Assembly (NCBI GenBank): GCA_964429275.1
Contig: CAYSBJ010000002.1
Coordinates: 62,001-126,000 of the forward strand
Direction: 5' to 3'
DNA length: 64,000 nt
Source: an uncultured Pseudomonadota bacterium
GTDB lineage: Bacteria; Babelota; Babeliae; Babelales; JAUPTZ01
The notes beneath the pieces were generated by a model. That model saw only the letters and a list, made by a program, of their open reading frames with translations, was not told the DNA's origin and ran no database searches. Numbering within the stretch: the first letter of the stretch is position 1; each line of letters starts with the position of its first letter. Positions 1 through 64,000 of this stretch are shown piece by piece. A program made the translations under genes and the position numbers.

Positions 1-590
1 AGAATGCCCATATCCGACTCACCATGTAATACTTCAAAGCAAAGGTCGCTAATGTCTGGTAAGGTTTTGACGGTGATGCCCGGATAGTTGCCAAGAATGT
101 CTTCAAATACTGAGCCCGCTTGCGTGCAGACCAGCAGTCGTTGTGCTGCAATATCAGCCAGTGTGAGGTCGCGGTGGAATGCTTTGCCTGCTGGATAGAA
201 GCAGCTTAGTGTATTTACTTGCTCGCCGTAGTGTGGAACCAATAGGCCGGTTTTCTTGCGGCTATTGGTTATGGAAAGTCCACCAATGATCATATCAAGG
301 GATCCATTAGCAAGTGCCAGCAAAAGTGCATCAAAGGCCATATCTTTTATGATGAGGGGGCGATGCAATTTCTGTGCAATTGCTGCTGCGACGTCGGCAT
401 CAAACCCAATGACGTTGCCGGTTTCGTCTGCAACTACAAAAGGAGGGTACCCGACGTTCGTGCCAACGAAAAGAGGGGAAACTGCTTTTGGTACGCTGTT
501 TTCTTGCGCGCAGCGTGTTGCAGTAGCAAGCCAATAGCCAGCAGCAAGAAGCAGGATTGTGCCAAGGACGATGGTAATTTTTTTATTCAT
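1..590 (-). CDS. Polar amino acid ABC transporter substrate-binding protein (SBP_bac_3 type), runs off the window start
   Basis: Manual translation from ATG at 590: MNKKITIVLGTILLLAAGYWLA...VGTNVGYPPFVVADETGNVIGFDADVAAAIAQKL...MAFDALLLALANGSLDMIIGGLSITNSR. These are typical family-3 SBP motifs with an N-terminal anchor. Confidence 0.88.
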   Translation of the reverse strand, partial: MNKKITIVLGTILLLAAGYWLATATRCAQENSVPKAVSPLFVGTNVGYPPFVVADETGNVIGFDADVAAAIAQKLHRPLIIKDMAFDALLLALANGSLDMIIGGLSITNSRKKTGLLVPHYGEQVNTLSCFYPAGKAFHRDLTLADIAAQRLLVCTQAGSVFEDILGNYPGITVKTLPDISDLCFEVLHGESDMGI

Positions 591-630
591 GAAAATTCCT
601 TACAGATAACGCGAGAGGCGCATTCTAGCA

Positions 631-2076
631 TTATAACTTTGTTGTTTCAAACGGCTCAGTAACTACCGTTTTCTTCAAAAAGGCGAGCGCTGCCTCATGG
701 GTCGCGACTTTTTTAGGAGTGCCCTTTCGCGCAAGCTGCCACACATTGGTCATGGTGAGTGCTGTTTGCACAACATAGTCATTGGCCAGCGTGCGCAGAA
801 ATTCCTCTTCAAGAGAGACCGGTTTTTTTTCTGGGGCCGGTTGCACCGTGGGTTGAGCCTGCTTTGCATGTGGTGGTGTGGAAGAAGCTGCCTCTTCGCG
901 AGTGATATGATTGGTGAGAGCTATTTCTTTTCCATACATTTCTTCTACCCATTTTAGTTCGTGGCTTGGGACCGACTTTGGTTTTACCACGATATCAGGG
1001 GTTACCCCGAGGGCCTGAATGCATTGATCGTTGGGGAGGTAGTACAAGAGAACGGTGAGTTTAATGGCGCATCCGTTATGAAGTGGCAGCACCTCTTGAA
1101 CTGATCCTTTTCCATATGTTGGTGTGCCCAGCACAAAAATAGGCAAGTTGGTTAAGCGAGCGTGGTGTTGCAAACAGCCGGTGATAAGCTCTGCCGCTGA
1201 GGCAGAAAAATTATCGGTGAGGACAAAAAGTGGCATTTTACCACTGTAAATTGGTACTCCACTGGTTGCATAGCTATTAACCAATTCCTTTCTGTTGTTT
1301 TTGGTGCTAGCGACCGCTGACTTATCCGGCAGCAGAAGGCTTGCCGTTCTTACGGCTGATTCTACAACACCGCCAGGATTTTTGCGCATATCAAGGATAA
1401 TGCCTTTGCTTTTTTTTTCTTGTGCGGTGGTGAGGAATGATTCTATATGCTTTGGCGTTTTGTCGGAGAATGATTTTATAGCAATGTACGTTACCTTGTG
1501 CTCCGGGAGATAGTACGCATATGCGCTGCGATCAGGGATAAGCTTCCGGCTGAGCTTAAATTTGAGTGGCTTTTTATCTCGCACAACGGTTAGGCGTACT
1601 TCGGTATCAATAGGCCCACGTAGCTTATTCACTACTTCATCGGATGCAAGGCCGCGGAGGCGTTGTCCGTCAATTTTTACGATACTATCGCCACTTTTTA
1701 TGCCGCCCAGATCGGCTGGGCCACCGCGGATCGTATCGACAACAAGAAGTGAATCAGCATCAGTTTCCTTGCTGATGATGCTGACCCCAATGCCAGGAAA
1801 TTGTCCGGAGGCAAGCTCAAGTGTAGCTTGATAACTGCGGGGACTGAAAAAAGAAGAATGGGCATCAACTTTGCTCACCATCGCACGGAGGCCTTCTTCG
1901 ATGATGGTGGCGAGCGGAATGGTGCGGTATGCCTTTGTTTCAATCTTATGAATAGTTTCTGCCATTCCCCAGAAATGACTAAAAAGGTCGCCATGGGGCG
2001 CTTTCGCAGGAGTGGCTATGCACGCGCTAGCGAAACAGGCCTGTGTAAGTACGAGGAGTAGTATTTTTTTTGTCAC
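631..2076 (-). CDS. S41A C-terminal processing peptidase (CtpA/Prc-like) with PDZ domain
   Basis: Signal peptide, DAHS, GIGV PDZ motif, ILDMRKNPGG, SASAAE (catalytic Ser), TYGKGSVQ (catalytic Lys), GVTPDI. Confidence 0.93.
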   Translation of the reverse strand: MTKKILLLVLTQACFASACIATPAKAPHGDLFSHFWGMAETIHKIETKAYRTIPLATIIEEGLRAMVSKVDAHSSFFSPRSYQATLELASGQFPGIGVSIISKETDADSLLVVDTIRGGPADLGGIKSGDSIVKIDGQRLRGLASDEVVNKLRGPIDTEVRLTVVRDKKPLKFKLSRKLIPDRSAYAYYLPEHKVTYIAIKSFSDKTPKHIESFLTTAQEKKSKGIILDMRKNPGGVVESAVRTASLLLPDKSAVASTKNNRKELVNSYATSGVPIYSGKMPLFVLTDNFSASAAELITGCLQHHARLTNLPIFVLGTPTYGKGSVQEVLPLHNGCAIKLTVLLYYLPNDQCIQALGVTPDIVVKPKSVPSHELKWVEEMYGKEIALTNHITREEAASSTPPHAKQAQPTVQPAPEKKPVSLEEEFLRTLANDYVVQTALTMTNVWQLARKGTPKKVATHEAALAFLKKTVVTEPFETTKL

Positions 2077-2096
2077 GATAATCCTTATATATCTAC

Positions 2097-3773
2097 CTAC
2101 GCCACCTGGGACGTGACTGGTTTTGCTGGTTCCGAGGCCTCTGTAGTGTTGCCTGTCGGTTGCGGAAAGAGCGTGTTTGGGTCTTGAATATCACCAAATA
2201 GATCGCTTGTGTATGTTTCTGGTGAGAATTCTTTTTGCTGCGCATATGCCGCAAGCATGGCGATTATGAGCATAGTCCGGCGAAGCTTTGCTAATTCTGG
2301 CACACCGTTCGGATGCGCGTCGCTGGTAAAAGAGAGGATATCGGGTGTTTTGTCTTTGATCCGGTCAATTATTTTTTGATGAGCGTCGGTCACTCCTTTA
2401 TATGTTTTTGTCGTGAGATCGATTAACTGTGCTAGGTTATTCGGGTTGGCCTGTAGTATGTTTTGAATGGAGTCGAGGTTGATGGTGTTTACCGTTACGT
2501 CTTTCATAATAGGTTCTGTTGCAAGATCGGGATAATATATAGTAGCGGGCATAAGGCACTCGTTTGTGAGCTTATCATTAAAATCAAGAAACTTTACGCG
2601 TGCGTCGATGACATCGGCGCCCAAGAGCCGGATTTCGTGTAGATGATCAATGATTTGTTGCAGCCAGTAGCCAAGATAACCAGGAAACGCATAGCGATGT
2701 GGCTTGTTGGTGGTCTCCATGGTAGTGATATCAGGCGGAATCATAGTAGGATCAAAGTACACATCTGGTTTGCCAATAACAGCTGTTTTTGGCACGGCGC
2801 GATCGCGGATTTTTTGAGCAGCAGTCAGCAGCTCTTCTCGATAGTTTGCCATCGCTTCTTGAAGCTCTTTGGCAGGAATGCCTAGTATCTTGTCCGCTGT
2901 TGTTTTGAGCGGTGTGAGGAATGGGTTATGCGCGTCATCGATCGGGTTGTTATAGCGTGCGGCAATAAAACTACGTAAGGTATCTCCCAGTGTTGCGTTG
3001 TCATCAAATTTTTTGCCGGACACCTCTTTTGCAAGGATTTCTTCGACCGCATCTGCCATATCTTTCAAATCATTTTTATCATCGCTCAGCGCATCCTGCG
3101 TGATGCCACCGATATCGGTTAAATAATTGGTGAAACCCTCACGCACTTGGCTAACTTGTGTTTCTAGGTTTGTAACAAGAGCGTCGCTGGCGGCGACTTG
3201 TTTTACAATTTCTGGTGACGCTGCGCCGACGCGCATGTTATTTAAATACTTGCCACGGTAATCATTGATCATGTCAGTAAGTTCTGAAATGCGACGGACT
3301 TCGCTGAACTTCTTTGTGATAGCAGTGGCTGCTGATTGGTGTATATCCAGAATCTCGGTGAGCTCGTTATACTTTTTCATTACTTCACCGAGCGGTGGAA
3401 GAATAGTGCGGTTTTCTGGAAGACGGTAGCCGGCGGGCGCTTTGATCATGCCGGGTGCTGTTGGCGCATTCATGTATTCTGCATAATTAGTTTCTCGCTT
3501 GAGATTTGCTTCATAACGTTGCACGAGATCTTTGTACCCGGTTAAAATGTTTTCTTGTATAAGCCAGCGCTTGAACTTGTCTATTGTGCTGTCAATTGAT
3601 TGAGCTCCTTTTTGCTGTTCTTTGAAGGCTTCTTTGGTGCTGTTCATTTGCATACTCATAGACAGGGCGCCACCCAGGCCGGTTGGCTGCTGCATGCCAT
3701 AGGGATTCATCATCATAGCGGTAAGGCTATGGATGGAGAGGAGGAAGAAGGAAAGGAGGTTGTAGAGGTGCAT
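2097..3773 (-). CDS. Secreted helical hypothetical protein (paralog family, member C)
   Basis: 558-aa ORF with signal-peptide-like N-terminus; shares motifs with the 3788-5890 and 6625-9909 proteins. Confidence 0.8.
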   Translation of the reverse strand: MHLYNLLSFFLLSIHSLTAMMMNPYGMQQPTGLGGALSMSMQMNSTKEAFKEQQKGAQSIDSTIDKFKRWLIQENILTGYKDLVQRYEANLKRETNYAEYMNAPTAPGMIKAPAGYRLPENRTILPPLGEVMKKYNELTEILDIHQSAATAITKKFSEVRRISELTDMINDYRGKYLNNMRVGAASPEIVKQVAASDALVTNLETQVSQVREGFTNYLTDIGGITQDALSDDKNDLKDMADAVEEILAKEVSGKKFDDNATLGDTLRSFIAARYNNPIDDAHNPFLTPLKTTADKILGIPAKELQEAMANYREELLTAAQKIRDRAVPKTAVIGKPDVYFDPTMIPPDITTMETTNKPHRYAFPGYLGYWLQQIIDHLHEIRLLGADVIDARVKFLDFNDKLTNECLMPATIYYPDLATEPIMKDVTVNTINLDSIQNILQANPNNLAQLIDLTTKTYKGVTDAHQKIIDRIKDKTPDILSFTSDAHPNGVPELAKLRRTMLIIAMLAAYAQQKEFSPETYTSDLFGDIQDPNTLFPQPTGNTTEASEPAKPVTSQVA

Positions 3774-3787
3774 AAGGCTCCTTGGAG

Positions 3788-5890
3788 TTATTGTGAATCG
3801 GTAGGGAAAATTTTTGTGAAAGCGTCAGCAGCCGGCTTGAGTTCAGGATCTGTGGCTGTGAAATCTGCACCTGTTATGGCATAGCTTCCATCATCGCTCT
3901 TGGTTGCGATTATCGAGAGAAAATTTGAATTGTCTTTGGTCAATATAAGAGGAGGGGCAGGTAGGGCAGCAAGTGTAGTTTTTACCCATATTTCTTTAAT
4001 ATCATCTATTGATACACCGTTAGCGTCGGTTACCGTGATAGTCACTTGCGTGCTATTGAGCCTTGCTGAATATTTTTTTGCTTCGGTGGGTTGTACAGGT
4101 GCCTCAGGTGCTGCTCCGGTGCTACCTGTAGTGGCAGGCTTAACGGCATCTGGCCCAGCTGTATCTCCGGTGGCACCTGTAGCGGCAGCTGTCGCTGGTT
4201 CTACCGTTGGCGCTGCTTCTGGATTATCGTTTGTCCCGACAACTGCAGCGGCTACAGCCGCTGGTGATGTTGCGTCATCTGCTCCCGGGGCCCACTTTGT
4301 TGCGACAGGGTTTGCATCTTTGCCTGTAGGATCGGTGTATGCAAACTTTTTAAGAACCATGTCGTGGTAATCAAACGCTTCTTGTGTAGTAAAAGCGGTG
4401 ACAAGTAAATAATAAAATCCGAGCTGATTTACCAGAAATCCAATCTCATTAGTCTGGGCGATTTCTGGAATTTGTTGTATGCAGGTACTCAGCGATGCCT
4501 GAGGGCTTGGAATGCTTGGTGTTTTTGCGTTTTGCAGTTGAGTGTCCGTTTCAAATTTTTGCGCAGTGCCAGCAACAATGTCGATTTCTGAGCTGCCAAA
4601 GCGCGGCGTCCAGAGGCGGAGACCGGCTTTTGGAAAGGCGTAGTTGTCGCTGTAGGTTTGAAAAAATGTTGCATCTTGTTTGGCATAGACTGCTATCTTG
4701 CGCAGCTCCTGACATATGTCAGCCCGTGAAAGGGCGGTAGCATCACAATCGCCTCCTGATAGCAGTGGCGTAAACATTTTCATGACGGCCATTGTTGTGG
4801 CTTCGTCACCTGAGGCTGAATCAAAACTCATCCGTCCATGGCAATTTTGGAGCATTTGGACCAGGATTTTTGTAGCTGCAATGCACTGATTCCTGATGTC
4901 GACGGCAATAACGCGGGCCTGGGTCACGAGCACGCCAGATGCAAGAATTGTTTCTTGAATGTCGGCAATTTTGTTATTTAAAAATATGCTGCCGTTGAGC
5001 TGTGTTGCTAGGATAGTGGATGCATTGATAAGCTGATTAAACATCCCGTTTGTGGCCGTAGATAATTTGGTTCCCAAGGCGTTAATTTCATCTGGCTTTA
5101 GTTTCCAAAAGGCGGCGTACTTTTTTACTTCAGCATCAAAATCTACGGTGATGGGGTTGTAGCTTCCCGTGAGCGTGAGATCAAGTTGTGGCGCAAGCAA
5201 AGATGTGTAAAAGGGGTTTTTATGTGCGGCGTTCTCAAGGGCTTGCTCGAAATTGTTAGCTCCATTCATCAGCGCATTCATTTGCTCTGGAGTTGGCAAG
5301 CTTTTGGTTGATGTTATTTTAATCTCATAAAAATAGTCGGACAGGGTAGTTTGTTGCCTTTTTATGACTCCTATTGCCTTATCAACAACTTCTAGCTTCT
5401 TGTTTCGTTCTGATTCGTCATCATCATATTTCTTTTCTATTTTCTTCTTAATATTTGCAAGTGTTTCGTCCCCAATTTCGGCAAGAACTTTCAGTGTTTG
5501 AAGGCATGTTTGCAATAGCTCCGGGATGTTTGGATAGCGGTACCGTTCGGCCATTAAGCGGTAATTTTTAAAAGTGTCGCACCCCGCTGGTGGTACTTGT
5601 TTGGCGCGGGCTTTGTAAGTCTTATCACGCTCGGTATTTGTTTTTTTTATTTGTTCGAGTATGGCTTCCAGGTCAGTAGAGTAGAGGCCATAGCTGGCCA
5701 GATGTTTTGCGGCAAAAGAGCTAAAGATATCATCTGAGTCTTCATCAGAATGGGTGGCGGCCTTTGCAGCAAGTATTTTATTCATGGCTCTCGTGGCACT
5801 GAAATCGGCAATGCTTTGCATGACGCCAGAACCATAGAGGGACAGCGTGGTGCAGGAGAAGATGCTTATAATGCACAGAAGCTTTTTCAT
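3788..5890 (-). CDS. Secreted helical hypothetical protein with Ala/Thr/Pro linker and one C-terminal beta module (member B)
   Basis: 700-aa ORF, MKKLLCIISIFSCTTLSLYG signal peptide, low-complexity linker. Confidence 0.8.
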   Translation of the reverse strand: MKKLLCIISIFSCTTLSLYGSGVMQSIADFSATRAMNKILAAKAATHSDEDSDDIFSSFAAKHLASYGLYSTDLEAILEQIKKTNTERDKTYKARAKQVPPAGCDTFKNYRLMAERYRYPNIPELLQTCLQTLKVLAEIGDETLANIKKKIEKKYDDDESERNKKLEVVDKAIGVIKRQQTTLSDYFYEIKITSTKSLPTPEQMNALMNGANNFEQALENAAHKNPFYTSLLAPQLDLTLTGSYNPITVDFDAEVKKYAAFWKLKPDEINALGTKLSTATNGMFNQLINASTILATQLNGSIFLNNKIADIQETILASGVLVTQARVIAVDIRNQCIAATKILVQMLQNCHGRMSFDSASGDEATTMAVMKMFTPLLSGGDCDATALSRADICQELRKIAVYAKQDATFFQTYSDNYAFPKAGLRLWTPRFGSSEIDIVAGTAQKFETDTQLQNAKTPSIPSPQASLSTCIQQIPEIAQTNEIGFLVNQLGFYYLLVTAFTTQEAFDYHDMVLKKFAYTDPTGKDANPVATKWAPGADDATSPAAVAAAVVGTNDNPEAAPTVEPATAAATGATGDTAGPDAVKPATTGSTGAAPEAPVQPTEAKKYSARLNSTQVTITVTDANGVSIDDIKEIWVKTTLAALPAPPLILTKDNSNFLSIIATKSDDGSYAITGADFTATDPELKPAADAFTKIFPTDSQ

Positions 5891-6029
5891 ACCGAATGTG
5901 TTGCCCTGGTAAAAATACTTTTTTTGGTAGTCTACTGGTGGCAGCGTGGTGGCACAATGGTTTGGGTAAATACATGTTTTTTTAGGGTGACTTCCATAAC
6001 TACGGTCCTTGTGGAACGATAGGTGCGCT

Positions 6030-6659
6030 TCAGTCAGATGGCAGAGGTGCCGTGGCCTGAGGAGCAGCGCTGATCTGGGATGATTGGGTTGCTGCAGTAG
6101 GTACTGAAGCGTCTACTGAAAAGCGATCAATGACTGCCGTGACAGGGACTTGAGGGGCGACGTTGCTGGATGGTGATATAGGAGCATCCACCCTCTCGAT
6201 GTTAGCAACAATCTGTCGTAGAGCAAAAATTGGCGGTAAAGCAAAGTTAGGCGCGGTATAGAGGGGGCGCTTATTGTTGATTACATTTGGATCCTCCGGA
6301 GTAGTGTTTATCTTTACCGATTTTGTTGCATTTGGGTTATTATTTGGTGACTGCTCTTGACATCCATATACAGAATAACCGGAGTTAGGGGATGTTTTTT
6401 CCATTACAACGAGTAAGTAAGGAGTAGCGGTACTGTCTCCACGATAAATTTGTTTTATCTTGGTCTGTGGTACGATTGAGAATACTTGGTAAACATACAA
6501 TACTTCTGGATTTTTAGCTGGCTCTGACAACACGTAAATACCCTTTGCAGGAGCAGATACCGTTGCTAAGCTGCTCTGGCTTGGTGCGGCGGAACGTGTG
6601 ATCCTCGTGTGTGCTGTTGGTCGGCTAGGTGTTTGTGCTACTACTGGGGGTAGCGGCAT
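6030..6659 (-). CDS. Hypothetical protein; probably the frameshifted C-terminal part of the upstream large secreted protein
   Basis: No signal peptide; overlaps the upstream ORF by 35 nt in the +1 frame; starts with a Pro/Ser/Thr linker followed by a module resembling those of the upstream protein. Confidence 0.6.
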   Translation of the reverse strand: MPLPPVVAQTPSRPTAHTRITRSAAPSQSSLATVSAPAKGIYVLSEPAKNPEVLYVYQVFSIVPQTKIKQIYRGDSTATPYLLVVMEKTSPNSGYSVYGCQEQSPNNNPNATKSVKINTTPEDPNVINNKRPLYTAPNFALPPIFALRQIVANIERVDAPISPSSNVAPQVPVTAVIDRFSVDASVPTAATQSSQISAAPQATAPLPSD

Positions 6660-9600
6660 CGGTGTTGTCAGCGTTAGAAGTGGTTGATCTTATCGGCCAG
6701 AGCGGGGTACTGCTGACAATGTTACTGTTGGTTATCGGTGTGGTAGTATCAACAGTCACTGTAGTATATTCCCTATTGGGGGTGACACTGGTACTTTTGT
6801 ATAAGACAGTATTGTTGTCGTTAGGGCCATTTTCCCCTTTTCTTATATAATAAACCTCATCGCCACTAGTGCCAGCATAAATCTCCTGAACATCATCTAT
6901 AGCTCTCCCGTTGCTCGTTAGGTAGATTTTTTCCTGGTTCGATAGGGTATAGAGTTGATTGTTGTCAATTCCGCTGGTTGAAGAGGGGGCATTTGACATA
7001 GGGGCGGGGGGAGTCACCGGAGATGCGGCTGCGGCCGGAGCTGCTGCTGTTGCGGGGGCTCTATAAATCGCTTGTGTAAATTTCTTTGTATCCCCAGGCT
7101 TTGCTGGTTGTGCATCAAGAATGACGGTGATGGCACCATTCTCATCCGGCGGGAATGGCTGGTTGTTTGCATCGAGAAGGGCGTTGCCAAAGAAAGTCTT
7201 TCCGTTTTGGCGGGTTACGAGGTAGCGGAGTTTTGTAGTGGCGTCAGGGTTTACACGAATTAATTGCACGTCAGCTGTCGGTGTATTGTCGTTGTCAACG
7301 ATAGTGAGCTTCTTGGCGCTGCTGACCTCGCTAAAGGTTACTACATTCTCTGTTATGGTATAAACGTTAGTCGCTGCGCCTTCTTGCGCTGCAGAGGTTC
7401 CCGTTGCGGCTTTTTCGGAAGTGACCTTCGTTTGGCGCAATGTGCCGATGATAGTGTCGGCAGGATCTGAGATCTGGCGATAATCAGCAACAGTATCAAC
7501 ATCTACTTTTTGTAGCTGCTTAAGGCTGCGAGTGAACAGCTGGATTTTTACAGCACTTGATTTGAAAATGGCTCTTGCTTCATCGTCCGTTAGTGCAAAA
7601 GATGGGCTGCCCTGGGGGGCGATCAGCAGTTCCGTAGGGTTTGTGGTTAATTCCTTTAATCTTGTTTTGAGCGTGGACAAGTCATCATTGCTGGCCGTGA
7701 TGGCTGTTCTGACTGCTGCGGAGAGCTGAGCAAGAATGGCTGCAGCGGCTGCATCCAAGAGTTTTTTTAGTTTATCTGTGCCGTTTGGTCTGGTATTTCG
7801 TGCTGATTCATATGCATTTATTTTTTCGATGGCCGCTGCGAGCGAATTCAAACTCTTTATTGCAGCTTTTTCAGGTTTATCGTGGGTAGCTGCGTCATTC
7901 AGTTTTGCCGTAGTGTGCATTTGTGCATGGCTGGTGGCTAGCGGCTCAAGATTTCTAAAGAGGTATGGTAGCGCATTATTCAGGTCCCCGCTGCGCATTT
8001 TTTTATGAGCCTCTTTGTCATATAGTTGCTTTTGCCCGGTAACTTTAATGAGTGCGATAAGGTTATATACTGCGATTTCAGTTACTTTGAGCTCAAGATA
8101 CGCTCGTGTGTCTTCGGGATGTACAAACTGCGTTTCGGGATTAATATCTTTCTTTCGTATCGCAATGATGGCATTTTCTGCAATAAACGAGGCGTGTCGT
8201 GCATGAAGATGTGCAAGTTTGATTGTGGCTTGTAGGCGAAGGGAGGTCAGTGTTTTTTTCTTCTCTGGTGAGAGTTTTCCCACGGCCTCGATGACTTGTT
8301 CTTGAAGCTTTTTTGCTTGTTGGCCATACTTGCTTAGTCCGGCATCCCCACTGCTGCCGCTCTCTGTATCTGCTTGAATGCCAGTTGTGTCCCAGGTGCG
8401 GTAAAAAGATGATTCGGCAAGCTTTCGTAGCATGCTAGTAGTGGTTGCTTGCGTGTCCGTTGTGCTGTCCCCAGTTCCAGCATTATCGCTTGGCGTGGAT
8501 TGTCTTGCGTTGCATAGAGACCCGAGAGTTTCTTTATACGTTGCGAATGAGATATTGAGACCAGATACCCCGAGTAGGCTTAGTATTCCGTTAGTCTGTG
8601 AAGCCACTTCTTTAAGTATAGTATTGAGCAACAACCAGCGGGTTCCGATGATGCTAAAGCCTCCAAGAAAGAGCTTGTCATGGTAGGCGGCAAGTACAGC
8701 AAAGAGATTTGTCGGCCATCCTTCGAGTTTGTCTATCTTTTGTTGGGGCTTGCTTGGGTTTTGTTCTTCTGCACATGGGAAGAGGTTTTTAGTTTTAGTG
8801 AATTCCTTGATGCTTTCTGCGCATTGCACAAGGTAAGCGCTTACATTTTTATAGGTACCGAGCACGTCTTTGAGAGGGATGCTATAATAAGTTGCTGTAT
8901 TAAATAGATCGACCTCAAAAGGATCTTGATATTTTTGGGATTGAGTGCTTTCTTCGGTGGTTTGGGTTTCCCCGCACAGAAGTTTTAATTTCGTAAGCCA
9001 TCTTTTAAATTCTGCGTATGCATCATTCAGCGCCTCCTGACTGAGCGGTTGAAGATCGTGTTCTTTCAGCCTTTTTGCACTGCCTTTGGATATGTCTGCA
9101 ACTAATTCATACATAGTTTTGAGGGCGCCCTTGTCATCATTGTTAACTTCTTTGGTCTGTTCGGATTCTTTTTTAGAGCTTGAAGTTTCGGTGGTTGGCC
9201 TGCGACGCTGGAGCTTGTAATAGGTATATGCGATTTGTACGTTGTATTGAAATGCATTGCTGAGGCGGGTGTGGAGCGTTTGTTTTGTGCTTGCAATGTC
9301 GGCAAGAGTATGGTCTGACTCACTTCGTATGCCATCAAACGAACTGTATTTTTTTTGGGCTTCCGCAATGTCTTCTTCTAGTTTGGCCATGCGCGTTTTA
9401 AACCTCAGACGTTTATATTTTTTCAAGTTATCTTGCTGCTTCTCAATGATGTTGAGTAAAGCCCGGAGGTCGAAAGGTTTTTCTACTTCATTAGTTCCTT
9501 GCTCTGTTGTTTCGCGGCGTTCATGTGCAAAAAACTGGGTAGCTGATTCGGGATAGCGCGGAGTTGCGTTGGGGGAGGAAGTAACTTCCTCAGGAGTATC

Positions 9601-9909
9601 AGTGGCATCAGTAGCGCTTGCACTAGCAGCCGTCGTGCCTCTTTGATCTTTCTTTTTTCGCTCTTGATACTGCTTATCTGCTTTCTGATTGTGTGCTATG
9701 GTATCTGACGTATTTCCGCCTATCAAGCTATCTTGTATAAAAATACCGGTGAGTTTTTCGAGTTTTTTGTCGAGGTCGTCAAACTCCTCTTTGGCGTCTT
9801 TTGCGGTAACCTTGCCGCCCAGCCATGTAGGGCGCGAAAAGGGGTTGGCATGATAAAAAGGGGAGAGGAGAGAGATCAGTGACAGTAAAAAAATGTGGCA
9901 TTTCTTCAT
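6625..9909 (-). CDS. Large secreted hypothetical protein with coiled-coil/helical core and repeated C-terminal beta modules (member A)
   Basis: About 1094 aa from MKKCHIFLLSLISLLSPFYHA (signal peptide). Confidence 0.8.
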   Translation of the reverse strand: MKKCHIFLLSLISLLSPFYHANPFSRPTWLGGKVTAKDAKEEFDDLDKKLEKLTGIFIQDSLIGGNTSDTIAHNQKADKQYQERKKKDQRGTTAASASATDATDTPEEVTSSPNATPRYPESATQFFAHERRETTEQGTNEVEKPFDLRALLNIIEKQQDNLKKYKRLRFKTRMAKLEEDIAEAQKKYSSFDGIRSESDHTLADIASTKQTLHTRLSNAFQYNVQIAYTYYKLQRRRPTTETSSSKKESEQTKEVNNDDKGALKTMYELVADISKGSAKRLKEHDLQPLSQEALNDAYAEFKRWLTKLKLLCGETQTTEESTQSQKYQDPFEVDLFNTATYYSIPLKDVLGTYKNVSAYLVQCAESIKEFTKTKNLFPCAEEQNPSKPQQKIDKLEGWPTNLFAVLAAYHDKLFLGGFSIIGTRWLLLNTILKEVASQTNGILSLLGVSGLNISFATYKETLGSLCNARQSTPSDNAGTGDSTTDTQATTTSMLRKLAESSFYRTWDTTGIQADTESGSSGDAGLSKYGQQAKKLQEQVIEAVGKLSPEKKKTLTSLRLQATIKLAHLHARHASFIAENAIIAIRKKDINPETQFVHPEDTRAYLELKVTEIAVYNLIALIKVTGQKQLYDKEAHKKMRSGDLNNALPYLFRNLEPLATSHAQMHTTAKLNDAATHDKPEKAAIKSLNSLAAAIEKINAYESARNTRPNGTDKLKKLLDAAAAAILAQLSAAVRTAITASNDDLSTLKTRLKELTTNPTELLIAPQGSPSFALTDDEARAIFKSSAVKIQLFTRSLKQLQKVDVDTVADYRQISDPADTIIGTLRQTKVTSEKAATGTSAAQEGAATNVYTITENVVTFSEVSSAKKLTIVDNDNTPTADVQLIRVNPDATTKLRYLVTRQNGKTFFGNALLDANNQPFPPDENGAITVILDAQPAKPGDTKKFTQAIYRAPATAAAPAAAASPVTPPAPMSNAPSSTSGIDNNQLYTLSNQEKIYLTSNGRAIDDVQEIYAGTSGDEVYYIRKGENGPNDNNTVLYKSTSVTPNREYTTVTVDTTTPITNSNIVSSTPLWPIRSTTSNADNTDAATPSSSTNT

Positions 9910-10074
9910 ACGAACGCTCCGATACATAATTTTTATATGAGGGCTTCAGTATAAAAGGGTAAGCTTCATGCGGGGCAATGGTTTTTAAAAACTGGTGATG
10001 ATGTGCCGTAAAATAGGCCTCTGTTGAGGGGTTCTTTTAGTATCATGCAACATGGACAGGGATAGCTGGGGTTT

Positions 10075-12135
10075 CTAAGTAGTTTGTATACGGGCTGCTC
10101 GTTTCCAGCTTTGTACCAGAGCCGGGCTTGCAGTTTGCTTTGGGCGTGGCGGTGTAAGGCCTTGTGCGAGGTCGGTTATGAAATTTTGTATTGTGGTGAC
10201 CTTGAGTGCGGCTAATCCTTCTATTGGTTGTGTGAGGTCAGGGAAATCGCTCTTGCTTGGGGAGGCCCCTGCGCCTGCACCGTTTGCCGATGTGCTGCTG
10301 CTAAAACTTTCTGGTGTTCCGCTCGCAACCGCTGCGCCAACACCTGGAGCAGCCGCTGGTGCGCCACCAATATTGTTTATAATGGTTGGCCCGGCCGCAG
10401 CCTGCGGCATCATTCCTGGCATCATTCCTGGCATCATACCTGGTGCCATCATGCCTCCGCCCATCATTCCCATGCCACCCATGCCCATCATGCCCATACC
10501 TCCCATTGGTCCTGCCATACCCATGCCCATCGGCGATGGTGTGGCCATGCGAGTAAAGAATCCTGGCTTTTTCTCTTCCGGCATGCCAGCACCTGGGCCA
10601 GCGGCGCCTGGCGTTTTGTCGCCCATGTTTATCACAATATTTGTTGAGTTTTCACTCTTCGGAGAGCTGCTGGCTTTTCCGGCAGAAGAAGATGAGGCAT
10701 CATCTTTTGTATCTTCTTCTTTGTCCTTTGTTTTATCCTTGCTCTTTGTGGCTTTGTCTTTGTCATCTTTGCTTGGTTCTTTGTCATCTTTGTCTGCGTC
10801 GGTCTCTTTCTTTTTTGATTCGTCCTTTTTTGATTCATCCTTTTTTGTTTTTCCGGTGGCAGTGCTTCCTGTGCTTGTAGGCGCGCTCTCAGGTGCTTCA
10901 AGCGGATTGGCGTAGGCTTGCCTTGGTTTTTCTGGCAGTAGTTTGGCGGCATTTGGTCCGAGAGCTTCAACTTTCTTTTCCAAGGCGTCGCGTTGGGTAA
11001 TGAGAGTGATGCGGGTCCGTTCTGAGGGGCCCTTGAGTTTAGTCATAAAAGTCTGGCGTGTTAGCTGTGCGTCTATTTTTCTGATAGCAGTAATATATTT
11101 TTCCGCCGCTTTCTCCGGTCCGACGATTTTTATTTTGGTGGTTAAGGCTGGCAGAGGAGACGGTCTATCGTTGTATTTTTCTACGAGATTTTTGTAATGT
11201 TTCCCTGCCTGTTCAGTAGTGCTCTTGAAAAGTGCTATCTGTTTGTCCGCTTCCTCTTGTGTGACGCCGCCTCTGCCGAGGAGGCCGCCGCTGAGGAGTT
11301 TATTGATTGAGTTGAGTTTGGAAACGTATCCTTTTAGAAGTCTTTTTTCTGAAGCGCCACTGTCGGATTTTATTGGTTGTACGTTGAGGCTTGTTGCTTC
11401 CGGCATTTGCGAGGTCAGATCAGGATCGTACTTGATCGCCATTTTACGGTTAGTGGTATACCCCTCAATTAATTTGTCATGTTCCGCCTTAAAAAAACTT
11501 TTGGTAGTGAGGGCCATTTTTATTTTAATGGCTTTTGCGTAGTAACGTTGGGCTTCTGCTTTTGGGTCCTTGAGTGTGGCAGCAATCTGCGCCCAGGTGA
11601 TGACTGGCTTTCCGTTCCGCTCTGGTGCGGTGATTTTAGCAATCAAGCTGTTGACGGTGGCTTCAGATTTATCCTTAAGTTGTTGCGGTAGGGCTTTTCC
11701 TTTCAGTCCTCTGGCGATGCTCGAGAGTTTTTTGTTGAGTTCTGCCACTTCGGCAGCGTCACGCTCGGCATCAGTTTTCCACTTTAATTTACTACTAAAT
11801 TGGCCCCATCCTTCTACGCTTGGTTCGGGCATCTTGCTGCCCGCGTCGCGTGCCTGCTTATATTCAGCTTTTATTTTAGCTGAAAGCGCTTCATACTCTT
11901 TCTGGTCGGCACTTTGGTCTTCAAAAATAGCGCCATCTGGTTTTCTGAGCTTGGTCATCAGCGCCTTGAGTCGAGCTTGGGCGGATTTTAGTTGGGACTC
12001 TTCCTTTTTGAGTTTTTGTTCTGCTGTCTGTGTAGGTGTCTTTTTTTTGAATCCGCTTACAAGCATCGGAGCGTATGTCATGGCGCCTAGTATTATGAAA
12101 AAAAGCAGTCGTGAGGGTGTGGAGTGATAATTCAT
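10075..12135 (-). CDS. Secreted Lys-rich hypothetical protein with K/D/E tract and Met-Gly-Pro repeats
   Basis: Likely start MNYHSTPSRLLFFIILGAMTYAPMLVSG; low-complexity blocks KKDESKKDESKK and MPGMMPGMMPGMMP. Confidence 0.75.
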   Translation of the reverse strand: MNYHSTPSRLLFFIILGAMTYAPMLVSGFKKKTPTQTAEQKLKKEESQLKSAQARLKALMTKLRKPDGAIFEDQSADQKEYEALSAKIKAEYKQARDAGSKMPEPSVEGWGQFSSKLKWKTDAERDAAEVAELNKKLSSIARGLKGKALPQQLKDKSEATVNSLIAKITAPERNGKPVITWAQIAATLKDPKAEAQRYYAKAIKIKMALTTKSFFKAEHDKLIEGYTTNRKMAIKYDPDLTSQMPEATSLNVQPIKSDSGASEKRLLKGYVSKLNSINKLLSGGLLGRGGVTQEEADKQIALFKSTTEQAGKHYKNLVEKYNDRPSPLPALTTKIKIVGPEKAAEKYITAIRKIDAQLTRQTFMTKLKGPSERTRITLITQRDALEKKVEALGPNAAKLLPEKPRQAYANPLEAPESAPTSTGSTATGKTKKDESKKDESKKKETDADKDDKEPSKDDKDKATKSKDKTKDKEEDTKDDASSSSAGKASSSPKSENSTNIVINMGDKTPGAAGPGAGMPEEKKPGFFTRMATPSPMGMGMAGPMGGMGMMGMGGMGMMGGGMMAPGMMPGMMPGMMPQAAAGPTIINNIGGAPAAAPGVGAAVASGTPESFSSSTSANGAGAGASPSKSDFPDLTQPIEGLAALKVTTIQNFITDLAQGLTPPRPKQTASPALVQSWKRAARIQTT
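10406..10443. repeat. 12-bp in-frame tandem repeat x3 encoding (PGMM)n
   Basis: ggcatcattcct ggcatcattcct ggcatcatacct gg on the + strand. Confidence 0.9.
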
Positions 12136-12290
12136 GCCAGTCTCTTTGTTGGAAGGGTTATTTGCAACCAACCTAGGGGATTTGCTCCTCCGTATGCAAG
12201 TGATTGGCGAAACTGTGGTGGACAGGAAAGCGGCTGGTGCGTATACTTGGCCCATCGTTGCTTTACTCTCGTTTGTACAGGATTATGCGC

Positions 12291-13784
12291 ATGTCACTCA
12301 AAGAAAAAGATATTAGTACCGAACATGAAGTTCGGGTTCGTAAAGTAGATCAACTTGCTGCCCGCGGGGTTGCTGCTTGGCCGGATTGTCGTACTGTCAC
12401 CAGTACTGCCGCAGAAGCGCATGAGGCTTTTGTAAATTCGAACGACGAACACACACTTTACAGTATTTCCGGGCGGGTCATGACCAAGCGCGGGCACGGC
12501 AAAACGGTGTTTGCTCATGTGCAAGACCGCACCGGCCGATTACAAATTTATGTCCGCAGTGATGCAGTGAGTGAAGTGGCATTTGACTTGCTTTCCCACT
12601 CAGTTGACGTGGGGGATATCCTCTGGGTTACCGGCACGATGTTTCTGACCAAAACCGGCGAGCCAACGCTCAAAGTTACCGACCTTGTTCTTCAATCGAA
12701 GTGCTTGCACGCATTGCCTGAAAAATATCACGGCCTGACTGATGTTGAGCAGCGCTATCGTCAGCGGTATTTGGATTTGATGGTGAACCAGGAGAGCAAA
12801 GAGAAGTTTGTACAGCGATCAAAAATTATTCAACAAGTGCGCAATTTCCTTCTGCAGAAAGATTTTCTCGAAGTAGAAACGCCAATGCTTCACCCGATTC
12901 CTGGGGGAGCAGCGGCCCGTCCGTTTAAAACACATCACAATGCGTACAGCATGGAGCTTTTCTTGCGTATTGCGCCGGAACTCTATCTTAAACGCCTCGT
13001 TGTTGGTGGTATGGAGCGGGTGTTTGAGATTAACCGCAGTTTTCGTAACGAAGGGGTGTCGACTCGGCATAACCCAGAGTTCACTATGATTGAGTACTAT
13101 ATGGCACATGGCGACTACCAAGATGGTATGCGCATGACCGAAGAGTTGTTGCGTAGCGTAGCCCGTACGGTGCATGGCGAAAACCCGTTCCCATTTAGTA
13201 ATCATACTCTCGATTTTGAAAAGCCGTTTCTACGCTATACGATGCAAGATTCAGTGACGGTAGTGGGCGGGATTCCTGCTGACAAAGTGACACCAGCAAC
13301 AATTACGCAGACATTGGCTGAATTTGGCGTGACCGGCGTTGAAGCAAAATCGTTTGGCGAAAAGCTCCTGATTTTGTTTGAGCTTACGGTTGAGTCTAAG
13401 CTTATCCAGCCAACCTTTATTATGGATTTCCCGATCGAAATATCACCACTTTCTAAGCGCAAGGCGGATGCCCCAGAACTTGCCGCACGGTTTGAGCTCT
13501 TTATTGCAGGCATGGAACTTGCGAATGGTTTTAGCGAGCTTAATGATCCGTTCGACCAGGCTGGCCGGTTCCGACAGCAAGCAAGTGCGCGCGAAGCGGG
13601 GGACGATGAGGCACATTATTTTGACGCTGACTACATACGGGCGCTTGAATATGGTTTGCCGCCGACAGTGGGCGTGGGTTTTGGTATTGATCGTTTAGTT
13701 ATGTTCTTGACGAATACAGTTTCTATTAAAGATGTTATTTTGTTTCCAACTATGAAGCGGCTTCACGAGGCCGAAGAGGTATAA
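12291..13784 (+). CDS. lysS: Lysine--tRNA ligase (class II)
   Basis: YRQRYLDL, FLEVETPML, GGAAARPF, LRIAPELYLKRL, FRNEG, HNPEFT, ELNDP, YGLPPT. Start placed at the ATG after an ACAGGA Shine-Dalgarno-like site. Confidence 0.98.
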   Translation: MSLKEKDISTEHEVRVRKVDQLAARGVAAWPDCRTVTSTAAEAHEAFVNSNDEHTLYSISGRVMTKRGHGKTVFAHVQDRTGRLQIYVRSDAVSEVAFDLLSHSVDVGDILWVTGTMFLTKTGEPTLKVTDLVLQSKCLHALPEKYHGLTDVEQRYRQRYLDLMVNQESKEKFVQRSKIIQQVRNFLLQKDFLEVETPMLHPIPGGAAARPFKTHHNAYSMELFLRIAPELYLKRLVVGGMERVFEINRSFRNEGVSTRHNPEFTMIEYYMAHGDYQDGMRMTEELLRSVARTVHGENPFPFSNHTLDFEKPFLRYTMQDSVTVVGGIPADKVTPATITQTLAEFGVTGVEAKSFGEKLLILFELTVESKLIQPTFIMDFPIEISPLSKRKADAPELAARFELFIAGMELANGFSELNDPFDQAGRFRQQASAREAGDDEAHYFDADYIRALEYGLPPTVGVGFGIDRLVMFLTNTVSIKDVILFPTMKRLHEAEEV

Positions 13785-15514
13785 TGCAGCACCGCGGCCT
13801 TAAGTACCGTTGGCAGTTGGCGCTGGCCGATGAAACGGCAGTGCATCAACTGGCACATGCCTGCAGTATTGACCGTGCCTTGGCGCGGGCGCTGTATGTG
13901 CGCGGGTATAGCACACCGGAGTTGGCACAAAAGTACTTAGTAATGAGTAGTGATTGGGTAGCTGATCCAACGATTCTCAAAGGAGCAAGTGCGGCGGCCG
14001 ATCGCATTATGCTGGCTCTTGAAAAACGGGAAAAGATCCTGATTTTTGGAGATTATGACGTTGACGGGATAACTTCGACTGCTATTATGCTTTCTTGCCT
14101 GTTGCCGTTGGAGGCGAATATTAATTATTTTCTCCCCAATCGGGTGCGGGATGGCTATGGTCTTTCCTCTAAGATTGTGCATAAGGCAGCAGAAAATAAA
14201 TACGATCTTATCGTGACAGTAGATAACGGTATCACCGCTCATCAAGCGGTGATTGATGCGAAAACGCTGGGGTTGTCGGTTATTATTACTGATCATCACC
14301 AAGTACATGGAGAGTTGCCGCCCGCCGATGTTATTGTAAATCCCCATCAACCAGACTGTCCTTACCCGTATAAAGATTTTGCGGGAGTTGGAGTTATCTT
14401 TAAGATCATGACTATTATCTATCAGCGGTTAGGTCGAGAAATGCCTTCAAAAGCCTATGAATTGCTGATGCTTGGGACAGTGGCTGACGTGGTACCGCTG
14501 CGACACGAAAATCGGTATTGGGTACAAAAAGGGTTAGCTCATATTAATCAAAACCGTAGTTTTGCTGTCCAAGTATTAGCTGCAAATGGTAACGTGGCTG
14601 ATAAGGCATTATTAGGTTCGCGTGACATTGGGTTTGCCATTGCGCCACAACTCAATGCATTGGGTCGGCTTGATGATGCACGAGAAGGGGTAACCTTTCT
14701 GATAAGCGCTGATATGGGGCAGGTAATGCAGGTTGGGGTGACGCTCAAATCTATTAACGAGGAACGAAAACGGGTTGACCGGGCAATTTTTGATGAAATC
14801 GTGGGGACTATCGAAGCGGGAAGTATCGACCTTTCGAAAGAATATTTGATTATGGCTGGCAGCAACAATTGGCCTGCGGGCGTGATAGGGTTGGTTGCTG
14901 GTAAGCTGATGCAGCAATACGGACGACCGGTGATTTTGTTTCATCTGACTAAAGATGGGATGGCCAAAGGGTCATGTCGTTCAATACCTCAGTTTAATAT
15001 GTTTGAAGCTCTTGCACGTTGCAGCGATCTACTGACGACCTTTGGTGGGCATGCGTGCGCGGCAGGGCTGAGTCTTCCCGCAGCAAAACTCCCCGAGCTC
15101 AAAGAGCGCCTTGAGGCGTTATTGCAGGCGCAGCTGACGCCGGATGACCTGGTGCTAACGTTGGCCGTTGATGCCGTAGTAAATCTAGCTGACCTCAGCA
15201 AAAACTTTTATGCGCAAATGCAGCTGATGGAGCCGTTTGGGAATGCAAATCCGGAACCGGTATTGGTAGTTGAAGGGGTGACGTTGATTCAAGAACCCCG
15301 GTTGCTCAAAGATAAGCATGTCAAATGCATGTTGTTTTGTAATGGGGTGTTGAAGCCAATTATGTTTTTTAACCGACCGGAATTATACCAGCCGCTGTGT
15401 GCACGGGGGGATCGTCCTTTTGCGGTGGCAGTGCATGTAGTGGCCAATGAGTGGCAGGGGAATGCGACGATTGAGCTCCAGGGGATAGATGTTTGCTTTG
15501 AGGAGAATATTTAA
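13784..15514 (+). CDS. recJ: Single-stranded-DNA-specific exonuclease RecJ
   Basis: GDYDVDG, TVDNG, TDHH, GTVADVVPL, GSCRS, FGGH, PFGNANP. Confidence 0.97.
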   Translation: MQHRGLKYRWQLALADETAVHQLAHACSIDRALARALYVRGYSTPELAQKYLVMSSDWVADPTILKGASAAADRIMLALEKREKILIFGDYDVDGITSTAIMLSCLLPLEANINYFLPNRVRDGYGLSSKIVHKAAENKYDLIVTVDNGITAHQAVIDAKTLGLSVIITDHHQVHGELPPADVIVNPHQPDCPYPYKDFAGVGVIFKIMTIIYQRLGREMPSKAYELLMLGTVADVVPLRHENRYWVQKGLAHINQNRSFAVQVLAANGNVADKALLGSRDIGFAIAPQLNALGRLDDAREGVTFLISADMGQVMQVGVTLKSINEERKRVDRAIFDEIVGTIEAGSIDLSKEYLIMAGSNNWPAGVIGLVAGKLMQQYGRPVILFHLTKDGMAKGSCRSIPQFNMFEALARCSDLLTTFGGHACAAGLSLPAAKLPELKERLEALLQAQLTPDDLVLTLAVDAVVNLADLSKNFYAQMQLMEPFGNANPEPVLVVEGVTLIQEPRLLKDKHVKCMLFCNGVLKPIMFFNRPELYQPLCARGDRPFAVAVHVVANEWQGNATIELQGIDVCFEENI

Positions 15515-15543
15515 TGTACTAAGTTTGATGACGATGCTTGCGT

Positions 15544-15641
15544 CGTCATTGCGAGGAACAGCGTGACGAAGCAATCCATTCTAAGTAAAAATGTTTTTAA
15601 TTATATGGACTGCTTCGTTATCTAATGATTCATCGCAGTGA
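15544..15641. repeat. CGTC-tagged palindromic element (REP-like, resembling Rickettsia palindromic elements)
   Basis: cgtcattgcgagga...gacgaagcaatcca (AT-rich spacer) tggactgcttcgtt...tcatcgcagtga forms nested imperfect inverted repeats. Confidence 0.8.
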
Positions 15642-15665
15642 AGCCTCCCTTGGAGGCTTGTTTGT
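15641..15665 (+). terminator. Possible intrinsic terminator after lysS-recJ
   Basis: aagcctcc-ctt-ggaggctt stem-loop followed by a weak T tract (gtttgt). Confidence 0.5.
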
Positions 15666-15729
15666 AAGTAACTCATCGTGCAGAAGTGAATTTCGTCGGA
15701 TGTGGTGGTGATTAACAGAGAGAGGACGA

Positions 15730-17304
15730 GTGAAAATGAGTATAAAAAAAGCACTGCCTATAGATATAAGCTCTTTTGACCGGCTTCGGAGCGGTGGCTA
15801 TCTCTACGTAGATAAGACGCAGGTGATTCATCATCTTATTACGAGCGGCCGGTTCTATTTTTTGGCGCGACCGCGGCGCTTTGGAAAATCGTTGCTGATT
15901 TCAACATTACGGGAGCTTTTTCTGGGGAACAAGGAGTACTTTAAAGATCTTTGGATTGATCGGCATAGTAGCTATGAGTGGCCGGTGCATCCGGTTATTA
16001 ACCTTGATTTTTCTGCCTTGGATTGGGCAACTGTCGAAACATTAAGCGCTTCGTTGGGCGAGCATATTGAGAGCATAGGTCAACGATCTGGTGTTGATGT
16101 TTCTGCTGGCGCTACGGCTGTAGCAAAGCTTTATACGTTGGTAAAAGCGCTTGCTGTTAAAGGAGATGTCGTGCTTCTCATTGACGAGTACGATGCACCT
16201 ATTGTGAAGCATCTGGAAAATCCCGAAGTTGCGGAAGAGATGCGTACGTATTTGAGTAATTTTTATACGACGGTTAAGGGGCTGGAAAATTCTTTGCGAT
16301 TTCTTTTACTGACGGGAGTGAGTAAGTTTTCAAAAGCCTCCGTTTTTTCTGGGCTGAACAATTTACGAGATATTTCTATGTTACCACTGGCGTCTGCTGT
16401 TTGTGGATACACGGAAGAGGAATTACATGAAAATCTTGCGCCTCATGTAGCAGAGCTTGCGCACGAGCAAGGACGCACAAGCGAGGAAGTTTTTCATGAG
16501 ATGCGGGTCTGGTATAACGGGTATCGGTTCTCGCGTGGGCCGGTCAAGGTTTATAATCCGTTTTCAGTGTTTTATTATCTTAATGAAAAAAGACTTTCTA
16601 ACTACTGGTTTTCGACCGGTACGCCGGATTTTTTGATTGGCCTTATAAAAAAGGAAATTTCCGCCTTTGAGGTCATTGATCATGTGCAAGTGAGCGAAGC
16701 TACATTGGGGGCATTTAGCCTTGGGAGTATCCCACTGCCGACGATCTTGCTTCAAACAGGGTATTTAACGATAGAAGATTATGATGATGCGGCGCAGCGG
16801 TACCAGTTGAGCTACCCAAATCAGGAGGTAAGAATTTCATTTGCCGAATATCTTGTAGCAACCTTTCTTGAGGTGCAGCGTGATTCGGTTGACCGCTTTC
16901 AGGACGGCCTTCGACGCGCGTTGCGCTCACGAGATGTCGTGGCTTTTTGTGAAGTTTTGCAATCTATTTTCTCGAATATTCCGTATCAGATTCATGTTAA
17001 GGAAGAGGCGTACTATCACTCTCTGTTGCAGGTTGTTGGACTTATGATTGGGCTTGATTGTCGTTCAGAGATTTCTATGAGTACTGGGCGGATTGATTTG
17101 ATCTTAACTACTTCAACAGCGGTGTATATTTTTGAGTTGAAACTTAATAGAACACCCCAAGAGGCGTTGCATCAGATACAGGAGAAGCGGTATTACGAGC
17201 CGTATAGTACTACGGGGAAGCAGATTGTCTTGGTAGGCCTTAATTTTAATTTTGAACAGAAAAAGCTAAGTTTTTTGGCTGAACCACTGAAGGAGACACT
17301 GTGA
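15730..17304 (+). CDS. AAA-ATPase-like domain plus C-terminal PD-(D/E)XK nuclease-like domain protein
   Basis: YLYVDKT, FLARPRRFGKSL (Walker A), LLIDEYD (Walker B), SGLNNL, WYNGY, YNPFS, GRIDL...IFELK, ALHQI..KRY. Confidence 0.93.
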   Translation: MKMSIKKALPIDISSFDRLRSGGYLYVDKTQVIHHLITSGRFYFLARPRRFGKSLLISTLRELFLGNKEYFKDLWIDRHSSYEWPVHPVINLDFSALDWATVETLSASLGEHIESIGQRSGVDVSAGATAVAKLYTLVKALAVKGDVVLLIDEYDAPIVKHLENPEVAEEMRTYLSNFYTTVKGLENSLRFLLLTGVSKFSKASVFSGLNNLRDISMLPLASAVCGYTEEELHENLAPHVAELAHEQGRTSEEVFHEMRVWYNGYRFSRGPVKVYNPFSVFYYLNEKRLSNYWFSTGTPDFLIGLIKKEISAFEVIDHVQVSEATLGAFSLGSIPLPTILLQTGYLTIEDYDDAAQRYQLSYPNQEVRISFAEYLVATFLEVQRDSVDRFQDGLRRALRSRDVVAFCEVLQSIFSNIPYQIHVKEEAYYHSLLQVVGLMIGLDCRSEISMSTGRIDLILTTSTAVYIFELKLNRTPQEALHQIQEKRYYEPYSTTGKQIVLVGLNFNFEQKKLSFLAEPLKETL

Positions 17305-18002
17305 GTTGCCATATTTCGCTACGTTCTACTATGACTTGTGTTATTACCATCGACGGTCCGACTGCGTCGGGCAAGGGTTCGATTGCAAAAGCAATTGCGT
17401 CGCACATGGGTTATTTTTATTTGGATACTGGTCTTTTGTACCGTGCCATGGGTTATCTGACGTCACAAGACTATTCACGTGAAGAGATCGACCAGGCGGT
17501 CTTTTGGACGCCGGAACTGGTTGAGCGGTATAAGGCTCGGCTGACGTATAGTTACGGAGATGGGCGAGCGACTATTCTGGTTGATGGTGTTGACGTGACA
17601 ATGCAGTTGCGTACGCCGGAGGTTGATTGGAGTTCATCACATGTGAGCAGTGTGCCGCTCGTGCGCATGGGTTTACGTGCGTTGCAGCGAGAACTAGGTA
17701 GTCGGCATAATATTGTGATTGATGGTCGTGATTGTGGCACGGTCTTGTTTCCGCAGGCAAAGCATAAGTTTTTTATTACCGCCGATTTCAACGTGCGGGT
17801 TCGTCGTGCACAGGCTGATACAGTGCGTCAAGCACAAGGGATGAGTCAGGAAGAAATTGCGGCGGCGGTGTTGATGCGCGACATGCGTGATTTGACGCGG
17901 CCGATCAGTCCACTGCGTCCGGCGGAAGATGCGGTTATTTTGGACACTACGGGTCTTGGTTTGGAAGCGTGTGTGACGTTGGTGTTGTCGTACTTATTGT
18001 AA
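17301..18002 (+). CDS. cmk: Cytidylate kinase
   Basis: ITIDGPTASGKGS, YLDTGLLYRA, DGRDCGTVLFP, RD.RD..R.ISPL. Start may instead be the ATG at 17331. Confidence 0.96.
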   Translation: MSCHISLRSTMTCVITIDGPTASGKGSIAKAIASHMGYFYLDTGLLYRAMGYLTSQDYSREEIDQAVFWTPELVERYKARLTYSYGDGRATILVDGVDVTMQLRTPEVDWSSSHVSSVPLVRMGLRALQRELGSRHNIVIDGRDCGTVLFPQAKHKFFITADFNVRVRRAQADTVRQAQGMSQEEIAAAVLMRDMRDLTRPISPLRPAEDAVILDTTGLGLEACVTLVLSYLL

Positions 18003-18008
18003 AGTGAA

Positions 18009-18145
18009 TGCCGCGCTTCGCTCGCAATGACGCGTAGCTACGCATCTTATCTGCGAGAGCCTCGGGCCAGGGTACCTCACAGAGCAAGTTTTGGCTTTTG
18101 ACGAAGTCAAAAACAAGATGTTCGCGGCGAATGAGGTAGCCCTGG
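18009..18145. repeat. Cluster of palindromes between convergent cmk and PIN-PhoH, including half of a CGTC-type element
   Basis: ctcgcaatgacg (18021-18032, reverse complement of 15544-15555); gcgtagctacgc palindrome; ccagggtacctca...tgaggtagccctgg stem enclosing ttttgac-gaa-gtcaaaa. Confidence 0.7.
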
Positions 18146-18187
18146 ACGGGCGTAGCAGCCTAATCAAATTGGTTAACTATGGAGTGT

Positions 18188-19507
18188 CTACAGTAACTCT
18201 GCCGCCTTCTGCGCCAAATTACTTCGCTCACTCGTATGCAGCTGAACAACGCCAAAACATTTCTCATTCATAAACTGGCGCGTAGTAACCACAAGCCCGT
18301 TGCTATCGTACCCCAATTGTGGTGTATCGATCTGCTCTGGATCGCCGGCGATGATAACTTTTGTACCTTTGCCGGCCCGAGTGATAAGAGTCTTTAGTTC
18401 TAAAGGTGTTAAGTTTTGTGCTTCATCGATGAACATAAATTGGTACGGCAGTGAACGACCACGCATGTAGGTAATTGCCTGCAAGCTTAGTTGATTTGCT
18501 TTGCGCAAATCTTCAACGGAGATGGTCATAGGGAGTTTTGCCTTCTTGATCTCGCTCCCAATAATGCCGATGTTATCAAAAATGGGGTACATCCAGTTTT
18601 CTATTTTCTCATTTACATCACCGGGCAAAAATCCGATGTCAGGTCCCAGTGAAACGGTTGGACGAGTTACCATGATGCGCCGGTGTGTTTTTTCATGGAG
18701 AACTTTCACAAGGCCGGCAAGAAGAACTAAAAACGTTTTACCCGTACCGGCTTTTCCAATCAAGCTGACGAGCTCGATCGAGTCATCCATGAGAAGGTCG
18801 AGTGTCATAGCCTGTTCAGCATTTTTCGGTGTGAAGCAGTTCATAATTGGTTTGCTTTGTACTTCATGAAATTGTTCACCGCCGATATAGCGGAAGATCC
18901 GATAATTTTCTGGATTATTTTGGCTCATGAGTTTGACGAACTGATTAACGTACGTTGGTTTGTGGGTGAGCGCCTCCATGATTTTACCTTGGGTTATTGC
19001 CTTTAGGTCTTTTGCTGGTATCTGTTCATGGATAACACTGGCAAACTGATTAGGCATACTAAATGTCGTTGCCTTGAACTCGCGGCTGGTTATACCACTG
19101 CTGGCCGCCTTGAGGCGCATATTAATGTCTTGGGTGTATAAGAGAGTGTGTTTGCCTTGCAGTTGGTAGTGACGGGCGGTGGCGAGCACGGCATCGTCAG
19201 TGCTGAGCATGGGGTCTTGAAAGAAACTCAGTGGGGCGACCGTGATTGTGGGTGTTTTTTCGTCGTCGAGGCGCACTCCTTGGTGAAGATCGCCTTTGAG
19301 GCGGAGGGCCTCGAAGAGGTGGATGGCCTGGCGGGCCTGGCGCCCGATGGCGCCGGAGATTCGCTTAAGGTCGTCAAGTTCTTCAAGAACTTGGAATGGT
19401 ACAATTATGTTTGGGGTGTGAAGTGAAAGTGGTGCATACGGGTCTTTAAGGAATACATCAGTATCAAGTACTGCGATTTCTACTTTAGGCAGCGTGTTAT
19501 GCAACAT
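18188..19507 (-). CDS. PIN-PhoH (PhoH2/YlaK-like) protein
   Basis: N-terminal PIN domain (VLDTDV, VLEELD, DDAVL, TQDINMR) and PhoH domain (GKAGTGKT, GFLPG, YMRGRS, DEAQN, TRAG, GDPEQID, ERS). Confidence 0.93.
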   Translation of the reverse strand: MLHNTLPKVEIAVLDTDVFLKDPYAPLSLHTPNIIVPFQVLEELDDLKRISGAIGRQARQAIHLFEALRLKGDLHQGVRLDDEKTPTITVAPLSFFQDPMLSTDDAVLATARHYQLQGKHTLLYTQDINMRLKAASSGITSREFKATTFSMPNQFASVIHEQIPAKDLKAITQGKIMEALTHKPTYVNQFVKLMSQNNPENYRIFRYIGGEQFHEVQSKPIMNCFTPKNAEQAMTLDLLMDDSIELVSLIGKAGTGKTFLVLLAGLVKVLHEKTHRRIMVTRPTVSLGPDIGFLPGDVNEKIENWMYPIFDNIGIIGSEIKKAKLPMTISVEDLRKANQLSLQAITYMRGRSLPYQFMFIDEAQNLTPLELKTLITRAGKGTKVIIAGDPEQIDTPQLGYDSNGLVVTTRQFMNEKCFGVVQLHTSERSNLAQKAAELL

Positions 19508-19619
19508 TACGTCTCCTCTTTCTATGTTTGCGAAAGGCTCGATTTATAGGTAAGCTCCATTAGTATGATCACAAAATCAAAATAAATAAAAGAGTCCACG
19601 ATACGAAAGGCACATAACG

Positions 19620-21344
19620 ATGAGTCATCAAAACAATTCACAGTACCTTGATAATCTTCGCCACTCCTGTGCTCACCTAGCAGCACAAGCGGTGCTTGAG
19701 CTGTTTCCAGATACACTGTTGACTATCGGGCCCACGACAGAACATGGCTTCTTTTACGACTTTCTTCCAACGCACAATTTTAAAGAAGAAGACTTACCGC
19801 GCATCGAAGCAAAAATGCATGAAATTGCAGCGCGAGCGTATGATGTAGTTGGGGGTCAAGTGCCAAAAGAAAAGGCACGGCCGCTGTTTGCTCATAATCG
19901 CTTTAAAATGGAAATGCTTGAGGCAATTCCGGGAGATACGGTTGGGGTCTATACACAGGGTTCGTTCTCGGACTTGTGCCGGGGTGGCCACGTGGAAAAT
20001 ATTGGGGTTTTGAAGCATTTTAAACTTACCGGTATTTCTGGTTCTTACTGGCGTGCAGATCGGAACGGGCAACCCCTTCAACGGATTACCGGTGTTGCTT
20101 TTGCGACCAAAGAAGATTTAGTGGCGTATGAAAAACAAGTCGAAGATGCAATTAAATATGACCACCGTGCGTTGGGCAAACAACTTGATTTGTTTTCGTT
20201 TCGTCAAGAATCGCCGGGTGCTGCGTTTTTCCATCCACGCGGTACAGTTATTTATAATGAATTGATTAACTACAGCCGCCGGTTGCAGCAGGATACTTAC
20301 CAAGAAATTAAGACCCCGCTTATTATGCATGAGAATTTATGGCATACCTCCGGGCACTACGCTAACTACAAAGAAAACATGTATTTCACGCAGATTGATG
20401 ATCAAACGCACTGTGTACGGCCAATGAATTGTCCGTCTAGCGTTATGGTATATCAAGAAAACTTGCATTCGTATCGCGCGTTACCGCTTCGTCTCTCAGA
20501 ATATGGGCTGGTACATCGTTATGAATTGTCCGGTGTGTTACATGGTTTGTTTCGTGTGCGCACGTTTACGCAAGATGACGCGCATATTTTTTGTACGCTT
20601 GAACAAATTCAAGAAGAAGTTGCAGCAGTGCTTGCGATGGCCGAGACGATCTACCGCAAGTTTGGATTTCAAGAAATTTCGTATGCCTTATCAACTCGTC
20701 CTGCCAAATCCATTGGAACCGATGAGCTGTGGGAGCATGCGACGACTGCGTTAGGCGAAGCGATGAAAAGTCGTGGAATAGATTTTGCTATTCAAGATGG
20801 TGAAGGAGCATTCTACGGACCAAAAATTGAAATCCGCATCAAAGATGCCATGGGCCGTCAATGGCAATGTGGCACAGTACAAGTTGATCCGTTCTTGCCA
20901 CAAAATTTTGAAATTGAATACGTTTCGAGTGACCAATCGCGTCAGCGGCCGATCATGATTCACCGTGCATTATACGGTTCGATTGAGCGCTTCATGGGAA
21001 TTTTGCTGGAGCACTACAAAGGGCGTTTACCATTCTGGATTGCACCGGAGCAAGTACGTATCATGACGATTACTGATTCGCAGAGCGACTATGCGCATTC
21101 AGTGCTTGCACACTTGAAGCATCTGGGTGTGCGTGCAACGATTGATATGAGCTCAGACAAAATTAATGCCAAAATTAAGCGTGCACAGTTGATGCAAATT
21201 CCATGGATGTTTGTGCTTGGCGATAAAGAGCGTGAGCAACAAACAGTTACGTTGCGCTTGCTTGACGGTTCGCAGCGGTTTGGTATTGCGCTTGATGCAC
21301 TGGGAGAGTTGGTGCGGGCGGAGCATCAGACGGAGAACGTGTAG
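19620..21344 (+). CDS. thrS: Threonine--tRNA ligase, short form lacking the N-terminal TGS domain
   Basis: RHSCAH, DLCRGGH, DHRALG, SGH, RPMNCP, HRYE, RVRTFTQDDAH, GAFYGPK, QCGTVQ, IHRA. Confidence 0.98.
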   Translation: MSHQNNSQYLDNLRHSCAHLAAQAVLELFPDTLLTIGPTTEHGFFYDFLPTHNFKEEDLPRIEAKMHEIAARAYDVVGGQVPKEKARPLFAHNRFKMEMLEAIPGDTVGVYTQGSFSDLCRGGHVENIGVLKHFKLTGISGSYWRADRNGQPLQRITGVAFATKEDLVAYEKQVEDAIKYDHRALGKQLDLFSFRQESPGAAFFHPRGTVIYNELINYSRRLQQDTYQEIKTPLIMHENLWHTSGHYANYKENMYFTQIDDQTHCVRPMNCPSSVMVYQENLHSYRALPLRLSEYGLVHRYELSGVLHGLFRVRTFTQDDAHIFCTLEQIQEEVAAVLAMAETIYRKFGFQEISYALSTRPAKSIGTDELWEHATTALGEAMKSRGIDFAIQDGEGAFYGPKIEIRIKDAMGRQWQCGTVQVDPFLPQNFEIEYVSSDQSRQRPIMIHRALYGSIERFMGILLEHYKGRLPFWIAPEQVRIMTITDSQSDYAHSVLAHLKHLGVRATIDMSSDKINAKIKRAQLMQIPWMFVLGDKEREQQTVTLRLLDGSQRFGIALDALGELVRAEHQTENV

Positions 21345-21346
21345 AG

Positions 21347-21634
21347 ATGGTTAATGTTAGAGAAGAGCTTATTCAGATTATTCATGAGCATGTGCCCGGG
21401 TGCAAAATTATGCTTTTCGGATCACGGGCACGAGGTACGCAGCAAGATGGTGCCGACTATGATATTGCTATTGATGCAGGTAAAAAAATATCATCTGAAG
21501 TGATGTATCAAATTACTTCAGATATCGAAGAGAGTAATGTGTACGTGCATGTCGATATTATTGATATACATGCGGTAACTCCAGAGTTTTTAGCTGTTAT
21601 AGAAAAGGATTGGGTTATATGGAAGAAAAAATAA
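21347..21634 (+). CDS. Minimal nucleotidyltransferase (MNT), putative antitoxin
   Basis: 95 aa, LFGSRARG....DYDIAID and a downstream VDI motif. Confidence 0.9.
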   Translation: MVNVREELIQIIHEHVPGCKIMLFGSRARGTQQDGADYDIAIDAGKKISSEVMYQITSDIEESNVYVHVDIIDIHAVTPEFLAVIEKDWVIWKKK

Positions 21635-22071
21635 CTCACAAATTCGCTCAAATGCAAAAAATGCTTTTTACACTTGAGCGAGCGACGGTATTGTATGCGG
21701 CTAAATTGAAAGGGCTATCCCCAGACCAGTATCATGAAAATGAGGATTTGCTTGCGTATCGGGACTCAGTTATTCAGCGGCTTGAGTATTGCGTTGACGG
21801 TTTTTGGAAATTTATGAAGGTGTATTTGGAGATCGTGCAGGGACTTGTTGGTTTAGAGACTGGGCCAAAGCCAATCGCTCGAACGGCGGCTTTACATCAC
21901 CTTATAAGTGAGCAAGAATCGAAGGGCCTTATCTCCATGATAGAAGAGCGCAATAAAACCTCTCATATGTATCATGAAGAAATTGCTGATCAGATCGCTA
22001 ATGCTGCGCCAAAAGCGCTAGCCCTTATGAAAACTATTTTGGAACGACTTGGGCAGCGGTTGGGAGAGTAG
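21619..22071 (+). CDS. HEPN / HI0074-family nucleotidyltransferase substrate-binding protein, putative RNase toxin
   Basis: RDSVIQRLEY, W..MK.YL, RNKTSHMY (RX4H); overlaps the MNT stop codon. Confidence 0.88.
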   Translation: MEEKITHKFAQMQKMLFTLERATVLYAAKLKGLSPDQYHENEDLLAYRDSVIQRLEYCVDGFWKFMKVYLEIVQGLVGLETGPKPIARTAALHHLISEQESKGLISMIEERNKTSHMYHEEIADQIANAAPKALALMKTILERLGQRLGE

Positions 22072-22079
22072 CTTTTTAG

Positions 22080-22880
22080 CTAGTTTCCTGAACTTCTGTT
22101 TTTCCCATTAATTGCATAGTCAGGCACTTCTTTTTTGAGCGCCTCAAACAGTTCGATGAGAGCGGCTAATATACGCCGCTCTTTTTCGTAGGGCGATTGG
22201 TTAGTCTCGGGTACTCCAGTGTTATCTTGAACAACTGCATGAAAATGCTCCACGCGATTTTTGAGTTCTTTATCAAAATGTCGCCCATGAGCTTGGTAGA
22301 AACTGAGAATACGATCGACTGTTCTTTGTAATTGTGAACATTGTTGCTTTTTGTATTGTGGTAAATAGAGGTATATAGCTATGGGAGCTACGAGAGTCAT
22401 CCAGGCTAGGTAGAATGTCCATCCCATTAACCCATTTGTGTAAGAAGACCATCCAAGAATTATAAATGCCGCTAGAAAGCAGAGTAAGTTTGCGTATATG
22501 GCAAGCGAGAATGGTGGTGTTTCGAGAAACGAAACGGAGGTTTCTGCTGGCGACTGAAATGTGCTTCCAAACTCTTTTGATTGAAATGTGTGCATGAGAT
22601 GCAAAAGCATGTACCGCAGCATTATTTGGTCGTTTTTGTCGGAACCGTGTGGATCAAACAAGAGTTCAGCTACCAGTACTTTATCTTGGATGCGGTTCCA
22701 GGTTTTGAGGGGTAAGCGGTATCCGACAGGCTTTATTTCGCGCAGAGAAAGTGGCTTGAGTTTGTTTATTATATGGCGAATGAGCAGCCATGCGATGACT
22801 ATGCTCAGTATAATAAGTAAGGACCAATCTTTGATATAGAGGGCAGTCATAAGCCATATAAAAACTGGATGTATTTCCAT
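22080..22880 (-). CDS. Hypothetical membrane protein (paralog of 22905-23648)
   Basis: Hydrophobic helices; shared motifs KL.PLS, LRYM.LH.MHT, F.SP.E, Y.INGK. Confidence 0.75.
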   Translation of the reverse strand: MEIHPVFIWLMTALYIKDWSLLIILSIVIAWLLIRHIINKLKPLSLREIKPVGYRLPLKTWNRIQDKVLVAELLFDPHGSDKNDQIMLRYMLLHLMHTFQSKEFGSTFQSPAETSVSFLETPPFSLAIYANLLCFLAAFIILGWSSYTNGLMGWTFYLAWMTLVAPIAIYLYLPQYKKQQCSQLQRTVDRILSFYQAHGRHFDKELKNRVEHFHAVVQDNTGVPETNQSPYEKERRILAALIELFEALKKEVPDYAINGKNRSSGN

Positions 22881-22904
22881 GAGTTCCTTTCTTTACAGTT
22901 TTAG

Positions 22905-23648
22905 CTAATCCCACCAACCCTTTCCGTTGATCGTATAGTTTGGCGCTTCCTTGATGAGTGTATCAAAAAGCACTAGCATGGCTTTTGCTTGCACAACTTC
23001 TTCAGCGAATGGAAGGTGAGTCATGCGCGCTTTTTCCCCCATTTTTAATGCCTGGGTGAAGACTGAAAAATGATGCTTCAACTCTGGGTCAAAATGCTTA
23101 TGCTGTCCTTCGTAAAAGTGAAGGAGCCTAGAGACTGTGTTGTGTACTCGGAGTATTTTTAAAGCGCGGTGAAAATAGAAAAGCATCAAGCTGATGAGCA
23201 GGATTGACATACACATTAACCCAGTAATGATGAGTGAAACATGCTGACTATACCCATAGCAGATTCCGATAATCATGGCCGCTACAGCAACAATTGACCA
23301 ACCTATTTGTAAGTTAAGGAACAATGGTTCTTGTAAGAAAGGTGCAAAAAGCTCCGATGGCGATTTAAAAGAGATGTGATTTTTATATTTACTACGCCTG
23401 ACTGCGGTATGCATGCGATGGAGTATCATGTAGCGCAGAAGTGTGTATTTTTCGTGAGGCACTATTTCATCGTCAGAGAGAACAGTTTCTACTTGTGCAC
23501 GGTCACCGAGTTTGGTCCACGTATGATAGGTTAATTTTTTTTCTTCAGTACATATGTCGTGTGCGCTTAATGGGGTGAGTTTGTCATAAAGTGCAAAAAA
23601 GAGAAAAAATGCTCCGGCGATAAGAAAAACACACGCTAAAATATCCAT
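22905..23648 (-). CDS. Hypothetical membrane protein (paralog of 22080-22880)
   Basis: Same shared motifs as its neighbour. Confidence 0.75.
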   Translation of the reverse strand: MDILACVFLIAGAFFLFFALYDKLTPLSAHDICTEEKKLTYHTWTKLGDRAQVETVLSDDEIVPHEKYTLLRYMILHRMHTAVRRSKYKNHISFKSPSELFAPFLQEPLFLNLQIGWSIVAVAAMIIGICYGYSQHVSLIITGLMCMSILLISLMLFYFHRALKILRVHNTVSRLLHFYEGQHKHFDPELKHHFSVFTQALKMGEKARMTHLPFAEEVVQAKAMLVLFDTLIKEAPNYTINGKGWWD

Positions 23649-23678
23649 TATTACCTTTCCATGCAGTGCCTGGTGAAA

Positions 23679-24950
23679 CTATTCTTTTTTCTTACACACC
23701 GCATTCCATGGTAGTGCAATTGTGCTCTTATCATACCATTGGCATTCGGTACCTGCATAGATGATGAGGCCTGTTTTTACTGGTGTAATGCCTTCATAGG
23801 TTTCACGAAAGGCACGAAGCCCTGAGTCATCTGAGCCAGAAAGCGTTGCTTTCATTTTGATTTCGATGGGGTAGAGTGCGCCGTTATGTTCAAGTATAAG
23901 GTCTACTTCTGCTTGATTGCGGGTGCGCCAGTAGAATATGCCAGGATGGTAGCGGAGTCCTTTGAGCATGTTGGTGATGCTATTGATAACAAGTGTCTCA
24001 AATAATGCGCCACGTGCTGGGTGTGTAAGTACTGCTTGTGGGTCTGAGATTCTGAGTAGGTGGCAGGCGAGGCCAACATCGCTAAATAACCCTTTGCTTT
24101 TTCTGCTAACAACACGCTTAATAGTGTTACGGCTGTAAGGGAGTTATTCCCGCCATTGGTAGCCATGTTGCAGGATACTGAGCCACGCTCGAGCTGTTTT
24201 TGGGTTGATGTCTACTTCGCGTCCTAATTGTGCATAGTTAAGTTCTTGGCCGGTTAATGCGCTGATGAGCCCGACAAATTCCTGAAACTCGGTAAGGTTC
24301 TGTATGTTGATAAGCGTTCGGATGTCCCGTTGAATATAGGTTTGGAGGTAACCGGAAAAATATTCAGGTAAGAGTTGATCAGGAATGGGGAGGGTTCCAG
24401 GGAGCCCGCCACGCCATAATGCATTGCTGACCAGTTGGTTAGTGGTTCCTGCAATCTTTTGGGGAAGGCCTGCTGGGTCTTGGAGGTATTCTTCAAGCCA
24501 GAGTGGTGGTGTGTGCTCATTGTGCTCATTAAATTGGATAGCATCTGCTTGCTCATAGGTTGTCATGGAGGAAAGATCAAGAATGCCAACACGCCCCGCA
24601 AGGCTTTCTGCGACCGATTTAAGCACATTTAAATTATGCGACCCGGTGAGAAAGTATTGTCCATTCGCCGGGTGCTTATCGACAAGGCGCTTGAGAAGGG
24701 GGAGAAGCTCGGGGGCATACTGAATCTCATCCAAAATGAGGGGGCTGGGAAATTGTTGAAAGAAGAGGTCGGGGTCTCTTCGTGCCTGGTGAATGTCTTG
24801 GATGGGGTCAAACGTAATTGATGGGATGTGAGGGAAAACATGCTCAAGGAGCGTGCTTTTCCCGACTTGGCGGGCGCCGGTTATAAGAATTATTTTAAAC
24901 GCCTGCGCCATGAGTCGCAGCTTGCCTTCAAGATGTCGGATTTTGTACAT
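23679..24950 (-). pseudogene. AAA_14 + DUF4143 ATP-binding protein interrupted by an in-frame TAA
   Basis: ITGARQVGKST, LDEIQY, LTGS, ESLAGR, TYIQRDIR; stop at 24144-24146; the same frame continues LPYSRNTIKR...GALFET...YWRT..EVDL...PIEIK. Confidence 0.85.
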
Positions 24951-25129
24951 AGGGAGCCTTTTTGGTTCAGAATTCCCTTTAATTCTAACAAGGTTAGTGG
25001 TGTAGCTATGTTTTACCAGACATTTCGGGAATGTCATTCCTTAAATGTCTGGTGTTTTTTTGATTATGCGACCTGGAGCGGGTTAAGAATTGGTCAATTT
25101 TACCCGCAGATGGGGTAGCCGCTGCTTTT

Positions 25130-25777
25130 TTACCACTTTCGCAACGTATTCCACTCATGCCCGTTGAGGTCATATATTTCCTTGTCTTTCATATTTTGTC
25201 CCAACATGACAAGCAGTCTGTTCCAGATAATCCAATGGTCGCGCGGGATACTTTTTTTGAGTTCTTTTTCGGTTTCATCTGGTGTTTTGGTGTGTACAAT
25301 GCCCCACAGATTACTAATGCGGTGAACATGGGTATCAACACAGATGGCGGGGGTGTCAAAGGCGAGCCCCAGCACAAGGTTGGCGGTTTTTTGGCCAACA
25401 CCGGGGAGGGCCAAAAGCTCGGCTTCAGTTGCGGGTACTTGCGCGTCGTGGTGTTTTATAAGAGCGATGCTTACGGCTTGTAGCGTGCGGGCTTTGTTTT
25501 GGTAGAAACCGGTTTTATAAATGATTTTTTCTAATTCTTCACGTGGCATGGTTGCCAGCTCTTGTGGTGTGCGAATTCGTGAAAAAAGAGTGCGGCAGGC
25601 ATGAATAGTAACGACATCACGCGCCCGCAGACTTAACAAGCAGCTGATGAGGATGAGAAACGGATTCTTCCCGTATTCTGCGATAATAGTGTCGCACATT
25701 GGCAATGGGAATTCGGCTACACGTACTGTAAGCGCGTCAATAAATGCGTTCCAGTTACGAGTTGTTTTTTGGTTCAT
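25130..25777 (-). CDS. nth: Endonuclease III lacking the C-terminal Fe-S cysteine cluster
   Basis: PF..LIS.LLS, GFYQNKA, LLALPGVGQKTAN (HhH with catalytic Lys), VDTHVHRI (catalytic Asp). Confidence 0.9.
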   Translation of the reverse strand: MNQKTTRNWNAFIDALTVRVAEFPLPMCDTIIAEYGKNPFLILISCLLSLRARDVVTIHACRTLFSRIRTPQELATMPREELEKIIYKTGFYQNKARTLQAVSIALIKHHDAQVPATEAELLALPGVGQKTANLVLGLAFDTPAICVDTHVHRISNLWGIVHTKTPDETEKELKKSIPRDHWIIWNRLLVMLGQNMKDKEIYDLNGHEWNTLRKW

Positions 25778-26888
25778 TTTTCTTCGCCTTCTTTTTTTGC
25801 CAGAGACGAAGCTTCAGGCGTATGAACTCATATAGGTCGAAGCGCTCTGGTAGTTCATAGTTGGCTGCTACTTGGCGTCCATAGTTGAAAAAAGCAATTA
25901 TGAGCCGGCACTTTTCTGTGGTTTTTTCTGCACGTGGCATTTCTTTTGATCGATTGATTCTTCCGAGCTCGAGTATAAATTGCGTCATTCGTACATGGTA
26001 ATAGTGGCCTGCAATTTGAGAGGCACATCTAAAATAAAAGTTCTTTAGGCGGCGGAGTGCGGCTATGAGTTTGTGCCGGCGGTACATTTTGAAAAGGATA
26101 AATGCGACAAATGCAACGAACGGCCATTGAAGCGATATGCTTATGCTGCCAGGAGTTATTGTGTTTGGGGCCCAGATTCCTGCATATATGTAACAGAAGA
26201 GCTGGCTGCCAACAGAGAAGGCAGTGAAAAGCAGAATTCCCCGAGAAATGAAGTAAAACGGTACAGGTTTGATGAATTCTCTAAATGCTTGTTCTGGATT
26301 GAGGGAGGTGACTTGCGTCCGCCAGTTTTTGTAGCCAAAAAGACTATAGCACGGAGTGTGGGTTAAATAGGTGCCAATGAGTTCGAGAAGAATAGGTATC
26401 TCTCTCTCTGGTTCTTGGAGTTGGTCGATTAATGCTTGGACATATTCTGGCTGTTGGAGTTTGTATTGTGTGCCCCGTGGGTTAGTCTCCATGCGCTGAG
26501 TAAGCTTGCTGAGAGGCAATGGGCTGAAGTAATAGTCGTATATTTCGTAGGCAAGAACGATGAGTACGTAGGTAGTTGAGGCCACGGAAATAGCGAATGC
26601 AAGGCCGTTGTACCGTGCCATCATGGCTTGTGTGACTAAGCCGAGCGAGTACCAGGCGCCGGTAATGGTGCTAGCCATGAGAATGGTTTTGATGACGGCG
26701 TGCCGTAGAAAAACTGCAAAGCCGGCAACTAGTGCGCTGGCAAAGGCGAGAATCGCAAAAATAATTGGAAACTGAGGGTGATTGGTTAATCCTGAAAAGT
26801 TTATGGTCAATGTGACTTCTGCCAGGGCGGGAGTCGAGAGCGCCAAGAGTGATAGGAGCGATAGTAAGAAGAAAAATGGGTGGGCCAT
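25755..26888 (-). CDS. Hypothetical multi-pass membrane protein, probable distant paralog of the 22-23 kb pair
   Basis: Signal peptide and several TM segments; weak shared motifs (SPL, THT, P...F..F..P..F, RL..FY, NY). Confidence 0.7.
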   Translation of the reverse strand: MAHPFFFLLSLLSLLALSTPALAEVTLTINFSGLTNHPQFPIIFAILAFASALVAGFAVFLRHAVIKTILMASTITGAWYSLGLVTQAMMARYNGLAFAISVASTTYVLIVLAYEIYDYYFSPLPLSKLTQRMETNPRGTQYKLQQPEYVQALIDQLQEPEREIPILLELIGTYLTHTPCYSLFGYKNWRTQVTSLNPEQAFREFIKPVPFYFISRGILLFTAFSVGSQLFCYIYAGIWAPNTITPGSISISLQWPFVAFVAFILFKMYRRHKLIAALRRLKNFYFRCASQIAGHYYHVRMTQFILELGRINRSKEMPRAEKTTEKCRLIIAFFNYGRQVAANYELPERFDLYEFIRLKLRLWQKKKAKKNEPKNNS

Positions 26889-26999
26889 AGTAATAACTTC
26901 CTTTATTTATCTAAAAATACTAGGTTACGGCTCCTCCAAGTATACAAAGCTTTTGTTTAAATAAAAGTGTTTTTTGCCCTTAAGATGAAAGTAATGACG

Positions 27000-27935
27000 A
27001 TGAATTGCGCTGCTTTTAAAGATAAAGTTACCGACTTCTTGGCCTTTATGGAGCAAGAAAAAAATGTTTCATCTAATACGCTGCGGGCCTACAGATCGGA
27101 TCTTGCGCAATTTTTGACTTTCTGGGAGCGAGTGGAAGAAGCGGGGCCAGCAGCAGCGTCAACACCGGAATATGTATTGCGGCGATTTATTGTGTCTTTA
27201 TTTTATGAAAAAATGCTTAAAACGACTCTTGGCCGAAAGCTTTCCTGCTTACGCTCCTTTTCTGCCTATTTGAAGAAAGAGGGGATTACCCTTGAGGTTA
27301 ATACAAAGACCCCTCGTCTTGAGAAGCGGCTTCCGTCGACATTGAGCATGGATGAAATGACTTACTTATTGGATACAATAAAAGTTGAAGAACTTCCATC
27401 CCGGCATCCTTACCGTGATAGAGCTGTTATGGAGATGTTATATGCCACCGGGGTGCGGTGTAGTGAGCTTACGCACATGCGGATTGCCGATATTGATATG
27501 CAGACAAAAATGGTTCGCGTTTCTGGCAAAGGGGGCAAGGAGCGCATTGTCTTGTTTGGAAGCAAAGCAAAAAAGGCATTGGAAGACTATATAGAGTATG
27601 AGCGGGCAGCGTTCGGATTTATTGAGAGTACCGCATTGTTTGTCGGCCCCAGCGGCGGGCAGATAGCGGAACGTACGGTGCAGCGGATTTGTGAAATGTA
27701 TCGTCGATTACTAAAGGTTGAACGGCCATTGACCCCGCATAAAATTCGCCATTCTTTTGCCACGCATCTATTGAGCCAGGGGGTTGACTTGCGGGTAATC
27801 CAGGAGTTGTTGGGACATGCTTCCCTCTCGACCGTTGAGATTTATACTCATGTTTCATCGGCAGAATTGGCGCGAATGTGTGATGATAAACATCCGCTAA
27901 ACACCATGCAATTTAAGCGCGAAGAGACAAAATAA
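27000..27935 (+). CDS. xerC: Tyrosine recombinase XerC/XerD
   Basis: S.NT.RAY..DL, RD.A..E.LYATG.R.SEL, GKGGKER, TPH..RHSFATHLL..G.DLR.IQELLGH.SL.T..IYTH. xerC versus xerD is not resolved. Confidence 0.88.
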   Translation: MNCAAFKDKVTDFLAFMEQEKNVSSNTLRAYRSDLAQFLTFWERVEEAGPAAASTPEYVLRRFIVSLFYEKMLKTTLGRKLSCLRSFSAYLKKEGITLEVNTKTPRLEKRLPSTLSMDEMTYLLDTIKVEELPSRHPYRDRAVMEMLYATGVRCSELTHMRIADIDMQTKMVRVSGKGGKERIVLFGSKAKKALEDYIEYERAAFGFIESTALFVGPSGGQIAERTVQRICEMYRRLLKVERPLTPHKIRHSFATHLLSQGVDLRVIQELLGHASLSTVEIYTHVSSAELARMCDDKHPLNTMQFKREETK

Positions 27936-28011
27936 GCATAAACCGTTCTGGAAAATGGTTTGTCATGCTACACTAACGCTGTATTTGCTTTAATTTCTTA
28001 ATGGTGCTTCC

Positions 28012-29145
28012 ATGCAACGCGACACTTTTGCCGGCGATATAATATTCTTCTACGCGTATGATATTGGTGATGACATTGATCTTGAGATGATTAAATCTCA
28101 GCATCTAGTTTCTACTTATAGTATGCCGCTATCGGTTCGGTTCAAAAACTATCATATTCCTATTTCCTACCATCTTCGTGGGCCAAACTTGGTTTCTGAG
28201 GGAGAAGGGTATGAGCATTTTACTGGTACCGAGGCGATTGATCAGACGATTGATGATGAAAATGTTCGGCCACAATGCTTTGTTTTGAGCAAAATTCATG
28301 GATTTGGTGTGCTTTCGTATTGCTACCGCATCCCATTTAAAGGGTCGCTGGGAAATTTAAAAAAGCGCTTGATTGAACTGAAAAGCGAATATGACCAAAT
28401 TTCAGACTCTCACGCCTATGAAACGTTTAAAAAAATCCACAGCGCGGTGACGAGTCCACAATTTTGTAACCTGAAGAATGATTATTTTACGGTGCATATC
28501 AGTCCGCAACGAAGCACAGTTCCGAGCGACAAACTTATGGAAACATATGGCGGAGACATAGCCTCATTATTGCGCCTTGAGGTCGATCTGCTTTCTTTTT
28601 ATCAGCAAGATATGATTTTGCGGTCGCGTACTGGGTACTATGGTGATGAACTTATGGTTATTGATAGCGGTGGGTCCTTTGTGTACGATGACACCTGTTA
28701 CGATTCGATGGAACTCTTTGAGTTTGTTACTATCCAGCTTCTGGAGTTGCAATATTTTGACCGGCTTCTTGACCGACGACTTCATACCTTTTATACCTAT
28801 CATCTCGATTCGCCGAAGGCACGAACTGCCACCTCTATTGCAGAACTTGCACAATTGCGGGTTGATATCTCCGTTATTACTGAACGACTGGAAAATAGCA
28901 TTCGTATGTCGGGGGATGAGTATTACTCAGATATTTATGAGCGACTGGTTAAAAAGCTTTCAATTGATCGATGGCGAGAAGGGGTACAACGCAAGTTGGA
29001 TATCATCCGTGATTTGTATGAAGTGCAGCAAACCGGCCAAGACTTGGTTTTCCATAAGCGCTGGACGCTGGTGATTGTGGCTCTCATTGCCCTTGAGTCG
29101 GTTATTGGCCTTGCTCACTTTCTTCATTATTTATACAACCGATAA
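28012..29145 (+). CDS. Conserved hypothetical protein, probably RMD1/DUF155-like with a C-terminal TM helix
   Basis: YAYDIGDDIDL N-terminus; W...V.RKL..I..LY followed by WTLVIVALIALE. Confidence 0.6.
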   Translation: MQRDTFAGDIIFFYAYDIGDDIDLEMIKSQHLVSTYSMPLSVRFKNYHIPISYHLRGPNLVSEGEGYEHFTGTEAIDQTIDDENVRPQCFVLSKIHGFGVLSYCYRIPFKGSLGNLKKRLIELKSEYDQISDSHAYETFKKIHSAVTSPQFCNLKNDYFTVHISPQRSTVPSDKLMETYGGDIASLLRLEVDLLSFYQQDMILRSRTGYYGDELMVIDSGGSFVYDDTCYDSMELFEFVTIQLLELQYFDRLLDRRLHTFYTYHLDSPKARTATSIAELAQLRVDISVITERLENSIRMSGDEYYSDIYERLVKKLSIDRWREGVQRKLDIIRDLYEVQQTGQDLVFHKRWTLVIVALIALESVIGLAHFLHYLYNR

Positions 29146-30058
29146 TTTTAAAATGATAATCGACCTGATGGGTCGAAAGTGCTCGTAATAAGATATCTTG
29201 CTTACTACTAGAACAGTGGATTTCACGCGTTGTTTGTGCAAAGCGAATGTCTCGCTTTGGGTATTGAAGTATGTGAAGTAATCGTTGTGCACATTCGGCA
29301 GCAAAAGACTGAAGTGGGTAACCAAAAGCAATATCGGCTCCATACTGAATTGCTAATAGTTCGCTTGCTACAACGGGGCAGCCGTACTGATGAGCCATTT
29401 GTATAATATCGGGCATCGCGCTGAATGCTTCGCTATCGATAGGCATAAAGAGAGCCCCAGCCGTTGGCGCGTGTTCTTGAATTTCTACCGCAAGCTCTGT
29501 AAGCGACTGTGGAAGATGGATTGGTGTTATTTCGATTCCTCTCGCAGCACAAAGGGCCTGCATGTCTGCAATTTCTTGAGATCGCTTAAAAAGAACCTTG
29601 TGTGAGCAGATAATTAACTTTTTTATCTTGGGGAAGCTGGTGGTGATGAGCTGAAAAGCGAAGGCGGCATTGTTTGCGATAAGAAGCGCGCTCATATGAT
29701 TTGGCATAGGATGCGGCAGGAATTCTTGGCGGGTGACAATAAGTGTTGGGATGACAATGCCATGGTCGCTGTAAATTTGACGGGCTTGGGCAGCAGCTAG
29801 GCCGGTGACCGCAAAGATAAGGTCGAAGTTAGCGTGCTCAGCTTCACGAAGAAACAAGGTGAATTGCGATTCGTCAGTGACCCCATTGAACTGTGTAACT
29901 TTTACTTGGCGTGAAGTGTTTGCCTTGAGGTACTGGAGAGTAAGATTTATTATTTTTTCAATAGTTCCACTTGAGCGTGGTGCTAAGATGGCAATATGAA
30001 GTTCTGAGTGCTTTCTTTGCCGTGTAAATGTCTGCTGTATGCGTGACCAAAGCCTCAT
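29102..30058 (-). CDS. ABC_sub_bind-like substrate-binding domain protein, no export signal
   Basis: IAIL, DLIFAV, CPVVASELLAIQYGADIAFG motif shared with eight paralogs. Confidence 0.7.
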   Translation of the reverse strand: MRLWSRIQQTFTRQRKHSELHIAILAPRSSGTIEKIINLTLQYLKANTSRQVKVTQFNGVTDESQFTLFLREAEHANFDLIFAVTGLAAAQARQIYSDHGIVIPTLIVTRQEFLPHPMPNHMSALLIANNAAFAFQLITTSFPKIKKLIICSHKVLFKRSQEIADMQALCAARGIEITPIHLPQSLTELAVEIQEHAPTAGALFMPIDSEAFSAMPDIIQMAHQYGCPVVASELLAIQYGADIAFGYPLQSFAAECAQRLLHILQYPKRDIRFAQTTREIHCSSSKQDILLRALSTHQVDYHFKIIGCINNEESEQGQ

Positions 30059-30460
30059 CGAACCCTTCTTGTTATTATGCGAGATGTTAAACACAAATAG
30101 CAGGAAGATATTACCATGTTTTTTACATCTGTCTATGATGACACCCCTGGTTGTTTTTGCCTGCGATCTTTCAGCTCGGAAATCGTTCTCACATTTCTTC
30201 AGGCTGTGTTAAATTGTGTTTTACGTAGGTACAGCTAGCGTTTTTTATTTAGAGGCAACACTTGCACATAAGAAAGAGTCATGTTACTGTTATTGGACAT
30301 GCAAGGTGGCTACTCATAACAACTCCTGTCGGATACATGCGTTAGTAGCGGTTCAGCTCAGTACAAAAGCGTGGAAGTCGAGACATGCTGAGTTGACGTA
30401 GTTTCATCAAATTGTCTCGGGTATTTGTTAGTTGTTTGTGTTGTAAAAAGTGAGGGTTCT

Positions 30461-31561
30461 ATGAACATTCTCGTTGAAAGAAGAGCATCCAGATTGTTGG
30501 GGCTCTGTTTAGGGTTTGTAGTAATTTCTAGTGTAGTCGTGGCATCGGATCAGGATAAGTTGTGCGATACGAGAGTTGCTGCGCTTTCTCTCTCGGTTAC
30601 TCCGCCGCCTAGGGGGGGCGCTCATGGTTTTTCATCGGATGCGGCTGGTGGTTCGCCAATCGCTTCTGGGAAGTGTACGAAGAAGGCCCGCTCTGGTTCC
30701 GTGTCGAGTGGTGGTAGTAGGGGCGAGAAGCGTGGGATCGAGAGCTTAATGGATATGCCTAGATCGGTGAGCCCTTGTGGTTGTGAGATTAACATGTCTT
30801 TTTATCCTGACATTTGTGCGCGTGCGTTGATAAGTGACGTTCTCATTACTAAATATGCGGGGAGCGAGTATTATTCCAAAGCACTTGAGCAACTTGCAGC
30901 ATCAGGCGTGCCTGGTATGGATTTAGTACTTGAACGGGCTTGCAAGGGTGATACTACCGTTCCTGGTATTTCTGAGCTTGAGCAAAGTATAGCGGCGGAT
31001 GAATTACTGACTTTTGATGACCGTGTTTCTTTGCTTGTCTTGGGTAATATGATTTTTTCCGCTTACTTGGTTGCCTTGGCAGCAGATGTGTCGTATGACC
31101 ATCCGCTGGCGCGGGTTGTTGGTCATTTAGCGGAGGTCGGCGCGAGTGTGGGGTCTTTGGCAGAGGCGCCAAAAATTCCGGCGGTATTGAGTGACACGCT
31201 GCAATTGGCGGCAAGTTCTGTGCTCGCTAAATATCAGTCTGCGCTTGCGGCCATGAGCGGGAAAGATCCGCACGTTTTTGTGGCGGATTTTATTAAGAGA
31301 GTCCTTGCAATCAGCGCTCCGGGAGAGCGCGACGCAATCATTCGTCAAGCCTCATCTCGTTCGGGTGATGGGTTGAACCCTTATCAAAAGAATACTTATG
31401 GATTAATAGTTCTCTATCGTGGGTGTCGGCTTGGCGAGATTTATCAAAAGTTTAATGAGATGCATGGGATTTTAGTAGGAGCAGGTATTTTTGGTAGTGA
31501 CGCTGAGCAAAAAGCAGCGGTTGCGGTCGTCGAAAAACTTCCAGATAATTCGTTTCTATAA
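30461..31561 (+). CDS. Secreted hypothetical protein with Ser/Gly-rich N-terminal region
   Basis: Signal-peptide-like RRASRLLGLCLGFVVISSVVVA; GAGGG Shine-Dalgarno-like site before the ATG. Confidence 0.7.
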   Translation: MNILVERRASRLLGLCLGFVVISSVVVASDQDKLCDTRVAALSLSVTPPPRGGAHGFSSDAAGGSPIASGKCTKKARSGSVSSGGSRGEKRGIESLMDMPRSVSPCGCEINMSFYPDICARALISDVLITKYAGSEYYSKALEQLAASGVPGMDLVLERACKGDTTVPGISELEQSIAADELLTFDDRVSLLVLGNMIFSAYLVALAADVSYDHPLARVVGHLAEVGASVGSLAEAPKIPAVLSDTLQLAASSVLAKYQSALAAMSGKDPHVFVADFIKRVLAISAPGERDAIIRQASSRSGDGLNPYQKNTYGLIVLYRGCRLGEIYQKFNEMHGILVGAGIFGSDAEQKAAVAVVEKLPDNSFL

Positions 31562-31576
31562 TAGATATAAGTCTTA

Positions 31577-31628
31577 ATGAAGAGAGGGCGGATAATCAGT
31601 TTAAACTGATTATCCGCCCTCTCTTCAT
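31577..31628. repeat. Perfect 52-bp palindrome, likely a bidirectional terminator
   Basis: atgaagagagggcggataatcagttt|aaactgattatccgccctctcttcat between convergent genes. Confidence 0.92.
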
Positions 31629-31657
31629 CTTTGCTTTTGTATCTATAGATTTTGTCC

Positions 31658-32722
31658 TTATTTTTTTTCTACCACATTGTTAGGGGTTATGAGCGATAGT
31701 GCCACATGATTACTTTGTGTAAGGAAGTTTCCAATTACCATCGCTGCAGTTATAGGCGAGGCAGTTTGCGGATGGATGACCACCATTGTGTCGCTACTAA
31801 TTTCTTTAAGAGGTAGTGTTGAGGCCGATACCTTATCTTCGAGTATTTCAATAGCGTACTTAGCACTTTGAATGCCCATTGCTCGTTCTGGGCATTCGGT
31901 GATTCCAATAAATACATCGGGACAAGAAATGTCTGGCGAAAAGACCGGAACATTAAACTGCTGAGCTTCTCGGGCAATGCGGGAGGAATACCGCAATATT
32001 TCGCTGCTGCGGGAAAGAACAATCATGTCTATGGTTTCAAGCAAATGAGTATTTAGTTCGGTGCTCTTGTCGATATTCGGGACGTGGTGCATGCGCCAGG
32101 AGATGTGCATTTTGCGAAGTGCAGCAGTGATAGCATTTTTTTCTTTTAAGTTGTTATGCGAAATTTCGTCTACGGAACGATAAATGATTAGAACTGTTTT
32201 TACCCGGGGATTCACGCGATTCATAAGTGCTATGTTGCGTTCCCAGTTCATCTTTGAGCACACAGCAGTCAATGGAGTGGTTGCTTGCATTGCTTCAAAT
32301 GGCGTGACGTTGTAGCCCATTGGTGAACCAGCAGAAATGATAGGGATTTTTTTATGGTGCATTTTCATGGCGTTAAAAGCAACTTCGCTCGACAGAAGGC
32401 CGATTGCAAGAATAAGGTCCGCTTTACAGTCAATAGCGTAATTTACCCATTCCTGAGCCTTGTCACGGTTAAGATTATGAACGCAATCGACCGTTTCAAA
32501 CTCAAAAGAGGCATACTTTTTCATATGCGCAATGAAGGGCCTAATTACTTCAGCAATCGCAGGAATTACCGATGGCTTAATAACGACAATAGTGTAATGC
32601 TCTCGCGTTTCTTTTAGATAGTTTAGGAGGTTGCGTAGCGCTTGGATTTTATGATACAGATAGCGCATGCCTACCACGACGATGCAGGCGATTGCTAAAA
32701 GTATAAAGTCATTATACATCAT
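31658..32722 (-). CDS. ABC_sub_bind-like protein with N-terminal TM helix
   Basis: ADLILAIG, IPII, NPRVKTV, IDMIV, VPVFS, MG.Q.A..A..IL, LPL. Confidence 0.75.
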   Translation of the reverse strand: MMYNDFILLAIACIVVVGMRYLYHKIQALRNLLNYLKETREHYTIVVIKPSVIPAIAEVIRPFIAHMKKYASFEFETVDCVHNLNRDKAQEWVNYAIDCKADLILAIGLLSSEVAFNAMKMHHKKIPIISAGSPMGYNVTPFEAMQATTPLTAVCSKMNWERNIALMNRVNPRVKTVLIIYRSVDEISHNNLKEKNAITAALRKMHISWRMHHVPNIDKSTELNTHLLETIDMIVLSRSSEILRYSSRIAREAQQFNVPVFSPDISCPDVFIGITECPERAMGIQSAKYAIEILEDKVSASTLPLKEISSDTMVVIHPQTASPITAAMVIGNFLTQSNHVALSLITPNNVVEKK

Positions 32723-33836
32723 ATACGGCCCTTTGATTGTGATGCTTTGATTCCTTAATTACTATGCCATGCTTCATTAAAAATTGTATGTTTTTGGGGG
32801 TTTTAGTGTTTTGTAGAGTGCTTGTGCTTGTCTTTTTATTGAGTATTGGATCGATATCCCAGTCTTTAATATGAATGAATGAAATTCCGCTCGGTTTTTT
32901 TTTGTGAATCAACATTTCTCTAGCAAACCAAACGCTATAATGGCTGGCGCTTCCTTCGTGCGAACAAGCGCCACATGCAGCTCCACGCTCGATACTAATC
33001 GTATCTGATACAAAAATAGGAACGTGATAATTGTTTCCCAGTGCTACCAATTTATCCATGGCAGGAACCATCCCAGAATCGCGAAGCACGATGATAACAT
33101 CTATATCTTCGAGAGCGTTGCGCAAGTAATTGAAAGTGGTGTTAATATTTTCTATACCAACTTCTGTATGTGTAATGCCGTGCTGGTCGAGTTCAGCTTT
33201 GATTCCATCAAGGCAGGATGGATCACGAGAGGTATTATATAAGAACAGTGCTTTTCGAATATTTGGTACTAGCTTCTTGAGTATTTCTATGCGACGGGTC
33301 CAATTATACGACCCCCCCCAGCCGGTGGTGTAGGTTTTTAAGGAAGGATTTTCTTGTAGAAGCTCCGTGAGTCCATCCCACGGGAGGCTGCTGAGCATTA
33401 TGGGGGTGGTTGGGGTATGTTTTGGGATAAGACCAGCAACGGCTTGTGCCGGTTGCAATCCTATCACCCATATAAGATTGTACGCTGCATTTAACAATTT
33501 ATGTGCCATAGCGCTCAAGAGCGTATAGTTCTCTTCGGCAGTGTGTAGGTGGATGCTACATGTTGTTCCGGTTGCCTTTTTGAATGTTTGTTCAAATTCT
33601 GTAATGAGAGCTTCAACAAGTGGTGAACAGCCATATACAAGTACTCCAATGGTAAAAACATCCGGTTGCCCTATTTCTTCAGCTATAAGCGGGATATCGT
33701 TAATGCCGTGACTAATCCATATCTTGTGTGTGGGTCCTGTGTGCGTGGTTGCATGCGGCTGGTGTGCAAGATATCCAATGCCGAGCGTAAGTAAAAAAGC
33801 GTTGAAAAATAAGAGCGGCACTACAGGAATTTTCAT
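32712..33836 (-). CDS. ABC_sub_bind-like protein with N-terminal anchor
   Basis: NLIWVIG, LKKLVPNIRK, IDVIIVLRD, VPIFVSDTISIERGA. Confidence 0.8.
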   Translation of the reverse strand: MKIPVVPLLFFNAFLLTLGIGYLAHQPHATTHTGPTHKIWISHGINDIPLIAEEIGQPDVFTIGVLVYGCSPLVEALITEFEQTFKKATGTTCSIHLHTAEENYTLLSAMAHKLLNAAYNLIWVIGLQPAQAVAGLIPKHTPTTPIMLSSLPWDGLTELLQENPSLKTYTTGWGGSYNWTRRIEILKKLVPNIRKALFLYNTSRDPSCLDGIKAELDQHGITHTEVGIENINTTFNYLRNALEDIDVIIVLRDSGMVPAMDKLVALGNNYHVPIFVSDTISIERGAACGACSHEGSASHYSVWFAREMLIHKKKPSGISFIHIKDWDIDPILNKKTSTSTLQNTKTPKNIQFLMKHGIVIKESKHHNQRAVYDV

Positions 33837-34975
33837 GTAAGTTCTATGTCCTTATCCACCGTTGCGGAAACCTTTGTGCTGTATTGGAGGGCGAGGGCGG
33901 TAATGCGAGAAGAATCAAGTCCTTGGGTTTGCATAGCCATTTGGTTGAAATGCATTTGGTAAGGATGGGTTTGGTCGAGAGTAAGAATGGGAACGTCTTT
34001 TGGTGCGCGATTCTCTTCTAGAATGGCAAGCATTTTCTGAGCTGCGTGGTAGCCAAATCGTTCGTTAATTGTGTTGAGTGCAACTGCTGCACCATAATTA
34101 ATATCGTTGAGAAATGGGCTGAAAAAAGTGATGCCATGCTCGGAGCATTTTTTGGCAATTGCAGTACAGGCATCAGGAGTGAATGCATCGCGTATTGGAA
34201 TGATGCTGTCAATTTTATCTGCGTGCTCGGAGATGGAGTTGAGCAAGTCTTCAGTGCCGTGGACGCGTACTAGATGTGGCATGATGCCGTAACTATTGAG
34301 AACAGCTGCAACTTCTTGTGCTGCTTCATAAAGAGAGGAGTGTGTCAGTGGTACGAGTGCGGCGCGCATAAACGGCTTTACCGCAAGATACATTTTAATG
34401 CGGTATGCCCAACAATCAAGAACGGTGATGCCGGTCATATGAGCGGCTGGCTTTTTTTCCTGTTCTTTGCGCCAGTGGTTATCATGGACTCGGGCAAAAA
34501 CGATAGGAGTTTGTTTGTTGTGCGTGTAGCTAATATTTTTTGCAAGCTTGGTTAGGCTGCTGCCGATGGTGAAGAGCCCGTGATAGTTGTCTAAAATTAC
34601 GCTGGAAACAATTCGTTGCGTCTCTTTTTGGTCAGCACTTCCCCAATAATTGGTGAAATGGTAGATGTACGAGCCATTTTCACGCATCGTTTCCGTGAAT
34701 TCTGCAATGGTTTCGATGGTGTCCGGTTGCTTTGAAAGTCCAATGATGGCAATATCGCGAGATCGAGAGCCAAAATTTTTTTTGTAATCGCTGTACCGCA
34801 TCACCGGGTGGTCGACGGTGGTTAGACCCGTTTCTAATTTCTTCTGTGCAGCGCTTTGTAGTCGCTTTATTTTATGATGTTCGTAGCAGAGATAAAGGTA
34901 GTAACCAGCCATGAGGAGTAGTCCCGTAATGAGACAACCGCTCATTATTACGAGTGGCAGCATGAATTGATTCAT
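33833..34975 (-). CDS. ABC_sub_bind-like protein with N-terminal TM helix
   Basis: LFTIG, TPIVF, HMTGI, KP.M, IDSIIPIRD, YGAAVAL, G..AA.K...IL, FN..A...QGL. Confidence 0.8.
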   Translation of the reverse strand: MNQFMLPLVIMSGCLITGLLLMAGYYLYLCYEHHKIKRLQSAAQKKLETGLTTVDHPVMRYSDYKKNFGSRSRDIAIIGLSKQPDTIETIAEFTETMRENGSYIYHFTNYWGSADQKETQRIVSSVILDNYHGLFTIGSSLTKLAKNISYTHNKQTPIVFARVHDNHWRKEQEKKPAAHMTGITVLDCWAYRIKMYLAVKPFMRAALVPLTHSSLYEAAQEVAAVLNSYGIMPHLVRVHGTEDLLNSISEHADKIDSIIPIRDAFTPDACTAIAKKCSEHGITFFSPFLNDINYGAAVALNTINERFGYHAAQKMLAILEENRAPKDVPILTLDQTHPYQMHFNQMAMQTQGLDSSRITALALQYSTKVSATVDKDIELT

Positions 34976-35060
34976 AAGAGCACAACCCCAGTCCTTACTT
35001 AGTATGTACGTTAAATATCTAAGAATGCTCTAACTATACGCTAGGATTGGGCTTTTGTCA

Positions 35061-35119
35061 TCCCGCCGTCGCAATTTGATTTGCTAACGCACCCCAAATT
35101 GTCTATGGCGTGGCAGGCC
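35061..35119 (+). repeat. tRNA-associated palindromic element; left arm of a 59-bp inverted repeat
   Basis: tcccgccgtcgcaatttgatttgctaacgcaccccaaattgtctatggcgtggcaggcc; 57 of 59 nt match the reverse complement of 35565-35623. Confidence 0.92.
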
Positions 35120-35191
35120 CCGCTGGGCGTACTGAGGACCATGGGGAAGAAAACCCCGAATTAAAGGCTTATTTGAGAGTTTGCGGATGAA

Positions 35192-35238
35192 GTCCGCCGT
35201 CGCAAACTGCCTACTCGGCAGCTTGGCTATGGCGCGAC
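35192..35238 (+). repeat. Additional copy of the palindromic element
   Basis: gtccgccgtcgc-aaactgcc-tactc-ggcagcttg-gctatggcg: same boundary motifs, different inner stem. Confidence 0.75.
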
Positions 35239-35320
35239 ACCCTCCCCGCACTTGCCCTATGGGCTGCGTAACACACTGACGGCGGTCTTACGGCGCTTAA
35301 ACTTTTGTGGTGCCTTTGAG

Positions 35321-35384
35321 GGCCCCGCCACGCCGTAGACACACCTTGCGCGCTTTATGCGCGCACAGCGTGTGCGGAGGAGGG
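35321..35384 (-). repeat. Element copy forming the 3' trailer of tRNA-Arg(CCT)
   Basis: Transcript strand: CCA|ccctcctccgcacac...gcgcgc-ataaa-gcgcgc...gtgtgt-ctacggcgtggcggggcc. Confidence 0.75.
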
Positions 35385-35461
35385 TGGTGTGTCTAATAGG
35401 ATTCGAACCTACGGCCTAGCGATTAGGAATCGCTCGCTCTATCCAACTGAGCTATAGACAC
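35385..35461 (-). tRNA. tRNA-Arg (anticodon CCT)
   Basis: gtgtctatagctcagttggatagagcgagcgatt-CCT-aatcgctaggccgtaggttcgaatcctattagacacacca; cloverleaf with encoded CCA. Confidence 0.97.
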
Positions 35462-35564
35462 ACACATGCTTGTGGTGCGTAGCACGGCTACGCGGTACAT
35501 TTTGGGAAGGGCTTGTCCGCCATCATAGTTTTAACGACGTCGCAAGCCGGCGTAGCGTAGGAGA

Positions 35565-35623
35565 GGCTTGCCACGCCATAGACAATTTGGGGTGCGTTAG
35601 CACATCAAATTGCGACGGCGGGA
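35565..35623 (-). repeat. Right arm of the 59-bp inverted repeat
   Basis: Reverse complement of 35061-35119 with two mismatches. Confidence 0.92.
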
Positions 35624-35656
35624 GGAGTCTAAAGAAAAATAGGCACGGTGACAAGA

Positions 35657-37618
35657 TTAGCGAACAAGCGGTTCTAAGACTTGATTTTTTTGTAGGGAGC
35701 GCCGAGCATTCTCAATCGCGACCTCCAAGGTTTGCAGGTCAAGCATAGAATTGCCTTTGTTTAGCATGGCATAAATCGTTTGGGCAACCAGAGAGTCAAT
35801 TTGTCGTCCCACAAGTCCATCCATTTTTTGTGCAAGCAACGCTTTTTCTCGGCGAATTTCATCGCTAACGCTGAGACCGCGGTCGATAAGGTGTTGTTTG
35901 AGGTAGCTGTCCAGTAGGGATTCTCGCTCTCTTTGTCCAGGCGCCGTGAATTCGACATGGTTTGAGCCGTCGATACGATTCAGAAGTGCTTTCTCGATCC
36001 GGTCTGGGTAGTTGGTAGAGAAAATAAACATCATTTTTCCATGAATGCCACGTTCAAAGAAGCTGAGCATGGTGGTAGTGAGGTCGTTGGTCATTTCGTT
36101 TGCAAAATTTGAGTCACGATCAGCAAACATTGTTTCAGCTTCGTCAAATACCAAGATTACCGGGCGCTTATTTTTGCTTGCCCACCGCAAGATGTTGGCG
36201 AGAGCTTCTTGAGCTTTAGCAGGGGAGCCAAGGCGCTTAAATGCTGGCCCACGTATAATAACGTGGTCGGCAATGCCTTGTTCATAGAGTCGGCGAGCAA
36301 AAGCTTGAGCTGCCATGGTTTTACCAGTTCCTGGAGGGCCGTAGAACATCATGTTACTAAGTGGAAAGCCTTTTTGAATTGCTAGGACAATACCGGCAAA
36401 CTTACCAATAACTTGTTGTGCCAAGCTTGGCTCAAGGATAACGGCATCAAGGTTTGAGGCTGGAACTTTAAAGCCACGCCATTTATCCATACGACTGAGC
36501 ATTGAGGTGTCGGCGCGTTCAATAATTGTTGGCCGTGGTTGGTAGTAGTGGCGTATGCCAAAGTAACCGCCAATCCCGAGGATAGTGGCTATGGTAAGCG
36601 CAGGAATAGCGAATTGTACCAGGCTCTTTCGTGCCTTGAGGCGTGCTTCTTGTTGTTCTTTGTCTGCGAGCATCGTGGCAGTATGTTTTTCTTTGTCCGC
36701 CAGCAGAGTGGCATCATGTTTTAATTTATCTGCCGCCACAGTTTCTTTGTGTTGAGCGATGAGGGTCGGCTGTTGCAGTTCAGCAATTTTGGCACTTGCG
36801 TCCCCTTGTGCTTTGATTTGATCGACGGCTACTTTGCCTTGTTCTTTTATGCGTTCTTGCTTGGCCTTGTCTTTTTCTTCCTTAGCTTTGCGGGTTGCTT
36901 CTGCTACGGCAAGTTGGCCCGCAACATCCGCAACACTCAATGCTTTTTTGTTTGCGGCTTCTGCGGCAGTTGTTTCTCGCTCGAGGGCGATTCGGCCCCG
37001 CATGTTGACAAGGTAGGCTCGTTGCTCGTTCAGCGCCTTTTCGAGTTTGTACAGGTGTTTTGCTGCTCTGAAGGTTGCTACGAGTTTTTTTCGTCGTGAG
37101 TTATACTCTAAGGTATAACCATAGTAATGATCAGTGGCTACTCGGTCAGCGTCTGGTTTGAGTTCAACTTTTGAAAGCCAGTCTCGCAATCCTTGTTGGT
37201 TCAAGGCTGCGCCTGAACGCATGTTTTCCCACCAATATGAGCTGGTTGGTTGTATGCCTTGCGCCTCAAGTTCTCTCATGTGCTCCTGGGTAAGCTTAAA
37301 AAGGTCTGTGTAGTCGTAAGAGCAAGCACTTGCAGAGTTAAAAAAGTCACGGCGTCCATCTTCAATCCAGTCTCCGATTGTCTGTAGCTTTTCTGTCAAT
37401 ACGGCAGGGTTACTCAGGTGTTCTGTATTGGTGAGATCATTTGCTAATTGCTCAACGGCCTCTTTATCGCTTTTGATCGGACTTATCTTTGCGTAAAGTC
37501 CCGTGGCGTCCTCTACTATTTGTGATGTTTTGATTGTGGCCTGTGGAGCTGCTGTTGCCGCGGTCAAAATGTGCCCGCCCAAAAGCGCAAGCGTGAGAAG
37601 AAGTAACTTTTTTTTCAT
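35657..37618 (-). CDS. Exported membrane-anchored AAA+ ATPase, ATAD3-like
   Basis: Signal peptide, long coiled coil, TM helix, then LDAVILEPSL, NMMFYGPPGTGKT, RWASKNKR, LVFDEAE, STNYP, NRID, FTAPGQRER. Confidence 0.85.
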   Translation of the reverse strand: MKKKLLLLTLALLGGHILTAATAAPQATIKTSQIVEDATGLYAKISPIKSDKEAVEQLANDLTNTEHLSNPAVLTEKLQTIGDWIEDGRRDFFNSASACSYDYTDLFKLTQEHMRELEAQGIQPTSSYWWENMRSGAALNQQGLRDWLSKVELKPDADRVATDHYYGYTLEYNSRRKKLVATFRAAKHLYKLEKALNEQRAYLVNMRGRIALERETTAAEAANKKALSVADVAGQLAVAEATRKAKEEKDKAKQERIKEQGKVAVDQIKAQGDASAKIAELQQPTLIAQHKETVAADKLKHDATLLADKEKHTATMLADKEQQEARLKARKSLVQFAIPALTIATILGIGGYFGIRHYYQPRPTIIERADTSMLSRMDKWRGFKVPASNLDAVILEPSLAQQVIGKFAGIVLAIQKGFPLSNMMFYGPPGTGKTMAAQAFARRLYEQGIADHVIIRGPAFKRLGSPAKAQEALANILRWASKNKRPVILVFDEAETMFADRDSNFANEMTNDLTTTMLSFFERGIHGKMMFIFSTNYPDRIEKALLNRIDGSNHVEFTAPGQRERESLLDSYLKQHLIDRGLSVSDEIRREKALLAQKMDGLVGRQIDSLVAQTIYAMLNKGNSMLDLQTLEVAIENARRSLQKNQVLEPLVR

Positions 37619-37728
37619 TAAAAATCCCCCGGAGTTCTTGAAGTTTGATGGGCTTATATATGTTTTATGATACCAAAAGTGGTGTGAGAGAATAAAGAGA
37701 TTGTTGGCGGACGGCCTTTAAAAAAGCT

Positions 37729-37784
37729 GGCCTGCCAGCCGTAGCCTCTTTGCGACGACCTTGCGGTGTCGCAAAGGCGAAGGC
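37729..37784 (-). repeat. Element copy forming the 3' trailer of tRNA-Arg(TCG)
   Basis: Transcript strand: CCA|gccttcgcc-tttgcgac-accGCAAggt-cgtcgcaaag-aggctacggctggcaggcc. Confidence 0.85.
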
Positions 37785-37861
37785 TGGTGCGCCCGGCAGG
37801 ACTCGAACCTGCAACCAACGGATTCGAAGTCCGGTACTCTATCCAATTGAGCTACGGGCGC
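37785..37861 (-). tRNA. tRNA-Arg (anticodon TCG)
   Basis: gcgcccgtagctcaattggatagagtaccggact-TCG-aatccgttggttgcaggttcgagtcctgccgggcgcacca. Confidence 0.96.
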
Positions 37862-37919
37862 GCACGTTACGTTTAGAAAGCGATAGTAAAAGATCAGAAA
37901 TGCTTAAGAGGGGACATTT

Positions 37920-38891
37920 CTAACATGAAACGAGGATATTATCAAGGGCGGTCGCCATTTCCTCTGCGGTTTGTAGTCGCACAAGGTAAGAGCGAAGCTG
38001 GGCAGCTCCCTCAACACCACGAATGTACTGTGGCAACTGTTTTTTAAATGGGTTAACGCCGCGCGAGCCGTAGAGGGCAATGTTCAAATCAAGGTGCATG
38101 CGGGCAACGCGTACCATTTCTGCAACAGTGATGGTAAAGGTCCGGCCAGTCGCCTCTTCCATAATTTCATGCATCTTCCATGGGCATCCCCAGAGTGCTC
38201 GACCAATCATAAATCCATCAACGCCGGTGCGCTCATGAACTTTGACCATGCGCGAGTAGTTGTTAATGTTGCCAGAAAAGATAACTGGCATAGTGACTGC
38301 CTGCTTTACCGCTGCGGTAATGTCATAATCGAGCGGGGACGTAAAGCCACCAGTTTGGAGGCGAGGATGGATAATCAGACCTTCAACCCCCAGGTCTTGG
38401 GCGATTTTAGCAATCTCTACGGCGTTAGCTTTTTTAAAACCGGAACGAATTTTGATGGTGAACGGAATCCGGCCATTCAGTGCTTTTTGCAAATCGGTTA
38501 CAATCTCTTTGTACAGCGGGATATTGTTCATGAGCGCGGAACCTGAGCCTGAACGAATAACCTGTGGCGCAGGGCAGCCCATGTTCAGGTTCAGCATTAC
38601 AAACTTGTGTTGCACAATCGCTTCAACTGCTTCTGCGAGCCAGCGCGTATTATTCGCTGATATTTGGTACGCCAGGGGTTGTTCGCAGTTTTCATAGGCA
38701 AATAGCGTTGGAACACGTGAATTTGCCACACACGCAATGTGGCGCATCTCAGTAAACAGCAGCTCTGTTTTTGAGTAGCGACGAATCAGCTGGCGGAGTG
38801 GCGAGTCGGTAATACCATCAAGGGGTGCCGCCATAACGCGTGGCACCTTCAGAGAGCCAAAGGAAATAGTTTCATGCCAAAAAGAACTCAT
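37920..38891 (-). CDS. dusB: tRNA-dihydrouridine synthase (DusB-like)
   Basis: APLDGITD, TEM, NLNMGCP, GSGSALM, TIKIRSG, IHPR, GFMIGR. Confidence 0.88.
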   Translation of the reverse strand: MSSFWHETISFGSLKVPRVMAAPLDGITDSPLRQLIRRYSKTELLFTEMRHIACVANSRVPTLFAYENCEQPLAYQISANNTRWLAEAVEAIVQHKFVMLNLNMGCPAPQVIRSGSGSALMNNIPLYKEIVTDLQKALNGRIPFTIKIRSGFKKANAVEIAKIAQDLGVEGLIIHPRLQTGGFTSPLDYDITAAVKQAVTMPVIFSGNINNYSRMVKVHERTGVDGFMIGRALWGCPWKMHEIMEEATGRTFTITVAEMVRVARMHLDLNIALYGSRGVNPFKKQLPQYIRGVEGAAQLRSYLVRLQTAEEMATALDNILVSC

Positions 38892-38893
38892 AA

Positions 38894-40327
38894 TTACTCC
38901 ATAAACGCGGCTGGATACTGCGTGTAGTAGTCGTGTTGTTGTTCAAATGCGTACGCAATTTGGTAGAGCAAGTCTTCTGAAAAGGCCGGTCCCATGAATT
39001 GAAAGCCAATAGGCAAGCCGTTTGATGCATAGCCACATGGAATAGACAAGGCCGGGAGGCCCGTAATGCAGTTTGGTACCGTAAAATAATCAGCCATATA
39101 TAATGTCAGTGGATCTCGCTCTGCTTCTCCAAGAGTAAATGGCAGAGTTGAAGCGGTTGGGCTAATAAGAACATCGACCGCTTTAAATGCTTCCTCATAT
39201 TCGGCGCGGATCATAGTACGAACTTGTTGGGCTTTGCCGTAGTATGCGTCAAAATAGCCAGAAGAGAGTACAAAGTTGCCCATCAGAATACGCCGCTGAA
39301 TCTCTTTGCCGAATGCATCGTGGCGAGTTTTTACATACATCTCACGAAGGGTTTCACCATGCTGGCGAGCACCATAGAGTGTGCCGTCAAAACGTGAAAG
39401 GTTTGAGGCGGCTTCAGCCCGACTGAGTACAAAGTATACGGCAATGCCGTATTTGAGGTTTGGCATATTGATGTAGCTTATTTTAGCCCCCATTTTTTCA
39501 AGGTCAGCAATTGCTTGGCTAAAAGATGCTTTAACTGTTTCATCTACGCCTGCTGATTCAAGGCTGTCACGCAACACGCCAATGCGAATCCCTTCTGGTA
39601 GCTTGCCGGTCAGATTTTTGGTGAAATCTTGTGGGCCTTCTTGGATAGTTGAAGCATCATGTCGGTCTACGCCAGACATTTGTGAAGCGATGAGTGCGTT
39701 ATCGTAGACGGTTTTAGTGATCGGTCCTGGCTGGTCAAAAGAAGAACAAAAAGCGATGAGACCGTAGCGAGAGAACCGTCCGTAGGTGGGATAGAGACCG
39801 GTTAATCCACAAAAAGAGGCCGGTTGACGAACAGAGCCGCCAGTTTCGGTGCCAAGTGCCCATGGCACCAGACCTGCACCGACAGCGGCAGCCGATCCTG
39901 AAGAAGACCCGCCAGGGCTATGGTGTAAGTTCCATGGGTTCTTTGTTGGGCCATATGCAGAATATTCACCCGATCCGCCCATAGCAAATTCATCCATGTT
40001 TGCGCGCCCAAGGCTGACTGCGCCCGCTTTTTTAAGGCGGTCAGAAACGGTGGCTTCATACGGAGCGGTAAAATTTTTAAGCATATTAGATGCTGCAGAG
40101 GCACTATGACCTTGCTGACAGATGTTATCTTTAATAATTCCTGGAATGCCGTACAGCGGCCCAAACGCGGCCGGTTCTGACGGGGCAAAAAGTTCTACCG
40201 TGCAATTGAGAGTTGCGGCATGCTTTTTGAGGCGGGCATGGTAGTAGGCGATTACTTCTTGCGTGCTTACGTGTTTAGCTGCAATGAGTTTCTGCAACTC
40301 TTTAATGGTTGTTTTTGGGTTGATCAT
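38894..40327 (-). CDS. gatA: Asp/Glu-tRNA amidotransferase subunit A
   Basis: IKDNI, NMDEFAMG, PGGSSSGSAAAV, TGGSVRQPA, EAASNLSRFDG, RRILMG..VLSSGY. Confidence 0.97.
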   Translation of the reverse strand: MINPKTTIKELQKLIAAKHVSTQEVIAYYHARLKKHAATLNCTVELFAPSEPAAFGPLYGIPGIIKDNICQQGHSASAASNMLKNFTAPYEATVSDRLKKAGAVSLGRANMDEFAMGGSGEYSAYGPTKNPWNLHHSPGGSSSGSAAAVGAGLVPWALGTETGGSVRQPASFCGLTGLYPTYGRFSRYGLIAFCSSFDQPGPITKTVYDNALIASQMSGVDRHDASTIQEGPQDFTKNLTGKLPEGIRIGVLRDSLESAGVDETVKASFSQAIADLEKMGAKISYINMPNLKYGIAVYFVLSRAEAASNLSRFDGTLYGARQHGETLREMYVKTRHDAFGKEIQRRILMGNFVLSSGYFDAYYGKAQQVRTMIRAEYEEAFKAVDVLISPTASTLPFTLGEAERDPLTLYMADYFTVPNCITGLPALSIPCGYASNGLPIGFQFMGPAFSEDLLYQIAYAFEQQHDYYTQYPAAFME

Positions 40328-40620
40328 TGTGCGTCCTTTGAAGAATCAACAACTTTTGGTACTACAAAATAATCGTCAAAGCGATCTGGTGCTTGTGCAA
40401 GAAGTGGGGTGCTGTCGGTTGCATGTGCGACATCTTCTCTAAAAATATTTTGGTTTTTTACTGCCGTTTGATGAGTATCCAGCGCTACTTCATTGAGCTG
40501 GTCAACGTAGGAAATAATGTTTTGAAGATCGGTTAAAAGTGCGTCAGCTTCGGTGTTTGAGAGGCTGAGCGCTGAAAGCTCAGCTAATTTTAAAATATCG
40601 CTGCGTTGTAGTTTTGCCAT
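40324..40620 (-). CDS. gatC: Asp/Glu-tRNA amidotransferase subunit C
   Basis: LAELSAL, L..II.YVDQL, FRED, LL.QAP, YFVVPKV; ATGA overlap with gatA. Confidence 0.93.
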   Translation of the reverse strand: MAKLQRSDILKLAELSALSLSNTEADALLTDLQNIISYVDQLNEVALDTHQTAVKNQNIFREDVAHATDSTPLLAQAPDRFDDYFVVPKVVDSSKDAQ

Positions 40621-40643
40621 GTGTAGTCCTTTGGTTAAAAATT

Positions 40644-41969
40644 TTATTGGGTGGCGCCAACACACTCCTGAGACGAGTGCTGAAGCGTAATCATTGAATG
40701 GTAGCGGAATGTTAAGATTACGACACCAATGATGTGCGGTACGAGTACCGGTATCATGAGGTAATCTTCAATGCGTGTTGTGAAATCAACCGATATGCTT
40801 GCAAAGCAGAAGATGCTCAGTGCGTTTATGGCGTAGTAAATATAAAGTCCGCGTTTACCGAAAAGGTAGCTATAAAATTGGCTGCCATTGTAGCTATTGC
40901 CGATAACGGTAGTAACCACGAAAAGGGTCGCACTAAAGAGCAAAATTGACGGGCCAATGAACGGAAAGTATTCGGCAAAAATTTTGGTGATTGCGCCAAG
41001 GCTATCATGGTTAAAATTGCTATGGGCATTCGTTACCAGCACGACCAACCCGGACAGTATGCAAAGAATGCCGTTTGAGTACACCGAAACAATAGACAAA
41101 ATACCTTGGTCAACAGCGTTTTCAGTGTTTGCCATTGAATGTGGAATGGTGGCCGTGCCAATGCCAGATTCATTACACATATATGCTTTTGAAAGTCCCC
41201 AGCGCATTGCGTTAGCAACGCTGGCAACCGCGGCGCCAATACCGATTGCTTTTGGATAGAGTGCGCTACTCAAAATAAGCCACAGAGCGTGCGGAATGAG
41301 AGAGACGTTGCAGCCCAAAATCCAAATCATGATAGCTGCGTAGAGTATAAACATGAATGGAACAAGTTTTTCTGCTACGGTGCTTACGCGCTTGATGCCA
41401 CCAATGACGACAAAAAGTGTAAATGCTGCGAGTAATCCACCGCAGAGCCAACTTGGTGTGCCGTAGGGTGAGACCATGCTTGCAAGGCGATTTGATTGTG
41501 AGCCAGACCAGATGATAATGAGAATGGCTCCAAAAAATGAATAGGCTGCCGGGATGAAAGCCGGGAATACCTTTTTAAGGTAATACATAGGCCCGCCGAC
41601 ACGATTTTCATCAGACGCTGGGTCTTTGAACTTGAGTGCAAAGGTAACTTCAGCAAAAGTAGCTGCACTGCCAAAAATGGTTGCGAGAAGGTAGCCCATC
41701 ATGGCCCCTGGTCCCCCGTAGTGAATGGCAATGAGTGGCCCGGTAATGTTTGAGATGCCGATGGTGGTTGCCATCGCAGAAAACAGCGCTTTATGTGCTT
41801 TAATCGTATAGGCTGACTGTTCGGTGCTGGCAAAGCTTTGCCGGAGCAGGGCGAACATGTGAGGAATAGCACGAATCTGAATAAATCGTGTTTTGATTGA
41901 AATGAGGATGCTGCCAAAAAGTAGCAACAAAATAGAACCAAGCATCACCATTTCTTGTGGTGCAACCAT
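40644..41969 (-). CDS. Alanine/glycine:cation symporter (AGCS family)
   Basis: ATTIGISNI, GGPGA, GGPMYY, GGIKR, LVPFM, NESGIG, QG. Confidence 0.92.
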   Translation of the reverse strand: MVAPQEMVMLGSILLLLFGSILISIKTRFIQIRAIPHMFALLRQSFASTEQSAYTIKAHKALFSAMATTIGISNITGPLIAIHYGGPGAMMGYLLATIFGSAATFAEVTFALKFKDPASDENRVGGPMYYLKKVFPAFIPAAYSFFGAILIIIWSGSQSNRLASMVSPYGTPSWLCGGLLAAFTLFVVIGGIKRVSTVAEKLVPFMFILYAAIMIWILGCNVSLIPHALWLILSSALYPKAIGIGAAVASVANAMRWGLSKAYMCNESGIGTATIPHSMANTENAVDQGILSIVSVYSNGILCILSGLVVLVTNAHSNFNHDSLGAITKIFAEYFPFIGPSILLFSATLFVVTTVIGNSYNGSQFYSYLFGKRGLYIYYAINALSIFCFASISVDFTTRIEDYLMIPVLVPHIIGVVILTFRYHSMITLQHSSQECVGATQ

Positions 41970-41997
41970 ACTTTCTCCTTGTGGTTAAAAATGTGCT

Positions 41998-43362
41998 TTA
42001 AATACGCTTTTCATACCAGCTGCTTTTGGCTAATTGCCGCCAAAAGGCAAACCCCATAAGGGCGGCATTAATGTAAAACATGCCATAAATAAGACAAAAC
42101 TTTGTACTTGCATCTTCGAAAGAACAGCGTGATAGGATATAGGATATCGGCAAAAAGAAAAGACCACAGATAAGAAAACGGGTCCACATAACAGTTTTAA
42201 CCTTGCCGGCTCCTCGTAACGCGGCAGCCATAATGAGTTGCGCAAAGTCAAAGATAACCAGGCAACTTAAGATGCGCAATAATGGAATAGCAAAGAAGGC
42301 TATTTCGGTGTTTGGTGAAAGCAAACTGACAAAGTAGGAAGCATGTATATTGAGGACAAGTAAGGTGCTGGAGACGATAACGCACGTGAAAATGAGAACT
42401 TTGCGAATGGTGAGCTTGGCCTCGACAAACTCTTGGGCTCCCAAGTGATTACTGACGAGCATGGTTACCACCTGTGCAAAGGCAGCGGCAGGCATAATGG
42501 CAGAGCGTTCCAAGTTCTTTATGATATCAAAGGTTGCGATGGAGATTGGGCCCATGGTGGCTAGCATTTTAGAGAGCCATACATACGAAAATGAAAGGGC
42601 GCTTTTATCAATGATGACTGGGATGCTGAAGCTGATGATGGCGCCAATGGCACGCCAATCAATGGCGAAAAGGCGAAGGTGGGCAAAGTAGGGGGCATAG
42701 ACTGGACTGCGATAAATACGCCAGAGGGCTAGGCAAAGCATTGAACTATATTCCAAAAGGGCGGCAAAGGCCGGTCCATAGATGCCGCAGCTCGGTAGTC
42801 CCCACCGGCCGCTGACGAGTGCGACGCTGCTAACCATGTAGATGACGCTACCGGCCAGGGTAATGAGCATTGGGGTATGGGTATTTTTTATGGCACGCAT
42901 AAAGCCAAGAATAGAAAGGAGGATGAAGGCGAGGAGTACACTGACTGATCGTAATCGGAGGAAAGGTGTCCCGATGAGCGCCATATCGGCCGGTACGCCA
43001 AGCCATTCATAAATGCGGTGGGCGTAGAGGTAGATGACCACGAGCTGCGCAAAACCCAGAAAAATGGCTGTCCAAAGGGTATTAATGAAATGGGTGCCGG
43101 AGGCTTTGTGGTTTTTTGCTCCGTTGTGCCTGCCGATAACGGCAATAGCGGCAACCGGAATTGCTTCAGAGAGTTTTACCAGAGTATGCAAGAAGTTGGT
43201 GGCCATGCCCAGCGCGCCGTACGAGGTGGTTGAATGGAGGCTTGCGACGAGGTAGGCGTCAAAGAGCGGTGGTAGGGCGACGGTGATGAATAGAATAATG
43301 AGTTCTGGCAGCCAGTACCAACATAAGGTACGCCACGTTTCCCCGGTGTGAACTTGTTCCAT
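41998..43362 (-). CDS. MATE family transporter
   Basis: Many TM segments with a two-fold repeat: RHNGA/NHLGA, GFMRAIKNT.TPM / AALRGAG..KT.M. Confidence 0.88.
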   Translation of the reverse strand: MEQVHTGETWRTLCWYWLPELIILFITVALPPLFDAYLVASLHSTTSYGALGMATNFLHTLVKLSEAIPVAAIAVIGRHNGAKNHKASGTHFINTLWTAIFLGFAQLVVIYLYAHRIYEWLGVPADMALIGTPFLRLRSVSVLLAFILLSILGFMRAIKNTHTPMLITLAGSVIYMVSSVALVSGRWGLPSCGIYGPAFAALLEYSSMLCLALWRIYRSPVYAPYFAHLRLFAIDWRAIGAIISFSIPVIIDKSALSFSYVWLSKMLATMGPISIATFDIIKNLERSAIMPAAAFAQVVTMLVSNHLGAQEFVEAKLTIRKVLIFTCVIVSSTLLVLNIHASYFVSLLSPNTEIAFFAIPLLRILSCLVIFDFAQLIMAAALRGAGKVKTVMWTRFLICGLFFLPISYILSRCSFEDASTKFCLIYGMFYINAALMGFAFWRQLAKSSWYEKRI

Positions 43363-43518
43363 GAAAGGCCCCTCGCATGCGTGATTAATCGATGGGCAGG
43401 ACTTTAGAGGAAAAAGGGTGGGATGGCAATGTTCGATTGGGAGCGGTTATTGGAAGGATTGGGGTCTTAAATAAGTAAAAATACTTATTTCATAGTGCTT
43501 TTTGTTGGTTTTGGGGGG

Positions 43519-43546
43519 TTGCAAAACATGGTTTTTGGTATAGGAT
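43519..43546 (+). promoter_or_regulatory. Candidate sigma70 promoter for the second SBP array
   Basis: TTGCAA-16 nt-TAGGAT upstream of the 43614 start. Confidence 0.4.
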
Positions 43547-43613
43547 ATGTCGTACAACCGTGGTTGTATTTGTAATCTTTTAGTTCAACACCAAACGAGT
43601 AAAAGGATGTATT

Positions 43614-44696
43614 ATGAAGTTAGTACGAAGCGGATCCCTCCACTTCAATACAAAAGGCAAAGCGAAACACCTCGTTTCTTTCGAGGTTGCCGGATTTCGC
43701 GTGGAATTCGACGCTGAGAAACTTAAAGAGAATATTCAGGGCCCAATTGCATTCGTGTTTAATCAACACAATAATGCGTGGGCCCATGATTTTATGTGCG
43801 CATTTAAAAATGCAGTAGGCGATTGGATGGAAGATGGCAAAGCGCCGGACTTTGATCATATCTTAACTACTGAATCTGATAGTGAATTAGCGGCAAAGAT
43901 AGTGAAACACCCGTTTTTTGCGAGAAATGCAAAGAAACGAGCGCTTCTTTTGACCGTTGGCAATGTGGCCAGTGCGGAGGTCTGCCGGGTACGGTATGCT
44001 TACAGCCGAAGTGATATTCCTCAATTATTTTGTGTGACCGGTGACCCTGAGAAGCTCGAGTTGACCTTTGAAGGGCGTTTGTTACCAAATACCAATGGCA
44101 TCTACATGACCGGTGCTCGTACCGTTAAGTCTCAAGTCAGGTCTCTAAAAAGTGTCAGCAAAGCTGTAAAAACCGTAGCGATTGTCTCTGGGGTTCGTCA
44201 TGGCTCTGATCTTGCTTATGCAGAAACAGAAGCTGAAGCAGAAAAGCTGGCGGTGGAGTGTGCTAAAAATGGCATGCGTACTATCCGATTACATCTCGCC
44301 GATGGCATGGATGTTGTGGGTGGTCTAATGCCGTTAGCTGCTCTTTTCGATGCGATTATTACATTGCGTGATGATACAGTGTATTCGTTGGCGAGAGAAA
44401 TATCTGCTTTCTGTGACAAAAATAAGATAGTTCATTTTGCATGCGACCTTTCCTCGGTTGCTCATGGCGCAGCAATTGGTTTTGGTACATCGGCTGTTGC
44501 TCATGTCCCTATTCTCATTGACTTTATCCGTCGCAGTGCGTCGTTGCATAAGCCACTTCATCAGTTGGGGTTGGCCGTTGCGGAAGAGCAGGTGGTTATG
44601 CACAAAAACGTAAGTAGTATTCTTAAGCAAGTGCGCGATCTGACGCAAGAAAAGATTGACTTGCTGAGCATGCGAGATATTCAGGCAATTTATTAG
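43614..44696 (+). CDS. ABC_sub_bind-like protein, no export signal
   Basis: LLTVG, IPQLFCVTGDP, NTNGI, FDAIITLRD, FACDLSSVAHGAAIGFG. Confidence 0.75.
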   Translation: MKLVRSGSLHFNTKGKAKHLVSFEVAGFRVEFDAEKLKENIQGPIAFVFNQHNNAWAHDFMCAFKNAVGDWMEDGKAPDFDHILTTESDSELAAKIVKHPFFARNAKKRALLLTVGNVASAEVCRVRYAYSRSDIPQLFCVTGDPEKLELTFEGRLLPNTNGIYMTGARTVKSQVRSLKSVSKAVKTVAIVSGVRHGSDLAYAETEAEAEKLAVECAKNGMRTIRLHLADGMDVVGGLMPLAALFDAIITLRDDTVYSLAREISAFCDKNKIVHFACDLSSVAHGAAIGFGTSAVAHVPILIDFIRRSASLHKPLHQLGLAVAEEQVVMHKNVSSILKQVRDLTQEKIDLLSMRDIQAIY

Positions 44697-44700
44697 GGGC

Positions 44701-44738
44701 AAAAGAGGAGCGTTATTCTGTGGGGGCGCTCCTCTTTT
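44701..44738 (+). terminator. Stem-loop, probable terminator, after the first gene of the array
   Basis: aaaagaggagcg ... cgctcctctttt. Confidence 0.6.
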
Positions 44739-44762
44739 CGCATAGTATGGGATGGGCGTGCT

Positions 44763-45762
44763 GTGAAGATACGAGTGAGTATTAATCGTGCCGTGTGGGT
44801 TGTTTTTTCCTTAGGAGCCTTGGCAGGTAGTTTTGGTTATTATATGTGGGTTCGTAAGTTTACCCACTCAAAGCCGCGTATTGCAGTTTTGACGAAAGAC
44901 TCGCCATTTTTTAACCAGGTGTGCAACGGCATTGAAGCAAGTGCTGCGGATTATTTTAAAAATGGATGTGAGATTCGCTATTTTTATGTTAAAGGCATGG
45001 ACAAAATTATCTACCAGACGATGGCTGAAGAGGCTTTTATGAGTAAGCCTGATCTCATAGTGCCTGTTGGGGTAACATTTTCTCAAGCATGTGTCTCTAT
45101 TTCTCGTCGAAGGCGTGCTGCCGTACCAGTTATTTTTGCGGGGCCTGGTGAACCGGTTGAGCAAGGACTTGTTTCGTCGTTAGGAGTGCGACCTGAAGCA
45201 GTAACGGGGGTTTCATTAGCACCCGTTGATTACCTTGAGCCGGCTCGGCTATTGCTGGCGGCTAAACCAACAGCGAAGAACATTTTGATTCCGTATTTCC
45301 ATACTGCTTCGGCAGGGATATTGGAAGCAGTATCCAACAAGCTTAAAGACTATTTTAATGAACATGGTGTTTTTGCGATTCCCTTGCCATTGAGAGATAT
45401 TAGTGAAGCAAAGGAACGTATTATTCCTTTTATGGATAGAGTGGATACGGTTATGTGTCTTGCGGGCGATGCAATTGCCGACGTAAATGATGTGCTAGTG
45501 AAGCTTTGTAGTCAGTACGGTGTTACCTTATTTGCCAAAGATGTTGAGTGTGTTCGTGGTGGGGCAGCGCTTGGATATGGGGTTGAAGCTTCGTTGATTG
45601 GAAAAAAAGTTATGCAGCTTGCCGATAGCATATTGAGACAGAAAATACATGCGGGGATAATTCCTGTTCAATCACATGTTGGTTCTTAATCAAAAGACTG
45701 CCGCATCGCAGGGGGTAGTTGTTACACCGGAGTTAGCATTGCTTGCTGGGGAGGTATATTAG
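44763..45762 (+). pseudogene. ABC_sub_bind-like protein with a frameshift near the C-terminus (ORF stops at 45689; the tail continues in another frame to 45762)
   Basis: PDLIVPVG, VPVIFAG..EPV..GLV, VTGV, GAALGYG; the shifted frame reads HMLVLNQKTAASQGVVVTPELALLA, matching paralog tails. Confidence 0.75.
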
Positions 45763-46806
45763 ATGTCGCGTGAATTTTTTGCAGCTGGTCCAAAGCAGAT
45801 CAGCGAGAAGGAACTACGCTCTAAAAACTTTGACATTGCGGTTTTGAGTAAGGATCTCCCATTTCACCGCCGTCTTACTAAGGGTTTTTGTGATGAGATT
45901 GGGCGTAGAACGATATCTGTCCCACGAGTGAGCCTTGCTCCTGCTGGTATGGCATGGAATGAAGCTTATGAGACGATGAAAAGAATTGCCCTAAGCAATC
46001 CAGATGCAATTGTAACCGTTGGGGCTTTATGTAGCCAGGTGGCGAGGTACGTTCTTAACGAACTCAAACTTGATATTCCTCAGTTCTTCGGAGGTGTCGA
46101 CCGACCTGACTTTCTTGGTTTGGTTTCTACTCCAGAAAACCATCACAGGACGACGGGCGTGAGCGCTGGCCAGCCTTTGTATATGGCCCATTTTAACGTT
46201 CTCAGTTTGCTGCGCCCAATGATGAAGCACTTGCTTATTACTTACTGTGTTGGCGGTGACAGTGGCGGCCTTGCAAATGCAGCGGCCCTTGGGCAGCAGT
46301 ACTATGTTGGGCGGAATGTTAAAGTTACCATTGTTCCATTTTATCCTGATGAGTCTCCCATTGAGCGTATTCGACCATTTCTTAAGACGGTTGATACGTT
46401 GACCTGTTTTGAGGGCTGTAACATTCAATCTTATAAGGACTCTCTTGTTAAGGAGTGTAAGCGTCGTGGAATAGTGATCTTTGCTAGCACGATAGAAATG
46501 ATAGCGGCAGGCGCTCCTCTTGGGTATGTTGCTGATTCTGAGTTAACAGGAAAAGCTCTTGCTGGTATGGCGTTTAACGCTCTTTGGTTGGATATTCCTT
46601 TTACTGCATTACCTATAACTTATTTAGGTTCAAATGCACGTCGAGTGGCCATAAATAATGCCGCGACAGCAGAGCTTGGATTAACCTTTGATGAAGCCCT
46701 TCTATGTTTATGCAAAAGCAGCAGTGTATATGGCGATGTTTTGCTAGGCGAGGCTGGCATTCTGAGGGGAGAGTTGGTACCTGAACAGAGCGAGATCAAT
46801 CTATGA
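45763..46806 (+). CDS. ABC_sub_bind-like protein, no export signal
   Basis: PDAIVTVG, IPQFFGGVDRP..LGLV, TTGV, GAPLGY, INNAATAELGL. Confidence 0.82.
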   Translation: MSREFFAAGPKQISEKELRSKNFDIAVLSKDLPFHRRLTKGFCDEIGRRTISVPRVSLAPAGMAWNEAYETMKRIALSNPDAIVTVGALCSQVARYVLNELKLDIPQFFGGVDRPDFLGLVSTPENHHRTTGVSAGQPLYMAHFNVLSLLRPMMKHLLITYCVGGDSGGLANAAALGQQYYVGRNVKVTIVPFYPDESPIERIRPFLKTVDTLTCFEGCNIQSYKDSLVKECKRRGIVIFASTIEMIAAGAPLGYVADSELTGKALAGMAFNALWLDIPFTALPITYLGSNARRVAINNAATAELGLTFDEALLCLCKSSSVYGDVLLGEAGILRGELVPEQSEINL

Positions 46807-47735
46807 AAATGAAAAGAATTGCGATGATGACTCGAGCCTACTATTCCTATCATCGGCAGGTTGGCTGGAGCTGTTTGGAGGCTATGAATAACCGCAGCGC
46901 AGAGGAGTGTAGTTCAAGTCTTATAATGTTTTTTTGCCGGGAGGCTTTACCTCAAATTATGTATGAGCAAGTAAAAGAGGTTGTCAATAACGGTTACGAC
47001 CTGATTATGCCTATTGGCGCCTTGTGGACTGATGTTGTTACCAAGTTCGTGCGTGAGAACAATGTAAAAACCCCTGTAGTGTTTGGTGGGGTAACAGATC
47101 CTGTGAGGATGGGCATATTGCCTGACTTAAAGGCAACATCGCAAATAACGGGGGTATATCGTGAAGCACCATCATGGGTTTTTGTGGCACGACTGCTACT
47201 TATTATTAAGCCTTCAATGAAGAAAATCGTTATTCCTTTTTATGAATATGCAGAAAATGGCCTCATTAAGCAGTTGCTAGAGAGAGTTCGCGACTATTTT
47301 GAGGCGCATGGTGTATCGTGTATCTTGTTTCCGGTTATGATCGTGGGAGTTTATCCAAAAGATTTGAATAACATGCTAGTGACTGTTGATACGTTGTGGT
47401 GTTTTGAGGGGAGCTTTCTTGATATATACAGTCAATCGCTTATTAACTTGTGTAATCAACATCATGTTACTTTTTTTTCTAATAACGCTGCCCATATTGC
47501 CTATGGTGCTGCGCTTGTATACGCGGCACCAAGTTTCAGTTCTATCGGCGAGGGGTTAATTACGCAAGCGTGCGCCATCTTGGATGAAGGGAAAACTACA
47601 CAAGAAATCGGTATCTTGCATCTTCCTAATGACAGAAAAATGATGGTCAACCTAACGGCAGCTAAATTGCAAGGTTTGGAGCTTAATGAGGCCTTGTTGT
47701 TAGCGATTCGCAATGAACTGTTGATTGTTGGGTAG
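46803..47735 (+). CDS. ABC_sub_bind-like protein, no export signal
   Basis: YDLIMPIG, TPVVFGGVTDPVRMG, ITGV, GAALVY, VNLTAAKLQGL. Confidence 0.85.
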   Translation: MKMKRIAMMTRAYYSYHRQVGWSCLEAMNNRSAEECSSSLIMFFCREALPQIMYEQVKEVVNNGYDLIMPIGALWTDVVTKFVRENNVKTPVVFGGVTDPVRMGILPDLKATSQITGVYREAPSWVFVARLLLIIKPSMKKIVIPFYEYAENGLIKQLLERVRDYFEAHGVSCILFPVMIVGVYPKDLNNMLVTVDTLWCFEGSFLDIYSQSLINLCNQHHVTFFSNNAAHIAYGAALVYAAPSFSSIGEGLITQACAILDEGKTTQEIGILHLPNDRKMMVNLTAAKLQGLELNEALLLAIRNELLIVG

Positions 47736-47740
47736 TCTAG

Positions 47741-48778
47741 ATGAGAAAAAAAGTTGTAGCAGTGATTGCTTTTTCGAGCATCAACATAATGATTGGATTT
47801 ACTCTATCAAATTTCATAAACAAGGCAGCAATTACTGATAAACGGCAGGTGAAATACGTTGCTATTGTAACAAAAAATTTACGCTATCATGATGCGGTTA
47901 CGGCAGGGATATGCACTATGTTGGCAAAAGAGGAGAGGGTGCGCTTTATTCCGGTTATTTACCATACCGATCCAAGGAACAAAATTAATGAGGATTCTGT
48001 TGTTGAGAAGGTATTAGACAAAAAACCAGATATAGTCGTAGCTGTTGGTGCAGGGCTTGCGCAAATAGCCAAGGGTGTTATTGCGAAAAGAGCCCCTCAA
48101 ACGCCCCTTATTTTTGCTGGAGCGAGTAATCCTACTGGGCTTGGATTGGTGTACTCAGATAGGTTTCCAGGCTGTAATGTTACCGGTACCGCTAGCTTGC
48201 CTGAGGATCCAGCGTTAAACATTAGACTTTTACTTGAGTTGTTGCCTGATATAAAACGCATTGCTTTACCCTATTGCACGGCTGCTGGGCCGGACATAGA
48301 ACTTGCTGCTCTAGCGGTTAAAGATTATTGCCATGCAAGGGGTGTTGATGTGATGCTTATGCCGATCGAAGCAAATCAAGCTGGTCTTTTTATGATTCAA
48401 GGAATTCTCGCGTCTGTTGATCTTGTTATGTACGTGCAGGGATGCTTTGTTGGGCGCATTAGTGATGGGATAGCTAAGCTCTGTAAGCAATATGGCAAAA
48501 TATTCTACGCTGCAGAACCGTGGGCTGCCATAGATGGTGAGGCACCCTTTGCGTTTGGTGCTCGTGGTGAAAATGTTGGAAAAGCAGCAGCAAAGCAGGT
48601 AACAAAGGTGCTTATTGACCGGGTACCCGCTGGTACGATTCCGGTGCATTATGTAGAGCGGAATCATAAACTTATAATAAATTGCGACACGCTTGAGGAG
48701 TTACAGATTACGCCAGCGAAAGACCTATTGTTGTTAATGTCGCGTGGGATCCTTATTAAAAATGGTAAGAAATGGTAG
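47741..48778 (+). CDS. ABC_sub_bind-like protein with N-terminal anchor
   Basis: PDIVVAVG, TPLIFAGASNP..LGLV, PGCNVTG, ELLPDIKRI, IPV, LIIN. Confidence 0.88.
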   Translation: MRKKVVAVIAFSSINIMIGFTLSNFINKAAITDKRQVKYVAIVTKNLRYHDAVTAGICTMLAKEERVRFIPVIYHTDPRNKINEDSVVEKVLDKKPDIVVAVGAGLAQIAKGVIAKRAPQTPLIFAGASNPTGLGLVYSDRFPGCNVTGTASLPEDPALNIRLLLELLPDIKRIALPYCTAAGPDIELAALAVKDYCHARGVDVMLMPIEANQAGLFMIQGILASVDLVMYVQGCFVGRISDGIAKLCKQYGKIFYAAEPWAAIDGEAPFAFGARGENVGKAAAKQVTKVLIDRVPAGTIPVHYVERNHKLIINCDTLEELQITPAKDLLLLMSRGILIKNGKKW

Positions 48779-48781
48779 TTA

Positions 48782-50446
48782 CTATACCTTTACGATTGAA
48801 CCCCAATGTTCTTGCGGCGCCTCTGCTGGGATTGGCACGTTAAGCAGATGGGCCATCGTTGAAGCAAAGTGGCGCATCGAAACTGGTTGATGGTAGGTTG
48901 AATGTTTTATGCCAGCACCAGAAAACAGAACGGGGATACGGACGTCAAGGTCGTATGGTGAATCGTGGCAGGTTCCTTTTGGATACGATGAAAGTTGTGT
49001 GAATGGAGCGCATTGGACTATAAAATCGCCGCTGCGACCGTCGAAATATTGGGTTGCATACCAATGGGCCCGGTCATGTTTCGGGTACCAATTAATAAAA
49101 TCCGGGTTTAGGAGATCCGATTTGTGCCATGCGCGGATGATGCCGTCGACTGAGGTAAGGTACGATTTGACGGCAGCGATTATGCTGGTGCGTTTTTCTT
49201 CACTGAGTGCTTTCCACTTATCTTGGTCCACATAAAAATGGGGGGGGAAGGGTTTTCGGAAAAGGTTTTTTACATTGTATGCGCCGTAAATGATGCGATT
49301 GAGCTCTTTTAAAAGTACATTGGCATCAATGCGTTGCGCCTTGGGGTTTCCTTCTTCGCTTAACACCTCAGGAATTTGAGTGATACCGTGGTCGGCAGTG
49401 AGTGCCCAGAGGCAGTTGTCGATACCGAAGTCTTTTTCTACTTCCCGCATGAAGTGTTCAAGCTGGCGGTCAATAGCATAGAGGATATCGATAGTTTCTT
49501 TGCTATATGGGCCAAAGTAGTGACCCGAATAGTCATAGTTACTCAAGCTGAGGAAAAGGAGGATTGGCTTTTTTGGGCAGTATTTGCGATACATTTTAAG
49601 AGCCAAGAGGCCGAGGCGGAAAATTTCTCTGCTTGCGGCCGGCGTTAGTTCAAAAGGGTGGTAATAGTTTGTTTTTGCGTTGCCCGTAATAAACGGCTGA
49701 GGTGTAGTGATTAGGCTTGCCGGGTAGCCGGTATGTGCATAAATGTTTGGGTTTACGTACTGATATTTTTCGCTGTGATCGGAGAATTGCGTTTCCCAGT
49801 GAGTTTGCTCTTGAGTGTGTAGCGTGCTCTCTAGGTGCTTATTCATGGCGGCTACCCAGGGCGGGAGCTGCGAGCAAAAGGCCGTGCTGCTTGTAAAACA
49901 GCCTCCTTTGGTATCAAACCAAATTGGTAATCCATCTGGCCCAGCAAGAGGAATTGCTGCGCGGCTTTTGAGTGAAATTGAAATGACGGAATGCGGTTTT
50001 TTCGCCTGTATGCAAGAGGATGCTAGGGTGGGGGCGAGGAGGGCGCGTGCCGATTTTCCGACCTTGTCTGTTTTGGCAAATACTTTGCAGTTGTCTCCAT
50101 CGAGGTCATCGCAGGCGTTAACACTTCTTCCTTCGGCATCGTACCATTCATTGGCGATGAGGCCATGTGTATGGGGGTAGGCGCCAGTTGAAATTATGGC
50201 ATGACCGGTGGCGGTTTCTGGTTGGCTGTGTGGGTGGTATGCATGGGATAAGTAGGTTCCTTCTCGGAGCATTGTGCGCAATCCACCCTGGAATAGGGGG
50301 CGGTGCCGCTCAAAGACGTGTTCTGAGAGTTGGTCAATCACCAGAACGATGGTGACTTTTGGGGCCTCCTTGATGGGCTTACTGCTGAGGGGCGCAAGGT
50401 AGCAAATACTAAGGAGCGCTAACGCGCGAATACTACGGTGAGTCAT
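48782..50446 (-). CDS. Alkaline phosphatase superfamily protein (PafA / nucleotide pyrophosphatase-like), secreted
   Basis: VIDQ, PETATGHAIISTG (Thr nucleophile), SLKSRAAI, DYSGHYFGP, TADHG, HDSPY..D..IP. Confidence 0.9.
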   Translation of the reverse strand: MTHRSIRALALLSICYLAPLSSKPIKEAPKVTIVLVIDQLSEHVFERHRPLFQGGLRTMLREGTYLSHAYHPHSQPETATGHAIISTGAYPHTHGLIANEWYDAEGRSVNACDDLDGDNCKVFAKTDKVGKSARALLAPTLASSCIQAKKPHSVISISLKSRAAIPLAGPDGLPIWFDTKGGCFTSSTAFCSQLPPWVAAMNKHLESTLHTQEQTHWETQFSDHSEKYQYVNPNIYAHTGYPASLITTPQPFITGNAKTNYYHPFELTPAASREIFRLGLLALKMYRKYCPKKPILLFLSLSNYDYSGHYFGPYSKETIDILYAIDRQLEHFMREVEKDFGIDNCLWALTADHGITQIPEVLSEEGNPKAQRIDANVLLKELNRIIYGAYNVKNLFRKPFPPHFYVDQDKWKALSEEKRTSIIAAVKSYLTSVDGIIRAWHKSDLLNPDFINWYPKHDRAHWYATQYFDGRSGDFIVQCAPFTQLSSYPKGTCHDSPYDLDVRIPVLFSGAGIKHSTYHQPVSMRHFASTMAHLLNVPIPAEAPQEHWGSIVKV

Positions 50447-50518
50447 GGTTGGTCCTTGGAGGTTTTTATGTGTACGAAACCTTACACAAGTCACCTTGGG
50501 CAAACCTAGGGTTCAGAT

Positions 50519-50555
50519 AAAAAAGGGCTTTTTCTCGCGAAAAAGCCCTTTTTTT
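50519..50555 (-). terminator. Intrinsic terminator after hpf (symmetric, could act in both directions)
   Basis: aaaaaagggctttttc-tcgc-gaaaaagcccttttttt. Confidence 0.85.
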
Positions 50556-50564
50556 GAAGATATC

Positions 50565-50915
50565 TTATAGTCCGAAATTAGTTTTTTCCGTCTGCACCTT
50601 TTGACGTTTATCATCGGTGCGTGTTTTTTCTTTTTTGATTTGGGTTATTACTTTATCAACCACCGAATCAATTGCCATATACATGTCTGCATTTGTTTCA
50701 TGCGCTGAAGCGCTCAAACTTCCTGATTTTACCCGCAACTCCACTTCGTGATGGTGTGCGTGTGCAGCTTGAGCGTTAAGAAAGAGTTCTGCGTTAATAG
50801 GGTGTAAGTTTTCAGCCCGCTTGAGAAGAGAAGAAACTTTAGTAAGTTTCTCGCGTGCGTGTTTATCAAGTCCGTCCGAGTGAGGCATTTGGTGGAAGTT
50901 GATCTTAATATTCAT
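50565..50915 (-). CDS. hpf: Ribosome hibernation promoting factor (short HPF / RaiA family)
   Basis: MNIKI...M..SD.L..H..EKL.K, DMY.AID..VDK...QIKK.K. Confidence 0.88.
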   Translation of the reverse strand: MNIKINFHQMPHSDGLDKHAREKLTKVSSLLKRAENLHPINAELFLNAQAAHAHHHEVELRVKSGSLSASAHETNADMYMAIDSVVDKVITQIKKEKTRTDDKRQKVQTEKTNFGL

Positions 50916-51003
50916 ACAACCCTTTCTGTGTGGTTAGTGATAGTAAGGAGCCGTAGCATAGCCGACCTTGCCATTGAGTGCAACAGGAGCTTTCTTTCTT
51001 ATA

Positions 51004-52560
51004 TTAGACTTGTTCCCAGGCGGTTGTGAACTCGTTTCCTGGCACGTTTACATTAACACCAACAGCAAAAACCTTCTTGTTTTCTGCCGTATAGCCAGTT
51101 GCATATCCTCGATCTTTGATTTGCTTTAAAGCTTGTTGTGCCGTCTTATTACACTTGAATTCAAAAATAAAAATTCCGCTGGCAGTGCGTAAAAGAAGAT
51201 CAATGCGACCATTATTTGTAGCTACTTCTGCTTGGGCAAAACCAATCGCCATGCCGGCAACAAGGAAAATTGAGTGATAATACGCTTCATCAGCGTGCGT
51301 ATTTTGAATATGGAATGGGATCTGAGCAAGCAACGATTGTAAGTGTTTGCAGAACGTATTGATATCCAATGCATACAGCGCACGGCGTAATTCTACAAAA
51401 ATGGGGTTTGAGTCACTGAGCTGCACATCCAAGAATCCTGCAATGAGACATTGGTTAAAAGAGCGCCGCACTTCTTCGTTCGGGTATGCCATGGTATATG
51501 CCATAAGATCACTTTCATATGACGCAAGTGTGAGATATCCGGTTTGGTACAGAAGGGTTGGTAAAGACATCGTTCTGATGTCTGACAAGTCAAGGGTGGA
51601 TGCTTCTAAGTTTTGGAGTGAAATATTAAAAAAGCTATTCAGGTCCCTTTTAATGATGTCTACTAAAAACTTTGGCGTCCCGGTGGCAAACCAGTAGTTT
51701 CGTAAGTCCTTGTTCTGCAGGTAGGAAAAAATCGAAAAGGGATTATAGACTTTAATGCCTGATTTAGAAAACCGATAACCGTTGTACCACGTTCGCATTT
51801 CATCCCAGATCACTTGAGGCGCACATTCTTGAGATTGTGCGAATTCCTCTACATACTCTGATAAGTTTGCATGTATTTCCTCTTCAGTGTAGCCACATAA
51901 TGCTGCTACATCAGTGTTGAGCGAGATATCTTGTAGATTGTTAAGTCCGGAAAAAATAGAACTTTTTGCAAAACGCGTGACCCCGGTTAAGAAAAGGAAA
52001 TGAATGTATGGATCAAGGCCCTTTAAACAGGTATAAAAAGTGCGGATAATTTCCCGATTTTTTTCCGCCAATTCGGGATTATCAAGATGTTTTATAATGG
52101 CATATTCATATTCATCTATGAGTATCACGACTTTGTTGTGTTGCTCTGACAATGATCGCACGAGAAGCTTTGTTTTTTCGGTGATTTCAGTTGCAGTAAG
52201 TAGTTCAATACCGTAATGTTTGCCAATGATGTCTAATTCGGCTGCGATCCCTCTCTCGAGGACCTCAGGGCTTTTGTTTGCTATTGTTGAAAAATCTATA
52301 ACCACTACCGGATATTTGTGCCAGGTGTGACGTTCTCCTTGGCCGATCCATAGGTCTTTAAAAAGGTCCTTATTGCCGGAAAAAATCTCTTTGAGTGTTG
52401 AAACAAGCAGCGATTTACCAAAGCGTCGAGGACGGGAGAAAAAGTAACGGTTATTGTTGGTGATGAGCCGGTGTACGATTTCTGTTTTATCGATATATAG
52501 GTATCCCTCAGCTATCATATTGTCGAGAGAATAGCCGCCAATAGGTAGTTTTTTCTTCAT
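51004..52560 (-). CDS. AAA-ATPase-like plus PD-(D/E)XK nuclease-like protein (paralog of 15730-17304)
   Basis: YLYIDKT, SRPRRFGKSL, ILIDEYE, SGLNNL, WYNGY, GRIDL...IFEFK, ALKQI..RGY. Confidence 0.93.
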   Translation of the reverse strand: MKKKLPIGGYSLDNMIAEGYLYIDKTEIVHRLITNNNRYFFSRPRRFGKSLLVSTLKEIFSGNKDLFKDLWIGQGERHTWHKYPVVVIDFSTIANKSPEVLERGIAAELDIIGKHYGIELLTATEITEKTKLLVRSLSEQHNKVVILIDEYEYAIIKHLDNPELAEKNREIIRTFYTCLKGLDPYIHFLFLTGVTRFAKSSIFSGLNNLQDISLNTDVAALCGYTEEEIHANLSEYVEEFAQSQECAPQVIWDEMRTWYNGYRFSKSGIKVYNPFSIFSYLQNKDLRNYWFATGTPKFLVDIIKRDLNSFFNISLQNLEASTLDLSDIRTMSLPTLLYQTGYLTLASYESDLMAYTMAYPNEEVRRSFNQCLIAGFLDVQLSDSNPIFVELRRALYALDINTFCKHLQSLLAQIPFHIQNTHADEAYYHSIFLVAGMAIGFAQAEVATNNGRIDLLLRTASGIFIFEFKCNKTAQQALKQIKDRGYATGYTAENKKVFAVGVNVNVPGNEFTTAWEQV

Positions 52561-52758
52561 GTGAGTTTATGCCTGAAAATCAGTTGATAATGGCTTAATG
52601 TCCGGCAACCATACCATGACGGCGCTTTTTTTTACAGGGCTGGCTTTTTTGCCCATGAGATTTGTTCTAGCCGGCTGTTTTAGGGCGAAAAGGCCTTAAT
52701 AGTTGAGATAGAGCCTCTTCTTTCAGTACACTAGTACCATCTTTAGGGGAGGGTCCGT

Positions 52759-53304
52759 ATGAAAAATACAAAAAAATATCTCGTTTTGCTTATGTCGTTG
52801 ATGGTTGCTAACCTTATCGGAGCTGACGCTGTGGCGCATCAAGAAATGCCGGAGAGCAGCGCCGCAGAAGAATTTATGCCTTCTGATGCCGAAACGCGTG
52901 TGCTTTTTTTACAAGAACAGCTTCGCAGACAGCGAGCACTTGCTTCATTGCGGGAGCGTATTCTAGCCGCGCTGCCATTTTATAATTCTGATAACCCACG
53001 GGTGCAAGAACTGGTTGCGCTTGAAGAGGCCGAGTGGGCCTTGCGCGAAAAAGTTTTAAAGCAACAGCGTAAAAACCGATTACAGCTCTTTATTAATCGC
53101 CATGAACAACTGTTGCGCATGATGGCAATAGCTTCTATCGTCGGAATAGCTGGTGGGTTAACCCTTAAGAAGGTTCGAGACAAAAACGAGAAAAACAGCA
53201 AGGCGTATGAAGATAGGGTGGCATTGAGCCCCAGCCAAAAGCAAGCACTCGAACGCCTTAGCGTTCAATCACCACACAACCTTCGAATAGATATCTCGGC
53301 TTAA
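52759..53304 (+). CDS. Hypothetical exported/membrane protein
   Basis: Signal peptide plus one TM helix; GGAGG Shine-Dalgarno site; shares a TTAA stop overlap with der. Confidence 0.65.
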   Translation: MKNTKKYLVLLMSLMVANLIGADAVAHQEMPESSAAEEFMPSDAETRVLFLQEQLRRQRALASLRERILAALPFYNSDNPRVQELVALEEAEWALREKVLKQQRKNRLQLFINRHEQLLRMMAIASIVGIAGGLTLKKVRDKNEKNSKAYEDRVALSPSQKQALERLSVQSPHNLRIDISA

Positions 53305-54620
53305 CGCTTTGTAATCACGAAATGGATTGGGCAGCCGAGGAGGTCATACTTGCGGCGAAGGAAGTTCTCAAGGCATTGTAATTGGCTTTGACCGAACCAT
53401 TTTGGTTCGTTGACGCAGATATCAAATGACATGCCTTTTTCTTTGCGCTTTTGAATACTAAACACTTGAAGCTTGATCCCTTTGTGGAAGAGTGGCTTGT
53501 TGCGGAAGTATTCGTGTATTTCTACGGTTAGCTCAGCGCTGTTGATTGGTTGGACCATGCGTGTGCGAATTTTTTCAATTTCGCGTAGTACTACGCCCAC
53601 GTTCTTGCCAGTAAGGCAGGAAATGTGGATCTTTGGGATGTTTTTGAGGAAGTAGTCGTACTCGCTTGTTTCATAGTTGAGCAAGTTCAATTTTTCATCA
53701 GTCATCAAATCTGATTTATTGTAGATCATGATCAGTGCTTTATGTTCCTCGAACGCATAGAACATTAATTTAAGTTCTTGATCTGACAAGCGGCCTTCAT
53801 TGCCATCAACGAGCAAAAGAATAATGTCAGCAGTGCGCACTGCTGCAAGTGAACTTTTGACCATTAATGTTTCAAGGTCGTCCGTTACTTTTCGTTTACG
53901 CCGAATTCCAGCAGTATCAGTTACCAGTAGATCTTGTCCGTAAAAGCTGAGGCGTTCGGAAATTGCTTCACGTGTTGTACCAGCAATGTCACTAACGATG
54001 CTGCGTTTTGATTCGAGTAGTGCGTTCATTAATGATGATTTACCAACGTTTGGCTTACCAAGCAATGCAATTTTGCATGCGGGCGCTTCAGGTAGCTTAG
54101 CAGTTGTTTCTGGAAGGTTTTTAGAAATCGCAGTCAGAAGATCTGAAATGCCGGTACCGTGAACAGCCGAAACGGGAATGTAATCGCCAAATCCAAGAGC
54201 ATAAAAATCTGCCTCGTTGTTTTTGAAAGCTTGGACGTTATCAGCCTTGTTGAGAACCAACAGAACTTTCTTCTTTAACTTATGCAGTTGCTTAGCCACG
54301 GTTTTATCTTCAAGTGTTATGCCATTTTTGCCGTCACAGACAAAAAGAACAAGGTCGGCGTCTTGGCATTCTTGGGTGCTGACCGCGATAATGTCGTTGT
54401 ACAATGGGTCTTCATTGTCTGCCGGAGCAAAGCCGCCAGTATCAATTAATTCAAAATTTTTACCGTGAACGGAGAGCGCCTCAGAGATGTAGTCCCGCGT
54501 GACACCGGATTGATCGGCAACGATGCTTTCGGTGCGTTTGGCAAGGCGGTTGAAAAGTGTTGATTTACCAACGTTTGTGCGGCCGATTAAGGCAACACGT
54601 GGAAATAATGACTTACTCAT
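53301..54620 (-). CDS. der: Ribosome biogenesis GTPase Der (EngA)
   Basis: Two G domains: GRTNVGKST/DTGG/NKAD and GKPNVGKSS/DTAG/NKSD. Confidence 0.96.
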   Translation of the reverse strand: MSKSLFPRVALIGRTNVGKSTLFNRLAKRTESIVADQSGVTRDYISEALSVHGKNFELIDTGGFAPADNEDPLYNDIIAVSTQECQDADLVLFVCDGKNGITLEDKTVAKQLHKLKKKVLLVLNKADNVQAFKNNEADFYALGFGDYIPVSAVHGTGISDLLTAISKNLPETTAKLPEAPACKIALLGKPNVGKSSLMNALLESKRSIVSDIAGTTREAISERLSFYGQDLLVTDTAGIRRKRKVTDDLETLMVKSSLAAVRTADIILLLVDGNEGRLSDQELKLMFYAFEEHKALIMIYNKSDLMTDEKLNLLNYETSEYDYFLKNIPKIHISCLTGKNVGVVLREIEKIRTRMVQPINSAELTVEIHEYFRNKPLFHKGIKLQVFSIQKRKEKGMSFDICVNEPKWFGQSQLQCLENFLRRKYDLLGCPIHFVITKR

Positions 54621-54634
54621 AAGTAATAGCTCTC

Positions 54635-56530
54635 TTAATTCGATTCAGGAGTGGGAACAATTTCTAACTTGCCCGGAAATATAGTACAAACGAGCTCAGT
54701 ATACGGCCATTGTTGTTTATTGTCATCTTTCAAAAGGAGCGGGGTGCCTTTTATCAGTAATTCTTTGGGACCTTGCGGCTTATTTGTTTTTTGCCAGGGC
54801 GGCTTGCCAGAACCGTCATTCCCACCAAAACGCTGTGGTTGAGGCGCTGCGCGCGCGGCCGTTTTTGCCTCGCTAGTTAATGCCGCGGCTGCGGCGTGGT
54901 TGAGCGAAGATGCGGCCTGTGGTCGTGATTCTTGCTCAGGCGCGGGGCGTGGTTCAGCGCGTTGTTGGGGTTGGGGAGCTACGGTTTGCGGTTGCCTGGG
55001 TGTGGGAGTACCGGTAGCAGCAGAAATAAGTTTTATGTGGCTACATCCACCGAAGTGCGTTTGCAGTAATGGGCGCCAATATTGAATTGTTTCATTAATT
55101 TTTTCAATAAAAAATGGGCTGGTATGCGGTACTGACAACGTTACTATTCCAGTTGCGGTGTCTGCACTAACGACTGTTGCCTGGTTGAATATTGAAGCAA
55201 GGATCGGGTCGCCGATTGCGGAAATTCCTTGGCATACAGCTGGCCAGCCCGCGGTAGATGCCTGTCGTGCTGACTGATGGACTGGGGCGGTAGGTTGAGG
55301 TGTCGCCGGTTTGGCTATCGGTACTGCGGCTGTTTTTGGCGCCGGAGCGATCGTTGGCGCAGTTTGCTTTACTGTTGGCTCTGCGGTGGCCCTGGTGGCC
55401 TCAACAACGCGTGCCGGAGCTTCTGGCAGACCGGTGCAGATATCGAGGAATAGTTTTTCTAAAAAGACCTGTTTGTAGGGTGTAGCAAGAAATAGCTCTT
55501 CTTGACTCCATAAATGGCTCAAGATGCGATGCAGATACTCACGGGGAGCTGCTGCCATGATACGGGCTACCACATTGCTTGGCAAGGCAATAGTGTCGTG
55601 TGCTGGCGTAACATTGTAGGCATACCAGATCAGCGTCCGCACGACCTGGAGGAATAAATGCCACATGCGTGCGGCGTTCAGGTTTGTTTTACTGATATCA
55701 TTGAGCTCGGTCAGTAATTCTGCGGTCTTTTTTTCTACCATGAGCGCAAACAGCTCAGCCATGCGGCCGGCGCTTATAACGCCAAGAACAGTGCGGACCG
55801 TTTCTGCCGTTACGGTGCTGTGCGCAAAGCGTACTTGCTCAAGCAAGTTAAGGGCGTCGCGAGCGGAGCCGTCAGTTTCATGGATAATGAGTGATAACGC
55901 TTCCGGCTGATAAGAAATTTTTTCTGTTGCACAAATGGCTTGCAAATGTTCACTCAGTGTGGCGTTTTGAATAGCAGAAAAGTGGAGCTGGAATGAGCGG
56001 GATCGGACGGTGTCAGGGATCTTGAGGATTTCGGTGGTTGCCAGCATGAAAAGGGTGTGGGCTGGTGGTTCCTCCAATACCTTGAGGAAGGCATTAAAAG
56101 CGGCTTTGCTGAGCATGTGGGCTTCGTCGATAAGGTAAATTTTGCGGCTTCCCATGAGCGGCATAAAGGTGCATGACTCAAGTAGGTTGCGGATGTCATC
56201 AACGCCGGTGTGAGAGGCGGCGTCAATTTCAATAAAGTCCGGGTGGCTTGCCTCTTGCATGCGCTTGCAAGAATTGCAGGCCAGGCAGGGAAGAGAGTTG
56301 CTTGCCGGTGCTTGTTGGAAGGCGAGAAGCATTTCGCAGTTGGCGGCCGCGGCTAAAATACGAGCAGTTGAAGTTTTTCCGCAGCCTTTTTGACCGGCAA
56401 AGAGATAGAGTGGGAAAAAGTGGTTTTTGTAGAGGCTGTTGCGGAGCATACTGATGGCAACGTCTTGACCGACAACTTCATCAAAGTTGCGGGGACGCCA
56501 CTTGCGGGCAAGGTTTAACTGATGAGACAT
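54635..56530 (-). CDS. dnaX: DNA polymerase III subunit gamma/tau
   Basis: LARKWRP..F.EVVGQ, GCGKTS.AR, EIDAAS, IDEAHMLS..AFNA.LK.LEEPP, TVRSR. Confidence 0.96.
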   Translation of the reverse strand: MSHQLNLARKWRPRNFDEVVGQDVAISMLRNSLYKNHFFPLYLFAGQKGCGKTSTARILAAAANCEMLLAFQQAPASNSLPCLACNSCKRMQEASHPDFIEIDAASHTGVDDIRNLLESCTFMPLMGSRKIYLIDEAHMLSKAAFNAFLKVLEEPPAHTLFMLATTEILKIPDTVRSRSFQLHFSAIQNATLSEHLQAICATEKISYQPEALSLIIHETDGSARDALNLLEQVRFAHSTVTAETVRTVLGVISAGRMAELFALMVEKKTAELLTELNDISKTNLNAARMWHLFLQVVRTLIWYAYNVTPAHDTIALPSNVVARIMAAAPREYLHRILSHLWSQEELFLATPYKQVFLEKLFLDICTGLPEAPARVVEATRATAEPTVKQTAPTIAPAPKTAAVPIAKPATPQPTAPVHQSARQASTAGWPAVCQGISAIGDPILASIFNQATVVSADTATGIVTLSVPHTSPFFIEKINETIQYWRPLLQTHFGGCSHIKLISAATGTPTPRQPQTVAPQPQQRAEPRPAPEQESRPQAASSLNHAAAAALTSEAKTAARAAPQPQRFGGNDGSGKPPWQKTNKPQGPKELLIKGTPLLLKDDNKQQWPYTELVCTIFPGKLEIVPTPESN

Positions 56531-56600
56531 CGTTACTTTCGCGGTTAGTTGAATATGCGGGGTAGTATAGGGTTTTTAGGCGGAGATTAGAAGGGGTGGC

Positions 56601-56978
56601 TTAGGCCGCTTTGGTTTTCTGATACGCCAAAAACGCGCCACAGAGTGCAACCCCTGGCGCTTCAGTTTCTATGTTCACATTTTTCTCGGTATACCATGCA
56701 AATTTCTGTTCGTACCACGTTTCTAAGTGATCGTAGCTGAGGTTGTAGCGCTTGGCCACCTGGGCGGTTTTATCAAAATTATCATGAGTATATGAGAGCC
56801 CGTCGCCGGTGAGGACGCCAAGTAAGATAGCAATCGTTTCTGCCGGGCCGCGGACATTTAACCCTTCGCTGATTAGTTTATCAGCTGTCGCAAAATCCTC
56901 TCTGAGGATCGAAGCATGGCATAGTATAAAGGGATCTTTTAAGATTTCCTCTTGTCGTGCGCGTGTTTCTTCATTCAT
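56601..56978 (-). CDS. Hypothetical protein
   Basis: 125-aa ORF overlapping the upstream Sel1 gene by 8 nt. Confidence 0.6.
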   Translation of the reverse strand: MNEETRARQEEILKDPFILCHASILREDFATADKLISEGLNVRGPAETIAILLGVLTGDGLSYTHDNFDKTAQVAKRYNLSYDHLETWYEQKFAWYTEKNVNIETEAPGVALCGAFLAYQKTKAA

Positions 56979-57411
56979 TGGTAGGAATCTCAGTATTGGT
57001 ACGGCTATTTATTTTTGCATACAGTTTATCGAATGCTTGTTTTGCTTGCGAAATTCCTCCTTTTTCTGCTTCTGCGTACCACTGAAGGGCGATTTCACTG
57101 TCTGCGGTTACCCCGTCTCCCTTTTCATATTTCACACCAAGGTAGAATTGTGCGGTAGCATGACCTTGTTGCGCTGCGGCAAGCAGCCATACTGCAGCCA
57201 TTTGGGGGTCTTTTGGCATGCCAGCACCGCGGTCATACCGGCGAGCGAGTTGGTATTGTGCGTCTGGATCTCCCGACGCTGCATTCTTTCTGAGCGCGTT
57301 GATAGGCGTCCGCTCTTCAGCTGTTCTAGCCGGTGTTTGTGGTTCTGTTACGCGCGCTTTAGCGGAGGCAGTGGAGAGGACAAAAAGTACTGAAAATAAG
57401 AGAAATAGCAT
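56971..57411 (-). CDS. Secreted Sel1-repeat protein (2 repeats)
   Basis: AQYQLARRYDRGAGMPKD...AA.W...AA.QG; AQFYLG.KY..G.GV..D. Confidence 0.9.
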   Translation of the reverse strand: MLFLLFSVLFVLSTASAKARVTEPQTPARTAEERTPINALRKNAASGDPDAQYQLARRYDRGAGMPKDPQMAAVWLLAAAQQGHATAQFYLGVKYEKGDGVTADSEIALQWYAEAEKGGISQAKQAFDKLYAKINSRTNTEIPTNE

Positions 57412-57450
57412 GGGTGGAGCCTTTCTTAAAAAAGTGACATGCCCAAGAGT

Positions 57451-58662
57451 CTACGAGATCTCCGGCGATTCTGCAAGATTGGTGTCATGTGAGGTTGATT
57501 CAGTGATTACTTGCTCGCTTGCAGGTTGTTCAAGGATTCCTGAGCCCAGCGGTTTTCCTTTAACTGCGTCATAGAATTGGTTGAGCTCTTGTTGAGCATC
57601 TGTGTTGCCTTTGTCTGCAGCAAAAACATACCATTGATATGCCTGTTCTGTGTCTTGAGGCATTTCTGTCCCGTCAAGATAGAGTCGTCCAAGGCAGTAT
57701 GCGGCATGACCAGCGATATTTTTTTCTTCTTCGGTGGCTGTTTGCGCAACGTAGGTAAATAAGTCGATTGCTTGAGGTATGTTTTTCTCGGCTCCGCGGC
57801 CGGTCATATAAAGAAATGCAAGGTGATAGCAAGCATACAGTGAACCTTTTTGCGTAGCAATAGTGAACCACTTTGTCCCTTCGGCATCACTTTGTGTCAC
57901 ATGTTCTCCATTTAAGTACAAGGTGCCAAGAATGTATGCCGCGTAACCGGCAGCCGCTCCGCTTTCTGGTTCATTATTGTTTGCTGTTGTCTCTAGCCAG
58001 TGGATGCCTTTTTGCGGGTCAAGTAGTATCCCGCGCTCGCCAAACAGGTAAGCGATACCGAGTTCGAACTGCGCTGGTACATAGTTTTGTTTGGCAGCAG
58101 CTTCAAGCCACTGAATGGCGAGCTGAAGGTCTTGGGGGATAATTTTACCGTCCAAGTAAAGTAGTCCAAGACGGCATTGTGCGGGAGGCAGTCCTTGCTT
58201 AGCCGCTTTTATGTACCAAGACAGCGCCTCACCAGCGTCGGCAATATCTGCGCAAAAATTTTGCAAAAAATCATGGTTTGTATGTCTTCCATCTCGCGCT
58301 GAAGCAGCGATGTATGCTTTTTCATAGATACAGCCGATATGATATTGCGCTTCAGCATGGCCGCTGTTCGCGGCGGCAAGAAACCATTTGAAACCTTCGG
58401 CTTCATTTTTTTGTGTACCAAGACCTTGGTAATGGAGAGAGCCTACAGTGAACTGAGCGTCAACATGTCCCTGCGTCGCGGCAGCCTCGAGCCATGGCAA
58501 TGCGCGTTCATATTTGTGACCGAACATGATGTAGGCCTTACCGATGCGATATTGGGAAGCGGCGTCAAACTTTTCGGGATTTGCGGTGCTTGTCGGCTCT
58601 GCTGAGAGGATTGCGTAGGCAGACACAAGGAAGATGAGGAAGATATAGTGTATATATTTCAT
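57451..58662 (-). CDS. Secreted Sel1-repeat protein (about 8 repeats)
   Basis: Repeated AQ..LG..Y..G......A..W...AA.QG. Start moved to MKYIHYIFLIFLVSAYAILSA because the longer ORF overlaps SRP RNA. Confidence 0.92.
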   Translation of the reverse strand: MKYIHYIFLIFLVSAYAILSAEPTSTANPEKFDAASQYRIGKAYIMFGHKYERALPWLEAAATQGHVDAQFTVGSLHYQGLGTQKNEAEGFKWFLAAANSGHAEAQYHIGCIYEKAYIAASARDGRHTNHDFLQNFCADIADAGEALSWYIKAAKQGLPPAQCRLGLLYLDGKIIPQDLQLAIQWLEAAAKQNYVPAQFELGIAYLFGERGILLDPQKGIHWLETTANNNEPESGAAAGYAAYILGTLYLNGEHVTQSDAEGTKWFTIATQKGSLYACYHLAFLYMTGRGAEKNIPQAIDLFTYVAQTATEEEKNIAGHAAYCLGRLYLDGTEMPQDTEQAYQWYVFAADKGNTDAQQELNQFYDAVKGKPLGSGILEQPASEQVITESTSHDTNLAESPEIS

Positions 58663-58764
58663 GAGTGTTTTTCGATATAGATTTGCGATCCTGGTTGAGA
58701 TACCGAATGCTGTTGCTTTACCTATTTTTGAATCGATTGGCAAAAAGCTCGGCAGCAAGAGAAA

Positions 58765-58843
58765 AGGGCGATACAAGATCAAACTGCTCCTGTTGCTCCC
58801 TTCCGGGCCTGGCAGAGTAAGCGGTTTGGGTCCTTATCGCCCT
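58765..58843 (-). ncRNA. ffs: Small SRP RNA (4.5S)
   Basis: agggcgata...ctgCCAGGcccGGAAgggAGCAacagg...tatcgccct: helix-8 core with GGAA tetraloop and a 9-bp closing stem; lies between tRNA-Ser and dnaX. Confidence 0.9.
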
Positions 58844-58871
58844 ATTTTTTTGTAATTGCTTAGATTAGTTA

Positions 58872-58914
58872 TTGGCCTCTTTGCAACGTACTTCGTAGTT
58901 GCAAAGGCCAAGGG
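58872..58914 (-). repeat. Element copy forming the 3' trailer of tRNA-Ser
   Basis: Transcript strand: CCA|cccttggcc-tttgcaac-tacGAAgta-cgttgcaaag-aggccaa; clearly homologous to 37729-37784. Confidence 0.85.
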
Positions 58915-59006
58915 TGGTGGAGAGAGAGGGATTCGAACCCTCGATACCCCTTTCAGGATATACACGATTTCCAATCATGCGCCTTCAGCCTCTCAGCCAT
59001 CTCTCC
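58915..59006 (-). tRNA. tRNA-Ser (anticodon GGA)
   Basis: ggagagatggctgagaggctgaaggcgcatgatt-GGA-aatcgtg, long variable arm, gagggttcgaatccctc-tctctccacca. Confidence 0.96.
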
Positions 59007-59021
59007 AAAGTGCGCGACAAA

Positions 59022-60098
59022 TTACTTAGTTTTTTTAGCCGGAGCTTTGGCAGCAGCAGGCTTCTTGGCAGCAGGTTTAGCTTCTTTCTTAGCAGCTTCT
59101 GGTTCTTCTGTCTTAACTGGAGCTTTAGCTACAGGCTTTGCCTTTTTAGGTGCTTCTACTGCAGGAGCAGCTTCAGCTGCAGCCTCGGCCTTTGGTGCTT
59201 CAGTTTTTACTTCAGCAGCCTTAGGTTTAGCATCTGCTTTTGCAGTGTGTTTTGGCAGAGCATCAACTTTAGCTGCAATTTCTTCCTTAGTTTTTTTGGC
59301 TGCTTCGCGAGCTTCTGCAGCACGCTTGTCATCGACAGCTTTCTTTTCATCAGCGGCTTTTTTGCGTGCGGCACGTTCAGCTGCGGCTTTTGCAGCTGCT
59401 TCAGCGGCAGCGGCGTCGGCAATAGCCTTACCCTTTTGTGCACTTGCTGCTAATTGGCTGAAGATAACCTCAATAGATTTTGCAGAGTCATCGTTTCCAG
59501 GGATCAAATACGATACGCCCGATGGGTCGGTGTTGGTATCAACCAAACAAACAACTGGGATGCCGACATTGTTTGCTTCGCGGATAACGGCGCGTTCTTT
59601 CTTTGCGTCAACAACGACAATAGCTGCTGGCAATGTGTTCATGCTCGAGATACCACCAATGTTCTTTTCAAGACGTTCAATTTCCTTGAGCATGACACTG
59701 TGTTCTTTTTTTGTTTGACGGCCAGTTGATTTGGTAGCGGCGTCACGAAGATGGAGGAGGCGGGTAATAGCTTTGCGAACTTGATCAAAGTTGCTCAATG
59801 TGCCACCGATCCAGCGGTGATACACGAACGGCATGCCAAGTTGTTCAGCCATTGCGCGGATAATTGGCTGTGCAGTTTTTTTGGTACCAACCCACAAAAT
59901 TTGTTTGCCTTCAGAGGCAGCTTTTTCAAGGAATTTTTCAGCGCGATCGAGTAAGAATGCGGTTTTTGCCACGTTGATTAAGTGAACTTTATTACGAGTT
60001 CCCCAGATGTATGGCTTCATTTTTGGATGCCACTTAGAGGAATGGTGACCAAAATGGACGCCTGCTTCAACCAGTTTCTTTAAATCGATCATAGACAT
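59022..60098 (-). CDS. rpsB: 30S ribosomal protein S2 with a long Ala/Lys-rich C-terminal extension
   Basis: L.EAGVHFGH, W.PKM..YI, VGTK, RWIGGTLSN, DTN.DP, IPGNDD. Confidence 0.98.
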   Translation of the reverse strand: MSMIDLKKLVEAGVHFGHHSSKWHPKMKPYIWGTRNKVHLINVAKTAFLLDRAEKFLEKAASEGKQILWVGTKKTAQPIIRAMAEQLGMPFVYHRWIGGTLSNFDQVRKAITRLLHLRDAATKSTGRQTKKEHSVMLKEIERLEKNIGGISSMNTLPAAIVVVDAKKERAVIREANNVGIPVVCLVDTNTDPSGVSYLIPGNDDSAKSIEVIFSQLAASAQKGKAIADAAAAEAAAKAAAERAARKKAADEKKAVDDKRAAEAREAAKKTKEEIAAKVDALPKHTAKADAKPKAAEVKTEAPKAEAAAEAAPAVEAPKKAKPVAKAPVKTEEPEAAKKEAKPAAKKPAAAKAPAKKTK

Positions 60099-60127
60099 GT
60101 AAAACTACCTTTTTGTATTGGTTATTA

Positions 60128-60195
60128 AAGGGTTATATATCGTGCGTTTTCTCTGGGCCTTACGGCCACCCCGGCAAACCAGTGCGTGAAAACAC
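60128..60195 (-). promoter_or_regulatory. rpsB 5' leader resembling the t44 / S2 autoregulatory RNA
   Basis: Minus strand: cacgcac...ccGGGGTggcc-gtaa-ggcc...atatATAACCCt, which echoes the CCGGGGUG...AUAACCC elements of known rpsB leaders. Confidence 0.6.
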
Positions 60196-60445
60196 TCGCA
60201 ACGATCATTACTGCACTGCGCAGCAATGAGCCGGTAAGTATAGCGGAACAGCTAGAAATCGCAAGGATTCTTTAAATAACCGCTTTGGTACGGTGTTGCC
60301 GGAGCATGCAGGGGGCTGTGTGGCCAAGAACACCCGGTGATGCGCTAGTTTTTGTCTATTTTCTTATATTGCATATGATTTTTTTTGTGCCTTCTGGTAT
60401 CGTAGTTAAAAGTTAAGAAAAAAGTTAGTTAACAGGGAAAGCGAT

Positions 60446-63283
60446 ATGAATTTTGTTAAGAAAATAATGATTTTAAGCTTGGTGAGTTTGGTTGTGGTGA
60501 CGCAGCCAGTTATGGCAAAAAAAGATGCTAAGAGTCTTGGGACTCCGCTCCTGTTGTTGGCGGCAACCGGTGGATTGGGCTATGTGGCTAAGAAGGCTTA
60601 TAGTCGGATGAAGCAAGCGAGCACGGCAGTTGAGCGTGAGCAGGCTCATCGGCGTCTTATTCTTGCAATTTTAGGTGTCTTAGTTTCTGGCGTTGGTACC
60701 GCGTATGCTGGGCATGGATATTTGACTGATTCTTCTGAAGAGCAAGCGGAAATACCGCAAGAAGCACCGGTGGTGTCACCTGCGTCGTTGACAGAGTCTT
60801 ATGAAGAACCTTTGGCGGCACCGGTGGTGTCACCTGCGTCGTCGACAGAGTTCAGTGGAGAACCTTTGGGGGCGCCGGTAGAGCACTCAGGATTACAGCG
60901 GGTAGCAGCAGCGGCAGCGGAATCGACTGGATTAACAGATCTAGTCCCGTCGACAGAGTTAGACCCTGCGCACCAAGCTTCGTTATCAGGGACTGCGGCT
61001 GTGGTATCACAGCCATCAGATGACCGAGCTGTTCCATTGCGAGAAGAAAGGTCTATCCCGGAGAGAGTGGACCTTGCCTGTCTAATTGACGCAAATTTGC
61101 GTTTGGGGAATGATGGAGATAGCGATTTTCCTTTGGCCTCGCAGGCGGCTGCCCGCATTAAAGCCGTTCTTGATCGTGACCGTGTGAGCAGCACTCAGTT
61201 TTGTGAAAGCTTTATGCCGTATGGGCCTCTGTATGGAGGCTTGTATATTTTGATTGGTAAGCGAAGAGGCTCTGCTGGTGATTACCTTTACATTTTTGAT
61301 AAAGATGGAAATCAGAAAAATTCTCAGGATTACCAAAACCAATTCCGCGGTTCCTCTGTTGTTACTGCGCACAACTACAAGATTTTTCGAGGAGAAGCAG
61401 CAATAAATCGTCGTCTGGATGAAGCTATTGATGGAAGCGCTGATGCTGAAATTCCAGTATCTACATTGACAGGTAATTTTGAGGTGTACTTCCCAGGCAG
61501 TAGTAATTTGTTGCGAATTTCGCTTAACCAAGGGAAGATTTCTCAAGATATTCGTCAGCGCTTGGAGCCATTTAATCTTGTAGGTCGGACTGGATTGAGA
61601 CCCGAACTTGCACGGTTTCCTCTGGTCGTTCGCCTCTGCAAGCATAACGCACCCGATTTCATGTTGTGCGTTGATAATCAGCTTAATTGTCAGTGGTTTA
61701 CTGCAGGGTATGAGAGCTTTCAGCTGGTTACTAACTCAAGGATTATTCAGTACCAGTTTATTGAAGGTAGAAAATTTACCCTGTGTGAACCGGCGTTTCA
61801 GCAGAAAAACGTTACTATCGATCTCGTTGGAAATGGCCCCCTCTCTTTTGTTTTAGATGGGGTTTCTACTGTGCGCTTACGTAGCGAAAGATCATTAAAT
61901 CAATTGTATTGGGATTATGTTGATTTGAACTGGCAAGGCTTGCCGGAAGTGCCTACGGATATAGAACTACATAGGAGCTATAAATACCCAATAGTTTTGA
62001 ACTTTAAGACGCAAGACGGCAGCACACTATTGCTTGGGCTTGGTGATGAAGCCAGGGGTTGTCTTGCTGTTATGGATGGTAAGACAGTCTCAAACGCTGT
62101 GCTGCAGAGATTAATTGCACAAGAACTGCTGATTCAGAGGCCAGACCAGGGGGTAGGTGAGGTTGCGGCTCGGCTTATTAGAAGGAATTTATTGTACCGG
62201 ATAGAAACTGAAGATTCTATGCAAGTTGCAGGCGTTCTTTTGGAAGATTCGGGATTGGATCGCGAAGTTCTCTATAATTTCCAAGGGGCGGGTCAGTCGT
62301 TAGTATTCACCTTGCTGAATCTCTGGGATGATTCAAAGGCGGAGGCTGTTGCTGCTATCGTGGAATGCCTTCAGGAGAAGTTTCCATCACAGGACGCCTC
62401 GTCGGATGACTGGGTAGAACGTGGCGCGAACGGGCGGAAGCCGCTTTGCGTTGCGGTGGGTGCTGGCAAGCCGGCAATGGTGCAAGCGTTGCTGGGGATT
62501 CGTCATTCTGGTAAAACTCCAGCTTCAGTCAACGCCCCTGGCAATGAGGCAGCCGCAACTATTCTTCATTATGCGATTTATCGTGCAGAGCCTTCGATGC
62601 TGGAAGCGCTCTTTACCCCCCAGGCAACAGTTGAGCAAAAGAGCGCTCGGTTTGCTGTGCATCGATTAAAAGAAGCCATTAATACGCCTAATAGCCGTGG
62701 CGAAACACCGCTTATGGTTGCGATGCAGATGTCAGATTTTGAGTATGCGCGCGTCTTGCTTGATAATGATGCTGATCTTGCGCTGCCTGCTCCTCATCCT
62801 CAAAGCGAGGACATACTGGACTATGCAGCGAAAACTTCCACAGAGGAAATGTTTAACCAGCTGTGTGCGCATCAGCGAATAAGTCAGCGTGGAGTAGGCG
62901 ATGTACGGTGGCAGCCAACTGTGAATCCACCCGTGCCAGTTGAGCGGCTTTCTCGGATGCAAACGCTCAAGTCATATTCAGGGTCGCTTATATTTGCTGA
63001 ATATGATGCGAATGCAGGATTGATGACTACGCGCGGAATGCAATCATTGCATAAAATGAATGCTGTTGGTGGTGAGGAAGTAGAGCGGTTTGGAGAACTC
63101 CAGGGCTATCCATTGGTTGTTTGTGTGGCTTCTTATGGTAAGCCATATTGGATGTGTGTGAAGGCGCGCGGCGAGGTGAAAATGTTCCGGTTTCCAGAAG
63201 CAGGGAGTGCGACACTTGGCCAAGACGATGGCCAGTGCTTTAGAGAGCACGGTACTACGTTACATGTGATACCCCGCAATTAG
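60446..63283 (+). CDS. Large membrane-anchored ankyrin-repeat protein with an additional repeated domain
   Basis: Signal peptide and 2 TM helices; GRKPLCVAV, TILHYAI, GETPLMVA...LLDNDAD, ILDYAA ankyrin-like units. Confidence 0.82.
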   Translation: MNFVKKIMILSLVSLVVVTQPVMAKKDAKSLGTPLLLLAATGGLGYVAKKAYSRMKQASTAVEREQAHRRLILAILGVLVSGVGTAYAGHGYLTDSSEEQAEIPQEAPVVSPASLTESYEEPLAAPVVSPASSTEFSGEPLGAPVEHSGLQRVAAAAAESTGLTDLVPSTELDPAHQASLSGTAAVVSQPSDDRAVPLREERSIPERVDLACLIDANLRLGNDGDSDFPLASQAAARIKAVLDRDRVSSTQFCESFMPYGPLYGGLYILIGKRRGSAGDYLYIFDKDGNQKNSQDYQNQFRGSSVVTAHNYKIFRGEAAINRRLDEAIDGSADAEIPVSTLTGNFEVYFPGSSNLLRISLNQGKISQDIRQRLEPFNLVGRTGLRPELARFPLVVRLCKHNAPDFMLCVDNQLNCQWFTAGYESFQLVTNSRIIQYQFIEGRKFTLCEPAFQQKNVTIDLVGNGPLSFVLDGVSTVRLRSERSLNQLYWDYVDLNWQGLPEVPTDIELHRSYKYPIVLNFKTQDGSTLLLGLGDEARGCLAVMDGKTVSNAVLQRLIAQELLIQRPDQGVGEVAARLIRRNLLYRIETEDSMQVAGVLLEDSGLDREVLYNFQGAGQSLVFTLLNLWDDSKAEAVAAIVECLQEKFPSQDASSDDWVERGANGRKPLCVAVGAGKPAMVQALLGIRHSGKTPASVNAPGNEAAATILHYAIYRAEPSMLEALFTPQATVEQKSARFAVHRLKEAINTPNSRGETPLMVAMQMSDFEYARVLLDNDADLALPAPHPQSEDILDYAAKTSTEEMFNQLCAHQRISQRGVGDVRWQPTVNPPVPVERLSRMQTLKSYSGSLIFAEYDANAGLMTTRGMQSLHKMNAVGGEEVERFGELQGYPLVVCVASYGKPYWMCVKARGEVKMFRFPEAGSATLGQDDGQCFREHGTTLHVIPRN
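60764..60879 (+). repeat. 54-bp in-frame tandem repeat, two units plus a partial one
   Basis: gcaccggtggtgtcacctgcgtcgtYgacagagt at 60764 and 60818; partial copy at 60872. Confidence 0.9.
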
Positions 63284-63297
63284 CGAAAAACTGCTAT

Positions 63298-64000
63298 CTA
63301 TTCCTCCGTTGGCTTATTATCCAACGATGTTGGCTCACCACCAATAACTGATTGAGTATCAATTGCGTGTTGGAAGGTGCGTCCTACAAAATAGGAAACG
63401 GCTACCCATACAGCGGTAATAGAGAGCATAAAGCTGCTGCTTATGAGATGGCTAAACGCTGGCGCATAGGTGCAGGCATTTTTATAGAAAATGGAACCAC
63501 CAGCTTTGGCAATGCGGGATCCAAATGCATCGCTCCATGCCTTGCTTTTGAACTTAATTTCTTTCGTTGTTGGGATATAGAGCATTTCTCGTACTGGGTG
63601 GTTGAGGCCGTAGTTGGCGCCACGAAATAGTGCCGCAATGAAGAACAGCATTTCTGCTGAAGGGAAGAGGAAGGCGGTAATGACGGCGGCAAAGCAGAAC
63701 GCGGGGAATATGAGGAACATGGTCCGATTGCTAAACATACGTTGTAGCGGCGTAGTGGCAAAAACGGAGATGAGAAAGCCGCATACGTGCATAGTCAGGA
63801 AGTAGCCGGCGTAATAGATCGCAAGCTTTGCTACGGTGTCATGAGCGTCATCTGCCGCTACAAGAACGTGAAATTCCATAACAGTCATGATGAGATCGTA
63901 AAAGATAGAGAGGCTGAAGATACCTAGGACGTATGGTTGAGAAATGATTACCAGTAGGCCATCAACCGATTGTTTGAGCCAGTGTGTTAGAGAGAATTTA
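63298..64000 (-). CDS. NTT/Tlc family nucleotide (ATP/ADP-like) translocase, C-terminal part
   Basis: RGANYGLNHPVREMLYIPT..EIKFKSKAW.D.FG.R.AKAGGS; the frame is open to the window end. Confidence 0.88.
   Translation of the reverse strand, partial: KFSLTHWLKQSVDGLLVIISQPYVLGIFSLSIFYDLIMTVMEFHVLVAADDAHDTVAKLAIYYAGYFLTMHVCGFLISVFATTPLQRMFSNRTMFLIFPAFCFAAVITAFLFPSAEMLFFIAALFRGANYGLNHPVREMLYIPTTKEIKFKSKAWSDAFGSRIAKAGGSIFYKNACTYAPAFSHLISSSFMLSITAVWVAVSYFVGRTFQHAIDTQSVIGGEPTSLDNKPTEE

Follow-up and report, generated by a model that had tools for sequence, protein, structure and literature searches.

A predicted inner-membrane AAA ATPase of Dependentiae as a divergent, probable member of an ATAD3-like superfamily

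A 653-residue open reading frame in a 64,000-nucleotide stretch of DNA (the window) from a Dependentiae genome of 1.208 Mb (98% complete) encodes, with a probability that we put at about 0.7, an AAA ATPase that sits in the inner membrane with type-I topology and belongs to an ATAD3-like superfamily, a grouping of Dependentiae proteins that is defined in the present analysis. Judging from sequence, its AAA module and juxtamembrane part have a specific kinship with eukaryotic ATAD3, to which other Dependentiae proteins form the link, and membership of the protein in the superfamily is very likely. It is a divergent offshoot and not an ATAD3 orthologue, within a superfamily that has expanded and diversified in this phylum.

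ATAD3 organises mitochondrial membranes and is credited with arranging inner-outer membrane contacts, nucleoids and cholesterol traffic. It is linked to human mitochondrial disease and is essential in animals and, as a 2025 preprint reports, in Plasmodium too; to our knowledge, it is generally regarded as a protein of eukaryotes only. PDB sequence searches returned no solved ATAD3 structure, and in the literature searched we found no paper connecting ATAD3 with Dependentiae; automatic annotation labels some family members 'ATAD3A/B', so that databases already show the family whether or not the literature discusses it. A large bacterial family with the plan and predicted orientation of ATAD3 would raise the question of ATAD3's source, offer small single-helix relatives as tractable models for structure and mechanism, and draw attention to a so far unstudied envelope system in a phylum whose members are obligate parasites of protists.

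The reading frame opens with ATG in the ORF listing and its translation, and contains every motif string on which the original prediction was built, among them NLDAVILEPSL and VEFTAPGQRERESLLDSYL. From the N-terminus, the protein consists of a signal peptide, a helical ectodomain of ~310 residues, one transmembrane (TM) helix, an RPTIIE..DTS segment and a classical AAA module (Table 1). The N-terminus (MKKKLLLLTLALLGG...TAATAAP) has a basic n-region (MKKK), an 11-residue hydrophobic core and an A-x-A near residue 23, with A-T-A before A-P as the putative cleavage site; hydropathy peaks at 2.03 at residue 6, and residues 2-19 are helical in the AlphaFold2 (AF2) model, which was built from a 44-sequence alignment and has a mean pLDDT of 79. 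Signal peptide and TM helix were called by eye from hydropathy and the -3/-1 rule rather than by a dedicated predictor. In the ectodomain, where Pfam assigned no family to residues 25-335, helices between residues 31 and 150 are modelled with low confidence, and the long helices 155-271 and 283-335 form a coiled-coil stalk, the second continuing unbroken through the TM segment to residue 358. Two tandem 33-nt units encode an 11-residue repeat in this stalk, at about residues 301-323. Across five family members the ectodomain varies from 96 to 464 residues at 23-34% identity, and the C-terminal part of the same five is 56-68% identical. The TM helix is one hydrophobic segment lying 71 residues before Walker A, a gap whose median is 65-73 residues across ATAD3-like groups; a crude TM threshold, which misses Gly/Ala-rich TM segments and cannot be taken to show absence, detected a helix in only 14 of 17 close-family rows. 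The protein shows the full family plan: its N-terminus is signal-type, its ectodomain is variable and helical, its TM helix precedes Walker A by a distance in the family range of ~65-75 residues, and its AAA domain falls in the ATAD3 clade.

Table 1. Features of the ATAD3-like gene and its surroundings (positions in the window; residues of the 653-residue protein).
Feature	Residues	Position	Strand	Basis or remark
tRNA-Arg(cct)		35385..35461	-	downstream neighbour of ATAD3-like gene
Whole ORF, ATAD3-like membrane AAA ATPase (probable)	653 aa	35657..37618	-	
Classical AAA module, predicted cytoplasmic	395-650	35669..36436	-	Pfam, AF2, Foldseek
Lid arginine R605 in GLVGRQI	605	35804..35806	-	invariant in 44 sequences
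Arginine-finger position R548 (NRID)	548	35975..35977	-	invariant in 44 sequences
Walker B LVFDEAE	489-495	36134..36154	-	within ILRWASKNKRPVILVFDEAE
Pore loop 1 position AFKRLGS	459-465	36224..36244	-	alignment
Walker A GPPGTGKT	427-434	36317..36340	-	within NMMFYGPPGTGKT
Juxtamembrane motif RPTIIERADTS	362-372	36503..36535	-	family alignment
Single transmembrane helix FAIPALTIATILGIGGYFGI	336-355	36554..36613	-	hydropathy, AF2
Predicted periplasmic ectodomain	25-335	36614..37546	-	AF2 model
Two tandem 33-nt units, 79% identical		36651..36716	-	repeat finding, translation
Sec-type signal peptide or N-terminal signal anchor	1-24	37547..37618	-	sequence, hydropathy
Terminator-like hairpin		37740-37725	-	between tRNA-Arg(tcg) and ORF start
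tRNA-Arg(tcg)		37785..37861	-	upstream neighbour of ATAD3-like gene

The only Pfam domain in the protein is PF00004 (residues 423-552, E = 1.5e-20). In the AF2 model the AAA module (residues 395-650) is an alpha/beta core with a helical lid at a block pLDDT of 92-98, and Foldseek matched it in the PDB to Rpt, PAN, FtsH, Msp1 and p97 at E values of 1e-13 to 1e-11, a set that is generic for classical AAA proteins and does not discriminate clades. The catalytic residues are intact and conserved: across 44 sequences, G427, G430, G432 and K433 of Walker A, E493 of Walker B and the sensor-1 N536 (in FIFSTNYP) are invariant, as are the lid arginine and the arginine-finger residue, whose role we assigned by alignment to the SRH of classical AAA proteins, and D492 is nearly so. 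The lid arginine is common to ATAD3 (GFSGREI), and CDC48 has G-A-D at that place. Outside the core, P363, I366, D370, T371 and S372 of the juxtamembrane motif are invariant in 16/16 family members; the motif aligns with G-Q-P-S-L-I-R-E-S-S-R of ATAD3, and P363 is invariant in 28/28 sequences spanning bacteria and eukaryotes.

The kinship with ATAD3 emerged from per-domain scores, profiles and trees alike. With residues 355-653 as the phmmer query, per-domain scores ran from 200-650 bits for the close family (42 rows, 37 distinct proteins) through 96-161 bits for other single-domain Dependentiae-like proteins to a group of 27 proteins at 74-92 bits, 25 of which carry PF12037 (ATAD3), and all remaining AAA domains scored <=63 bits; ATAD3 is the nearest named family by this measure. 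The 26 named prokaryotic AAA proteins gave 18-57 bits, and the best single stretch in the PDB was that of Rix7 (57.6 bits). The type II proteins CDC48, p97 and Afg2 were the best-scoring solved structures by summed score; they have two AAA domains, each at ~41-46 bits with the query, and no membrane anchor. Profile comparison (hhalign) aligned the family with ATAD3 over 265 columns, from RPTIIE to the C-terminus, at a score of 340 (E = 4e-42), about double the 175 obtained with CDC48 (E = 2e-21, 205 columns), where the alignment starts just before Walker A. The direct score of the protein with plant ATAD3 is 86 bits, no better than the 93.8 bits of ATAD3 with Rix7 over one stretch, so the assignment rests on intermediates, shared non-core motifs and trees; in the reciprocal search with plant ATAD3, the best 120 matches listed were all plant ATAD3. 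The likeness ends upstream of the TM helix: PF12037 (ATAD3_N) gave no match in the protein at E <= 0.1 and none in its genome at E <= 1e-3, profile comparison gave no alignment of the protein's N-terminal coiled coil to that of ATAD3, and a language-model score of 0.78 between residues 25-335 and an ATAD3_N cluster lies below the level that shuffled sequences also reach.

In the careful tree (81 rows, LG+C20+F+G4), 63 ingroup domains, comprising the family of the 653-residue protein, other Dependentiae proteins and eukaryotic ATAD3, were separated from 18 outgroup domains at 100/100 with a branch length of 0.79, and the query fell in a 20-row clade (100/97) nested in a 41-row clade (100/96). 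A second, quick tree with 43 outgroup domains recovered the ingroup at SH-aLRT 94, and the quick trees agree. As outgroups, the trees drew on archaeal CDC48, multi-AAA proteins from metagenomes, the FtsH and a double-AAA protein of the same genome, and the 26 named prokaryotic proteins, which came from a generic Walker A pattern search of genome contigs; ATAD3 was the sole eukaryotic AAA clade represented. Many 'Dependentiae-like' rows are metagenome proteins without a taxon name, and a cluster listing gave no taxon for 10 intermediate proteins. These scores, profiles and trees support the specific kinship with ATAD3 that the original prediction had drawn from motifs.

The intermediates come from a broad survey of the phylum. 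ATAD3-like genes, multi-copy and often in tandem, occur in 105/261 Dependentiae genomes, and PF12037 was detected at E <= 1e-3 in 13 of the 261 (6 over the cut-off) and in 0/14 control genomes. One such ORF (L123, 505 residues) contains LGMPTLVRESSR and matches eukaryotic ATAD3 at 230-237 bits and 38-41% identity, and plant ATAD3 scored 92-209 bits against 17 ORFs from Dependentiae genomes, with an outgroup maximum of 75.7. The PF12037-bearing proteins share with the 653-residue protein their phylum, the order of signal, coiled coil, TM helix and AAA module, and the tree clade; they keep ATAD3_N and 38-41% identity to eukaryotic ATAD3, whereas the 653-residue protein lacks ATAD3_N and belongs to a faster-evolving subfamily with a longer, unrelated ectodomain. 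Equally close homologs widespread in free-living bacteria, which would have spoken against the kinship, were not seen among the named relatives: these are Dependentiae/Babeliales, unclassified 'bacterium' and one 'Epsilonproteobacteria' metagenome-assembled genome (MAG), and the close relatives bear the name 'Candidatus Dependentiae bacterium'. Within the 261 genomes, matches to the 653-residue protein above 40% identity are confined to its own genus. The MAG with this last label has a 728-kb contig carrying three paralogs. The gene's own genome encodes three close paralogs (653, 432 and 574 residues) and has nine TLC/NTT matches, and three close paralogs per genome with hypervariable ectodomains are a feature of the family.

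Set beside ATAD3, the nearest neighbour in per-domain scores, profile comparison and trees, the protein has the same order of coiled coil, TM helix, a [RKQ]-P-x-[LI]-[IV]-x-E-x-S juxtamembrane motif and a single classical AAA domain, and shares the non-core motifs W-A..S before Walker B, P-G..E-R..L...Y and the lid G..G-R-[EQ]-I. It differs in being bacterially encoded with a Sec-type signal peptide, in its coiled coil and missing PF12037, in Walker B (D-E-A-E against D-E-A-D), in an AAA-part identity of only about 28-35%, and in being a derived branch nested among Dependentiae proteins. ATAD3 is a nuclear-encoded mitochondrial inner-membrane protein, and this gene sits in a 1.2 Mb bacterial genome beside a tRNA, dusB and gatCA.

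A signal peptide followed by one TM helix predicts a cytoplasmic AAA domain, and an N-out/C-in topology is the probable arrangement. The 'exported ATPase' of the original prediction thus narrows to an exported N-terminal part. The Sec system would carry the N-terminal ~310 residues into the periplasm, the TM helix would stop transfer and leave the ATPase in the bacterial cytoplasm, and the AAA modules would form a ring at the cytoplasmic side of the membrane. With 117 and 53 residues, and up to ~25 nm if extended, the helices in the periplasm could reach across it toward the outer membrane. We favour an ATP-regulated, envelope-spanning scaffold or tether that would organise inner-outer membrane contacts and might tie the nucleoid or sites of translation in the cytoplasm to the envelope, a role proposed for ATAD3. 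This functional reading is tentative. The predicted orientation, periplasm/cytoplasm, is equivalent to that of ATAD3, whose coiled coils lie in the intermembrane space and whose ATPase lies in the matrix in the topology given in PMC10419812.

In its fold and its full set of catalytic residues the protein matches classical AAA motors, FtsH, Msp1, Rpt and PAN are among its best structural hits, and the genome is rich in AAA+ genes (15 PF00004 matches), all of which would suit a membrane-anchored unfoldase or extractase acting on bacterial envelope or cytoplasmic proteins, like a protease-less FtsH or Msp1. FtsH in particular likewise anchors a classical AAA module at the cytoplasmic side of the membrane and has its N-terminal region in the periplasm. 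We consider a threading activity of this kind unlikely, and less likely than a scaffold or tether, since both the family and ATAD3 are without the aromatic residue of pore loop 1: K-R-L-G stands opposite K-Y-L-G of Afg2, so that the aromatic is replaced by Arg, and ATAD3 has A-P-L-G. Pfam, moreover, reports no protease or substrate-recognition domain, the M41 zinc protease of FtsH included; TIGR01241 scores 22.6 bits against a cut-off of 600, two TM helices flank the periplasmic domain in FtsH, and the FtsH of the same genome reaches no more than 26 bits with the query and is placed among the outgroup domains. A different role, raised by the original prediction, is that of a secreted or translocated effector which would act on host mitochondria as an ATAD3 mimic, tethering or remodelling them. 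Dependentiae live as parasites inside protist cells, and hypervariability in length and sequence, as in these ectodomains, is often seen in host-facing proteins. In Chromulinavorax destructans, as described in PMC6561590, the host mitochondrion wraps round the replicating bacterium, 44% of CDS have signal peptides and a 'mitofilin-like' CDS is proposed as a manipulator. Yet Sec is the sole secretion signal identified, and together with a single stop-transfer helix it predicts that the protein stays in the inner membrane and keeps its ATPase in the bacterial cytoplasm; ATAD3 itself acts from within mitochondria, its ATPase lying in the matrix (PMC10419812), beyond the reach of a bacterial surface protein. 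The suggestion found no support here, the predicted topology argues against it, and we regard it as improbable.

That this is an unremarkable bacterial AAA protein, resembling ATAD3 by convergence or through generic AAA similarity, seems more doubtful still. The missing PF12037 match and a direct score within ATAD3's own range for the unrelated Rix7 fit that idea, but generic similarity sits poorly with the ingroup's separation in both trees, with a profile score twice that of CDC48 from an alignment whose first columns are the juxtamembrane motif and not the AAA core, with the chain of PF12037-bearing intermediates and with the common lid motif G-x-x-G-R-[EQ]-I. Least probable of all is a recently acquired island inserted at a tRNA-Arg integration site. 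The gene does lie between two tRNA-Arg genes, and tRNA-Arg(cct) lies between the arms of an inverted repeat (62 nt, 95% complementary), an arrangement from which the original prediction had read acquisition at an integration-prone site. Against this, GC around the gene (0.478-0.488) is typical of the window (0.425-0.493), the neighbours are of housekeeping type, with genes for ABC substrate-binding proteins, dusB, gatA and gatC on the flanks, five flanking ORFs scanned contained no integrase domain, and no duplicated tRNA end was seen around the gene. Nor did a hotspot find backing: the gene also adjoins tRNA-Arg(cct) in the closest congener, two paralogs in the same genome and a homolog in another genome (G115) sit away from tRNAs, and the protein family has a long history in the phylum. 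We rejected the repeat as a sign of a mobile element or an att site, since the genome has just two copies and the arms are not kept in four congeners. Counts from the promoter and terminator scans were close to those of shuffled sequence, 3 where the latter gave 2.0 and 5 where it gave 4.0.

In the careful tree, eukaryotic ATAD3 forms a single well-supported clade in a basal comb among Dependentiae proteins, and constraining all bacterial rows together was not rejected (p-AU 0.40), so that transfer between bacteria and eukaryotes may have run either way. For the superfamily as a whole, the idea of a bacterial sister lineage of ATAD3 is compatible with these data. As a speculation that we hold to be possible but improbable, Dependentiae would possess old, diversified true relatives of ATAD3 in a mitochondrial-like orientation, acting as envelope-spanning organisers, and mitochondrial ATAD3 would descend from a gene of this kind that an early eukaryote received from a Dependentiae-like intracellular bacterium, and not the reverse. 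A further candidate in the same genome (L030, 540 residues, Walker A G-P-P-G-T-A-K-T) was rejected as a member on account of its long branch on the outgroup side; by eye, its sequence resembles ATAD3.

This window encodes a 653-aa predicted membrane AAA ATPase, which diverges within an ATAD3-like family spread across the Dependentiae. ORF listing and translation placed its reading frame where the original prediction had it, and all strings quoted there are present in the translation. The sole Pfam hit was an AAA domain (PF00004, E = 1.5e-20); ATAD3_N gave no match at E <= 0.1, and NCBIfam returned weak sub-threshold matches only, to CDC48, CdvC and PAN. We modeled the protein with AlphaFold2 from 44 family sequences (mean pLDDT 79), and the resulting helices and AAA module are listed in the table together with the sequence features. 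Two tandem 33-nt units within the ORF, 79% identical, correspond to an 11-residue repeat of the stalk, which hints that coiled-coil length may change through repeat gain or loss.

Features of the window protein, the window and the surrounding genome (G000, with contigs C1 and C2)
Feature	Sequence	Position
Signal-type N-terminus	window protein	residues 1 to about 24
Helices, low confidence (AlphaFold2)	window protein	residues 31-150
117-residue helix (AlphaFold2)	window protein	residues 155-271
Second helix, continuing into membrane segment (AlphaFold2)	window protein	residues 283-358
TM helix	window protein	residues 336-355
RPTIIERADTS	window protein	residues 362-372
AAA module, pLDDT 92-98 (AlphaFold2)	window protein	residues 395-650
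Walker A	window protein	residues 427-434
Walker B	window protein	residues 489-495
Sensor-1	window protein	N536
NRID arginine	window protein	R548
GLVGRQI arginine	window protein	R605
ORF of window protein	window	35657..37618 (-)
Tandem 33-nt units	window	36651-36716
ABC_sub_bind gene pair	window	32712-34975
62-nt inverted repeat	window	35058-35119 and 35565-35626
TLC/NTT gene	window; G000:C2	63397-64000; 125397-126740
574-aa paralog	G000:C1	348391-349641
TLC/NTT cluster (L003)	G000:C1	344200-354222
607-aa two-AAA protein (L006)	G000:C1	255961-257118
540-aa ORF	L030; G000:C2	1183-2805 (-); about 252.8-254.5 kb

We addressed whether the window protein is SPECIFICALLY ATAD3-like by scoring AAA domains one by one against its residues 355-653, because whole-protein scores are inflated for two-domain proteins. 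The close family (42 rows, 37 distinct proteins) scored 200-650 bits, a broad single-domain set, several of them identical to ORFs of Dependentiae genomes, 96-161 bits, and a further 27-protein group, 25 of which carry PF12037 (ATAD3_N), 74-92 bits. All remaining AAA domains compared stayed at or below 63 bits; 26 named prokaryotic AAA proteins reached 18-57 bits, and the best single stretch in PDB was Rix7 (57.6 bits). The window protein itself scored 86 bits with plant ATAD3, no better than ATAD3 with Rix7 (93.8 bits), and intermediates are consequently needed for its assignment. Plant ATAD3 matched 17 Dependentiae-genome ORFs at 92-209 bits, against an outgroup maximum of 75.7. L123, a 505-aa ATAD3_N-bearing ORF from another Dependentiae genome, begins with a signal-type segment and contains a TM helix and the motif L-G-M-P-T-L-V-R-E-S-S-R; its alignments with ATAD3 of the eukaryotes Fragaria, Rosa, Prunus and Hondaea scored 230-237 bits with 38-41% identity. 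In an exhaustive representative search, PF12037 was found at E <= 1e-5 in 8 of 80 single-domain neighbours, mostly through the profile end only. Profile-profile comparison of 16 family members with 15 ATAD3 sequences gave a score of 340 (E = 4e-42, 265 columns), the alignment starting outside the AAA core with RPTIIE..DTS opposite G-Q-P-S-L-I-R-E-S-S-R; against archaeal CDC48 the family profile scored 175 (E = 2e-21, 205 columns), starting just before Walker A.

A careful maximum-likelihood tree (81 rows, LG+C20+F+G4), in which, as in all our trees, ATAD3 was the only eukaryotic AAA clade, split the domains into 63 ingroup and 18 outgroup members, with 100/100 support and a branch length of 0.79. 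The ingroup comprised 12 eukaryotic ATAD3 and 51 Dependentiae-like domains, with the window protein inside a 20-row clade (100/97) nested in a 41-row clade (100/96). Quick trees with 114 rows and with 43 outgroup domains (SH-aLRT 94) agreed. Scores, profiles and trees support kinship with ATAD3 at the superfamily level, and the closer identification with ATAD3 proper falls on two defining features that the protein lacks, ATAD3_N and the eukaryotic mitochondrial context. The ingroup base forms a comb in which the eukaryotic ATAD3 clade (100/99) stands beside several Dependentiae proteins with PF12037 and a Dependentiae clade of 46 rows (86/53). Enforcing a single bacterial clade cost 5.4 log-likelihood units and was not rejected (p-AU 0.397); transfer may have run in either direction, host to parasite or parasite to host. 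Three metagenome proteins of ATAD3 type (P0046, P0068, P0077; 853-979 aa; PF12037 plus AAA) form their own branch inside the eukaryote-type ATAD3 clade; they have an additional region at the N-terminus, hydrophobic at its start, and a precomputed Pfam match to PF13884 (Peptidase_S74, endosialidase chaperone).

With the AAA part of the window protein as query (E <= 1e-30), matches occurred in 24 of 261 Dependentiae genomes, those above 40% identity only among its congeners, of which 3 of 4 had them. The C-terminal 316 residues of L123 reached, at the same threshold, 105 of the 261 genomes (78 of 189 high-quality ones), covering 62/145 genera and 13/21 families, with as many as six copies per genome and tandem clusters. 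Three tandem ATAD3-like genes each lie at G142:C3 39136-44809 and G133:C7 25963-30328, in two other Dependentiae genomes, the latter with up to six copies. PF12037 was present at E <= 1e-3 in 13 of 261 genomes, 6 of them above cut-off, and at this level in neither G000 nor any of 14 control genomes. Equally close homologs common in free-living bacteria had been named as evidence against the original prediction; these 14 controls, free-living model bacteria, gave no sign of the family. The nearest relatives in the databases carry the name 'Candidatus Dependentiae bacterium', and the named relatives retrieved were Dependentiae or Babeliales, entries given just as 'bacterium' without classification, and a single MAG assigned to Epsilonproteobacteria. 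The latter holds three ATAD3-like paralogs (P0413, P0417, P0462) on one 728,521-nt contig with the NCBI label 'Epsilonproteobacteria bacterium'. Either this MAG is mislabelled or it gives the sole hint of the family beyond Dependentiae.

Cleaved or uncleaved, a Sec-type N-terminal signal followed by one hydrophobic helix would leave the AAA module cytoplasmic and the ectodomain periplasmic. In the available text of PMC10419812, ATAD3 has its coiled coils in the intermembrane space, an N-terminus reaching the outer membrane and its ATPase in the matrix, an orientation matching that predicted here. By this predicted topology, which keeps the AAA module cytoplasmic, the earlier picture of an exported ATPase is wrong. 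Catalytic residues are invariant over the 44 family sequences, which suggests an active ATPase. Substrate threading requires an aromatic pore-loop residue; the pore-loop-1 position reads K-R-L-G in the window protein, K-Y-L-G in Afg2 and A-P-L-G in ATAD3, and since the aromatic is absent we favour, from sequence, an ATP-regulated scaffold over an unfoldase. With a helix rise of 0.15 nm per residue, the modeled stalk helices (117 + 53 residues) would span about 25 nm when extended, on the order of the periplasm. Our best guess, by analogy only, is a predicted inner-membrane ring whose stalks would extend toward the outer membrane.

Acquisition at an integration-prone tRNA site had also been proposed. 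Two tRNA-Arg genes do flank the ORF, and tRNA-Arg(cct), around whose precursor a long stem could form, lies between the arms (445 nt apart) of a 62-nt inverted repeat with 95% complementarity. The repeat occurs in G000 as these two copies only, and across four congeners the tRNA is conserved but the arms are not. GC at the locus is typical (0.478-0.488 vs 0.425-0.493 over the window), and next to the ORF lie two ABC substrate-binding paralogs, dusB, gatA and gatC. In the closest congener the gene also adjoins tRNA-Arg(cct), and a homolog elsewhere (G115) and both G000 paralogs sit away from tRNAs, leaving the proposal without support. The two ABC_sub_bind (PF04392) genes, downstream of the tRNA, are adjacent and overlap stop to start.

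Literature searches retrieved no paper linking ATAD3 with Dependentiae, although supplementary files might list such genes, and no ATAD3 mention for Babeliales, Babela, Chromulinavorax or Vermiphilus. Among the papers listed on ATAD3, prokaryotes and phylogeny, titles and abstract openings held nothing on bacterial homologs. A 2025 Plasmodium preprint, self-described as the first ATAD3 study in a unicellular organism, does not use the words bacteria or prokaryot- in its accessible portion. The term 'AAA' is absent from the accessible portion of the Chromulinavorax paper (PMC6561590), which describes a mitochondrion wrapping the bacterium and names a 'mitofilin-like' candidate. As far as these searches reach, the Dependentiae family is undescribed in papers and partly labelled by automatic annotation.

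G000 (1.208 Mb, 98% complete) has nine TLC/NTT nucleotide transporter matches, which fits an energy-parasite lifestyle; the NTT translocase noted originally is confirmed as a TLC/NTT gene running past the window end. Two further close paralogs (432 and 574 aa) share an identical plan with the window protein. Among five family members compared, identity is 56-68% from the juxtamembrane motif to the C-terminus and just 23-34% in the ectodomains, which are 96 to 464 residues long. The 574-aa paralog lies mid-cluster among TLC/NTT matches. PF00004 matches number 15 in this genome; one 607-aa protein, hydrophobic at its N-terminus and containing two AAA domains, groups with FtsH in trees. Outside the window, a 540-aa ORF has hydrophobic segments at its N-terminus and internally, a K-P-S-I-Y segment, and an AAA domain whose Walker A (G-P-P-G-T-A-K-T) has the glycine preceding lysine substituted. 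This ORF, a long branch of unsure placement, is possibly a degenerate ATAD3-like paralog.
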